Source: a virus (taxonomy: Duplodnaviria > Heunggongvirae > Uroviricota > Caudoviricetes). From it: 41,483 bases of DNA. The DNA lies in the IMG/VR virus record IMGVR_UViG_2565956725_000003, positions 1 to 41,483 of that record. One strand, given 5' to 3'. Below are positions 1-41,483 of the stretch, piece after piece. The first letter of the stretch is position 1. Each line of letters begins with the position of its first letter. The position numbers and the translations under genes were made by a program. The notes beneath the pieces were generated by a model, which was not told the origin of the DNA, made no database searches, and worked only from the letters and a program-made list of their open reading frames with translations.

Positions 1-516
1 ATGAAATTTAAAAAATGTCTTCTGCCTGTGGCAATGTTAGCGTCATTCACTCTGGCAGGATGCCAGTCAAATGCTGATGATCATGCTGCCGATGTTTATC
101 AAACCGATCAACTGAATACCAAACAAGAAACTAAAACCGTTAATATTATTTCCATTCTTCCCGCAAAAGTTGCCGTAGACAACGCCCAAAATAAACGGAA
201 CGCACAAGCCTTCGGCGCGCTTATTGGCGCTGTCGCTGGCGGTGTTATCGGCCACAACGTCGGGTCTGGCAGCAATTCCGGAACGACGGCAGGTGCAGTT
301 GGCGGCGGAGCTGTAGGCGCGGCAGCGGGTTCGATGGTGAATGATAAAACCTTAGTGGAAGGTGTTTCTTTAACATATAAGGAAGGCACCAAAGTGTATA
401 CCTCCACCCAGGTGGGTAAAGAGTGCCAGTTTACGACAGGTTTAGCCGTTGTTATTACCACGACGTATAACGAAACGCGTATTCAGCCAAATACCAAATG
501 TCCTGAAAAGAGCTAA
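1..516 (+). CDS. yfgH: glycine-zipper outer-membrane lipoprotein (host gene, candidate YfgH)
   Basis: 171-aa ORF with lipoprotein signal peptide and lipobox LAGC; Gly/Ala-rich segment GALIGAVAGGVIGHNVG. Symbol inferred from size and position next to a guaA 3'-end remnant, recalled not searched. Confidence 0.55.
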   Translation: MKFKKCLLPVAMLASFTLAGCQSNADDHAADVYQTDQLNTKQETKTVNIISILPAKVAVDNAQNKRNAQAFGALIGAVAGGVIGHNVGSGSNSGTTAGAVGGGAVGAAAGSMVNDKTLVEGVSLTYKEGTKVYTSTQVGKECQFTTGLAVVITTTYNETRIQPNTKCPEKS

Positions 517-531
517 TAATCAGGAGGAGTC

Positions 532-1071
532 ATGAAGAAAGTTTTTCTTTGCGCCATCTTAGCCTCCTTAAGCTATCCGGCTATCGCCTCATCATTGCAG
601 GATCAACTCTCGGCTGTCGCAGAAGCGGAACAGCAAGGTAAAAATGAAGAGCAAAGGCAGCATGACGAATGGGTCGCGGAGCGCAACAGGGAAATCCAGC
701 AAGAGAAGCAACGTCGCGCAAACGCCCAGGCCGCGGCTAATAAAAGAGCGGCAACGGCAGCGGCGAATAAGAAAGCTCGTCAGGATAAACTGGACGCCGA
801 AGCCACTGCGGACAAAAAACGCGATCAAAGTTATGAAGATGAGCTACGCAGCTTAGAGATTCAGAAACAAAAACTGGCGCTGGCGAAAGAAGAAGCCCGC
901 GTCAAGCGCGAAAACGAATTTATCGATCAGGAACTGAAGCACAAAGCTGCGCAAACCGATGTGGTGCAATCTGAAGCTGACGCAAACAGAAATATGACTG
1001 AAGGCGGTCGCGATCTGATGAAAAGCGTGGGTAAAGCAGAAGAGAACAAATCGGACAGCTGGTTTAACTAA
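532..1071 (+). CDS. yfgI: secreted charged coiled-coil protein (host gene, candidate YfgI)
   Basis: 179-aa ORF, RBS AGGAGG 6 nt upstream, N-terminal signal peptide, K/E/R/Q-rich body. Length matches recalled YfgI; symbol is tentative. Confidence 0.5.
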   Translation: MKKVFLCAILASLSYPAIASSLQDQLSAVAEAEQQGKNEEQRQHDEWVAERNREIQQEKQRRANAQAAANKRAATAAANKKARQDKLDAEATADKKRDQSYEDELRSLEIQKQKLALAKEEARVKRENEFIDQELKHKAAQTDVVQSEADANRNMTEGGRDLMKSVGKAEENKSDSWFN

Positions 1072-1110
1072 GCGATGTCAGTAACTTCAAGCCTATGATT
1101 CGTGAGTATA

Positions 1111-1142
1111 AAAAACCCTCTGTAGTAACAGAGGGTTTTGTT
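1111..1142. terminator. bidirectional rho-independent terminator
   Basis: AAAAA-CCCTCTGT-AGTA-ACAGAGGG-TTTTGTT: 8-bp GC-rich stem flanked by an A-tract and a T-tract, lying between the convergent 532..1071 gene and the guaA-like remnant. Confidence 0.75.
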
Positions 1143-1164
1143 CATTCATAGTGCAGGGTTCAAA

Positions 1165-1179
1165 TCATTCCCACTCAAT
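1165..1179 (-). other. putative att core: guaA 3'-end-like remnant marking the left prophage junction
   Basis: Minus strand reads ATTGAGTGGGAATGA (IEWE-stop), the conserved GMP synthase C-terminus, and the frame is broken by a stop just upstream. Flanked by inverted repeat CACTCAATT (1172-1180) / AATTGAGTG (1200-1208). Confidence 0.45.
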
Positions 1180-1289
1180 TATTTACGGATACCATAACCA
1201 ATTGAGTGATAACATTTTTCCAAAGATGAATTTTTCTCGTACCGTTTTATATACCGTCACCGGAAATCAGTACCATGAAAAATGCCATG

Positions 1290-1772
1290 CTATCTGGTCA
1301 GGGTGTCGTACTGTTTTTCGCAGACTCTTCCGGCTTCGGCTGCCCGGTCAGCATACTCTGCCAGTTGTCTATTTCTCTCGAGAGATTTGCTGAACACGTC
1401 GGCAAGCAAAACTCCGGTGTCTGCGGCTGACGACCCAGCGCCGACAATGGCGTTATAGTGCCTGAGCTGCTCACGGATGGCAACGAGCTGTTGCTGCAAC
1501 CGGCCAGCGCGAGCGGCAGCATCAAGAGCATCATTGCGCGCCTGGTCGATCCTCTGCTGCGCTTCACGTTCATTGATCGATTTCTCCTGTTCGTAGTGCT
1601 GACGAATTCTCTCATCTTCGGTTTTGCGGTCTTCTTTCGCCTGTGCATACCCAGCGTCGTACTGACGACTGCCGTGCACATTCCAGGCAACAACTCCTGA
1701 TATGACCAGAACAGCAAGCACCGCCATGATAATCAACTGTTTACGGTATGCTTTTACGAATGACCAGATCAT
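1290..1772 (-). CDS. i-spanin (Rz-like)
   Basis: 160 aa with N-terminal TM helix then Q/R/E-rich coiled coil; last gene of the lysis cassette, start overlaps the endolysin stop. Confidence 0.8.
1298..1534 (-). CDS. o-spanin (Rz1-like lipoprotein) embedded in Rz in the +1 frame
   Basis: Internal ATG-ATG start gives [13 protein letters not shown] (lipobox LAGC) followed by a Ser/Pro-rich mature peptide, entirely inside the Rz ORF. Confidence 0.65.
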   Translation of the reverse strand: MMLLMLPLALAGCSNSSLPSVSSSGTITPLSALGRQPQTPEFCLPTCSANLSREIDNWQSMLTGQPKPEESAKNSTTP

Positions 1773-2398
1773 ACAGCCAGCACCTTACTGGCAGTGACGT
1801 ACCGCGCGCGCCGGTCGTCGATGCCATTCCTGCCACCATTGATAATCAGAGTTACACGTGCAATATCGCCGGTATACTTCATGCAACCTTTGCTGGAGAA
1901 GAACCACGCCGCGCTACGAGCCGCGTATTCGTCCTGCGCCAACAGTTCAGGATTCTCCAGCAGGTCCACTTTCAGGCCGTTTCCGCAATCACGATAGTTA
2001 TTCAAACCGGTAATCTGGATAAGTCCGCGGCCACGGTAATTCCAGCCATCGCCGGGGGCATTGTTCCCCATGCGTTTGCTGTACACCAGATTGGCAATCG
2101 CTCGCTGGCGCTCGAGTGGCAATGGTGGTTCACCAGCATGGCGACCCAGTGCATTAGCCTGCCCCTGAGTGAGACGCCCAGCCCGAACGAAGTTAGCCAG
2201 TCCGCTGACACTGTAGTTGAAATTCTCCTGCAACCTGGTGAAGCCCCCAGACTCATGCCCGACTTGAGCAATAAACATTGCCTGATCTTCTGCTTTGCTG
2301 ATACCAAACTCTTTCATCGCAGAAGTTATATGCGAGAACCAGCGTGCGGCCAGCGCCTCGCTAATACCAGCAGCTCGCTGGAATTGTTTAATCTCCAT
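1769..2398 (-). CDS. endolysin, glycoside hydrolase family 19
   Basis: Start MEIKQFQ with RBS GAGGT; motifs VGHESGGF and [16 protein letters not shown] typical of GH19 lysozymes. The ORF-track start at 2629 is rejected because it runs through the holin gene. Confidence 0.8.
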
Positions 2399-2696
2399 GT
2401 TTAGACCTCGATATTTTGAAAATCTGAACAACGTTACCGCGTGTTTTAATAACCGCGGCAAGCATGACAGCGTTGATAATGACCTCAGATAAATCCACAG
2501 CCATTGGCGTGCGTAACCAGATTGCATAGACGACACGAACAGGAATACTGGCCGCAGCAACAATAAGGAAATAAGCAAGCCACCCTCCCCATCTTCGATG
2601 TTGAGAGCCGTTACGCCGGAATGTGACAACGCGAATTGCTATGCCAGTACAAATAACTGCATTGGTGATAAGCAAAAAAAACTCATGCGTTACCAT
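2388..2696 (-). CDS. putative holin
   Basis: 102 aa with about three TM segments and a charged C-terminus (KISRSKHGD); RBS GGGGAG; immediately upstream of and overlapping the endolysin start. Confidence 0.55.
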
Positions 2697-3096
2697 CGTC
2701 TTTTCTCCCCGGAATTAAATCGCGTGGATTGTCTGAACGGTGGTAGAGCCATATACCAATACGCACAGCGACAATTGCTGACACGAATGCGCCAGCAGAG
2801 AAAACAATCCCTTTTTCAAAAGAGTCCTGCGTGATGGTAGGGATCAGGCTGGCTATGCCGATAAGAATTGATGCTGCTGGTTTGTAGAAAAGAAGTCCAC
2901 AGAGAAAGCTAAGCATCGATAAGAGTACGCGACGATGAATTGGGTACTCTACCGCAGAGGTAACAAAAATTACCGCACCAGCAAGAGCACCGAGCGCCAC
3001 CTCTGGCGGAACGCCTACGATAACTGCAGCAAGAGAGCTCACACTAAGCCATTGATTTAAAGAATCAGTAGTTAGATGGGCTGACATAATGAACAC
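2683..3096 (-). CDS. small multi-pass membrane protein (second holin/antiholin or other)
   Basis: 137 aa with three to four hydrophobic helices, between tailspike and holin; start ambiguous (GTG at 3096 or ATG at 3087), weak RBS. Confidence 0.4.
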   Translation of the reverse strand: MFIMSAHLTTDSLNQWLSVSSLAAVIVGVPPEVALGALAGAVIFVTSAVEYPIHRRVLLSMLSFLCGLLFYKPAASILIGIASLIPTITQDSFEKGIVFSAGAFVSAIVAVRIGIWLYHRSDNPRDLIPGRKDDGNA

Positions 3097-3316
3097 CGTT
3101 TATTACGCATAACAATCTCCTTACTATTGAAGATTCACACATAATAAACCATTTAAGGATAATAGTTACCTCAAAACGCTGTATTTCTACCTTCTACGGC
3201 AATGAAAATTTCGTTCAGAAAATGGTCTAGTGTACCTCTCAGTCACAATTAAAGAAGAAAGAAGCCGAACTTACTTCGTAATAAGCAAGCCGGCTACTAA
3301 GATTAATCCTCAATAT

Positions 3317-6073
3317 TTAGCTACTTTCAAGCATTGCAAGACGTGATTCTATTTTTTCGATTCTTCTACGCAAATAAGCTGACTCAAGCCATAAACACTG
3401 GTCAGTACGGATACCCCACCTATTTCCAGCCTTGCAAACCAGAGTTCGCTCTTCTGTTTCGTATTCTTCTTCCATCTCAATTTCGACGCCATCCACAACT
3501 TTAGTGATCATCCTTACCGCCATCACTGGCGCGTATTTATCATCCCATTCATCGTAACAGAGAAGGCCAAATCTGGTTCCATCAATCCCATGCGCGAGGA
3601 AAGTGTCTCTCACTTGTTGTGCTATAACACCAAAATGCCAGCGGGCACCATCTCCCTTTTCCCTGACGGCATCAAGCCAGCGAAAAGCTACAATCCTGAT
3701 ATCTCCCCATGCATCCAGAATTGCATCACCTTCATAACCACGAGACATATACAAGCTGAGCTCACTTGTACTAATCGGTTCACTTTTTTCTCTACCATCT
3801 GATGTGTTTATCGAACCGTTCGCAGAATAAACCTGTGCCCATCTAAATGATGGTGCACCAAGAGATTTGCTGTTATCAATAATTGGTGAAAAATTACCTT
3901 TAATGGCAATATTTCCAGAGTCGCCGAATATATTAATAACTGCAGAGTCATCACCATGGTTTTTTACGCTTAAGTTTCTTGATGAAATATTTATATCTTT
4001 GTTATATCCACTAACATTAATCCATCTTTTACCATCAATGTGATACCCGTAAATATTTCCGTCTGATTGTTCGTCAGGTGACTCTCTAAGAACAATAGCA
4101 TCTGCTCCAGACGACCATTGTATTTTTGTATCTGTAGGCCTCCAGTTCTTTATAATGAACGAACCATCAGTAAACTCCGTTTTTATTTGTCTATTGTCTA
4201 CAAATGCGTCTCTTGGTTTAAACTCACTTGTGTTAACGCTGCTCTGAAGATCAGAAGCAAAAAATCTAAGATTTCCTGTATAACCCTGAGTCTCGGTCTG
4301 GTTATACGCAATCATAATTCCATTTTCAAACTCAGATGATGTTATTTTAACATCACGGCAATCACCAAAAATGCAATTTCCTTTATCAAATGTTGTTTGA
4401 GCTTTGAATTTATCAAACCTTAAATTACGAACAGGGAAACCATCAACCTCTAATGCAAAGGATGCAGGAAGGCCAAAGTATTCTGATGGCTTACCTGATG
4501 TATGATCAAGAGTAGTGGCTACTGTATTCTCAAAAACAGTCCCGCTAAAATTATTACCAATTGACGGAAACCTGATTACACTTATTGTACCTTGTATTTC
4601 AGGAGAAATACCAGATAGTGTGATGTTAGCTCCATCAAATGATGCATCTGAATACGTATATACTGATTCACTGCCAGCAATTTTAAACTGTTTAACTGAA
4701 GTTATTCTCATCGACTTTTTATGTTTAAATGTCACTGAGCTTTCAGTATTACTTACAAGATCAATCTGAGGGCTATTCCTTATCGCGATCCCTGACTGGA
4801 CATAAACGTTATTAAAGTGCGTTTTTTCAGGATTTCCCTTCATTGAAAGGCTCCCGTCATTTTCTGTCAGTAGTAGTCCTTTTACCCTCCAATAGCCGAC
4901 AATCTGTACGTTATCAATAACTGAATCACAGCTATCGTATACATGCAACCCTATATCCCAGTCATCACCCAATGAATAAGAATCAGGGTTATTGTATCCT
5001 TCAATACCATTTTTACTTACCATTATTCTCAGGTTGCGTAACTGTGATGCCCTGTTGATACTAACAGCTACGCTCATGGCTTTTGGTGTAGCAGGAGTAA
5101 CACCTACAGAATCTTCATTTGTAAACTCAGTGAACTTACAAGATATCCCTTCAACAATTTTAACTGGTCTTTCATTAGAGATGTTAAAAAAATATTTGTT
5201 TTTTTCTCCATCACCAGTAAATACAAGATGGGTTCCTTTACTCCAACTTTTTAATAATCTTTCAGGCGCTGGTCTATATGTATCCCAATAATCAATGCCA
5301 TCACCAATTAAAGACACTCCAGGAGGCACATCTATGTTCTTAGAAATCATCCATTTACCTGCAGGTATTCTAACGACACTTGCACCAGAATTTATCGCAT
5401 TAATTAACCATTCAGACGCATCAACTTCAAAATTTAATGCAGCATATCTTTGCTCAAACGGAACAAAATCAAGAGCGTTAACGTTATCCCGCATCTTATC
5501 CTGGAACGTTCGGTATACTGCTCCAGAACCATACTGAATAAACCAACCAAAACCACCAACAACTCCGGCGATTGCAGCATCAACATAATTGCGCATTGAT
5601 CGATTATTTACAGCATCCTGCTCAAGTGATGGATCTGCAAGGTTAGAAATTTTGTTTTGCTTTGCATCGTAATATTTTGCAAGCAAAGATGGTTTCATCA
5701 ATGCACGTCTGAACCATCCAAAACATTGCTGGATCAGCATCGTCAGATAGTCAAAGGCATCTTCATGCACCTCGGGGAAAAATTTTCCCTGATTACGAAG
5801 ATCAGTCTCCTGCACCACATCAAGCACACGATCTATCGTAATTCGCCATCCAGCAGCAAGCGGCGACGGAAGAACAACAGAACCGCCACTATAAGTGCCC
5901 GCCCCTGTTACCGTATAACCGGTATCCAGAACCAATTCTGTTACGTTCCCGTTCAGGTCAGACACCTGAACAACCAGGTCGGATTTTTTGAAAATACGGA
6001 AGGTATACGGAAATGATGTCGTAGCTCCGTTACCTGTGTATTCGTTGTGGTCAACTTCGGTTGAGACCGTCAT
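3317..6073 (-). CDS. tailspike/tail fibre with C-terminal intramolecular chaperone (peptidase S74-like)
   Basis: 918 aa; N-terminus resembles the T7 gp17-type adaptor domain; AT-rich central part; C-terminal roughly 150 aa resembles self-cleaving chaperone domains of endosialidase-type fibres; RBS GGAG. Confidence 0.8.
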   Translation of the reverse strand: MTVSTEVDHNEYTGNGATTSFPYTFRIFKKSDLVVQVSDLNGNVTELVLDTGYTVTGAGTYSGGSVVLPSPLAAGWRITIDRVLDVVQETDLRNQGKFFPEVHEDAFDYLTMLIQQCFGWFRRALMKPSLLAKYYDAKQNKISNLADPSLEQDAVNNRSMRNYVDAAIAGVVGGFGWFIQYGSGAVYRTFQDKMRDNVNALDFVPFEQRYAALNFEVDASEWLINAINSGASVVRIPAGKWMISKNIDVPPGVSLIGDGIDYWDTYRPAPERLLKSWSKGTHLVFTGDGEKNKYFFNISNERPVKIVEGISCKFTEFTNEDSVGVTPATPKAMSVAVSINRASQLRNLRIMVSKNGIEGYNNPDSYSLGDDWDIGLHVYDSCDSVIDNVQIVGYWRVKGLLLTENDGSLSMKGNPEKTHFNNVYVQSGIAIRNSPQIDLVSNTESSVTFKHKKSMRITSVKQFKIAGSESVYTYSDASFDGANITLSGISPEIQGTISVIRFPSIGNNFSGTVFENTVATTLDHTSGKPSEYFGLPASFALEVDGFPVRNLRFDKFKAQTTFDKGNCIFGDCRDVKITSSEFENGIMIAYNQTETQGYTGNLRFFASDLQSSVNTSEFKPRDAFVDNRQIKTEFTDGSFIIKNWRPTDTKIQWSSGADAIVLRESPDEQSDGNIYGYHIDGKRWINVSGYNKDINISSRNLSVKNHGDDSAVINIFGDSGNIAIKGNFSPIIDNSKSLGAPSFRWAQVYSANGSINTSDGREKSEPISTSELSLYMSRGYEGDAILDAWGDIRIVAFRWLDAVREKGDGARWHFGVIAQQVRDTFLAHGIDGTRFGLLCYDEWDDKYAPVMAVRMITKVVDGVEIEMEEEYETEERTLVCKAGNRWGIRTDQCLWLESAYLRRRIEKIESRLAMLESS

Positions 6074-6176
6074 GTTAAATCTCCAGATAGTCGCAGCACC
6101 CGTTGCGCCGCATATCTGGTTATTCTATTACCTGAAAAACCACATATGGATAGAAAGACTGTAAATACGAATAGAT

Positions 6177-6193
6177 ATTACCTTTCGGGTAAT
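6177..6193. promoter_or_regulatory. operator-like 17-bp palindrome ATTACC-N5-GGTAAT (copy 1)
   Basis: ATTACCTTTCGGGTAAT, perfect 6+6 inverted repeat, in the divergent region between the tailspike start and the SOS-box ORF. Confidence 0.6.
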
Positions 6194-6229
6194 TTGCAAA
6201 ACGTGCTGGATAGCAAACAAATTATTTGA

Positions 6230-6249
6230 TACTGTATAAATATACAGTT
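6230..6249 (+). promoter_or_regulatory. LexA (SOS) box inside a sigma70-like promoter
   Basis: TACTGTATAAATATACAGTT matches the CTGT-N8-ACAG consensus; sits between TTGATA (6226-6231) and TATTAC (6249-6254), 20 nt upstream of the ORF at 6269. Confidence 0.8.
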
Positions 6250-6268
6250 ATTACATGGAGAAGATAAG

Positions 6269-6526
6269 ATGCAGCAGTATCACTATCCACTGGAAGACGG
6301 ATTTACCGAAAGGATTCACACGCCGGGAGGCGTCAGGTCACTGGTGGAGGGATCGCACTTGATGAAATTACTCCGGGATCTCGATAAGGATGGATTTAAT
6401 GTCGATGGCCCACTTGCCGAACTGACTGCACTGATTAACTACGTCACCAGCTCACAGATGTCTATGCAGGATCTGCAAACACATCTCGACTATTGTGCCG
6501 AACAATTACGAAAGCAAACCAGATAA
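6269..6526 (+). CDS. small SOS-controlled protein, paralogue of the Bro protein C-terminal domain (candidate antirepressor)
   Basis: 85 aa, RBS GGAG; aligns with the last ~65 aa of the 6840..7532 product (shared IH-P-GV, LM-LL, DG-V-G, AELT, QTH-Y). Confidence 0.7.
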   Translation: MQQYHYPLEDGFTERIHTPGGVRSLVEGSHLMKLLRDLDKDGFNVDGPLAELTALINYVTSSQMSMQDLQTHLDYCAEQLRKQTR

Positions 6527-6556
6527 GGTTTGCAATTACCAAGTGGAGTGCTTATA

Positions 6557-6573
6557 TTTACCTTTGCGGTAAA
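6557..6573. promoter_or_regulatory. operator-like palindrome (copy 2) nested in a larger inverted repeat
   Basis: TTTACCTTTGCGGTAAA, flanked symmetrically by GGAGTGC (6545-6551) and GCACTCC (6582-6588). Confidence 0.55.
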
Positions 6574-6665
6574 TTTACATCGCACTCCTCTTGTGCCATA
6601 GTAATCGGGCACTGGCAAAATCCAGTGCCGGGATTGGTCTCCCGGATTACTACAGAGGCACATAT

Positions 6666-6686
6666 GCCGCATAAGCGGTTTTTTTA
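6666..6686 (+). terminator. weak terminator-like hairpin plus T-tract
   Basis: CCGC-ATAA-GCGG followed by TTTTTTT; short stem. Confidence 0.3.
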
Positions 6687-6839
6687 TGTGTAAAGCGCAC
6701 CTATTCTATGGTGGGCTGTGTGGGGGCACCGAAAGGTGCGCCGGGTTCCTTTGTAGCCGGTAAGACCAACTCTGCACAGTTCACCACCATCTGATTGGTC
6801 TCAGCGGTGGTGATTAACCTAACTACAAAGGTGATCGCC

Positions 6840-7532
6840 ATGAATACCAAACCTTCCATCTTTTCCTTTGAGTCATCCTGCCAGATCCGTATGTTCATGA
6901 TTGACGGAGAACCTTGGTTTGTCACCAAAGATGTGTGCAATGCTTTGAATATTGATGTTACACAAGCGAGAAAACTTGATAAAAAAGGCTGGAACAAAAA
7001 GGGGCTGTATTCAATACAGACCCCTGGTGGAATACAAGAACTATCCATCGTTTCAGAATCAGGTCTCTACATCCTTATTCTGCGTTGCAAAGAGGCAATG
7101 ACAGAGGGAACGAGAGCATTCAGATTTCTTGAATGGGTTACAGGTGAGGTTCTTCCTCAGATCCGCCGCACCGGAAGTTACATTAAAAACTCGCTCCCGC
7201 AGGAAGAACGCATAAAGATGGTTGCCGACCAGGTAGCCAACGCCACGGCGTCAGCAGTAATGCAGGCGATGAAGATAGAGAACAAAACCTACAGTGCCCC
7301 GCTGAAGCCCGGCTACCGCAGCCTGATTCACTCGCCGTCTGGTGTTCTCGGCCTGACGGAGAACTCACTGCTGATGAATCTGCTGAACCAGTTACAGGAA
7401 GACGGGCACGACGTATCGGGCGCGGCGGCGGAACTGACCACCATGTTCTGCTACATCGTCGGTGTGAGTAAATGCCTGCGTGATATCCAGACCCACGCGG
7501 AATACATCAACGACAAGGCAGGGGTCTTCTGA
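6840..7532 (+). CDS. Bro-N domain protein (antirepressor-like)
   Basis: N-terminal Bro-N signature (FSFESSCQIRMFMIDGEPWFVTKDVCNALNI ... GLYILILRC ... FLEWVTGEVLPQIRRTGSY); start at ATG 6840 with RBS AAAGGTGA. Confidence 0.85.
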   Translation: MNTKPSIFSFESSCQIRMFMIDGEPWFVTKDVCNALNIDVTQARKLDKKGWNKKGLYSIQTPGGIQELSIVSESGLYILILRCKEAMTEGTRAFRFLEWVTGEVLPQIRRTGSYIKNSLPQEERIKMVADQVANATASAVMQAMKIENKTYSAPLKPGYRSLIHSPSGVLGLTENSLLMNLLNQLQEDGHDVSGAAAELTTMFCYIVGVSKCLRDIQTHAEYINDKAGVF

Positions 7533-7541
7533 CAGAACGGC

Positions 7542-7568
7542 GGCACAGGGATGTGCCTTTAAATAATT
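7542..7568 (+). terminator. terminator-like hairpin after the Bro gene
   Basis: GGCACA-GGGA-TGTGCC followed by TTTAAATAATT. Confidence 0.4.
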
Positions 7569-7597
7569 CTGTACAGATTGCAGGTGAATAGCGTACT

Positions 7598-7614
7598 ATT
7601 ACCCCAAAGGTAAG
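7598..7614. promoter_or_regulatory. operator-like palindrome (copy 3)
   Basis: ATTACCCCAAAGGTAAG upstream of the two-gene cassette; further GTAAC-N13-GTTACC half-sites at 7626-7650. Confidence 0.55.
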
Positions 7615-7730
7615 AAAGTTGATTTGTAACATTTTAGTTTGTAGTTACCGTGATGGTTTTGCTGCAGAAAGTTAACTAGTCAAAATCACACCGTATGTAA
7701 GTCACGTCTGTTCCCGTATGGGAGGATGAT

Positions 7731-7949
7731 ATGTTTAAATTTGATATGCAACTCAACCAAAACTATGCCTCTTTTTACCATCCAGAAACTGGTAAAGCTG
7801 TTTTCGTTGACTCTTTCGATAATGAAGAATTTGATATCAGAATTGGGACCCTACGCCAAAGTAAGCATGTTGCTACTGTACGTGCATCCAATGATGATGA
7901 ATTAAATCAAAAAATAAGTGAGGCGACCTCCCGTTATCTATGTCTATAA
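7731..7949 (+). CDS. hypothetical protein, first gene of an AT-rich two-gene cassette
   Basis: 72 aa; strong RBS GGGAGGA; no recognisable domain. Confidence 0.6.
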   Translation: MFKFDMQLNQNYASFYHPETGKAVFVDSFDNEEFDIRIGTLRQSKHVATVRASNDDELNQKISEATSRYLCL

Positions 7950-8317
7950 CAGAACAACAACTCATTGATCTTGAGGATGAGATTAACGAGATCTTGCAAG
8001 AAGATGCGGCAAGAATTCACTTTTCATTTCACGCAGCATATGAACGCCTGAACGACGAGAGGAACAAACCGCCAATTACTCTTGCTGAGCTTGAAGATGT
8101 GTTTAAATCGTTTATATCTGCACATCTGCAGACTGTTTTGGATTTTGCTGAAGGTACAACTTTCACCATAAAGTGCAACAAAAGCGCCCTTCATTTTCCT
8201 TGCGCCATTGTACACGAAAGAGAGTTTGGGAAAACGTGGGTTATCCAAAACGTCATTACAGCCATGAGGAAAGTGGGATTCAAGTCTAAAGATTCTATTA
8301 TCCTCGAAGTTAATTAA
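7940..8317 (+). CDS. hypothetical acidic protein, second gene of the cassette
   Basis: 125 aa; start overlaps the upstream stop by 10 nt; followed by a terminator; no recognisable domain. Confidence 0.6.
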   Translation: MSITEQQLIDLEDEINEILQEDAARIHFSFHAAYERLNDERNKPPITLAELEDVFKSFISAHLQTVLDFAEGTTFTIKCNKSALHFPCAIVHEREFGKTWVIQNVITAMRKVGFKSKDSIILEVN

Positions 8318-8339
8318 GCCCGCACTGAGGGCTTTTTTA
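8317..8339 (+). terminator. rho-independent terminator
   Basis: AGCCC-GCACTGA-GGGCT followed by TTTTTT directly after the 125-aa gene stop. Confidence 0.7.
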
Positions 8340-8410
8340 TGGACGAAACAAAAGTCAGTGCTACACTCATTGACGCCACATTGAGGTGGCTTATAGATGG
8401 AAATTTCACA

Positions 8411-8572
8411 ATGAAAAAAGCATTTGCTGCACTGTTCGTTTTGTTGTCTCTGGTAGCTTCAACTCAGGCCTTTGCCGGTCGTTGTCAGCACGACAGCGAC
8501 ACTGCTGCTGACGGCTCCCGCTGCGGTGGGCGTTCTGCGGATTCCCGCCCGGGTGGCGGTGGCATTCGTTAA
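8411..8572 (+). CDS. small secreted Gly-rich two-cysteine peptide
   Basis: 53 aa from internal ATG: signal peptide MKKAFAALFVLLSLVASTQAFA then a 31-aa mature peptide with two Cys. ATG at 8339 rejected (abuts terminator, no RBS). Confidence 0.45.
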   Translation: MKKAFAALFVLLSLVASTQAFAGRCQHDSDTAADGSRCGGRSADSRPGGGGIR

Positions 8573-8594
8573 AAACAAGGCCGCGAAAGCGGCC
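8571..8594 (-). terminator. terminator for the minus-strand late operon, possibly bidirectional
   Basis: GGCCGC-GAAA-GCGGCC hairpin; on the minus strand it is followed by TTGTTTTT. Confidence 0.6.
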
Positions 8595-8603
8595 TGTGAC
8601 ATG

Positions 8604-8984
8604 TCACGCAACGCAATTATTACCGCGCCATGTAACATTTTTAATAATCTTATCAGCACCAAACTCAACGTAAACAGAGCAACTGAAATGGAGTGTATAA
8701 CCGCCATCAGTTGTTGCGTATGTGTTTGAATATATAGTATTACCAATTAGATTAGACGTAGTATTATACGTTGTGGTTTGTGGTACGTTATAACTACCAG
8801 AGCTTGAGTAAACATACACTCTGTTTCCATCTGGAGATGTAAGCTCTCCCTGAGGATACCCCCACTGCTGAACCATTGCGTCTATACTCTGCCCGCGCCA
8901 CGTAAGCATATTTCTTTCAAACTGTGCAGCTGACTGGCATCCAACGAGAAGCATAAATCCAAAAATCAAAAATACTTTTCTCAT
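8604..8984 (-). CDS. prophage lipoprotein (moron, possible superinfection exclusion)
   Basis: 126 aa from ATG 8984 with RBS AGGGG; signal peptide MRKVFLIFGFMLLVGC (lipobox LVGC); Thr/Asn/Tyr-rich mature part. Confidence 0.6.
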   Translation of the reverse strand: MRKVFLIFGFMLLVGCQSAAQFERNMLTWRGQSIDAMVQQWGYPQGELTSPDGNRVYVYSSSGSYNVPQTTTYNTTSNLIGNTIYSNTYATTDGGYTLHFSCSVYVEFGADKIIKNVTWRGNNCVA

Positions 8985-9069
8985 AATTACCCCTATCATG
9001 GAAAAACAGCACCAATCCACAAATTAACTAGTTATTTTATTATTCTTCCGAACAATACAATTCCGAATA

Positions 9070-9192
9070 CTACAAAGCCGAACCATGCCGCTGCACGCAA
9101 CAGAGATTCCAATTGAAACCCATTTTTATCAAAATGTATGAATAGCATAAAAACGCTGCACATATTAGTACAATAAAAGTTATTTGAACCAT
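9070..9192 (-). CDS. small single-pass membrane peptide (not in ORF track)
   Basis: 41-42 aa MMVQITFIVLICAAFLCYSYILIKMGFNWNLCCVQRHGSAL; strong RBS AAGGAG 5 nt upstream; immediately after the stop of the 824-aa gene. Confidence 0.45.
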   Translation of the reverse strand: MVQITFIVLICAAFLCYSYILIKMGFNWNLCCVQRHGSAL

Positions 9193-9203
9193 CATATCTC
9201 CTT

Positions 9204-11678
9204 TTATTGCGGAGTGACATCCTGTGGTCGCCACCAGTATGTCTGGTTAAACTCTTTCTTCGAACGTTGCTCCATTTTACGCAAATAGCCTGGTGAAAAA
9301 TACTCCTGCATCTGGTTAAAGATCATGTGATCGAGAGCCGCCTTCAAGTACCAGAGATTCGCACCAGGCATCAAACCTTTCCCCAGCTTCACCAGATCAC
9401 CACCAGTCTGCTCACTCTTCCCTTCCACAGCATTTAACGGTATGCCCTGAGCAATCTTCACTACGTCATCAACCAGACCAGCTACCGGGCCAAGCATCGA
9501 CGCCAGCGCGCCGCTTCCGTACCTAGTGTGATCTGACAATAAAAAGTCACCGTAAAGGCCAAGACCACCACCTTTCAGTAGAGCACCAAGCCAGAATTTT
9601 GCGGCATCTTCTCCTGTCATCTCTCGAGGATTACGACCAGACGCAAGGTCGTTAAGTTGCTGCGACAAAGCGCCAAGAATGGTCGTACTGGCAATAAACG
9701 TCGCAATATATGCCGCACGCCCACCAGCAGACGGCATACCCATAGCGCGTGACCAGTGACGCATAACAACCGAGATAGGGAACGATTTAAACAGGAAAAC
9801 ACTTCTCGTTAATTCACCTTTCCATGTTCCACGCTGAATACCAGAACCGGTTATCAGTTGCTCACGTGCTCCCGGTGTAATAACAGCCATATCAACTTCT
9901 TCAGTTACGGCACCGAGCAGTTTACGCATTGCCTCAAATTTCACGCGTTCAGGCTCACCAAGATGTTTAACTGCTGAATCAGAGATACGCATAATGCTTT
10001 CCGGTGTCAGCATCGTATTATTACCGTTCCCCCAGTCCTCCTGTTTCGCCAGCTTCCATACGCTCCAGTCTGTGTCAGTAATCCCTTTGCTTTTCAGGAT
10101 ACGAAAATCAGAGTCATCGAGGCTACGAAGGTCTGGTGTCCGTGACACTACTTCTCCCAGGCTTCCCATCATGGTTACGCCATAGGCGCGCTTGTGCGCA
10201 TCTGACCATGCTGTAAGCCCACTGGCACGCATTACCGCCGTTGCCGCCCAACGAGACACTGACGGCCCCATATTATCCATCGCCCAGCGGTTAACGCTGC
10301 CAAGTAGAGATTCCATCGCCAGACCAGCGCGGCGCGCCCGCGCAAGTTCTGTACGGTTCGTTGGGTCCATAGCTTCAAGCTGGTTGCGGAATAACTGGTT
10401 CATTGGAAGGTTGGTAACCTTCGCAGACAGATACATGGTTCCAAGATCAGAGAACGATGACAGCAACGCGGATCCGAGTCTGCTGGCAACCAGCCAGTTG
10501 CGGATATTGTCAGACCATCGCGCGATGTGCGGATTCGCTACAGGCTGTGTCTTTCCGGAAATAAAGTTGTACAGATTCTCTGTGTTGTTCGCCAGCCGCT
10601 CGACTTTACCGGTTTTACTCGGGTTAGCTGTTGCCGTTTCTGCCTTCACCTGATCAAGAAGAGAGCGGAAAACATGATCGGGGTTTGGGCCATATGTTTC
10701 CACCAGTGCAATATCTTTACTGATACCTTCCAGGTGACCGACCATGATTTCCCATAGAGAGCGATCGCCATAAAGTTGCTGATATTGCAGATAGGAATCT
10801 GCATCTTTGAAATGTATCTGTCGTGATGCATTACCACGGTTAGCACGTGCGCCGGAAATTCGCATTCCGGTATCAGTAAGCTTATTCAGCCCACCAGTAG
10901 CGATCGTGTTATAAGCCTCTCCAAGAAATGCAGACAACTCGGCATCGTTCATCAGTTGTCCATCGGCTCGGGTATAATATTTGCGATCCAGCTTACCTAT
11001 AACATCGCTAACCCATTTATCTTTTGATACCGCCCCAACCTTTTCCATAGAATGATGTTGAGGGATCCCCCAGTTTTCGAGATAGCCAATGTCCCCACCA
11101 GCATCATTAAACCGGCGGCGCAGCAGCTCTGTAACTTCTCTCCACGCCTTAGCACCGTTTCTTGCTTTAGCATTGCCAGTATTTTGCCCTCGCATTTCAT
11201 ATACCAGGTCACGCACGCCAGCTTCATCTTCAAACAGGCCAAAAAAGCGAGGATCAACTGCTTCAAATGCCTCCTGCAATTGACTCAATGCATAATCACG
11301 AGTGGCTTTTGTTCTGGATTCAACAGAGAGGAAATTCGATTTACCGTCTGCATTAAAAGCAATAGTACGGTTAAGAGCGCCAAGTTTCCCATCAGCCCCT
11401 TGATAGCTATTGATAAATTTATCCAATCTCTGACGTGCGGCTATAGTGAGGGCCACACGACGTTTCTTTAATGCCGCTTCTCGCTGTAATTCTTCAGATG
11501 CCAATTGTGCTGCACGATATAGCCGCTCTGATTCGGAAAGTTGTCTCCACGACATCGGGTCATCACGAGCAATGGAGCGCATATTTCGATAAATGCGGTC
11601 TTCAATGTTCTGTATTTCTCGCGCCGTTAACGTGCGCTGCGCCGCCTGCTGGACCGCTTGTATACATTCCTGTCTCAT
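9204..11678 (-). CDS. internal virion / DNA-ejection protein (large)
   Basis: 824 aa, last large gene of the tightly coupled virion operon; assigned by position and size. Confidence 0.55.
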   Translation of the reverse strand: MRQECIQAVQQAAQRTLTAREIQNIEDRIYRNMRSIARDDPMSWRQLSESERLYRAAQLASEELQREAALKKRRVALTIAARQRLDKFINSYQGADGKLGALNRTIAFNADGKSNFLSVESRTKATRDYALSQLQEAFEAVDPRFFGLFEDEAGVRDLVYEMRGQNTGNAKARNGAKAWREVTELLRRRFNDAGGDIGYLENWGIPQHHSMEKVGAVSKDKWVSDVIGKLDRKYYTRADGQLMNDAELSAFLGEAYNTIATGGLNKLTDTGMRISGARANRGNASRQIHFKDADSYLQYQQLYGDRSLWEIMVGHLEGISKDIALVETYGPNPDHVFRSLLDQVKAETATANPSKTGKVERLANNTENLYNFISGKTQPVANPHIARWSDNIRNWLVASRLGSALLSSFSDLGTMYLSAKVTNLPMNQLFRNQLEAMDPTNRTELARARRAGLAMESLLGSVNRWAMDNMGPSVSRWAATAVMRASGLTAWSDAHKRAYGVTMMGSLGEVVSRTPDLRSLDDSDFRILKSKGITDTDWSVWKLAKQEDWGNGNNTMLTPESIMRISDSAVKHLGEPERVKFEAMRKLLGAVTEEVDMAVITPGAREQLITGSGIQRGTWKGELTRSVFLFKSFPISVVMRHWSRAMGMPSAGGRAAYIATFIASTTILGALSQQLNDLASGRNPREMTGEDAAKFWLGALLKGGGLGLYGDFLLSDHTRYGSGALASMLGPVAGLVDDVVKIAQGIPLNAVEGKSEQTGGDLVKLGKGLMPGANLWYLKAALDHMIFNQMQEYFSPGYLRKMEQRSKKEFNQTYWWRPQDVTPQ

Positions 11679-11683
11679 TTAAT

Positions 11684-13486
11684 TTAACCTCTCAAGAAAC
11701 ACGCCACAGCGACATCAAACAGGCTGGAATCCTGTATTGCCTGCTCACTTTCCCTGTTCGCTTCATCCAGTACTTCACGCGCGCTGCGCGATTGTGGATT
11801 ACCATCATCATCCAGCACGGTGATTATCATGTCAGGTGATTCAAGCAGCGAGTCTTCAGCTATGCGCAGATCAATATCTCCTGCCTGATCCGCCATCATT
11901 TTTTGTTCTGCCTGTTGCAATATTTTATCAGGCTCAAAAGGAGCTACTTCGTCTGGCGTCCTGACCTCTGCTGTTTTATAGAATGAAACAGCCTGAGCAT
12001 TAAGTTCACTTTCAGCCTGCTGTCTCCGTGCCAGTTCTGCTCGAGCTTCAAAAAACTGACCGCCAGGCTCATGCGGTGCCAACGCGTTACGGGAAAATTC
12101 CAGGCGTTCTTGTGCCTGCCGGATTCGTTGGTCAATATCGCGAAGTCTGACCTGTTTATCTGATCGAGCACGAGACAAAGATTTACCGCTACCGGTTGGC
12201 TCTTCTGCAAGAATTTGTGCGCGCTGTTCAGTGAGATTTTCAATAATTCGTTGGCTATTAGCTATTTCAGACTGGTAAACCTGTCTATCGCCACGCGGCA
12301 AAAGCTGCGCGGCCTGTTCTTCAAGCAACCGATTTTCTATAGCGCGCGCCGTTACTCCATCATCTACAGATGACAGAGCCTCATTAACTGCCTGAGACAG
12401 CAGACTCTTGCGCCCAGGAATTTCACTGAAAGATGCAGACTCAACAATGCTGGCAACGTCTACAGGTCTCCCCTGGCTAACATCAGACATAGCTTTTCGC
12501 AGAGCCTGAATGTGAGAATTGCGCGAAAGCACGTTGATCGGCACGCCGGGAGCAATATCAATTTCAGCATGATGAGCGGCATTCGCCGCCAGTGCAGCAT
12601 CAACATCAACTGGTGAAAAATTTGGTGCGCTTGTAGACTCGCCGCGAGAGTTAATAAATCTGCCGACACCACCAAACGCCACCCCAAGAACAGCATCAAT
12701 AGCAATTGCCTGTCGATCCAACACATCATACTGGTTAGCCATTTCGCTATAGCCACCATCACGAAGTGTTTTTGCAGTAAGCCCACGCTGTGCCATACCG
12801 AACGCAATATTTGTACCTGCGGCATAGGCAATATCTGGCGTTGCACGTACTGCTGTTGCTGCGGCGCGTCGCACTGAACTCTCACCCGCCCGCGCAAGCT
12901 GAGCCGCCACACCTTCCGCCAGCGCACCACCAGCACGTAACCCGAGGCTCATAGGGATCAGTGTTCCGGCACCAGCAGTAATGCCCTGCACTAATCCCGC
13001 TTCCTGCGCCGTCCTGAAATCAACACCCTGTGCTGTCAGCCGTTCAAACTCAGAAAAACCCTGTAGCGAAGTTACCGCCGCTGCACCTCCGACAGGACCA
13101 CCGAGCGTTGTACCGACAACAGCCTGCCCGCCCATATCGAACAACCCATAAAGAACCTGCCCGGCGGTTCCGGTTGTCGCGGCATCAGGCGTCAGCCGCT
13201 TAACCTGCTGCTCTGCTAGTTTTCTCTGCTCGGCAATGTATGAAACTGAAGTATCATTGAGCGAGGTGTTTTCGTTAATAAACTGAGCAATCGGGGATAC
13301 GATTTTATCCATCCCTGCCCATAGCAACTGATCTGGCTTTGCCACCAGCCCGGAGTACAAACCAGACAATGCCGCTCCTACAGCATTGTCGAAAAAACCA
13401 ACATCGCTGTTAAAGCCCGCTGGATTTGATGCTGCTTCGTCAAGTTGCTGATTCTGGTTTACTGGATTAAGGCCAAAGTAACTCAT
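11684..13486 (-). CDS. internal virion / ejection protein
   Basis: 600 aa, Ala/Gly-rich with coiled-coil segments; start overlaps the upstream stop. Confidence 0.55.
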   Translation of the reverse strand: MSYFGLNPVNQNQQLDEAASNPAGFNSDVGFFDNAVGAALSGLYSGLVAKPDQLLWAGMDKIVSPIAQFINENTSLNDTSVSYIAEQRKLAEQQVKRLTPDAATTGTAGQVLYGLFDMGGQAVVGTTLGGPVGGAAAVTSLQGFSEFERLTAQGVDFRTAQEAGLVQGITAGAGTLIPMSLGLRAGGALAEGVAAQLARAGESSVRRAAATAVRATPDIAYAAGTNIAFGMAQRGLTAKTLRDGGYSEMANQYDVLDRQAIAIDAVLGVAFGGVGRFINSRGESTSAPNFSPVDVDAALAANAAHHAEIDIAPGVPINVLSRNSHIQALRKAMSDVSQGRPVDVASIVESASFSEIPGRKSLLSQAVNEALSSVDDGVTARAIENRLLEEQAAQLLPRGDRQVYQSEIANSQRIIENLTEQRAQILAEEPTGSGKSLSRARSDKQVRLRDIDQRIRQAQERLEFSRNALAPHEPGGQFFEARAELARRQQAESELNAQAVSFYKTAEVRTPDEVAPFEPDKILQQAEQKMMADQAGDIDLRIAEDSLLESPDMIITVLDDDGNPQSRSAREVLDEANRESEQAIQDSSLFDVAVACFLRG

Positions 13487-15996
13487 TGCGGAATATCTCC
13501 GGAGAATCTCTGACGCTTCTGTGTCAGATCAAGAACAACGGGAGAACCATCATCTTTTAGCAGATAACCAGTACCAAGTTTCACCAGGTACTGACTATCG
13601 CCGTAACTTTGCAAACCATACTGACCAGGCGGTGTTTTTATCCCTGTGCCAACAACTTGTTCATTCCAAGCCTGATTAACCTGCTTATCGAATTGCTCTG
13701 CAGACATTCCCCACGGCAAAAGAACATTCCCCATTCCGTTATAGTCATGCACGCCACCTGTAGCTACGTTAACAGCCTGTTTCCAGATATCATTGTCAAT
13801 TTCGCCTGATACCACGCCTTTTTTCGCCATCACACCAGCGTAATAGTCCTTTGCGATCTCGTATGCCATTGATGCCCCCTGAGCATCACCAGCAAATGCA
13901 TCCTTCACCATGTCAGAAAACTCAAGGCGAAGATCAGCATCTTTAGGCATCGGAATACCTTTCGCGTCATCAGTACCTTTACGAGCCGCCGCGCCAGCAA
14001 GAATTGTCTGCGCAGCGGTTTCAGGAGACACGGAAACATCCGGATTAAACCAGTTTTTTTCTGCCAAAATACCACCTGGCTTATCCATCAGTATCCCGGC
14101 AACGGCAGCAGATGGAGCGTTGGCACTGATCTGCTGTAGTGCTGACATATACACCTGCCCACCACCAGTGCTCTGCCTGATGGTATCGAGATATGCTGCC
14201 TGTTGGGAAACGGGCGCATCACGAAAGAAAACACCGATCTGATTGGCCTCGTCTTTGGAAAAGAACGTCAGTGGAGTGCCATATGACTTAGCAAGGTCAC
14301 TGACCTGAGCAGCACGCAAGGCAACACTCTGTCCAAAGTTATCCTTATTGCTCATGTCGATAGGCTTTGCCTGTCCGGCGGCAAGAGAGAACTGTACAGG
14401 ATCAGCCTGTCGCTGCTTTATCACCTGACTTGCAGCCGACACAACGTTGTCATAAAGAGCGGCTCGTGCCGCATAACCCTCCCCTGTCTCACCGGTATCC
14501 GGGCGTAATTGCTCAACATATGCTGTAATGCTGCTTGTCGGCATGTTGCGGAAAGAGCCTATATACTGTCCGGCGATTTGCGTATTTCTGAACTCGGTAT
14601 ATCGCAGGTTTCCTTCTCTGACTCCATAAGCTGCAATAAAATCAGCCTCACCAGGTGGGTTAGGAAATTCAACGCCACGCATATACGCAGCTGTCGCATC
14701 GCGAACCTGGCTGTCAATCATCGTTTTATATTCAGCCTGCTGCTGCCGACGCAGTTGATCAGCCTGTCGCATAAAACTTGCCTGCGCCTCAGGAGATGCC
14801 GCATCGAATGCTGCATTACCGGTATAGCGTTTGGTGTTGGTTGGAATTGTTGATAAACCAAGTGCTGCACTGACACCAGCAGTTAACTGCTGATCACTGT
14901 ATGGCTGGCTACCGTTCTCATGATGGATAATGGCTGCACAAAGCGCCTTCAGGGTATCAGGATTAGATGCATCGAGAGGCTCATCAGCAGAAACGCCAAG
15001 TTGTTCGCACACTGCTTTGATATACGACATAGTGTCATTTTTATCAGTAGGCGGTGCCCAGCGATTAATTATCTCGCTGACGGTATCAATACCCTGCCTC
15101 TGATACGACATCAGGTTCCGCCCTAATGCACGAATCCCGTGTTCAGGTGTTTCGAATTTAGCAAATCGACCATCATCACCGGTCTGGCCTACCCACGGAT
15201 TAGTTTTGCTGTATTCGAGATTTCCTGGGTTATTGTTGCGTATGCCGCGGGCACGCTCGGAAGAGTCACTATCTGCTACAGCACGGCGAGCTCCAGCAGC
15301 AGTATCACTTAACTCGCCATTACTTTGGATGAATGCGGTCGCATTGTTTGCCGACCACTGGGACAATGCAGCATCAGCAACCTTCTCTTTAAACTCGATT
15401 TTCTTGGCCTGGATTTGCTCGTTGCTCCAGCCATGTGCAACACCGTACTCCTCAATTTGCTGGAAAGTTTGTTTGTTAGCCAATACGTATGCGGCGTTGT
15501 CGCCATACAATGCTGCGGCATTTTTACCATTGTTCAGCAGTGTCGCCTGAAACTGGCCTTCTTCGTAGGCATTAATTTGCCCTATCTCGTGTCGCCCGGC
15601 CTGCGTAGTGAACTGAATGCGCTGCTGCTGCGCCTGCTGCATGAAAGCATTACGAGCCTGTTCATCCGGCAGCGACATAGCCAGTTGTTCGACCTGAGCA
15701 TCAAACTGCTGCGTATACTCATGGCCTTTTCCAATAGCATTTTTCCCTTTCAGGTTAAGCAATCCTGTTTCAGGATTATTCAGCAGATCGCTGCTTATCT
15801 GACTGAGGTTAAGAGATGCCTCCTGAGCCAGAGCGATATTGGCACGCTGTTTTGCCTGCCCCAAAACATCAATTGCCTCTGTCCCTGCCCGAACAAAAGC
15901 ATCACCAATACCTTGCTGAGAAAACGTCTGCAAGCCTGCTGACTGAACTCCACGACTCTCAACCTGACGTCCGGATACTGTTGGTACGACTGGCAT
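13483..15996 (-). CDS. internal virion protein with a possible enzymatic domain
   Basis: 837 aa from ATG 15996 (RBS GGAGG, overlaps upstream stop TAATG); compact motif block RNNNPGNLEY...FETPEHGIRALGRNL of unrecognised family. Confidence 0.55.
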   Translation of the reverse strand: MPVVPTVSGRQVESRGVQSAGLQTFSQQGIGDAFVRAGTEAIDVLGQAKQRANIALAQEASLNLSQISSDLLNNPETGLLNLKGKNAIGKGHEYTQQFDAQVEQLAMSLPDEQARNAFMQQAQQQRIQFTTQAGRHEIGQINAYEEGQFQATLLNNGKNAAALYGDNAAYVLANKQTFQQIEEYGVAHGWSNEQIQAKKIEFKEKVADAALSQWSANNATAFIQSNGELSDTAAGARRAVADSDSSERARGIRNNNPGNLEYSKTNPWVGQTGDDGRFAKFETPEHGIRALGRNLMSYQRQGIDTVSEIINRWAPPTDKNDTMSYIKAVCEQLGVSADEPLDASNPDTLKALCAAIIHHENGSQPYSDQQLTAGVSAALGLSTIPTNTKRYTGNAAFDAASPEAQASFMRQADQLRRQQQAEYKTMIDSQVRDATAAYMRGVEFPNPPGEADFIAAYGVREGNLRYTEFRNTQIAGQYIGSFRNMPTSSITAYVEQLRPDTGETGEGYAARAALYDNVVSAASQVIKQRQADPVQFSLAAGQAKPIDMSNKDNFGQSVALRAAQVSDLAKSYGTPLTFFSKDEANQIGVFFRDAPVSQQAAYLDTIRQSTGGGQVYMSALQQISANAPSAAVAGILMDKPGGILAEKNWFNPDVSVSPETAAQTILAGAAARKGTDDAKGIPMPKDADLRLEFSDMVKDAFAGDAQGASMAYEIAKDYYAGVMAKKGVVSGEIDNDIWKQAVNVATGGVHDYNGMGNVLLPWGMSAEQFDKQVNQAWNEQVVGTGIKTPPGQYGLQSYGDSQYLVKLGTGYLLKDDGSPVVLDLTQKRQRFSGDIPQ

Positions 15997-16541
15997 TATA
16001 ATCCTCCGGGTAATCTGGTTCCTGCTGCTGCCCCGATTGGCGCAGGAGTGCTTTGAGTAAACGGACTCCACGTCCCACCAAACATCTGGTACGCACCGTA
16101 TGCCTTCAGAGGCGCAGTGAGCAATGTTGTTGCTGCTCCCACATTCCCCTGTTTACGGGCTGAACTGGCTTCTGCTTTATAGTTGGCAGCCTGAACCTGA
16201 TAACCGTAAGCCTCGCGTTGCGCGTTATTCACCGTCGTCAGCGAATCAAGAGCGCCAAACTGGGCAGTGTCGCCAAATATATCCAGCGCGTTACCTGTTG
16301 ATAAATCAGCGCCGGTAGCCCCCATTGTCGCCGCCTGTGTACCAAGCCGCTGTCGGGTCTCTCTGCGTCGTTGCTCAGCTTCAGCGTTACCTCTGTTTAT
16401 TGCATCATTTGCCTGAGCTGTGGCTATATCTGCGTTCGCTTCTGCAACCTTCGAGGCATACTTTCCCTGTTGGTACTGGGTGTATGCCTGAATGCCACTC
16501 ATGGCGAGCATTGCGCCACCAGCAATAACCGGATCGCACAT
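15996..16541 (-). CDS. internal virion protein (T7 gp14-like by position)
   Basis: 181 aa, Ala/Gln-rich; translationally coupled on both sides. Confidence 0.5.
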   Translation of the reverse strand: MCDPVIAGGAMLAMSGIQAYTQYQQGKYASKVAEANADIATAQANDAINRGNAEAEQRRRETRQRLGTQAATMGATGADLSTGNALDIFGDTAQFGALDSLTTVNNAQREAYGYQVQAANYKAEASSARKQGNVGAATTLLTAPLKAYGAYQMFGGTWSPFTQSTPAPIGAAAGTRLPGGL

Positions 16542-17005
16542 TATTTTCTCTCCATGTGAAATCTGTGGAAATTAAGACCAAGAGCACCATAAGGCGCGGC
16601 TTCTTCAAGCCTGAATCCAAGCCAGTGCAGCCATGCTTTGGCAACATGGTTTCGCTCGTCGACGTAGTTTTCCAGGCGCGGATAAACTGCCAGCATCTGC
16701 TGCAATACAGGGCGGCAGTGGCGCAGAAATGTCTTCTGATATTTTTCAATACGGCTGGTTCCTACCAGCCAGGGCGTACCATTGCCACCGATCATTGACG
16801 CCGGAGATACACCAAACATGGTTACCAGTTCTCCGTTCGCGAACCCTGACCAGGCCATAGTCGCAGTGCGAAGACCAACGCGCAGCGCATCTTCGGTAGT
16901 CATCAGCGATACCGCATACAGTTCGTCAATATCAGCCTGACGAACATCCGGCAAAATCATCTGAAGATGCTCTTCGGTAGCGGGAATAATTTGAACATCG
17001 ATCAT
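16541..17005 (-). CDS. virion protein (T7 gp13-like by position)
   Basis: 154 aa between the tail tube B-like gene and the internal virion proteins. Confidence 0.45.
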   Translation of the reverse strand: MIDVQIIPATEEHLQMILPDVRQADIDELYAVSLMTTEDALRVGLRTATMAWSGFANGELVTMFGVSPASMIGGNGTPWLVGTSRIEKYQKTFLRHCRPVLQQMLAVYPRLENYVDERNHVAKAWLHWLGFRLEEAAPYGALGLNFHRFHMERK

Positions 17006-19476
17006 CAGAATCCCCCAACAGTAAGGCGAGGAATAACGGCAAGAACAGACAGCGGCAACGGGTCAAGCTGACGGATTTTTACACGCCCGTTTTTGCCCCA
17101 GTTACTGTCCAGTTTCACTTCTACTTTTCCGGTAGCATCATCAACAGGATCATCGTAGAACTCGAATTCACGCTGTGGATATTCGTACCATTTACCGCCG
17201 GGCGTAGTCGCCCAGATGCCGCGACTGGCATTCACAACCAGAGTAACGGACGGGATCACCTGTTTTTTGTCCAGCAGCGTTTCCTGTCCGTTAATGTTGA
17301 TATCCAGTGTTTCGAATTCAGCAGTTATTGGCAGGCCGATGTGCACAACAGCCCCCGGTGATTCCAGCGTGACGGCACCTCCGGAAACCACTTTTTGTGG
17401 TTCCACGTTCGCATCAGAGAGGATGTTTACGGTCTGGCCTTCAAGATGAGACAAGCCGCCAAATGTCCGGCGCGCCATCTGCCAGTTCGTGGTGGCCACA
17501 TTCCTGAGGGATGGCGGGACGTTCCTGTTAGCACGAACCACTACTGCGGTATTGCTGGTTACAGAAATAATGTCGCAACGTAATTCTTTTGACACTTCAT
17601 CGCCAGTATCAGGATCAGCTCCGGTATAAGGGAACTGTAGTTGCGCACCAACATCACTACTGGTGAAGTACGCACCACCAGAAACACTGATTGTATATTC
17701 CGCGTGGTAATCCCATTCACCAGAACCACCAGTGATGGTCATCGTTCTGTCAGACGTATTTCTTCCATCATAGCTAAGGCCAGAATCAACAAAGAAAGCA
17801 TCTTCATCGCTGGTAAATAAACGGCTGGACAGTCTCTCGATGTATCTCACTGTTTGCCCGTTAACGGTTCTGTTAACGACGAAATACACCGCATCTTCAT
17901 TGCCTTCGCTGATACTGCATGTGCTTTCATATTTTCCGGTACTGGATTGTGGTGCCCATGCAAAAACCTGCTGATCACGCAAATAGGTCATCACCAGTAA
18001 TTTACCGTCATCACGAATGCAGAAGGCACTGGAGTAAGGGACAATCGAGAAGCACCAGTCAACAATGCTGTGCTTCTGAAAAAGATGATTGGCAAGGATA
18101 GTAAGGTCGTTCCCCTGATAGCCGTCAACATCGAATGAGTAGGCCAGATCACGGACAACACTGCCTTTCTCCTGGACGAACAGAGCAATATTCGCCACGG
18201 CAATTGGTGGGACATTGCTCGAACCATTTGATCCCTGAGAGCTGAATGCAAATGATGATGGAGTTAATACTTTGTTCTGGTCGCCGGTGATGACGTACTC
18301 ACCTCCGGAAGTCAGTGCCACCAGCGAACCGACATCAATCAGGTGGCGGATCTCATTAACCTGACGCCCGGCATAGGTGTAGATAATTCTGTCGTCATCC
18401 TGCGTAGGATTGCTTTTGCCAAAATCCTTATAATCCCCAGTACGGCTGGCCCAGATAGTCTGAGGGAACGCTGTCGATGCGGCGAAGTAAAGACGTTGTT
18501 GATAATAAACAACCGTGCCAGGATAACCGTTAACACTGTTCCAGGCATATTTAGCCCATTTATAGCTGGCATTATCCTCGCCAACGACCTGCGAAGGGAT
18601 ATAGGAAATCACCTCAGCAGTTGCAGTAGTGCCATTTACAGCAGTTATACGGGCAATGCCAAAACCACTGTGCAGATACTCCCACTCAATGCCAGTATCA
18701 TCATCACCGGATCCGCCCCAGCCATCCCATGATGTGCCTTCTGTATGCGAAGGGCGCAAAGTGCCTGTTTTGCCTGCTGTAACGGCGCGATAGTAGTTAC
18801 TGTCTGCACGGCGAATATCGCCAATCGACGTACTCTTACTGGTTTCCCATACCGGCACAGAATCCACTGCAGGCTGTTCCAGATAGAACAATTTGCCTAC
18901 CTGCTCCGCGCCAAAAATAGAGGCGCTTGCCGTTAACGTAATTGTCCCGGTGCTGGCGCTGGCATAAACCGTCACTGACTCATCAATATTGATATCTTCA
19001 AATGGCCCGTTCTTCGTTACCACATCAACCAGTTGCCAGTTGTCATGCGCATAGCGGCGCAGCTCTTTCGGCGGGTATGCCGGGTGAACCAGCGTAAGCA
19101 CGTCGGCGCTTTGCGTGAATTTAATTCGGAACAGATCGGCTTCAGTATATGGCGTGGCAATTTCATAAATAACATTGCTGCTGTTCAGCACCAACGCACC
19201 ATCTTTGATAACGCGCATGTACTGGTGTCCGAACTCCAGAGCATAAGTCTGAACCGTCGAGAATTGGAACGGGATCAGGCGGCATTTCCGATTTGGGTAT
19301 TTGGCGGCACCGACAAAACGCGTACCAGGTCGATTCTCAACGCCGCCATACTGCCGCACGATAAAGTTATCGCACTTGCGCAATGCTACCTGGTACTTCG
19401 CCATGTCAATACGCCCGTACAACGACGGTCCAATCTCACCACCGGCAAAGCTGGGCTGGATCCAACTGATAGCCAT
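17005..19476 (-). CDS. tail tubular protein B-like (nozzle)
   Basis: 823 aa, directly after the tail tubular A-like gene; size and position as T7 gp12. Confidence 0.6.
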   Translation of the reverse strand: MAISWIQPSFAGGEIGPSLYGRIDMAKYQVALRKCDNFIVRQYGGVENRPGTRFVGAAKYPNRKCRLIPFQFSTVQTYALEFGHQYMRVIKDGALVLNSSNVIYEIATPYTEADLFRIKFTQSADVLTLVHPAYPPKELRRYAHDNWQLVDVVTKNGPFEDINIDESVTVYASASTGTITLTASASIFGAEQVGKLFYLEQPAVDSVPVWETSKSTSIGDIRRADSNYYRAVTAGKTGTLRPSHTEGTSWDGWGGSGDDDTGIEWEYLHSGFGIARITAVNGTTATAEVISYIPSQVVGEDNASYKWAKYAWNSVNGYPGTVVYYQQRLYFAASTAFPQTIWASRTGDYKDFGKSNPTQDDDRIIYTYAGRQVNEIRHLIDVGSLVALTSGGEYVITGDQNKVLTPSSFAFSSQGSNGSSNVPPIAVANIALFVQEKGSVVRDLAYSFDVDGYQGNDLTILANHLFQKHSIVDWCFSIVPYSSAFCIRDDGKLLVMTYLRDQQVFAWAPQSSTGKYESTCSISEGNEDAVYFVVNRTVNGQTVRYIERLSSRLFTSDEDAFFVDSGLSYDGRNTSDRTMTITGGSGEWDYHAEYTISVSGGAYFTSSDVGAQLQFPYTGADPDTGDEVSKELRCDIISVTSNTAVVVRANRNVPPSLRNVATTNWQMARRTFGGLSHLEGQTVNILSDANVEPQKVVSGGAVTLESPGAVVHIGLPITAEFETLDININGQETLLDKKQVIPSVTLVVNASRGIWATTPGGKWYEYPQREFEFYDDPVDDATGKVEVKLDSNWGKNGRVKIRQLDPLPLSVLAVIPRLTVGGF

Positions 19477-20084
19477 CAGGACAACCTCGCAATGGTAAAC
19501 TCATCAACCGGTGGCTGTGGTTCCTGTGATTCATTCTGGCTATGCGAGCCAGCACTAAGAATCACGCGATTGTACATATTGAGGGCAAACGTACCGAGGT
19601 CTGCATTCCCAGTCAGCGCCATGTTAATAGCTGCCGCAAGACGCCAGGCCAACGCCTCCATAAAAATGGCATCAAACATGTTCACATCTGTAACGCGAGA
19701 GACATACTTGAGCCATGCCTGCGGCTGGTCTGTGTAGATCAACTTTCCTGTTCCGTTGGTGTCTGCACCAACTTCGTACTGAACGCGCATTGCTGCTGTT
19801 GGATTGCGTACACCAGGAAGCATAATTTCAGTAATGCGCAGACAATCGGACGGGTACTGATACGCATATTCCCAGTCAGGCGGTGGATTGCTCGTATCTG
19901 CAAGCGCCACGCGTTTGGTAGCAAAGTTCCAGTCAAAATCAGAAAGCACAGCATCACGGCAGGCCTCAAAGTGCAGCGAACATTCCCCCGCTTCCTTGCT
20001 GGCTTCCGTCAGGCTGTTAATGCTGCGGCTATTGCCAATATTGGACAGCGCACGATTACAGATCTCTACTACAGAGGCCATCAC
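19476..20084 (-). CDS. tail tubular protein A-like (adaptor/gatekeeper)
   Basis: 202 aa; N-terminal pattern resembles T7 gp11 as recalled. Confidence 0.55.
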   Translation of the reverse strand: MMASVVEICNRALSNIGNSRSINSLTEASKEAGECSLHFEACRDAVLSDFDWNFATKRVALADTSNPPPDWEYAYQYPSDCLRITEIMLPGVRNPTAAMRVQYEVGADTNGTGKLIYTDQPQAWLKYVSRVTDVNMFDAIFMEALAWRLAAAINMALTGNADLGTFALNMYNRVILSAGSHSQNESQEPQPPVDEFTIARLS

Positions 20085-20410
20085 TCACCCCCGTTACCGT
20101 AGAGGGTTTCAGCCGCTGATTTTTCTACATCACCGGAAACAGGAGCGATTGCCATATCAGTGATCTGCAGATCGGCGCTGCGATTAACACCATCGTCAGT
20201 TTCTCTGGCAGACAGGCCTCGAATAACAGCCTTTGCAGTTATCATCACTTCTGTTCCGACGCCCTGAGGTTGCGCCTTCAGCTTATTCAATGTGTCGTTA
20301 TTAAGAGTGATGCACAGCCCCCACGGGTATTCATCGCGAGTTCTGGTTTCTCCGCTCTCATCCTGGTAGCTGTCAGTGCCGGTTTTGAGGTTTACGAGTT
20401 CCATATACAC
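20081..20410 (-). CDS. virion structural protein, hypothetical
   Basis: 109 aa in the structural operon; start preceded by an intercistronic hairpin. Confidence 0.5.
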   Translation of the reverse strand: MYMELVNLKTGTDSYQDESGETRTRDEYPWGLCITLNNDTLNKLKAQPQGVGTEVMITAKAVIRGLSARETDDGVNRSADLQITDMAIAPVSGDVEKSAAETLYGNGGE

Positions 20411-20454
20411 TCCTGCAATAAAGGGGCCGAAGCCCCTTGTCGGATTCGCGAGGC

Positions 20455-20799
20455 TTACACGCCCAGTTCTTTACGCTTATCTGCGATCTTCTCGCGGAGC
20501 GTTTCGGCTTTAGCGTTATGGTGTGGCTTCTCGTTAAAGAGCAATTCGTACTCTTCACGGAGCTTATCCAGTTCACCATCATCTGACACATCATTGATGA
20601 TTTTGGTGCTGGTTGCTGCCATTGACACCTTTCCTGCAACTTTTGCTTTTGCCTGTCTGGCTGCATCGTTAACAGGTTCCAGTGCGCTACCAGGCTCACC
20701 TTCGTATTCGATTTCTGCCCCCTCCGGCCACAGAGTGTTATGGATATGAGAGAGGCGCAGAACGAGGTATCTTGGTTTCTCACCTGACATCGATATCAC
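20455..20799 (-). CDS. virion structural protein, hypothetical
   Basis: 114 aa in the structural operon. Confidence 0.5.
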   Translation of the reverse strand: MISMSGEKPRYLVLRLSHIHNTLWPEGAEIEYEGEPGSALEPVNDAARQAKAKVAGKVSMAATSTKIINDVSDDGELDKLREEYELLFNEKPHHNAKAETLREKIADKRKELGV

Positions 20800-20800
20800 C

Positions 20801-21238
20801 TTAACCAGTTACTTTTGAGCGGATCGGATACGGCGTATTGGCATCAACATCAAGACTGATACCAGCAGTGAATTCGCCAGCCGTTAGTGGGCCAGTTGCG
20901 ACGGAGTAGTTAACACGCAGATATCGCTGAACACCGGCAGGCACCTTTGCAGAAACAACTCGTTTACCTGCTGTCAGGGCGGTCTTTGCCAGTGCGCCAC
21001 TATCATAAATAGTGGTCCATGAGCTGTTATTTTCACTCGTCTGCAACTGGATGTTTACAGTTGCATCACCGCTTGCCGCGGCGGCTGTGTTAACCAGCGC
21101 CCAAAACTCAAGCTGGTAACCAACGCCGATATCACGACGTTTTCCGTCAATTGGACCGAGATCGATTACGTCAGTAGAAGCCGCGGTATCAGTTACCGCC
21201 TGTGCTTCGGAGAACATCAACAGTTTGTCGGTGATCAT
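20801..21238 (-). CDS. putative capsid decoration/staple protein
   Basis: 145 aa, beta-rich, immediately downstream of the major capsid gene. Confidence 0.45.
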   Translation of the reverse strand: MITDKLLMFSEAQAVTDTAASTDVIDLGPIDGKRRDIGVGYQLEFWALVNTAAAASGDATVNIQLQTSENNSSWTTIYDSGALAKTALTAGKRVVSAKVPAGVQRYLRVNYSVATGPLTAGEFTAGISLDVDANTPYPIRSKVTG

Positions 21239-21289
21239 CTTCTTTCTCCATTAGTGGGTCTGTTACGACCCACAGGTTAATAACAGGCG

Positions 21290-22282
21290 TTACACCACGC
21301 GGGCTTCTGTTTCCAGAAGCGCATCAGTTTCACGGATTGGTACACCACGGAATGAAGTCCACCACTCGCCTTCTGTCTCTTTTACGCTGATAGCCAGAGA
21401 TGTTTTCTCCAGAGACTGCAGATCAAGAGCCTGGCCTACAGTGCGGTTCATGTAGAACACCGGGCGGCCCATGCCACGGTTTGGAATGCGATGTAGTGCT
21501 TTAACCATCAACTTCGCAATATTTGCGGCAGAGGATGGTTCTGAAAGATTGCTGACATCGATGTTTGCAATGCGAACAACATAACGCCAGTCACGCAGAG
21601 CAAGTCCGTTATCCCATTTGTAATGGGTGCGATAGCCTTCGTACTTGCCGCCATTAGCATCTTCCAGTGTCACCTGGCCTTTATCTTCCATCTGGATGCC
21701 AGCCTTCTGCCCTTTCGGGAAGATGCCATGCACGGTGTTTTCGCCCCACACCACTAACCAGATTGAAGTGTTATCTGTACCCGTGCCACCAGCATCAATG
21801 ATGTTCTGAGCATTACCCGCAGACAGGCTGGAATAGCGGGAGGACAGTCCCATAAACTGCTGAGGGTTAACGCTGGAATCACCATAAAACAGCGTCTGCG
21901 CCATCTGCTGATTCATCGCTTCAATAAATGCGCGGTCTTCAGACAGGCGGAATTCGGCGGTATTGCCGTTCAGATCAGCCAGTGACTTATCGACTTCCGC
22001 ATAGGTTTCCAGCATGCCAACGGAATCGGTTACCTGCACTGTGGTTGATTTGCTTGGCTGTACGCCATAGTTCAGCAAACGCCAGGTAGCTGAAGGTAAA
22101 CCAGAACGAATGGTGGTTCGGTGTCCGGTAGGAAGGTTCCCTTCGACAAAAGGCATATCCTGAAGGATCGGGTTAGTTTGACCGAGAAGCTCGATAATCT
22201 TATCGACTTTCCCGTTTGGATCGACGCGCTTACCCCAGTCAGCCAGCGTTAGCGCAGTTAAGCCTTTAACAGCCATTGTCAT
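21290..22282 (-). CDS. major capsid protein
   Basis: 330 aa, immediately after the scaffold gene and followed by a stem-loop. Confidence 0.8.
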   Translation of the reverse strand: MTMAVKGLTALTLADWGKRVDPNGKVDKIIELLGQTNPILQDMPFVEGNLPTGHRTTIRSGLPSATWRLLNYGVQPSKSTTVQVTDSVGMLETYAEVDKSLADLNGNTAEFRLSEDRAFIEAMNQQMAQTLFYGDSSVNPQQFMGLSSRYSSLSAGNAQNIIDAGGTGTDNTSIWLVVWGENTVHGIFPKGQKAGIQMEDKGQVTLEDANGGKYEGYRTHYKWDNGLALRDWRYVVRIANIDVSNLSEPSSAANIAKLMVKALHRIPNRGMGRPVFYMNRTVGQALDLQSLEKTSLAISVKETEGEWWTSFRGVPIRETDALLETEARVV

Positions 22283-22290
22283 TTCCTCTC

Positions 22291-22992
22291 TTATTTGCCA
22301 TAGAGCACTTCGGCCGCACTACGCTGGCCTTCATTACCACCGGTGACCATGCCATCTTCAGACATCGCCTTTCCGATTTTCACGAACGTTTTGACCAGAT
22401 CAGGGTGATTACCCAGCCCGGTGGTGTTCAGATATTCTTTGAGTTCAGGTGTCCCGAACTGGTCAAGCGCACGCTGTGCGGCGCTAAGGTTAGAAATCAA
22501 CTTGTCGCCACCGATTTCTTTGTCGGCTTTTACATCCGCAGCCCACTGCTCGGTTGTTTTCTGCCAGGCTTCTGCCTGGCGCTGCTGAACACCTGCCAGA
22601 ATCTTCGGATAAGCATCAACCAGCTTTTGCGCTTGCTCGTTGGTCAGGTTTAGTTCTCGCGCCACCGGCTCGAATTCCTTCAACGCTTCTGTATCCAGCT
22701 CTACGCCTTCGGCAGCCTGAAACTCGTACTTTTCAGGCGCACCCTCTGGTTTATCGCCGTCCTTTTTTTCATCCTGCTTATCGTTTTCAGGCTTTTTGTC
22801 ATCAGCAGGTTTATCGCCATCAGCAACAGGTTGTGGCTTATCACCTTCCTGTTGTGATGGATCACCAACTGGAGCAGGGTTATCACCTGCAGGCGCTGAC
22901 GGTTCTGACGCAGCCGGAGCTGCTCCACCATCGACTGGTTGCTCATTGCAAAGACGGCGATACAGCAAACGCTCAAATAAATTCATGATCAC
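22291..22992 (-). CDS. scaffolding protein
   Basis: 233 aa, acidic, low-complexity Pro/Asp/Lys-rich N-terminal half, helical C-terminal half; between portal and capsid. Confidence 0.75.
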   Translation of the reverse strand: MIMNLFERLLYRRLCNEQPVDGGAAPAASEPSAPAGDNPAPVGDPSQQEGDKPQPVADGDKPADDKKPENDKQDEKKDGDKPEGAPEKYEFQAAEGVELDTEALKEFEPVARELNLTNEQAQKLVDAYPKILAGVQQRQAEAWQKTTEQWAADVKADKEIGGDKLISNLSAAQRALDQFGTPELKEYLNTTGLGNHPDLVKTFVKIGKAMSEDGMVTGGNEGQRSAAEVLYGK

Positions 22993-23285
22993 TCCTGTTC
23001 ACTGGCCTCTTTGGCCATCTTCAAATACTGTTCAGGGCAATGCGCCATAACGCGCTGAAACAGTTCCAGCGCCAGATTGCGTTGCCCCTCATTAAATGCC
23101 ATTGCCATAGCATCCATCGGAGAGATAGCGGAAAACACCCGGCCTTTCTCCAGCACCGACCAGACAACGCGACGCCCCTGTTCACTGCTCATGACAAAGC
23201 AAATGTCATCAATTTCACGCTGTGCCATGTCACGTTGCTTACGGGCGTTTTCTTCTTTCAGTTGATCGTCTTCGTAATCTGTCAT
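22989..23285 (-). CDS. small head-associated protein, hypothetical
   Basis: 98 aa, translationally coupled between portal and scaffold. Confidence 0.5.
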   Translation of the reverse strand: MTDYEDDQLKEENARKQRDMAQREIDDICFVMSSEQGRRVVWSVLEKGRVFSAISPMDAMAMAFNEGQRNLALELFQRVMAHCPEQYLKMAKEASEQE

Positions 23286-24961
23286 TGTGATTGCCCACCC
23301 TGACCACTAACTGCATTCGCCATAGCTGACAAAACACTCGGATCCGAAGTTTTAGCTTCGCTTAGCGTCTTGGCACCCTGTGCCGCCGCCATCCCCATCG
23401 CCATCATTTGTTGCTGCTGTTGTTGCTGTGCCCGTTGCTGGCGAGCCTGCTCAACCTGTTCCTGCGGAACAATGACGGTTGGAGACACTCCGGACATATC
23501 AGCGAATGCATCGATCGCCTGATCAACGTTGAGTTTGTCGAGAGCTTCTGGTTTCGCTTGCGCAAGTTGACCAATGAAGTTGACCGTAGACGCCAGACTG
23601 GACAGGCCGATAGACTTCTGCGCCTGAGCCATGACGGAAATGTATTCGACCTTCAGGGGCATACCTTCCATTGCGTCAGGCGGTGGCGGCAGCATGTTTT
23701 TACGCACCATCATCGAGAAAGCGCGGTCAATGAGAGGATTAAGACATTCGTCGTTCAGACGCTCCAGAACCGGCCCCAACATCAGAAGTTTTTCTTCTTT
23801 CATTTCGATCACCGCTTCAACAGGCATCGAGCGGGTATTGATGTTCTGCAACATCATGAACAGATCGACAAAGTAGGCGCTGTTAATGATTTGACGGGTG
23901 TCCTGAATGTCTGCCACCAAATCTGCTGTACTGGGGTTAACCAGATAAGCAGGCCTGAAGCCATCCTGACCAGTAATCTGATCGATATACGTGATGTCGC
24001 CAGGAAGAAGGGAGGCGCGCTGATTCTTGAGGGAAGTCGGAGCAACCATCGGCGGATTGGTGGCTTTATCAATCAACTGCGACTTGCGCTTCTGAAGAAG
24101 CTGCAATGCCTTAACAGATCCAAGCGCCAGCATACCCGGGCATGATGATCCATAAACATCTTCGCCGTTAACTTCCCAGCGCGGAGCCATAATTGGAAAC
24201 TCATCGAATCCGGACTCACGCAACAACTTGTCGTTATCGCCACCAACCTCGTAATAAACCGATTTGAATGGCTTGTTCTTGCTATCCAGCTTCGATGTAT
24301 CGCGGTCAATGTTCGGGTAAACCGAATGCATCACTTCAATCCACTTCTCGTAGGTGCCGCTTTCCCACATGCTTTTTACGGATTCGCTGACGTTATTTAG
24401 CCCGAACTCCTGAACAAGCTGACGAACAGTCATAGAGAACTTGCGGAAACAGGTGTCCACACTGCCACGAGGTGAGTTAGCCAGGTAGTAACTGCCTATC
24501 GGGAATGGCATTGTGCGAATGATGTCCTTGTCATCCTCCAGCACCGCCATTGCACCAGTGCTGTATGTGCCGAGGCTTCCGTATAACTGCGGAAGAGACT
24601 GGTAGAGATTCGACTTATTGAACATATCGTTCATGCGGTTCTGCACCGCCTCAAGCCACAACTTAACAGGGCCATAATCCATCATTTCAGGATCTGGCGT
24701 AGCCAGGCGAAACCACGGACGCGCGGGGCTTGTGATGCCTGACATCATGCCGCTGGCGAGAGTGCGCGCCGCCATAGTCCCGGTCGAATCAATAATGCGT
24801 GTATTGCGTCGATCGTTACGGTTGACCTCAGAAGTCAGAAAGCGGGAACCACGCGGGTTGATGTAATCACTCAACTCGCGCCAGTGCGGCTCGAACGACT
24901 GACGCTCGCTTTCAAGTTGTGCGAACTGTTTGTTCAATCGCTCTTTAGTTGTTTCCGCCAT
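23282..24961 (-). CDS. portal (head-to-tail connector) protein
   Basis: 559 aa with poly-Gln/Ala C-terminal tail; RBS GGAG. Confidence 0.8.
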   Translation of the reverse strand: MAETTKERLNKQFAQLESERQSFEPHWRELSDYINPRGSRFLTSEVNRNDRRNTRIIDSTGTMAARTLASGMMSGITSPARPWFRLATPDPEMMDYGPVKLWLEAVQNRMNDMFNKSNLYQSLPQLYGSLGTYSTGAMAVLEDDKDIIRTMPFPIGSYYLANSPRGSVDTCFRKFSMTVRQLVQEFGLNNVSESVKSMWESGTYEKWIEVMHSVYPNIDRDTSKLDSKNKPFKSVYYEVGGDNDKLLRESGFDEFPIMAPRWEVNGEDVYGSSCPGMLALGSVKALQLLQKRKSQLIDKATNPPMVAPTSLKNQRASLLPGDITYIDQITGQDGFRPAYLVNPSTADLVADIQDTRQIINSAYFVDLFMMLQNINTRSMPVEAVIEMKEEKLLMLGPVLERLNDECLNPLIDRAFSMMVRKNMLPPPPDAMEGMPLKVEYISVMAQAQKSIGLSSLASTVNFIGQLAQAKPEALDKLNVDQAIDAFADMSGVSPTVIVPQEQVEQARQQRAQQQQQQQMMAMGMAAAQGAKTLSEAKTSDPSVLSAMANAVSGQGGQSQ

Positions 24962-24975
24962 TTCAATGACTCCGG

Positions 24976-25182
24976 TTACTGACCAAGCAGCGTTTTACCG
25001 CTGGTATTAGCGGTTGATGTGTCGCCCAGAGAACCGGTAAGCAGCGTAGAACTACGACCAGCAGCAGCGCGACGGCGACGAGTTTCTTCGTCGCGGGCAT
25101 CAACAACGGCGGCATCCTGCTCCTGTGGTGCTGCCTGAACTTCTGGTGTTGCAGGCACTGATGGTGAGCTACCCATGCACAT
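24976..25182 (-). CDS. small protein upstream of portal, hypothetical
   Basis: 68 aa; RBS GGAGTCATTGAT-ATG nearly identical to the portal initiation region. Confidence 0.45.
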   Translation of the reverse strand: MCMGSSPSVPATPEVQAAPQEQDAAVVDARDEETRRRRAAAGRSSTLLTGSLGDTSTANTSGKTLLGQ

Positions 25183-25270
25183 ATCAATGACTCCGTACGC
25201 AATTAAATTATTACCAATTTAACCACATATGATTTATTTATCGTAGGTAGTTGACATTTAACGCACAAAT

Positions 25271-25287
25271 TATTACCTTTCAGGTAA
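25271..25287. promoter_or_regulatory. operator-like palindrome (copy 4)
   Basis: ATTACCTTTCAGGTAAC, 15 bp downstream of a TTGACA hexamer (25250-25255), upstream of the tRNA and of the portal operon. Confidence 0.55.
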
Positions 25288-25609
25288 CCAAAGAGTTCAT
25301 TCCGGTTACTAACCTGACTGGCTTGTCGTTAAATTGAACAGGTGTAGTGAGCTTTTATTTTGAGCAGTACGGCGTATGGCACATGCGCCGATAGCGGTCT
25401 GGATACGTTTAAGGGGCACCCTCCCTTGCTCGGGCAAACGAACCAGGTAGCCGGAATGTGCAAGTCGAGCGGTTTTATTCCGCGCACGGGGATTCACCAT
25501 CCCGGCGATTCGGTGTGACGCCTCGGAAGAGACGAGGGTACAACGATGAGAGCATTTATGGAGCCGCGACAAAGTGTGGCGCCTTAACAGGCTAAGTGCT
25601 CTCAGCGTT

Positions 25610-25686
25610 GTGGCATTAGCTCAGTTGGACAGAGCAACCGCCTTCTAAGCGGTTGGTCGCAGGTTCGAATCCTGCATGCCACGCCA
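25610..25686 (+). tRNA. tRNA-Arg (anticodon UCU), phage-encoded argU-like
   Basis: Hand-folded cloverleaf with 7-bp acceptor stem, D and T arms, anticodon loop CTTCTAA, discriminator G and encoded CCA; core resembles argU. Confidence 0.9.
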
Positions 25687-25729
25687 GAATCACGCCTAAG
25701 GACCGTGATGCCAGAAGTTCCAGGTGCTT

Positions 25730-25771
25730 GGCGGTGATGGTTTCCCTTGAGGGACTATCACCGCCCTTTTT
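25730..25771 (+). terminator. rho-independent terminator after the tRNA
   Basis: 9-bp stem GGCGGTGAT/ATCACCGCC followed by CTTTTT. Confidence 0.6.
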
Positions 25772-25849
25772 ACAGCAGGACGCCATTGCGATGACTTCAT
25801 GCTGTAAACCCGTACAGCCACGGAAGGCATAACTCATTGCTTCCAGTTC

Positions 25850-25873
25850 GCCCGGTTCGCCGGGCATTTTTTT
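25850..25873 (+). terminator. second terminator/attenuator hairpin
   Basis: GCCCGG-TTCG-CCGGGC followed by ATTTTTTT, just upstream of the RBS of the 25890 ORF. Confidence 0.55.
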
Positions 25874-25889
25874 AAGGTGAGATTAGACT

Positions 25890-26261
25890 ATGAGTGACAA
25901 AGACATTGAATCTGAAATTCAGGCTAAAGGTTTAGCCGCGCCGCGCGTTACGCCAGACCATATCGAGAGCATTATTGCTCAGGAGGCATATTTCACAGCA
26001 GAAGATGGTGCCTTTGGCGTAGCCATAAAAGCGAAACATACTGGCGGAGAGGTAAACTACCAGCCGCACGAATCACTTTCTCTGCTGACGTTCTGCGTCC
26101 TGGTGCTGCGCAACGGCTTCACCGTCACCGGAGAGAGCGCCTGTGCAAGCCCGGAAAACTTTGATGCAGAAATTGGTCGGAAGATTGCCCGACAGAATGC
26201 TGTAAACAAAATCTGGATGCTTGAAGGTTACTTGCTGAAGCAGAAGTTAAGCGAGCAATAA
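25890..26261 (+). CDS. hypothetical protein (moron with the tRNA)
   Basis: 123 aa, RBS AAGGTGAG; opposite strand to the flanking packaging and head genes; followed by a terminator. Confidence 0.6.
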   Translation: MSDKDIESEIQAKGLAAPRVTPDHIESIIAQEAYFTAEDGAFGVAIKAKHTGGEVNYQPHESLSLLTFCVLVLRNGFTVTGESACASPENFDAEIGRKIARQNAVNKIWMLEGYLLKQKLSEQ

Positions 26262-26275
26262 CACCGTGACATATC

Positions 26276-26310
26276 ACAAACAGCCAGCCTATGAGCTGGC
26301 TTTGTTTTAT
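26276..26310. terminator. bidirectional terminator between the moron and terminase large subunit
   Basis: AGCCAGC-CTATGA-GCTGGCT with a T-tract on the + side and an A-rich tract on the other. Confidence 0.6.
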
Positions 26311-26351
26311 CCTCATCAGAGGATATCAACAACATTATCCCCTCAAGCGGA

Positions 26352-27827
26352 TTAAGCATAGGGATCGTAATCTGTGATGGCCTTGCCTTGCTGGTTCTGC
26401 TGCCCGGGAATTCGCAGACGCTTAGACACAGGGAACGCAAACGTCAGCAGTAGCGCATCGCCTTTACCCGGTGAACGCCCAAGCCGCTCCTTGATATCTT
26501 CCTTCGGTTCGATAACGATTTTACCGTCCACTCGAACTTTGTACTCTGCCGCCGACAGGTCGTCTGCTGTTTCCTGGTCATCCAGCATGCCGCCAAGCCT
26601 CAGCCATGTCTTGCATGAATTGAACATCTCCCCACGCTTGTTGAGCATCTGCGGGTCAGTAGACGCGCCACCGAACGGAACAAGTTGCCATGTACGACCC
26701 CAGCCGTCACCGATTGACTTCAGACCGGTTCCGTAACCGAAGTCGATGAACACCGCGTCAGCCTGATACTGGTCTTCAAAGTCAGCGATACGCTTCGCCA
26801 TAATCAGATCGTCAGTGGTCTTGTTGCCAGTCCATAGCACCTTACTATGCAACCCCTGCCGCAGGTATATCACCGCGTCATCAACGCCTGAATATGCCGG
26901 GTCAACACCGATTATCACCGGAGCATGTGCCACCTGCGCAGCGGTTACCACCCGTTTCATTGCCTCATCAGTAAGACCGGTAGGGATAAACTGCAATTCA
27001 GATGCATCAGGGAATATGCCGCGCACACGGATTTTAACGAAGTCGCTGTCTTCCCCGTAGTCATCAACCCATTTCTGCAACTGCTGTTTGTTAGTACCTT
27101 CCACCGTCCGGCTGTCAATCTGCGCAGTTTTCCAGCGGTGTTTGTATTTGCGGAAACATTCGCGAAAACGCCCGGTATTACGTGTAGGGTTTCCGAACGC
27201 CACCCAGATAATCTCAGTGTCTTCGTCCGTAAGCGCACCCTCAGCAACTTCCCACACCAGATCCGCAATGTTCGACGCTTCATCGAATACCACGATGATG
27301 CGTTTGCGCTCGTTGTGTAGTCCGGCGAATGCCTCAGTGTTGTGCTCAGACCAGGGGATTGCGTCAGCTCGCCACCGCTTGTCGTGCCCAGGATCATTGC
27401 TGTACATCGCGGTAGCGGTACAGGTAAACCAGTCTTTCGTGATAGCAAGGTTCGACCACTTGATAATTTCCGGCCAGGTCTTCGTTCGTAGCTGGTTGTC
27501 GGTGTTGGCGGTCACCACGACCTTACAATCCTCGCAAGTGGACATGCCCCAGTTGATCAACATTGAGATGAATGCTGATTTACCAATACCGTGGCCCGAA
27601 GCACGTGCCAGCATAAGCGGCTGATAGCGCGTCTCTGGATTCTGCAGGTGATCACGTATCTCTCGGAACGCATCAGCCTGCCACTGACGTGGGCCGGTGG
27701 CATGTGCCAGTTCAGTCCCCTCTTCCCCCCAAGGGAACGCATAGAGGACATAGCCAAGCGGATCGTGAGTGAACCCTGCAATATCCTCGATCAACTGCTC
27801 TTCAGGAGATAACGCTGTATCTGTCAC
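26352..27827 (-). CDS. terminase large subunit
   Basis: 491 aa immediately downstream of the small subunit with overlapping stop/start. Confidence 0.85.
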   Translation of the reverse strand: MTDTALSPEEQLIEDIAGFTHDPLGYVLYAFPWGEEGTELAHATGPRQWQADAFREIRDHLQNPETRYQPLMLARASGHGIGKSAFISMLINWGMSTCEDCKVVVTANTDNQLRTKTWPEIIKWSNLAITKDWFTCTATAMYSNDPGHDKRWRADAIPWSEHNTEAFAGLHNERKRIIVVFDEASNIADLVWEVAEGALTDEDTEIIWVAFGNPTRNTGRFRECFRKYKHRWKTAQIDSRTVEGTNKQQLQKWVDDYGEDSDFVKIRVRGIFPDASELQFIPTGLTDEAMKRVVTAAQVAHAPVIIGVDPAYSGVDDAVIYLRQGLHSKVLWTGNKTTDDLIMAKRIADFEDQYQADAVFIDFGYGTGLKSIGDGWGRTWQLVPFGGASTDPQMLNKRGEMFNSCKTWLRLGGMLDDQETADDLSAAEYKVRVDGKIVIEPKEDIKERLGRSPGKGDALLLTFAFPVSKRLRIPGQQNQQGKAITDYDPYA

Positions 27828-28420
27828 TGATTACCATCCTGACGTTCTTTGAGTCGCTTCCTGGCTGCTGCTATGCGATCAGCAATTGTCACATTCACAT
27901 TAACATCCAGACGTTCTTTGAACGCGTTGACATCAACATGCTTACCAATCAGCTCAAGGTTCTTCACCTTGTCAGGCCATTTAATTTTTTTGAGGATTGT
28001 CTCTATCGAATCCTCGTTCATGTTCATGATGGTCGATGACAGATCAAAGCCACTAAGCGTAGTGCGCCAGATTTTCGGCCACTCGCGGATTGGCTTAAGG
28101 CTCCCATCGTCGTTGAGGATGTCGATCACGTCCATCTGGTCGATCTCCACCAGGCGCATGAGAACGTAATCAGCACTGACGCGCATTCGTTTGTTGCGCT
28201 CTTCCATCAGCTCGGCAATCCGTTTTTGAATGCGTTCATCGCGCATCATGACACTGGCTTTAACTGCCGCTGTATTTGGGGAGAATCCTGCGTTAATCGC
28301 TGCCTGAGTCTGGTTTTCAGGCGTTTTGATGTATGACTGGCAATAAGCCTCCTGCATTGCTGTTAGTGGCTTAAATTGCGTTGATTTGCGTTTATAGGTT
28401 TTAGGTTCAGCAGGCATCAT
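27824..28420 (-). CDS. terminase small subunit
   Basis: About 198 aa from ATG 28420/28417; helix-turn-helix-like KPLTAMQEAYCQSYIKTP...TQAAINAGFS; the ORF-track N-terminal extension is rejected. Confidence 0.75.
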   Translation of the reverse strand: MMPAEPKTYKRKSTQFKPLTAMQEAYCQSYIKTPENQTQAAINAGFSPNTAAVKASVMMRDERIQKRIAELMEERNKRMRVSADYVLMRLVEIDQMDVIDILNDDGSLKPIREWPKIWRTTLSGFDLSSTIMNMNEDSIETILKKIKWPDKVKNLELIGKHVDVNAFKERLDVNVNVTIADRIAAARKRLKERQDGNQ

Positions 28421-28436
28421 AACCACCGTGGTAATA

Positions 28437-28453
28437 GTTACCGTTGTGGTAAT
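28437..28453. promoter_or_regulatory. operator-like palindrome (copy 5) just upstream of the terminase small subunit
   Basis: GTTACCGTTGTGGTAAT within a GGTAATAGT direct repeat, 17 bp from the start codon. Confidence 0.55.
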
Positions 28454-28494
28454 AGTAACATGCAAAATAAAGCCGCCATAGTTGGCGGCAGTAT

Positions 28495-28728
28495 TCAAAG
28501 TCCATCAAATTCATCGTAAAAACTCTCGTCAAGATACCCTTCCCATTTACCGCGAATGAAAATTACACCCTCGCCGCAATGGTGATGACTGTCGATAACT
28601 ATATCCCTCCTGGCGCAACCATACTTATGCATGAGAAATTTAACCTCTTTCGGAAAATTTGCTGAGTTATCTCTCATATCTTCAAGGTCGTAGCGTATTT
28701 TTGGCATAACACCTTCGTGACATGTCAC
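28495..28728 (-). CDS. hypothetical protein
   Basis: 77 aa, GTG start overlapping the upstream stop. Confidence 0.45.
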   Translation of the reverse strand: MTCHEGVMPKIRYDLEDMRDNSANFPKEVKFLMHKYGCARRDIVIDSHHHCGEGVIFIRGKWEGYLDESFYDEFDGL

Positions 28729-29063
28729 ACTATTAATTTCGTTTCATGCCAGCCTTTAGTCACCCAGCATTGCGAGTCACCATTACACGGGCATGAATTA
28801 ACTGGAACTCTCTCGCCGCACTTACCGCAACGTTTTCTGCTGATCGATTTTATACGCCCGCGCACGCGTGCATCATCCTGGCGGATCAGTAACGCTATAT
28901 ACTCACCAAATTCGTAAGGCGCACGCCCGGGGCGACGCGTGGCACAGTTACTCTCCAGCATTTCAATTTCCTGAGCATCAAGCACAATTTCCAGCTTACG
29001 CACACCAGATGCAGCTTGTCTGGCTCTCTGAGCGGCTTTGCGCTCTGCTGCTGATTTAGCCAT
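28725..29063 (-). CDS. hypothetical protein with basic N-terminus and C-terminal Cys cluster
   Basis: 112 aa, RBS AGGAAA; CGKCG-x9-CPC motif. Confidence 0.5.
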
Positions 29064-29400
29064 TCTGATTTTCCTGCATCATGAGAAATACAATCATGGC
29101 GGCGCGGAGAGGTCTGGTATCAAATATTGGTCTTACGCCTTTTGCATCAACACACCATTCAGTTAACTGGTCTAAGATAGAAATCCTGTGTTTCTCAATA
29201 ATCGGCCATGAGGCGCTAGGATCATTGCAGTAGTCAGGTAAAGGGTTTAATGGCTCAAAAGTTGTATCAGTATTTCCGTAATACCATTTGTTGGTGTTAT
29301 TCCCTGATGTTTCCGGTTTACATGCCCAAAGGCCTTTAAAAATTATGTCTCCTACCATTCTGTTAATTTCAAAATCACTTAACTGTGAATAGTCCATCAC
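29056..29400 (-). CDS. hypothetical phage protein
   Basis: 114 aa, ATGA overlap with the upstream gene. Confidence 0.5.
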
Positions 29401-30017
29401 TTCACCTCCTGCGGCGGTTCTGGTAGAGGCATCCAGTGGGTTACTTTCGATGCCGGTTCTTCCACATCGTCAGTAACTGCCCACCATTTGTTTTTCGACC
29501 AATCGTAATACCCTTCGAAGGTATCGCACTCAGTCCAGCCGTAAGACTTCCCCCAACACCAAACATACTGTTTATCGTTCGGCATTCGCTCACTACAGCT
29601 TATCCAACCATCCGGAGTTACCGGAGAGTTGCCCGACAGCTCGTTCAACTTATAAGTCTGGCTTACAGGTTCGGCACCATTAAGCATGGAGGCGCGGCAG
29701 GCGTTCCAGCCTTCATCAAAGCCGACTATGCCATTATTTAAAGACGGACGAGCATCTGGCACCATCGGCACTGGCTTGGCTATATATAGCGGCTGAACAT
29801 ACCAGCCCTTTGATAACCAACTGTCAGCAATGTTTTTACTCCTCGTTATTGCCGGAATACCTAAGCCATTTTCTGAATGCAGCCATGCCACCGGCTCCTC
29901 TTCTAGCGATGCCAGAGCAATTTCATAAGCCCGGCGCTCAATATTGTCTCGCACGTCCAGGCTGCCTATGCGTTCTTTGATTTCTTTAATCATTTCTTTG
30001 TCGGTTAAAGTTGTCAT
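29397..30017 (-). CDS. DUF551-like phage protein
   Basis: 206 aa; Trp-rich C-terminus (WISCSERMP ... [11 protein letters not shown]) as recalled for DUF551. Confidence 0.5.
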
Positions 30018-30020
30018 GTG

Positions 30021-30308
30021 TTAGTCCTCATCCACTTCAACGCCATCTTTCAGCGTGATGCCGTGCCAATCATCAGCCCAACTGGTTAGCCCTGGCGCAT
30101 CAATGCTAGGCATATAAACGCTTGCAGTGTGGTAGCCCTTATCGTTATCAATGCTGGCAACGTGCTCGCCGTTGTATGCGCTCAGCGTGTCCAGGACGCT
30201 ATAAAACTTTCCTCCGGCTGCCCTGAAATCCTTTACAGCCTTCACAAGGCGATTCCACGCTTTTTCCTGTTCTGGCGTCAGGTCGATTAATTCCTGCAAA
30301 GTTGCCAT
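30021..30308 (-). CDS. hypothetical protein
   Basis: 95 aa from ATG 30308 with RBS AAGGAGGG. Confidence 0.5.
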   Translation of the reverse strand: MATLQELIDLTPEQEKAWNRLVKAVKDFRAAGGKFYSVLDTLSAYNGEHVASIDNDKGYHTASVYMPSIDAPGLTSWADDWHGITLKDGVEVDED

Positions 30309-30309
30309 A

Positions 30310-31038
30310 TCACCCTCCTTTGATGCCAATGCCAGCAAGCCAGTTTCTTATGCCGATATATTCAGCGTTCCTGAAACCGCCATTTACATATATAAATGGC
30401 AAGCGAAGATTGTGACCATTGGCTGCCAGGTAGTCTTTACAACCCTGTTCGGTGAAACAGCAGGTAACGAATTCATCAATATCTTTCACAGCAACGCGCC
30501 GCCATTTTTCTGGTGGTTCCCGAAAGTTTTCATGAAGTAGTTCGAGACGACGACTTTGGCGTTTATTGGCTTCATTGCCATCTTCATCAACCCAGACAAT
30601 CCTGTCATAGTCATAATCAGCATCAACAACGATTTCGCGCTTTTGATACACACAAAACATAGGGTCTGACGTTATTCGATTATCCTGTGTTCGAATATTT
30701 TCACCGATGATGCCAAACGAATCTGGTGCAGATTTTGTCTTCAACTCTTCGATACGTTTGCTTTGAGCTTCCAGTTCATCAAGAAGCGCAAGCATGGTAG
30801 CCGGACTGGCTGCGGCGATGAATTCAGCATTTGCCTGCTGTTCCATTTGGAAATCTTCATCGAAACCGCTTTCAGGATGCGCTCCTTCAATTCTGCAAAT
30901 GGGAATATATCCAGCAGCCTCGCGATGAATTAGCGCATCATCACCATCAAATCGGCCCTCTCCATATTCGAGCGACCATACACCACACGTTGCTTTCTCT
31001 GCCTTTTCACGCAGTGCCTGATAGTCAATCTTGCTCAC
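30310..31038 (-). CDS. Ea22-like early protein
   Basis: 243 aa from GTG 31038 (RBS AGGAGG, GTGA overlap); N-terminus SKIDYQALREKAEKAT as recalled for Ea22-like proteins. Confidence 0.5.
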   Translation of the reverse strand: MSKIDYQALREKAEKATCGVWSLEYGEGRFDGDDALIHREAAGYIPICRIEGAHPESGFDEDFQMEQQANAEFIAAASPATMLALLDELEAQSKRIEELKTKSAPDSFGIIGENIRTQDNRITSDPMFCVYQKREIVVDADYDYDRIVWVDEDGNEANKRQSRRLELLHENFREPPEKWRRVAVKDIDEFVTCCFTEQGCKDYLAANGHNLRLPFIYVNGGFRNAEYIGIRNWLAGIGIKGG

Positions 31039-31694
31039 TGGTTTCCTCCTTTGCGAAGCTGTTCCGCACAATCCAGCAGGGCGTCCGTCGCTTCTTTCAC
31101 CGTAACGATGTCGCCATCGTCCAGCCCGACAACCGTCGCGTTCTTAACGAACACCGAGCAAAGGTCATTAAACGCCTGCGCCCGCACTTCAGCCAGGCAT
31201 TTGCGAAACTCGGAAACGTACTGTTCGACGCTCATTCCCCAGCTAAGTGGACATTCATTGAATGTTTCGCCTTCGTGCTCTTCATCAGGTAGCTCTTTGG
31301 TAAAGAACTCACGTTCAATGGCGTGGAGTGTGTCAGCAAAACGACGTAAGTTACTCAAACCTGTCGTAATGGAGAATTCAGGAGCATCACATCCGACGCC
31401 CATCTGCTGATAAACGGCGGTTTTGAAGGCCTTCAGCCCCGCATTCTCCGCCGCCAACGCCGAAAACTTCTCGTGTGCCAACTTAACAGCCGCATCAGCC
31501 TGCTTAATTGACTCAATCGCTTTCTGCTGGTCTTCGGCCAGCGCATTAGCACGCACCAGTTGCACTTCCAGTTGCGTTGCCAAATCGCTGATCAGCTTTG
31601 CCACACTGCGCATATCAACGGCACCACATTCTGCTTTCAGTTCCGAAGCCATCTCATGCCCGGCGGCAACTAACCCTTTGATATTACTTTCCAT
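31035..31694 (-). CDS. coiled-coil early protein (Ea22-like?)
   Basis: 219 aa, RBS GAGGG, coiled-coil N-terminal half. Confidence 0.45.
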   Translation of the reverse strand: MESNIKGLVAAGHEMASELKAECGAVDMRSVAKLISDLATQLEVQLVRANALAEDQQKAIESIKQADAAVKLAHEKFSALAAENAGLKAFKTAVYQQMGVGCDAPEFSITTGLSNLRRFADTLHAIEREFFTKELPDEEHEGETFNECPLSWGMSVEQYVSEFRKCLAEVRAQAFNDLCSVFVKNATVVGLDDGDIVTVKEATDALLDCAEQLRKGGNQ

Positions 31695-31755
31695 CTTTAC
31701 CCTCGCTTATCCACATAACTTATTGATTACATTGATAACTAAAAAGATCGTCGAT

Positions 31756-32100
31756 TCAGAACTCTTCGATGTTCCAGCCACCACCTGTTTTCTTTGGTTT
31801 AACCGTTACCCCGATGATTCGGAACGGATACTGATCTGCGGCGACTTTGGTTTTCACCCTGGCGTCGTCGGTCCAGAAACCTTTCACTTCGTGCAGTTCC
31901 ATCTCTCCGGTGGCGAGCATCACAGCGAAATCTGGCGTATAGAACGTGTTGTCAGCTAACCGCAGCTTGATACCCTCGAATCGATACCAGGCGATTTCCC
32001 CTGCACGTTTACGCAGCTCAAGGTGCTGGCAATACGCAGATTCAGTTTTGTTCATCTGGCCTGTTTTGAGTCGACCAAGAGCCTGTATCTGTTTTCTCAT
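31756..32100 (-). CDS. putative PD-(D/E)XK nuclease-fold protein
   Basis: 114 aa; TPDF...ELHEVKG resembles a PD-x(n)-E-x-K motif; start codon and RBS overlap palindrome copy 6. Confidence 0.4.
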   Translation of the reverse strand: MRKQIQALGRLKTGQMNKTESAYCQHLELRKRAGEIAWYRFEGIKLRLADNTFYTPDFAVMLATGEMELHEVKGFWTDDARVKTKVAADQYPFRIIGVTVKPKKTGGGWNIEEF

Positions 32101-32102
32101 GA

Positions 32103-32119
32103 TTTACCTCTGAGGTAAT
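32103..32119. promoter_or_regulatory. operator-like palindrome (copy 6)
   Basis: TTTACCTCTGAGGTAAT overlapping the RBS/start of the 31756..32100 gene. Confidence 0.5.
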
Positions 32120-32164
32120 TAAAAACCACATAAGACATGAAATCAATAGAGTTTATAATATTTT

Positions 32165-32181
32165 GTTACCTAACAGGTAAT
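32165..32181. promoter_or_regulatory. operator-like palindrome (copy 7)
   Basis: GTTACCTAACAGGTAAT, 62 bp from copy 6, in the gap downstream of the P-like gene. Confidence 0.55.
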
Positions 32182-32217
32182 TATCGAGGCGTAAAAAAAT
32201 GCGCTATCGCGCTGGTA

Positions 32218-32994
32218 TTACTTGATAAATCCTGCCGCCTTTCCCCGCCTGTATTCCTCCATCAGCCACTGCGCCGGTGTTATTCCCCCAAGGGTGGCGG
32301 CGTTAGGCATGCACCCGAAACTTCGCCCTGGTGGATGGTAAACGTCTCTCCCTGTGTCCGGAGGTGTACTCATGGGCTCTGGCTTTGCCTGTATGCTGAT
32401 CACCGGATCGGGTATCTGCTGTCCGGAAGCCACCTTTTTCGCCCAATCATCGAGCAGCCTGCGCGCGTGTTTCTCAACCTCACTCTCGCTAAGCTGGCGC
32501 TGATACATTGCACGACGGGTATCACATACGACCCAGTACATAACCGGATGCCGCCACGGGAATCTTTCGGGACCACCAGGATATAAACTTTTTTCCTTGC
32601 TGTACCGGTGAAACTCCGCCATCACATCGTCAATGGTGACGCCAAGAACCATCTTGCTGTCTTTGCACCACTTGATGAATTGCCCTGGCGACGGCCAGAA
32701 CGGAGATTCACTGGCGCGGGCGTGGCGCATACCAGCGTTAACCTGTTCCATTGTAGTGATCCCATTCTCCAGAAACGCAAGCATCCATTGCTTACGGAAT
32801 TCATTAAGTTTGTTCTGCTCCCTTATGGTCGAAACGCTTGCAGGAAATGCAGCCTGTAACTGGACAAATAGTTCATTGAAAATTCTAGCAACCTGCTCCT
32901 TTTTGCCATTGCTGTCACGCCGCTCTTCATGCACAGCAACACCATGCTCACGTAAGCGATCGTACTCATTGAGAAGTTCTGGAGTTGATTTCAT
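32218..32994 (-). CDS. replication protein P-like (helicase loader)
   Basis: 258 aa; block FPASVSTIREQNKLNEFRKQWMLAFLENGITTMEQVNAGMRHAR...SPGQF aligns closely with lambda P as recalled. Confidence 0.8.
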   Translation of the reverse strand: MKSTPELLNEYDRLREHGVAVHEERRDSNGKKEQVARIFNELFVQLQAAFPASVSTIREQNKLNEFRKQWMLAFLENGITTMEQVNAGMRHARASESPFWPSPGQFIKWCKDSKMVLGVTIDDVMAEFHRYSKEKSLYPGGPERFPWRHPVMYWVVCDTRRAMYQRQLSESEVEKHARRLLDDWAKKVASGQQIPDPVISIQAKPEPMSTPPDTGRDVYHPPGRSFGCMPNAATLGGITPAQWLMEEYRRGKAAGFIK

Positions 32995-33796
32995 CCCACA
33001 CCCCTTCTATCCAGTCAGTGTTATTCCAGTCAAGCTCATCGCTTTTCCCGGCATTTTTTGATTTTCCCCTGATATGATTTACGTGCCTGGCGAATTTTTG
33101 TTCCCACTGAACCTGCGTGAACACTTTGCCCTCAGCCATCCAGTAATCCCGGAATGCAGCAAGTTCAGCAGGTGTAAATTCCGGTTCCGGCAGGGCCGTT
33201 CCCCACAGCGCAGCACGCCGCCGAAAATCTGGCGACGGTAGCCAGCCATCTGTCATCGGAAATTTCCCGATGGGTTCACTCAGGCCATCCAGAAATTCAG
33301 GTTCTGCCACCTGCAACGGCGTACTGTTCGCTTCACTGGTCGGAGCACCCTCGCGCACGTGCGCTATGTGTGGGGTTTTATATATATCTTCCTCTTCCTC
33401 TTCCTCTGGTAACTCCTTTTGTAACGCTGTTGGCGTTACTTTTTGCGTTACTCGTTTTCGATGCTCTGCCACTCTTCTATTCGTAAGTGCACGTTTTTTC
33501 GATGATTCTCCATTATGTCGCTCAAAGTTTGGAAGAATTAGTTTGCCGTCATGATAAGCAAGCCATCCGACGCTAATGAGGGCGTCAGCAAATCCTGTAA
33601 TAAAAGCGAGTCTATCAAGTACTCCTTTTGTAACGCTGCCAGCGTTACCGTCTATTGTTTGCTGGTCAGCCCATGCCCATATACGAACCAGCTTTCCAAG
33701 AACAGCATCTGGATCAATACCCAGAATTTCTGCTATCTGAAAAATTTCAGGTTTATCAGGAGTGATAACTTCAACCTTAATCCAGCTGCTTGCCAT
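32966..33796 (-). CDS. replication initiator (O-like)
   Basis: 276 aa from the second ATG (RBS AGAGGGG); acidic linker; C-terminal DnaT-like segment; ori-like palindromes lie inside the gene. Confidence 0.65.
   Translation of the reverse strand: MASSWIKVEVITPDKPEIFQIAEILGIDPDAVLGKLVRIWAWADQQTIDGNAGSVTKGVLDRLAFITGFADALISVGWLAYHDGKLILPNFERHNGESSKKRALTNRRVAEHRKRVTQKVTPTALQKELPEEEEEEDIYKTPHIAHVREGAPTSEANSTPLQVAEPEFLDGLSEPIGKFPMTDGWLPSPDFRRRAALWGTALPEPEFTPAELAAFRDYWMAEGKVFTQVQWEQKFARHVNHIRGKSKNAGKSDELDWNNTDWIEGVWDEINSRTSQ
33412..33648. repeat. ori-like iterons: two 19-bp palindromes GTAACGC-N5-GCGTTAC within an 18-bp direct repeat
   Basis: 33421-33439 and 33630-33648, each preceded by ACTCCTTTT; extra half-site GCGTTAC at 33445-33451; A+T tract 33376-33389; all inside the O-like gene linker. 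Confidence 0.55.
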
Positions 33797-33989
33797 AGGT
33801 TTCCCCTCTTGCACTCTTTAGTGCGCAAGCAAATTCATTACGATGGCGGTTGGCGCTATTCATTGCACATTCAACACATGTTCCGTTCAGAACATACCTT
33901 TCAGAGAGATGGCCGTGACGGCACCGCTTTCCTGTGAAATAGCGATTTAACCCGGCTTTTGCGGCCTCCATTCTGGTTACTATCTTCAA
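33777..33989 (-). CDS. small zinc-ribbon-like protein
   Basis: About 70 aa, start ambiguous (TTG 33989 or ATG 33971); CRHGH...CVEC motif; between the cro-like and O-like genes. Confidence 0.4.
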   Translation of the reverse strand: MKIVTRMEAAKAGLNRYFTGKRCRHGHLSERYVLNGTCVECAMNSANRHRNEFACALKSARGETYGKQLD

Positions 33990-34097
33990 TTTTTCCGCCC
34001 CTTTTTGTTATTGATATTGGCTATTTTGCACAATTGGAAAATTTGATCAACCAGATTTGGTTTTTTATTACCCTTAAGGTGCGAATAGATATGAAAA

Positions 34098-34115
34098 GAC
34101 CGCCGGATGGCGGTC
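34098..34115 (-). terminator. terminator-like hairpin downstream of the cro-like gene
   Basis: GACCGCC-GGAT-GGCGGTC; on the minus strand followed by TTTTCAT. Confidence 0.45.
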
Positions 34116-34137
34116 TACAGAGGGTTGTGGCTGGATA

Positions 34138-34368
34138 TCATGAGTAGAAGAAGTATGCCAGTTCTGCTTTTGAGCGCAGCCATTGTCTTGTTTTACAGGC
34201 TTTAAAAAGCCCATTCATCAATACTTTACCTGGCATTTTGCGCTTACCTGTTAAGTGAGTCTGGATATAGTGACTCGTCGTTCCGGCTTCCTGTGCGAAG
34301 GCTTCACGCTCATCCGGAGTAAGTGCAAGCCAGTGCTTTTTGAAATCGAAATGTCCGTTATCGCTCAT
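34138..34368 (-). CDS. Cro-like / YdaS-family HTH regulator
   Basis: 76 aa, divergent from the repressor gene across the operator-bearing intergenic region; HTH segment TSHYIQTHLTGKRKMPGKVL. Confidence 0.6.
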   Translation of the reverse strand: MSDNGHFDFKKHWLALTPDEREAFAQEAGTTSHYIQTHLTGKRKMPGKVLMNGLFKACKTRQWLRSKAELAYFFYS

Positions 34369-34434
34369 AGCTATTGCCTGATATTTATTTCAGATAATAA
34401 ATATTCACCCATAAGGTAACAAAAATCAAGGATA

Positions 34435-34451
34435 GTTACCTGTGGGGTGCA
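34435..34451. promoter_or_regulatory. operator-like site, imperfect (OR2-like)
   Basis: GTTACCTGTGGGGTGCA; left half conserved, right half GGTGC; tandem with copy 8. Confidence 0.45.
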
Positions 34452-34468
34452 TTTACCTGTTGGGTAAT
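34452..34468. promoter_or_regulatory. operator-like palindrome (copy 8, OR-like)
   Basis: TTTACCTGTTGGGTAAT in the 154-bp region between the divergent cro-like and repressor genes; GGTAAC half-site at 34415-34420. Confidence 0.65.
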
Positions 34469-34522
34469 ATTGCTTTAAATTGAATCATCTACTGATTCAT
34501 ATATGAGGCGATTTTCCAGAAA

Positions 34523-35107
34523 ATGAAAAGTATCCAGGACGTCCGCAGGCAAAATCTCAACGACTTGATCGACCGTGAATTCAATGGTGTTCAGACGCGG
34601 ATGGCAGAAAAACTTGGAACTCAGGCAAATCTGGTAAACCGCTGGGCTCTTGGCAAGAAGGTTATCGGCGACCAGGTTGCACGAAAAATTGAAGCTGCCG
34701 CCAATAAACCCCGTAACTGGCTTGATATTGATCGTTCGCTTTCTCAGGAGGGTTTTCAGCCTGTCGGCCCGAGCGATATAGGTCAGCTGGCGGCTCACAA
34801 CCTGGAACGCTGGATGAGCGAAAGCCGCGACCTTTCAACACAGGGAAAACTTCACCGCGCATCCGGCGTCGCCCAGGTGACAATCAGCCGCCTGTTAAAC
34901 AATGAGGTCAGCGTTTCCATTTCCACCCTGGAGAATGTTGCATCCGCATTCGGGCGTCACGGATATGAACTACTAATTCACCCGCACGACCCTGCGACTA
35001 TCAACTATGACCGCTCGCGCTACGCATTGTTACCCGAAGCCGAGAAAGCAAAGATCGAAAGTTACATTGAATTTGTCATCAACCAGAACGAAAAAAACAA
35101 ACAATAA
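34523..35107 (+). CDS. prophage repressor, dual HTH, no autocleavage domain
   Basis: 194 aa; two HTH-like segments (residues about 10-60 and 95-150); no S24 peptidase motifs; divergent from the cro-like gene; followed by a strong terminator. Confidence 0.7.
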   Translation: MKSIQDVRRQNLNDLIDREFNGVQTRMAEKLGTQANLVNRWALGKKVIGDQVARKIEAAANKPRNWLDIDRSLSQEGFQPVGPSDIGQLAAHNLERWMSESRDLSTQGKLHRASGVAQVTISRLLNNEVSVSISTLENVASAFGRHGYELLIHPHDPATINYDRSRYALLPEAEKAKIESYIEFVINQNEKNKQ

Positions 35108-35129
35108 AATCATATTTTTCAGTAAGTAA

Positions 35130-35152
35130 GCCGCCTTCTGGCGGCTTTTTTA
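35130..35152 (+). terminator. rho-independent terminator after the repressor gene
   Basis: GCCGCC-TTCT-GGCGGC followed by TTTTTTATT. Confidence 0.8.
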
Positions 35153-35163
35153 TTGCCTGTTCG

Positions 35164-35180
35164 ATTACCTGATAGGTAAT
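35164..35180. promoter_or_regulatory. operator-like palindrome (copy 9, OL-like)
   Basis: ATTACCTGATAGGTAAT, perfect, 19 bp upstream of TTGACA at 35199-35204. Confidence 0.65.
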
Positions 35181-35198
35181 TTTTTTAACTCATATCTA

Positions 35199-35227
35199 TT
35201 GACATCAAACCAAATACGCATAATTAT
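35199..35227 (+). promoter_or_regulatory. candidate early promoter (pL-like)
   Basis: TTGACA, 16-17 bp spacer, TAATTA/AATTAT; the -10 overlaps palindrome copy 10. Confidence 0.45.
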
Positions 35228-35242
35228 TACCTCAACGGTAAC
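35226..35242. promoter_or_regulatory. operator-like palindrome (copy 10)
   Basis: ATTACCTCAACGGTAAC overlapping the candidate -10; extra GGTAAC half-site at 35250-35255. Confidence 0.6.
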
Positions 35243-35260
35243 AGACCGAGGTAACAAGTT

Positions 35261-35422
35261 ATGCAGTGGAAAATCATCAACGGTTGGTACTGCGTTACTG
35301 CATGCGGATTCATGAGCTGGAAGTTCCGCACCTTACAGGAAGGCATTAAGTGGGCTTTCGTCAGCAAAGAAGCTCGCGATGTGGCCAACGATAACGAGAT
35401 ATGGGAGCAGGTTAGCAAATGA
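35261..35422 (+). CDS. small Trp-rich protein, first gene of the early operon (not in ORF track)
   Basis: 53 aa, RBS GAGGT, ATGA overlap with the next gene; preferred over the antisense 63-aa track ORF. Confidence 0.45.
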   Translation: MQWKIINGWYCVTACGFMSWKFRTLQEGIKWAFVSKEARDVANDNEIWEQVSK

Positions 35423-36453
35423 GTGAATTATCAATCATCGAAATCACACCAGATATGGCACCAAGAATTTACGTTGAAAAAGGACTGGAAAAGTTTCTTC
35501 AGCAGATCCGTGAAGGTGTTAATGAAGTGCCTGACATTAGCACAGACAAAGGCAGAAAGCGCATTGCATCTCTGGCTGCGAAGGTTTCAAGAAGTAAAAC
35601 AGCGGTAGAAAAACCAGGACGTGATTATCTGAAACGCCTGAAAGAACAGCCGAAAGTAGTTGAAGCAGAGTTACGACGCTTCGTAACCGAATGCGATCGG
35701 CTTCGTGATGAAGTACGCCGCCCACTCACCGAGTGGGAAAATGCTGAGAAATTACGCACCGAAGCACTACAACAACGCCTGACAAATTTGCGAGCACTAG
35801 CTGACGTGATCGATCTCTCCGGAAACTACTTGCCATCAACTGATATTCAGGAACGAATTCAAGAGGCTAAATCAGTAGCACTTGATGATAGTTGGCAGGA
35901 GTACGCAGCAGAAGCTGGAGTAGCCAAGGATTCAACCATCCAGAAACTGGAAGAATCACTCGCAGTAGCTCAAAAACGCGAGCATGAAGCCGCTGAGCTG
36001 GAGCGACTTCGCAAAGAAGCGGAGGAAAAAGCGCGCATTGAGCGAGAAGAGAATATTCGCCGGGAAGCTGCTGAACAGGCCAGGCTCGAAGCTGAACAAA
36101 AAGCGAAATCTGAAATTGAGGCTGCGGCACGCCTGGCGGCGGAAGAGAAAGCACGTGCTGAAGTAGCGGAACGTCAGCGAATTGAAGCAGAGCAGCGTGC
36201 ACAACGCGAAAAAGAAGAAGCCGTTGCCGAGGAACGCCGACGCCAAGAGGCGGCAGAAAAAGCCCGCCTTGACGAACAGAAGCGTATCGTCGACGAAGAA
36301 GCGCGCCGAGCTGCGGATAAAGAGCATCGCCGTACCGTTAACCGCAGAGTAATCGAAGATCTGATAGCCCAAGGCATTCCCGAAGAATTCGCGCAGAAAG
36401 CAATGTTGGCTATCGCTGGCGGCAAAGTGCAGGACGCGTATATCAAATATTGA
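35419..36453 (+). CDS. coiled-coil E/R/K/A-rich protein, hypothetical
   Basis: 344 aa with a long charged repetitive helical segment. Confidence 0.55.
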   Translation: MSELSIIEITPDMAPRIYVEKGLEKFLQQIREGVNEVPDISTDKGRKRIASLAAKVSRSKTAVEKPGRDYLKRLKEQPKVVEAELRRFVTECDRLRDEVRRPLTEWENAEKLRTEALQQRLTNLRALADVIDLSGNYLPSTDIQERIQEAKSVALDDSWQEYAAEAGVAKDSTIQKLEESLAVAQKREHEAAELERLRKEAEEKARIEREENIRREAAEQARLEAEQKAKSEIEAAARLAAEEKARAEVAERQRIEAEQRAQREKEEAVAEERRRQEAAEKARLDEQKRIVDEEARRAADKEHRRTVNRRVIEDLIAQGIPEEFAQKAMLAIAGGKVQDAYIKY

Positions 36454-36454
36454 G

Positions 36455-36760
36455 GTGGGTATGAACGTTAATCAGCAGAAAAATCTTCAAAAAATCATGC
36501 TGGCATTCGACAAAGACTACCGCCTGTCAGAACAGCTATATGACCGACAAGTTGAACTGATTGAGAGCATCCGACTTCATCAACTGTCCTCAACTTTCGA
36601 CGTTGTAACAGGCAAAGGCGTTCGTCAGGAAGTGCTGGAGGCTGCTAAAGACAGCCCTGAGTTCGAAGAACTGATGGATGCCTACCGGCGCGAGGCAATG
36701 GCAATTATCGCCCGCTGGGATCTGGCGGATCGGATTGATGGGCAGAGGGACGCGGCATGA
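36455..36760 (+). CDS. hypothetical protein
   Basis: 101 aa, RBS GAGGTGGG, coupled to the downstream exonuclease gene. Confidence 0.5.
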   Translation: MGMNVNQQKNLQKIMLAFDKDYRLSEQLYDRQVELIESIRLHQLSSTFDVVTGKGVRQEVLEAAKDSPEFEELMDAYRREAMAIIARWDLADRIDGQRDAA

Positions 36761-37656
36761 TGCAGAACGCTGGAATCATGGATAGAACAAAATACATCGG
36801 AGGAAGCGATGTTGCAGGGATTCTTGGAATTAGCCCATGGCGCACCCCGCTTGAGGTTTATCTGGATAAGGTCCAGTCACGTGTCAAACCAGTAGACCCA
36901 AGCAAGCAGAAAGTTTTCACGCGTGGCCAGCGTATGGAGCCATACGTAATAGACCTGCTTTCTGAGGAAACAGGGATGGAAATCGTTCATCGCGGAAACC
37001 GCTATATCCACCGTGATTACGATTTTATTGCAGCTGAGATCGATGCAGAAGCAGCGTCAGGCGAGAACATTGAGATCAAAACAGTTAGTCCGTTCAAAGC
37101 CAAAGAATGGGGAGAAATCCAGACAGATGCAATTCCTGTGCATTACACGGCCCAGGCCATGCACGGGTTGATGGTTACAAACAAACAGGTATGCGTTTTC
37201 GGTGTGCTTATCGGTGGCGACGACTTCCGAATCTATCGGGTTGAGCGTGATGAAGAAACTATCCAGGCGATCTTAGAAAAAGAAATCGCTTTCTGGGACC
37301 GAGTGAAAAATCTTAACCCGCCGGAAGCTACCAGCGTAAGCGATGTATCGCTGATGTTTGAGAAAGATGCCGGGACAAGTATCGAGGCTGACGGAAAGGC
37401 ACTCGCACTATTCAACGATCTACGAGACATGAAGTCACGCAGAAAATCACTGGAAGAAGAAATAGCTATATCAGAAGAGAAGCTGAAGATGTACATGCAA
37501 GAGCACTCAGTCCTGACCCTGGACGGAAAGCCGCTCTGCACATGGAAATCTCAGATCAGCAACAGATTCGACCAGAAGCTATTCCAGTCAGTACACCCTG
37601 AGTTATTCGAAAAATTCAAAACAACAACGACACAACGCGTCTTCAGAATGAAGTAA
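36757..37656 (+). CDS. YqaJ-type viral recombinase exonuclease
   Basis: 299 aa; N-terminal hallmark YIGGSDVAGILGISPWRTPLEVY; immediately upstream of recT. Confidence 0.8.
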   Translation: MMQNAGIMDRTKYIGGSDVAGILGISPWRTPLEVYLDKVQSRVKPVDPSKQKVFTRGQRMEPYVIDLLSEETGMEIVHRGNRYIHRDYDFIAAEIDAEAASGENIEIKTVSPFKAKEWGEIQTDAIPVHYTAQAMHGLMVTNKQVCVFGVLIGGDDFRIYRVERDEETIQAILEKEIAFWDRVKNLNPPEATSVSDVSLMFEKDAGTSIEADGKALALFNDLRDMKSRRKSLEEEIAISEEKLKMYMQEHSVLTLDGKPLCTWKSQISNRFDQKLFQSVHPELFEKFKTTTTQRVFRMK

Positions 37657-37665
37657 GGAGAAAAA

Positions 37666-38688
37666 ATGTCTATCAATGCACTTAAGGCAGCGGCTACCGG
37701 TAACCAAGTTGCACATCATAATGAGAAACCAACAACTCTGGCCGGACTTCTGGCAGACCCAAAAATTAAAGCTCAGATGGCTTTGGCACTTCCAAAGCAC
37801 ATGACAGCAGACCGTCTGGCGCGCATAGCAACCACAGAGATCCGAAAGGTTCCAAAACTTGCATCATGCGACCAAGCCAGCTTCCTGGGGGCAATCATGC
37901 AATGTGCCCAATTGGGTCTTGAACCAGGCGGAGCTCTTGGACACGCTTACCTGATACCGTTCGACAAACGCCAGAAAGTAAATGGAAGATGGGAAACCGT
38001 ATCTACAGAAGCACAGCTGATTATCGGCTATCGCGGAATGATTGACCTTGCCCGCCGCTCTGGGCAGATCCTGAGTATCTCGGCTCGTACCGTACATACA
38101 AACGACAAATTCAGCTACTCATACGGCCTGGAAGAAACGCTCGAGCATTTACCTTGCGAAACAGGTGACCGCGGAGAATTAACGCACGTTTACGCCGTTG
38201 CACGACTGAAAGATGGCGGAGTCCAATTTGAAGTTATGAGCCGGGCAGACGTTGAGAAAGTTCGTGCACTGAGCAAAGCCGGTAGCAGTGGCCCATGGGT
38301 TGATCACTTCGATGAGATGGCTAAAAAAACAGTAATTCGCCGACTGTTCAAATATCTTCCTGTTTCTATTGAAATGCAGAAGGCTGTTGTTATGGATGAG
38401 CGCGCTGAAGCTGGACTTAGCCAAGATAACGCAGCTGTTATCACTGGTGAATATTCCGTAGTTGACGATGAGCGTCAACACCTGTCGCCAATTTCAGATT
38501 CAGAACGAGAAGAAGCTCGAGAATATATCATCGCGATACTTAATAGCCTGGATCCATCTGCTGAAGATGCAAAAACGATGTTCAAGCGCGCTGAAAATGA
38601 GATTAACACCATGGCTGAAAAGCTCGGTGATGAATATCACCAAAAATTCATGATGACGCTTAACGATATGCGTCCAGAATTCGAGTAA
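37666..38688 (+). CDS. recT: RecT-family single-strand annealing protein
   Basis: 340 aa; long blocks near-identical to Rac RecT as recalled (RIATTEIRKVP, LGLEPGGALGHAYLIPF, LIIGYRGMIDLARRSGQI, THVYAVARLKDGG, MAKKTVIRRLFKYLPVSIEMQ). Confidence 0.9.
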   Translation: MSINALKAAATGNQVAHHNEKPTTLAGLLADPKIKAQMALALPKHMTADRLARIATTEIRKVPKLASCDQASFLGAIMQCAQLGLEPGGALGHAYLIPFDKRQKVNGRWETVSTEAQLIIGYRGMIDLARRSGQILSISARTVHTNDKFSYSYGLEETLEHLPCETGDRGELTHVYAVARLKDGGVQFEVMSRADVEKVRALSKAGSSGPWVDHFDEMAKKTVIRRLFKYLPVSIEMQKAVVMDERAEAGLSQDNAAVITGEYSVVDDERQHLSPISDSEREEAREYIIAILNSLDPSAEDAKTMFKRAENEINTMAEKLGDEYHQKFMMTLNDMRPEFE

Positions 38689-38737
38689 CCACCACCGCGG
38701 CGCCACGCACGCCGCACTGCAACCAAGAGAGGTATTT

Positions 38738-38986
38738 ATGAAAGGTGCATTAGGTAAGAAGGAACTCCTGGCGGTGGTGCCACTGTCATGGAGCACTATC
38801 GACCGTATGGAGCGCGCAGGGGAATTTCCTAAACGCTGGTATATCACTGACAAACGCTGCGCATGGAACCGTGACGAAGTTGAGCGTTGGCTTGATGAAC
38901 GTCAGGCAGCAAGCCCGGCAGAGTTCCAGGGTAAAAAGCCTCCTGTTCAGCAACGTGTATATCGTCCTGTGAGCAACGCTGCATGA
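38738..38986 (+). CDS. AlpA-family HTH protein (candidate excisionase)
   Basis: 82 aa; pattern LLAVVPLSWSTIDRMERAGEFPKR...RCAWNRDEVERWLDER resembles AlpA/TorI-type factors. Confidence 0.5.
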   Translation: MKGALGKKELLAVVPLSWSTIDRMERAGEFPKRWYITDKRCAWNRDEVERWLDERQAASPAEFQGKKPPVQQRVYRPVSNAA

Positions 38987-39095
38987 GTGCGCTGCTAAGG
39001 CACTGGAGCAAATGGTCAGGATGGTACTTATTCCTGGCCTCTGTTTCAGCATGGCTTTATCTGCTGGCATTAATTTTCAGAGAGGGTTGGATTAA

Positions 39096-39395
39096 GTGAG
39101 AAAGTTAAGCCGACTTGAAAAATATCACATGAACAAGGTTTCAATGCGCAGCCCTTCAAAGGTTGTTGCCGTTACTCCTGCGGCGATAGAGATCGAAAAA
39201 CGCGCGATTGAAAGAGAGAAAAAAGGGCAGTTCCGCATTGCCGCCCACCTTTGGCTTCAGTGTATGGATGTTGCTTCTGGTGATGTTGAACGTGCAAGGA
39301 TCGCGGTTCGCAGGGACCAATGTATCACAAAAGGTAACGGCCTTCGCCGTGGCGACTATAGCGGCATAGGATGTTGTGGGGTGGTTTATGACTAA
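39096..39395 (+). CDS. hypothetical small regulator-like protein
   Basis: 99 aa from GTG 39096; start uncertain; overlaps the methyltransferase start. Confidence 0.35.
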   Translation: MRKLSRLEKYHMNKVSMRSPSKVVAVTPAAIEIEKRAIEREKKGQFRIAAHLWLQCMDVASGDVERARIAVRRDQCITKGNGLRRGDYSGIGCCGVVYD

Positions 39396-40038
39396 GAAAT
39401 ACACACTAATCTATGCAGATCCCCCCTGGGCATACCGGGACAAAACCACAGATGGTAATCGCGGTGCCGGTTTTAAATATCCGGTTATGAGTGTGCTGGA
39501 TATCTGCCGCCTTCCTGTGTGGGATTTGGCCGGTGAAAACTGTCTGTTGGCCATGTAGTGGGTGCCAACACAACCACTCGAAGCACTAAAAGTTGTTGAA
39601 GCCTGGGGATTCCGTCTGATGACCATGAAGGGCTTCACGTGGATAAAATGTGGTAGTCGACAACCAGATAAACTGGTTATGGGGATGGGACACATGACTC
39701 GCGCCAACAGTGAAGATTGCCTGTTTGCGGTAAAGGGAAAACTACCTCCGCGCATTAATGCAGGTATCGTTCAGTCATTTACCGCACCGCGGCTTGAGCA
39801 TTCAAGAAAACCAGATGTCGTTCGTGAAAAACTTGTGCAATTGTTAGGCGATGTTTCTCGCATTGAACTGTTCGCCCGCCAGTCGTCTCATGGCTTCGAT
39901 GTTTGGGGTAATCAGTGCGAAGACCCGGCAGTACAACTACACCCAGGATACGCGTTGGATATTGGCGGATTAACAAATGCATTCAGCAATGCTCCGCTGT
40001 CACCAACAGACAACCAGGGGCGGGAGCGTGCAGCATGA
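39388..40038 (+). pseudogene. MT-A70-type DNA adenine methyltransferase interrupted by an in-frame amber codon
   Basis: ATG 39388 gives MTKKYTLIYADPPWAY (DPPW motif); in-frame TAG at 39556-39558; the same frame continues WVPTQPLEAL...EHSRKP to 40038. Confidence 0.65.
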
Positions 40039-40229
40039 ACAGGGCATCACCAGCAGATTTAAGGAAATGCCTTGAAACTGCAAACATGCTTGCACACAGC
40101 GGGATCAGGTTTGTTCCAATTCCCGCTGTCACTGATGCTGAATTTGCAACACTGTCAGCAATATTCGAAAACAAAATTGAATCACTGGCAGCAGAAGTAG
40201 AGATGGAAGAAAATCAGCAGAACTATTAA
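40035..40229 (+). CDS. DUF1382-like small phage protein
   Basis: 64 aa from internal ATG with ATGA overlap to the methyltransferase stop; GIRFVPIPAVTDAEFATL segment. Confidence 0.45.
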   Translation: MNRASPADLRKCLETANMLAHSGIRFVPIPAVTDAEFATLSAIFENKIESLAAEVEMEENQQNY

Positions 40230-40232
40230 ACG

Positions 40233-41483
40233 TTATTCCCCCGCCATCCACTTCTCAAACTTCGACGGGGAGAACGGAATCAGATCCGTATGCTCCCCGT
40301 TAATCCAGGAATCAATCATATCGGCCCACTGCTGCAACATGTAGGCGCGCTGTCTGGCGTATTCCGCTTTGTTATATACGGCGCGCACACCTTTCTGCTC
40401 ATGTGCCAGAGCCTTTTCAATCCAGTCTGAAGGATAACCAGCCTCATGCAACAACGTACTGGCTGTACGGCGCATATCGTGTACGGTGAAGCCCTGAATA
40501 TGCTCACCATCTTCATTTATTATTTTCACCGTTCTGTCGATCAGAGAGTTCAGCGCGGCATTAGATAATGGCTTCCGGAAATTGTAACGCCCAGGAACAA
40601 GATATTCACTTCCACCAGCGCACATCTGCAACCCAACCAATATATCCTGTGCCTGTTTAGGCAGGTAAATAACGTGCGCCCGGCTTCCCTTCATGCGGTC
40701 TGAAGGAATTGTCCATGTCCATTTTTTAAAATCTATTTCATCCCACGTTGCATTGGTGAATTCGCCTTTACGAACCATAGTGATAAGCACCAGCTTTAAA
40801 GCCATTTTCATAGTGCCCATAGCACCAATGGCATCCAGCGTGCGGAAGAACAGGCCAATTTCTTCTGGTGTCAGTGTTCGCTCTCGTGGTTTAAATATGG
40901 CGATAGACGAAGGTTTAATGTCAGCCGCAGGATTAAACAAACCATGACCACGGTCATTGGCGTGACGGTATACGCTGCTGATGATCTCCCTGGCCTGTAC
41001 TGCTGTTGCCCGACCACCGCGTTCGACAATCCGGTCACACAAATCACGAACCATCGATGTGGTAATTTCAGCCATCATTTTGTTGCCAAGAACCGGAAGT
41101 ATGTCACGGTCGATCACCGCCTGCTTCATTGCGCGGGTACTGTCAGCCAGGATGACGTGTTTCATATAACTGTCGGTATGTACCGCAAACGTCTCGGCAC
41201 CACGAATCTTTTTGATACCGTCACGTTTAGCCGCAGCCGGCGACTGGCCTGCTTTAAGCAGCTTCTTTGCAGCAATCAGTTCTTCTCGCGCTTCTGCCAG
41301 GCTGATACCGTCACGCCCATACTGCCCGATTACCAGTGTTTCGCGGCGACCGTTGATACGGTAGTCATAGCGAAACGAGACCGTGCCTGACGTAAGCACA
41401 GCTACATACAGCCCGTCACGATCGGAGACCTTATACAGTTTGTCCTGCGGCTTGAGGTTTTTTAATTTTGTATCGGTAAGCAC
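40233..41483 (-). CDS. int: tyrosine integrase (P4/CP4-57-like), 5' end at window edge
   Basis: 416 aa; arm-binding N-terminus LTDTKLKNLKPQDKLYKVSDRDGLYVAV; C-terminal catalytic region with HDMRRT and RAVYNKAEY; first codon at the edge is GTG so the true start may lie just outside. Confidence 0.9.
   Translation of the reverse strand: MLTDTKLKNLKPQDKLYKVSDRDGLYVAVLTSGTVSFRYDYRINGRRETLVIGQYGRDGISLAEAREELIAAKKLLKAGQSPAAAKRDGIKKIRGAETFAVHTDSYMKHVILADSTRAMKQAVIDRDILPVLGNKMMAEITTSMVRDLCDRIVERGGRATAVQAREIISSVYRHANDRGHGLFNPAADIKPSSIAIFKPRERTLTPEEIGLFFRTLDAIGAMGTMKMALKLVLITMVRKGEFTNATWDEIDFKKWTWTIPSDRMKGSRAHVIYLPKQAQDILVGLQMCAGGSEYLVPGRYNFRKPLSNAALNSLIDRTVKIINEDGEHIQGFTVHDMRRTASTLLHEAGYPSDWIEKALAHEQKGVRAVYNKAEYARQRAYMLQQWADMIDSWINGEHTDLIPFSPSKFEKWMAGE

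Follow-up and report, generated by a model that had tools for sequence, protein, structure and literature searches.

Class beta/MT-A70 methyltransferases carry catalytic motif IV in the N-terminal part of the protein and the AdoMet-binding part at the C-terminal side (PMC7544214). Among the phage enzymes of this type, M.EcoPA8orf6770P forms a complex with PNB-2, encoded by the gene upstream, and in that state has 16S rRNA as its preferred substrate, and M.EcoGV, when overproduced, methylates DNA at GATC (PMC10810198). The Stx-phage enzyme raises the spontaneous induction of its prophage, and phiPA2, in which the enzyme is naturally knocked out by IS629, shows lower spontaneous induction (PMC10810198). 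In phage phiV10, the corresponding product, gp33 (YP_512288.1), is annotated as "DNA methyltransferase" by motif only, and a literature search found no characterization of its activity.

Here, we analyze a stretch of 41,483 nucleotides (IMG/VR record IMGVR_UViG_2565956725_000003, positions 1 to 41,483), referred to throughout as the window, in which a gene of this type is interrupted by a stop codon. An earlier note, made from the sequence alone, had described an MT-A70 reading frame that is whole except for a TAG at 39556–39558 and had offered two explanations for it: either a prophage methylase gene was recently knocked out by a nonsense mutation, or the gene is expressed by read-through or by re-initiation at a GTG two codons past the stop. 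The first of these is supported by the analysis that follows, in which the TAG proves to stand for TGG at an invariant Trp, the homologs are intact, and the carriers of the allele are identical. We put at roughly 0.88 the probability that the locus is a lineage-specific, recent W57* pseudogene allele of a prophage MT-A70 gene, and neither a recoding site nor a split gene.

Results

A phiV10-like prophage at guaA

The window is a stretch of E. coli chromosome in which a phiV10/epsilon15-like (Uetakevirus) prophage follows host genes, and the prophage is integrated between yfgI and guaA. The host genes at the start of the window encode a glycine-zipper 2TM lipoprotein (1–516) and a DUF5384 protein (532–1071), and the phage–host junction lies near 1160, where collinearity with KM389360.1 starts (window 1–1160; L002 7444–7633). 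Toward the other end, the genes follow the phiV10 order: AlpA, 38-aa membrane protein, PerC, MT-A70, DUF1382, integrase. The PerC-family gene (39096–39395, plus strand; PF06069, 30.1 bits; phrog_868) lies immediately upstream of the methyltransferase, whose start its stop overlaps by 8 nt. Downstream, the ATG of the DUF1382 gene (40035–40229, plus strand; PF07131, 104.6 bits) overlaps the TGA of the methyltransferase in the sequence ATGA (40035–40038). A P4-type integrase gene (40233–41483, minus strand; 99.5% identity to the phiV10 integrase, 416 aa) marks the end of the prophage, and guaA adjoins it in related loci.

Of the phiV10 proteins, 38 could be aligned to the window, and the methyltransferase alone among them meets an in-frame stop; those for head, tail, terminase, and lysis align over their full length at about 81 to 100% identity. 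Because the phiV10 proteins align with no other in-frame stop, the rest of the prophage looks functional.

Several other features of the prophage were recorded alongside the methyltransferase. An ORF of 344 aa (35419–36453, plus strand) lies between the homologs of phiV10 p39 and p38. Neither phiV10 nor KM389360.1 has it, and in the latter the positions equivalent to window 35407 and 36461 almost adjoin each other. Along its whole length the ORF matches phrog_1376, a family of unknown function, and it gave no hit to Pfam or PADLOC; it is a possible moron or accessory gene of the early-left operon. In the tail-fiber gene (3317–6073, minus strand), only the first ~162 residues are phiV10-like (68% identity), and the divergent remainder has a Peptidase_S74 intramolecular-chaperone domain at its end. 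A tblastn search of the window found no homolog of the phiV10 O-acetyltransferase (oac) and, together with the divergence of the tail fiber, this suggests that the host-range and seroconversion module has been swapped relative to phiV10. The tRNA-Arg(TCT) gene (25610–25686, plus strand) lies between the terminase and portal regions, where the phiV10 RefSeq record lists no tRNA. Within the replication genes (32137–33814), the DnaT-like initiator of phiV10 gives only a partial match at 45% identity and the P-like protein is 81% identical; by these comparisons, the window and phiV10 have different replication modules. The recombination module (36757–38688, plus strand) encodes a separate YqaJ-type exonuclease (299 aa) and RecT (340 aa), whereas phiV10 has a single annotated RecE-RecT fusion ORF and E. 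coli MLI121 has a PD-(D/E)XK nuclease with a shorter RecT, a difference that is a mosaic module exchange.

A single amber codon divides the MT-A70 reading frame

The MT-A70 reading frame runs on the plus strand from the ATG at 39388–39390 to the TGA at 40036–40038 (216 codons, 651 bp). Its single internal stop, the TAG at 39556–39558, is codon 57, in the context ...ENCLLAM*WVPTQP..., and lies in frame with the ATG at a spacing of 168 nt, or 56 codons. Sequence and translation both bear out the description in the earlier note of a frame that is otherwise continuous, with DPPW 5′ and EHSRKP 3′ of the stop and a GTG (39562) two codons past it. The DPPW of catalytic motif IV occupies codons 11–14 (39418–39429) and falls within the N-terminal fragment (39388–39558, plus strand), which consists of codons 1–56 and the premature TAG. 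The remainder of the frame (39559–40038, plus strand), consisting of codons 58–216 and the TGA, contains LEHSRKP and the ELFAR...WGNQ regions, and its translation is no longer provided by the native start.

With codon 57 read as Trp, the repaired protein matches the Pfam MT-A70 profile PF05063 over positions 1–172 of 172 with 76.5 bits, the curated gathering cutoff being 23.9 bits. The 56-aa N-terminal fragment matches profile positions 1–48 with 17.5 bits, below the cutoff, and the 158-aa C-terminal fragment covers positions 61–172 only. Motif IV and the C-terminal AdoMet-binding part are not found together in one polypeptide, as the TAG at codon 57 divides them. Since enzymes of this class have motif IV toward the N terminus and the AdoMet-binding part toward the C terminus, the stop parts two halves, each of which would be useless alone.

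The TAG replaces an invariant tryptophan

Among intact alleles, the nearest is that of E. coli MLI121 (99.2% identity), which has TGG at codon 57 and differs from the window at one position in the surrounding 121 nt, namely 39557. Taking relatives at 96–99% identity as a guide to the ancestral state, we infer that the TAG (39556–39558, plus strand) is a TGG after one G>A transition at 39557 (W57*, G39557A). The exact Trp-bearing ancestor protein is absent from a collection of 15 billion proteins, and about 540 complete E. coli records contain a gene that is 95–99% identical.

The same residue emerges from a wider alignment of the repaired protein with 27 homologs at 59–96% identity, drawn from Escherichia, Salmonella, Klebsiella, Serratia, Pantoea, Photorhabdus, and other genera. 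Across the 28 sequences, W57 is invariant and W58 nearly invariant; within DPPW, the Trp is invariant, and conservation is 90% or higher at the three residues before it. W57 is aligned to the conserved Trp of "FIFVWAI" in the solved structure of the Tetrahymena MT-A70 protein MTA1 (PDB 7f4r), and a structure model of the intact homolog P0047, of low confidence (mean pLDDT 58), predicts a strand at residues 52–56, just before W57. All 27 homologs are single uninterrupted proteins of about 190–270 aa, and the alignment shows the gene family to be strongly conserved across Enterobacterales. Alignment with intact homologs, by which the earlier note had proposed to find the replaced residue, thus returns the invariant Trp57, with TGG changed to TAG; the natural two-gene arrangement that it had named as evidence to the contrary was not seen in the homologs, all of which are single ORFs.

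The TAG allele is inherited within one prophage lineage

Exact lookup of truncated protein products located the TAG allele in at least eight independent records, and the 651-bp gene is identical in all of them. They include KM389360.1 (Escherichia phage Phi05_1387 B), an induced-phage contig that is circularly joined; OZ039293.1, a complete chromosome that matches 4865 b of the window at 100% identity; and five Logan assemblies (SRR21826808, SRR8961006, SRR36243770, SRR22111752, and ERR8083332; L004 and L006–L009). By locus, the identical allele is found in L002, L004, L005, and L006–L009. Gene callers presented with this stop call an ORF of 139 aa (MTMKGF...; 39619–40038, plus strand) that has a weak Shine-Dalgarno (SD) sequence and does not contain DPPW. 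Its product (P0031) is on record as ESK17375.1, listed as a "hypothetical protein" for E. coli UMEA 3290-1, and the assembly collection indexes it in 76 blocks. The TAG allele is also rare: exact-pattern scans for it gave no match in species-representative genomes, IMG/VR, or JGI metagenomes, and its 61-mer occurs in none of the 479 matching complete RefSeq E. coli records. A literature search on the Phi05_1387 record (KM389360.1) found nothing.

Three prophage haplotypes bear the TAG: that of the window and L005; that of KM389360.1 and L004, with ten common substitutions in 36709–37896; and that of L007 and L008, with one common substitution at 39278. The ten substitutions that divide the two main haplotypes all fall in this interval, which overlaps the recombination module (36757–38688). 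Because the carriers are distributed over three haplotypes, the mutation is real and inherited within one prophage lineage, a lineage that has split into at least three haplotypes since, and it is old enough to have come to lie on slightly diverged or recombined backbones. It is nevertheless recent, because the 651-bp gene is identical in every carrier. The wide spread of the allele is compatible with neutral hitchhiking in a successful clone, or with tolerated or beneficial loss.

Expression across the stop

The native ATG at 39388 forms an anti-SD duplex of −7.7 kcal/mol. The GTG at 39562–39564 (plus strand), proposed in the earlier note as a re-initiation codon, has no Shine-Dalgarno pairing (−1.5 kcal/mol, where the background of the window averages −1.9). 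The ATG that comes next, at 39619, is preceded by a modest SD (−5.5 kcal/mol) and gives a product without DPPW. The window contains no suppressor tRNA, its sole tRNA being the Arg(TCT) at 25610–25686, and no stimulatory RNA structure was detected around or after the TAG, where 101 nt fold no better than shuffles (z = +1.25). Conservation of the stop in relatives, a hallmark of read-through, was not observed: the TAG is in 0 of 479 complete RefSeq E. coli records, diverse homologs all have Trp at this position, and the stop occurs in a single allele whose copies do not differ from one another. Nor is there a sign of a naturally split methyltransferase, as the homologs are single ORFs, the other broken versions have different lesions, and the GTG has no SD. 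General amber reassignment in the phage was rejected, as no other prophage gene has an in-frame stop. A new promoter made by the G>A change was also rejected, as no promoter-like site was found in 38600–40400.

These results bear on whether the enzyme could still be made in trace amounts, either by near-cognate read-through of the UAG or by re-initiation at GTG 39562 followed by reassembly of the 56-aa and 158-aa fragments. Short-range termination-reinitiation occurs in bacteria, and the GTG lies only 3 nt past the TAG; this GTG is the one without an SD, and it would initiate a product from which both Trp57 and the nearly invariant Trp58 are dropped. Read-through, for which the window offers neither a suppressor tRNA nor a stimulatory structure, would mostly insert a residue other than Trp at the invariant position 57. 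The undamaged sequence on either side of the TAG and the identity of the frame in all carriers would fit a gene that is still expressed, but a mutation this young, with zero divergence among its carriers, is enough to account for the intact flanks, and the stop is missing from all relatives examined. We therefore consider such leaky expression very unlikely, and the second explanation in the earlier note finds no support in suppressor tRNA, SD, RNA structure, or conservation of the stop.

Other null alleles and the question of selection

Broken versions of the gene exist elsewhere. In L012 (SRR19732832 contig, 1501–2151), which has a different haplotype, codon 58 is changed from TGG to TGA (W58*), the codon next to that hit in the window. 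L010 (1513–2116) and L011 have a 47-bp deletion with a frameshift after codon 113, and the product of this allele (P0004) is indexed in 36 blocks. The W58* 61-mer was found in none of 390 matching complete genomes. Judged from their lesions, W58* and the 47-bp deletion are putative null alleles independent of W57*, in phiV10-like prophages. Null alleles of this gene recur yet stay rare, as expected of ordinary mutational decay in an accessory gene that is on the whole conserved.

A different account would have the loss selected: knocking out the methyltransferase would benefit the lysogen, for example through less spontaneous induction, and this would explain both the spread of the TAG allele and the recurrence of nulls. 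The precedent is the IS629 knock-out of the homologous phiPA2 enzyme, which lowers spontaneous induction (PMC10810198), but the window has no PNB-2 and a different C-terminal tail, so the Stx-phage phenotype may not transfer. Similarly, at least three independent null alleles occur in phiV10-like prophages and the TAG allele is present in many assemblies on three haplotypes, but nulls are rare among complete RefSeq records (0 of 479 for the W57* 61-mer and 0 of 390 for that of W58*) and the gene is strongly conserved across Enterobacterales. We regard selected loss as highly improbable. Together with leaky expression, it shares the probability that the W57* pseudogene leaves, and we find positive evidence for neither at this locus. 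An artifact of sequencing or assembly, with TGG as the true sequence, can be dismissed, for a single-base difference is an error type possible in one assembly but the same base is present in at least eight independent records, including KM389360.1, OZ039293.1, and five SRA runs.

Discussion

In the W57* pseudogene, the G>A change at 39557 has converted TGG to TAG, and translation from the native ATG ends after 56 residues, yielding a peptide that has the DPPW loop and nothing else of the fold. For the 159 codons that remain, the GTG offers no ribosome-binding site, and products begun further 3′, such as that of the 139-aa ORF, would be devoid of the catalytic motif. Because the 56-aa peptide is incomplete, the GTG has no ribosome-binding site, and the later products do not contain the motif, the enzyme would be lost, or made at a trace level at best by background read-through. 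From the reading frame, we infer a loss of methyltransferase activity, together with any phenotype that may follow from it. The mutation may also be felt downstream, as ~480 nt 5′ of DUF1382 would go untranslated and expression of DUF1382 could go down through lost translational coupling and possibly Rho-dependent polarity. DUF1382 probably depends on translation of the methyltransferase and its expression is probably reduced by the TAG, because its start lies inside the methyltransferase stop (ATGA).

The TAG allele is a predicted natural null mutant of the prophage MT-A70 gene, and its significance is small. As a kind of feature it is not new, since natural nulls of this enzyme type are already documented (IS629 in phiPA2; PMC10810198). 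Its value is practical: strains with the TAG and their TGG revertants would make a ready isogenic pair for addressing the substrate of the phiV10-type enzyme and its effect on induction. For annotation, the locus should be flagged as a pseudogene, the 139-aa remnant being at present annotated as a "hypothetical protein." One may speculate that knock-out of the enzyme, or its strong throttling by rare UAG read-through, is non-neutral, alters the behavior of the lysogen, for example through less spontaneous induction as in the phiPA2/phiPA8 pair, and has been favored in this E. coli lineage, in which case W58*, the 47-bp deletion, and IS629 would be parallel events; we think this unlikely.

Comparison with known systems

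Among characterized enzymes, the nearest relative is the Stx2a-phage enzyme of the M.EcoPA8orf6770P (phiPA8 gp5)/M.EcoGV type; its representative PA28 gp05 and the window protein have 83% identity over residues 1–187. The two share DPPW, a DUF1382 gene downstream, and a place near the integrase end of the prophage. Identity ends at residue 187, however, and the C-terminal ~25–30 residues are unrelated. The gene upstream also differs, being PNB-2 in the Stx phage and an unrelated PerC-family gene in the window; the PerC-family protein gave no alignment with the PNB-2-like gp06 of phage PA28, and its candidacy as a PNB-2 partner was rejected for want of similarity to gp06. The window thus has neither the upstream PNB-2 gene nor the matching C-terminal tail of the M.EcoPA8orf6770P–PNB-2 holoenzyme. 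Because the tail differs and PNB-2 is replaced by PerC, the substrate, whether DNA or rRNA, is not transferable from the Stx-phage enzyme, and "DNA adenine methyltransferase," the customary annotation for the window gene, is an assumption. The manner of the knock-out differs as well, by insertion of IS629 in the phiPA2 enzyme and by a point nonsense mutation in the window.

More distant relatives are the eukaryotic PF05063 proteins METTL3-METTL14 and ciliate MTA1c, and the repaired protein matches MTA1 with E = 5e-13 and METTL3 with E = 2e-5. The eukaryotic MT-A70 enzymes act as heterodimers, whereas the window protein is a small stand-alone phage protein of 216 aa, broken at codon 57. The counterpart in phiV10 is gp33, which occupies the same position in the module and has 96% protein identity over all 216 codons. 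This gene and its orthologs, which occur in Uetakevirus phages and in E. coli prophages inserted at guaA, have no such interruption: their codon 57 is TGG, where the window has TAG.
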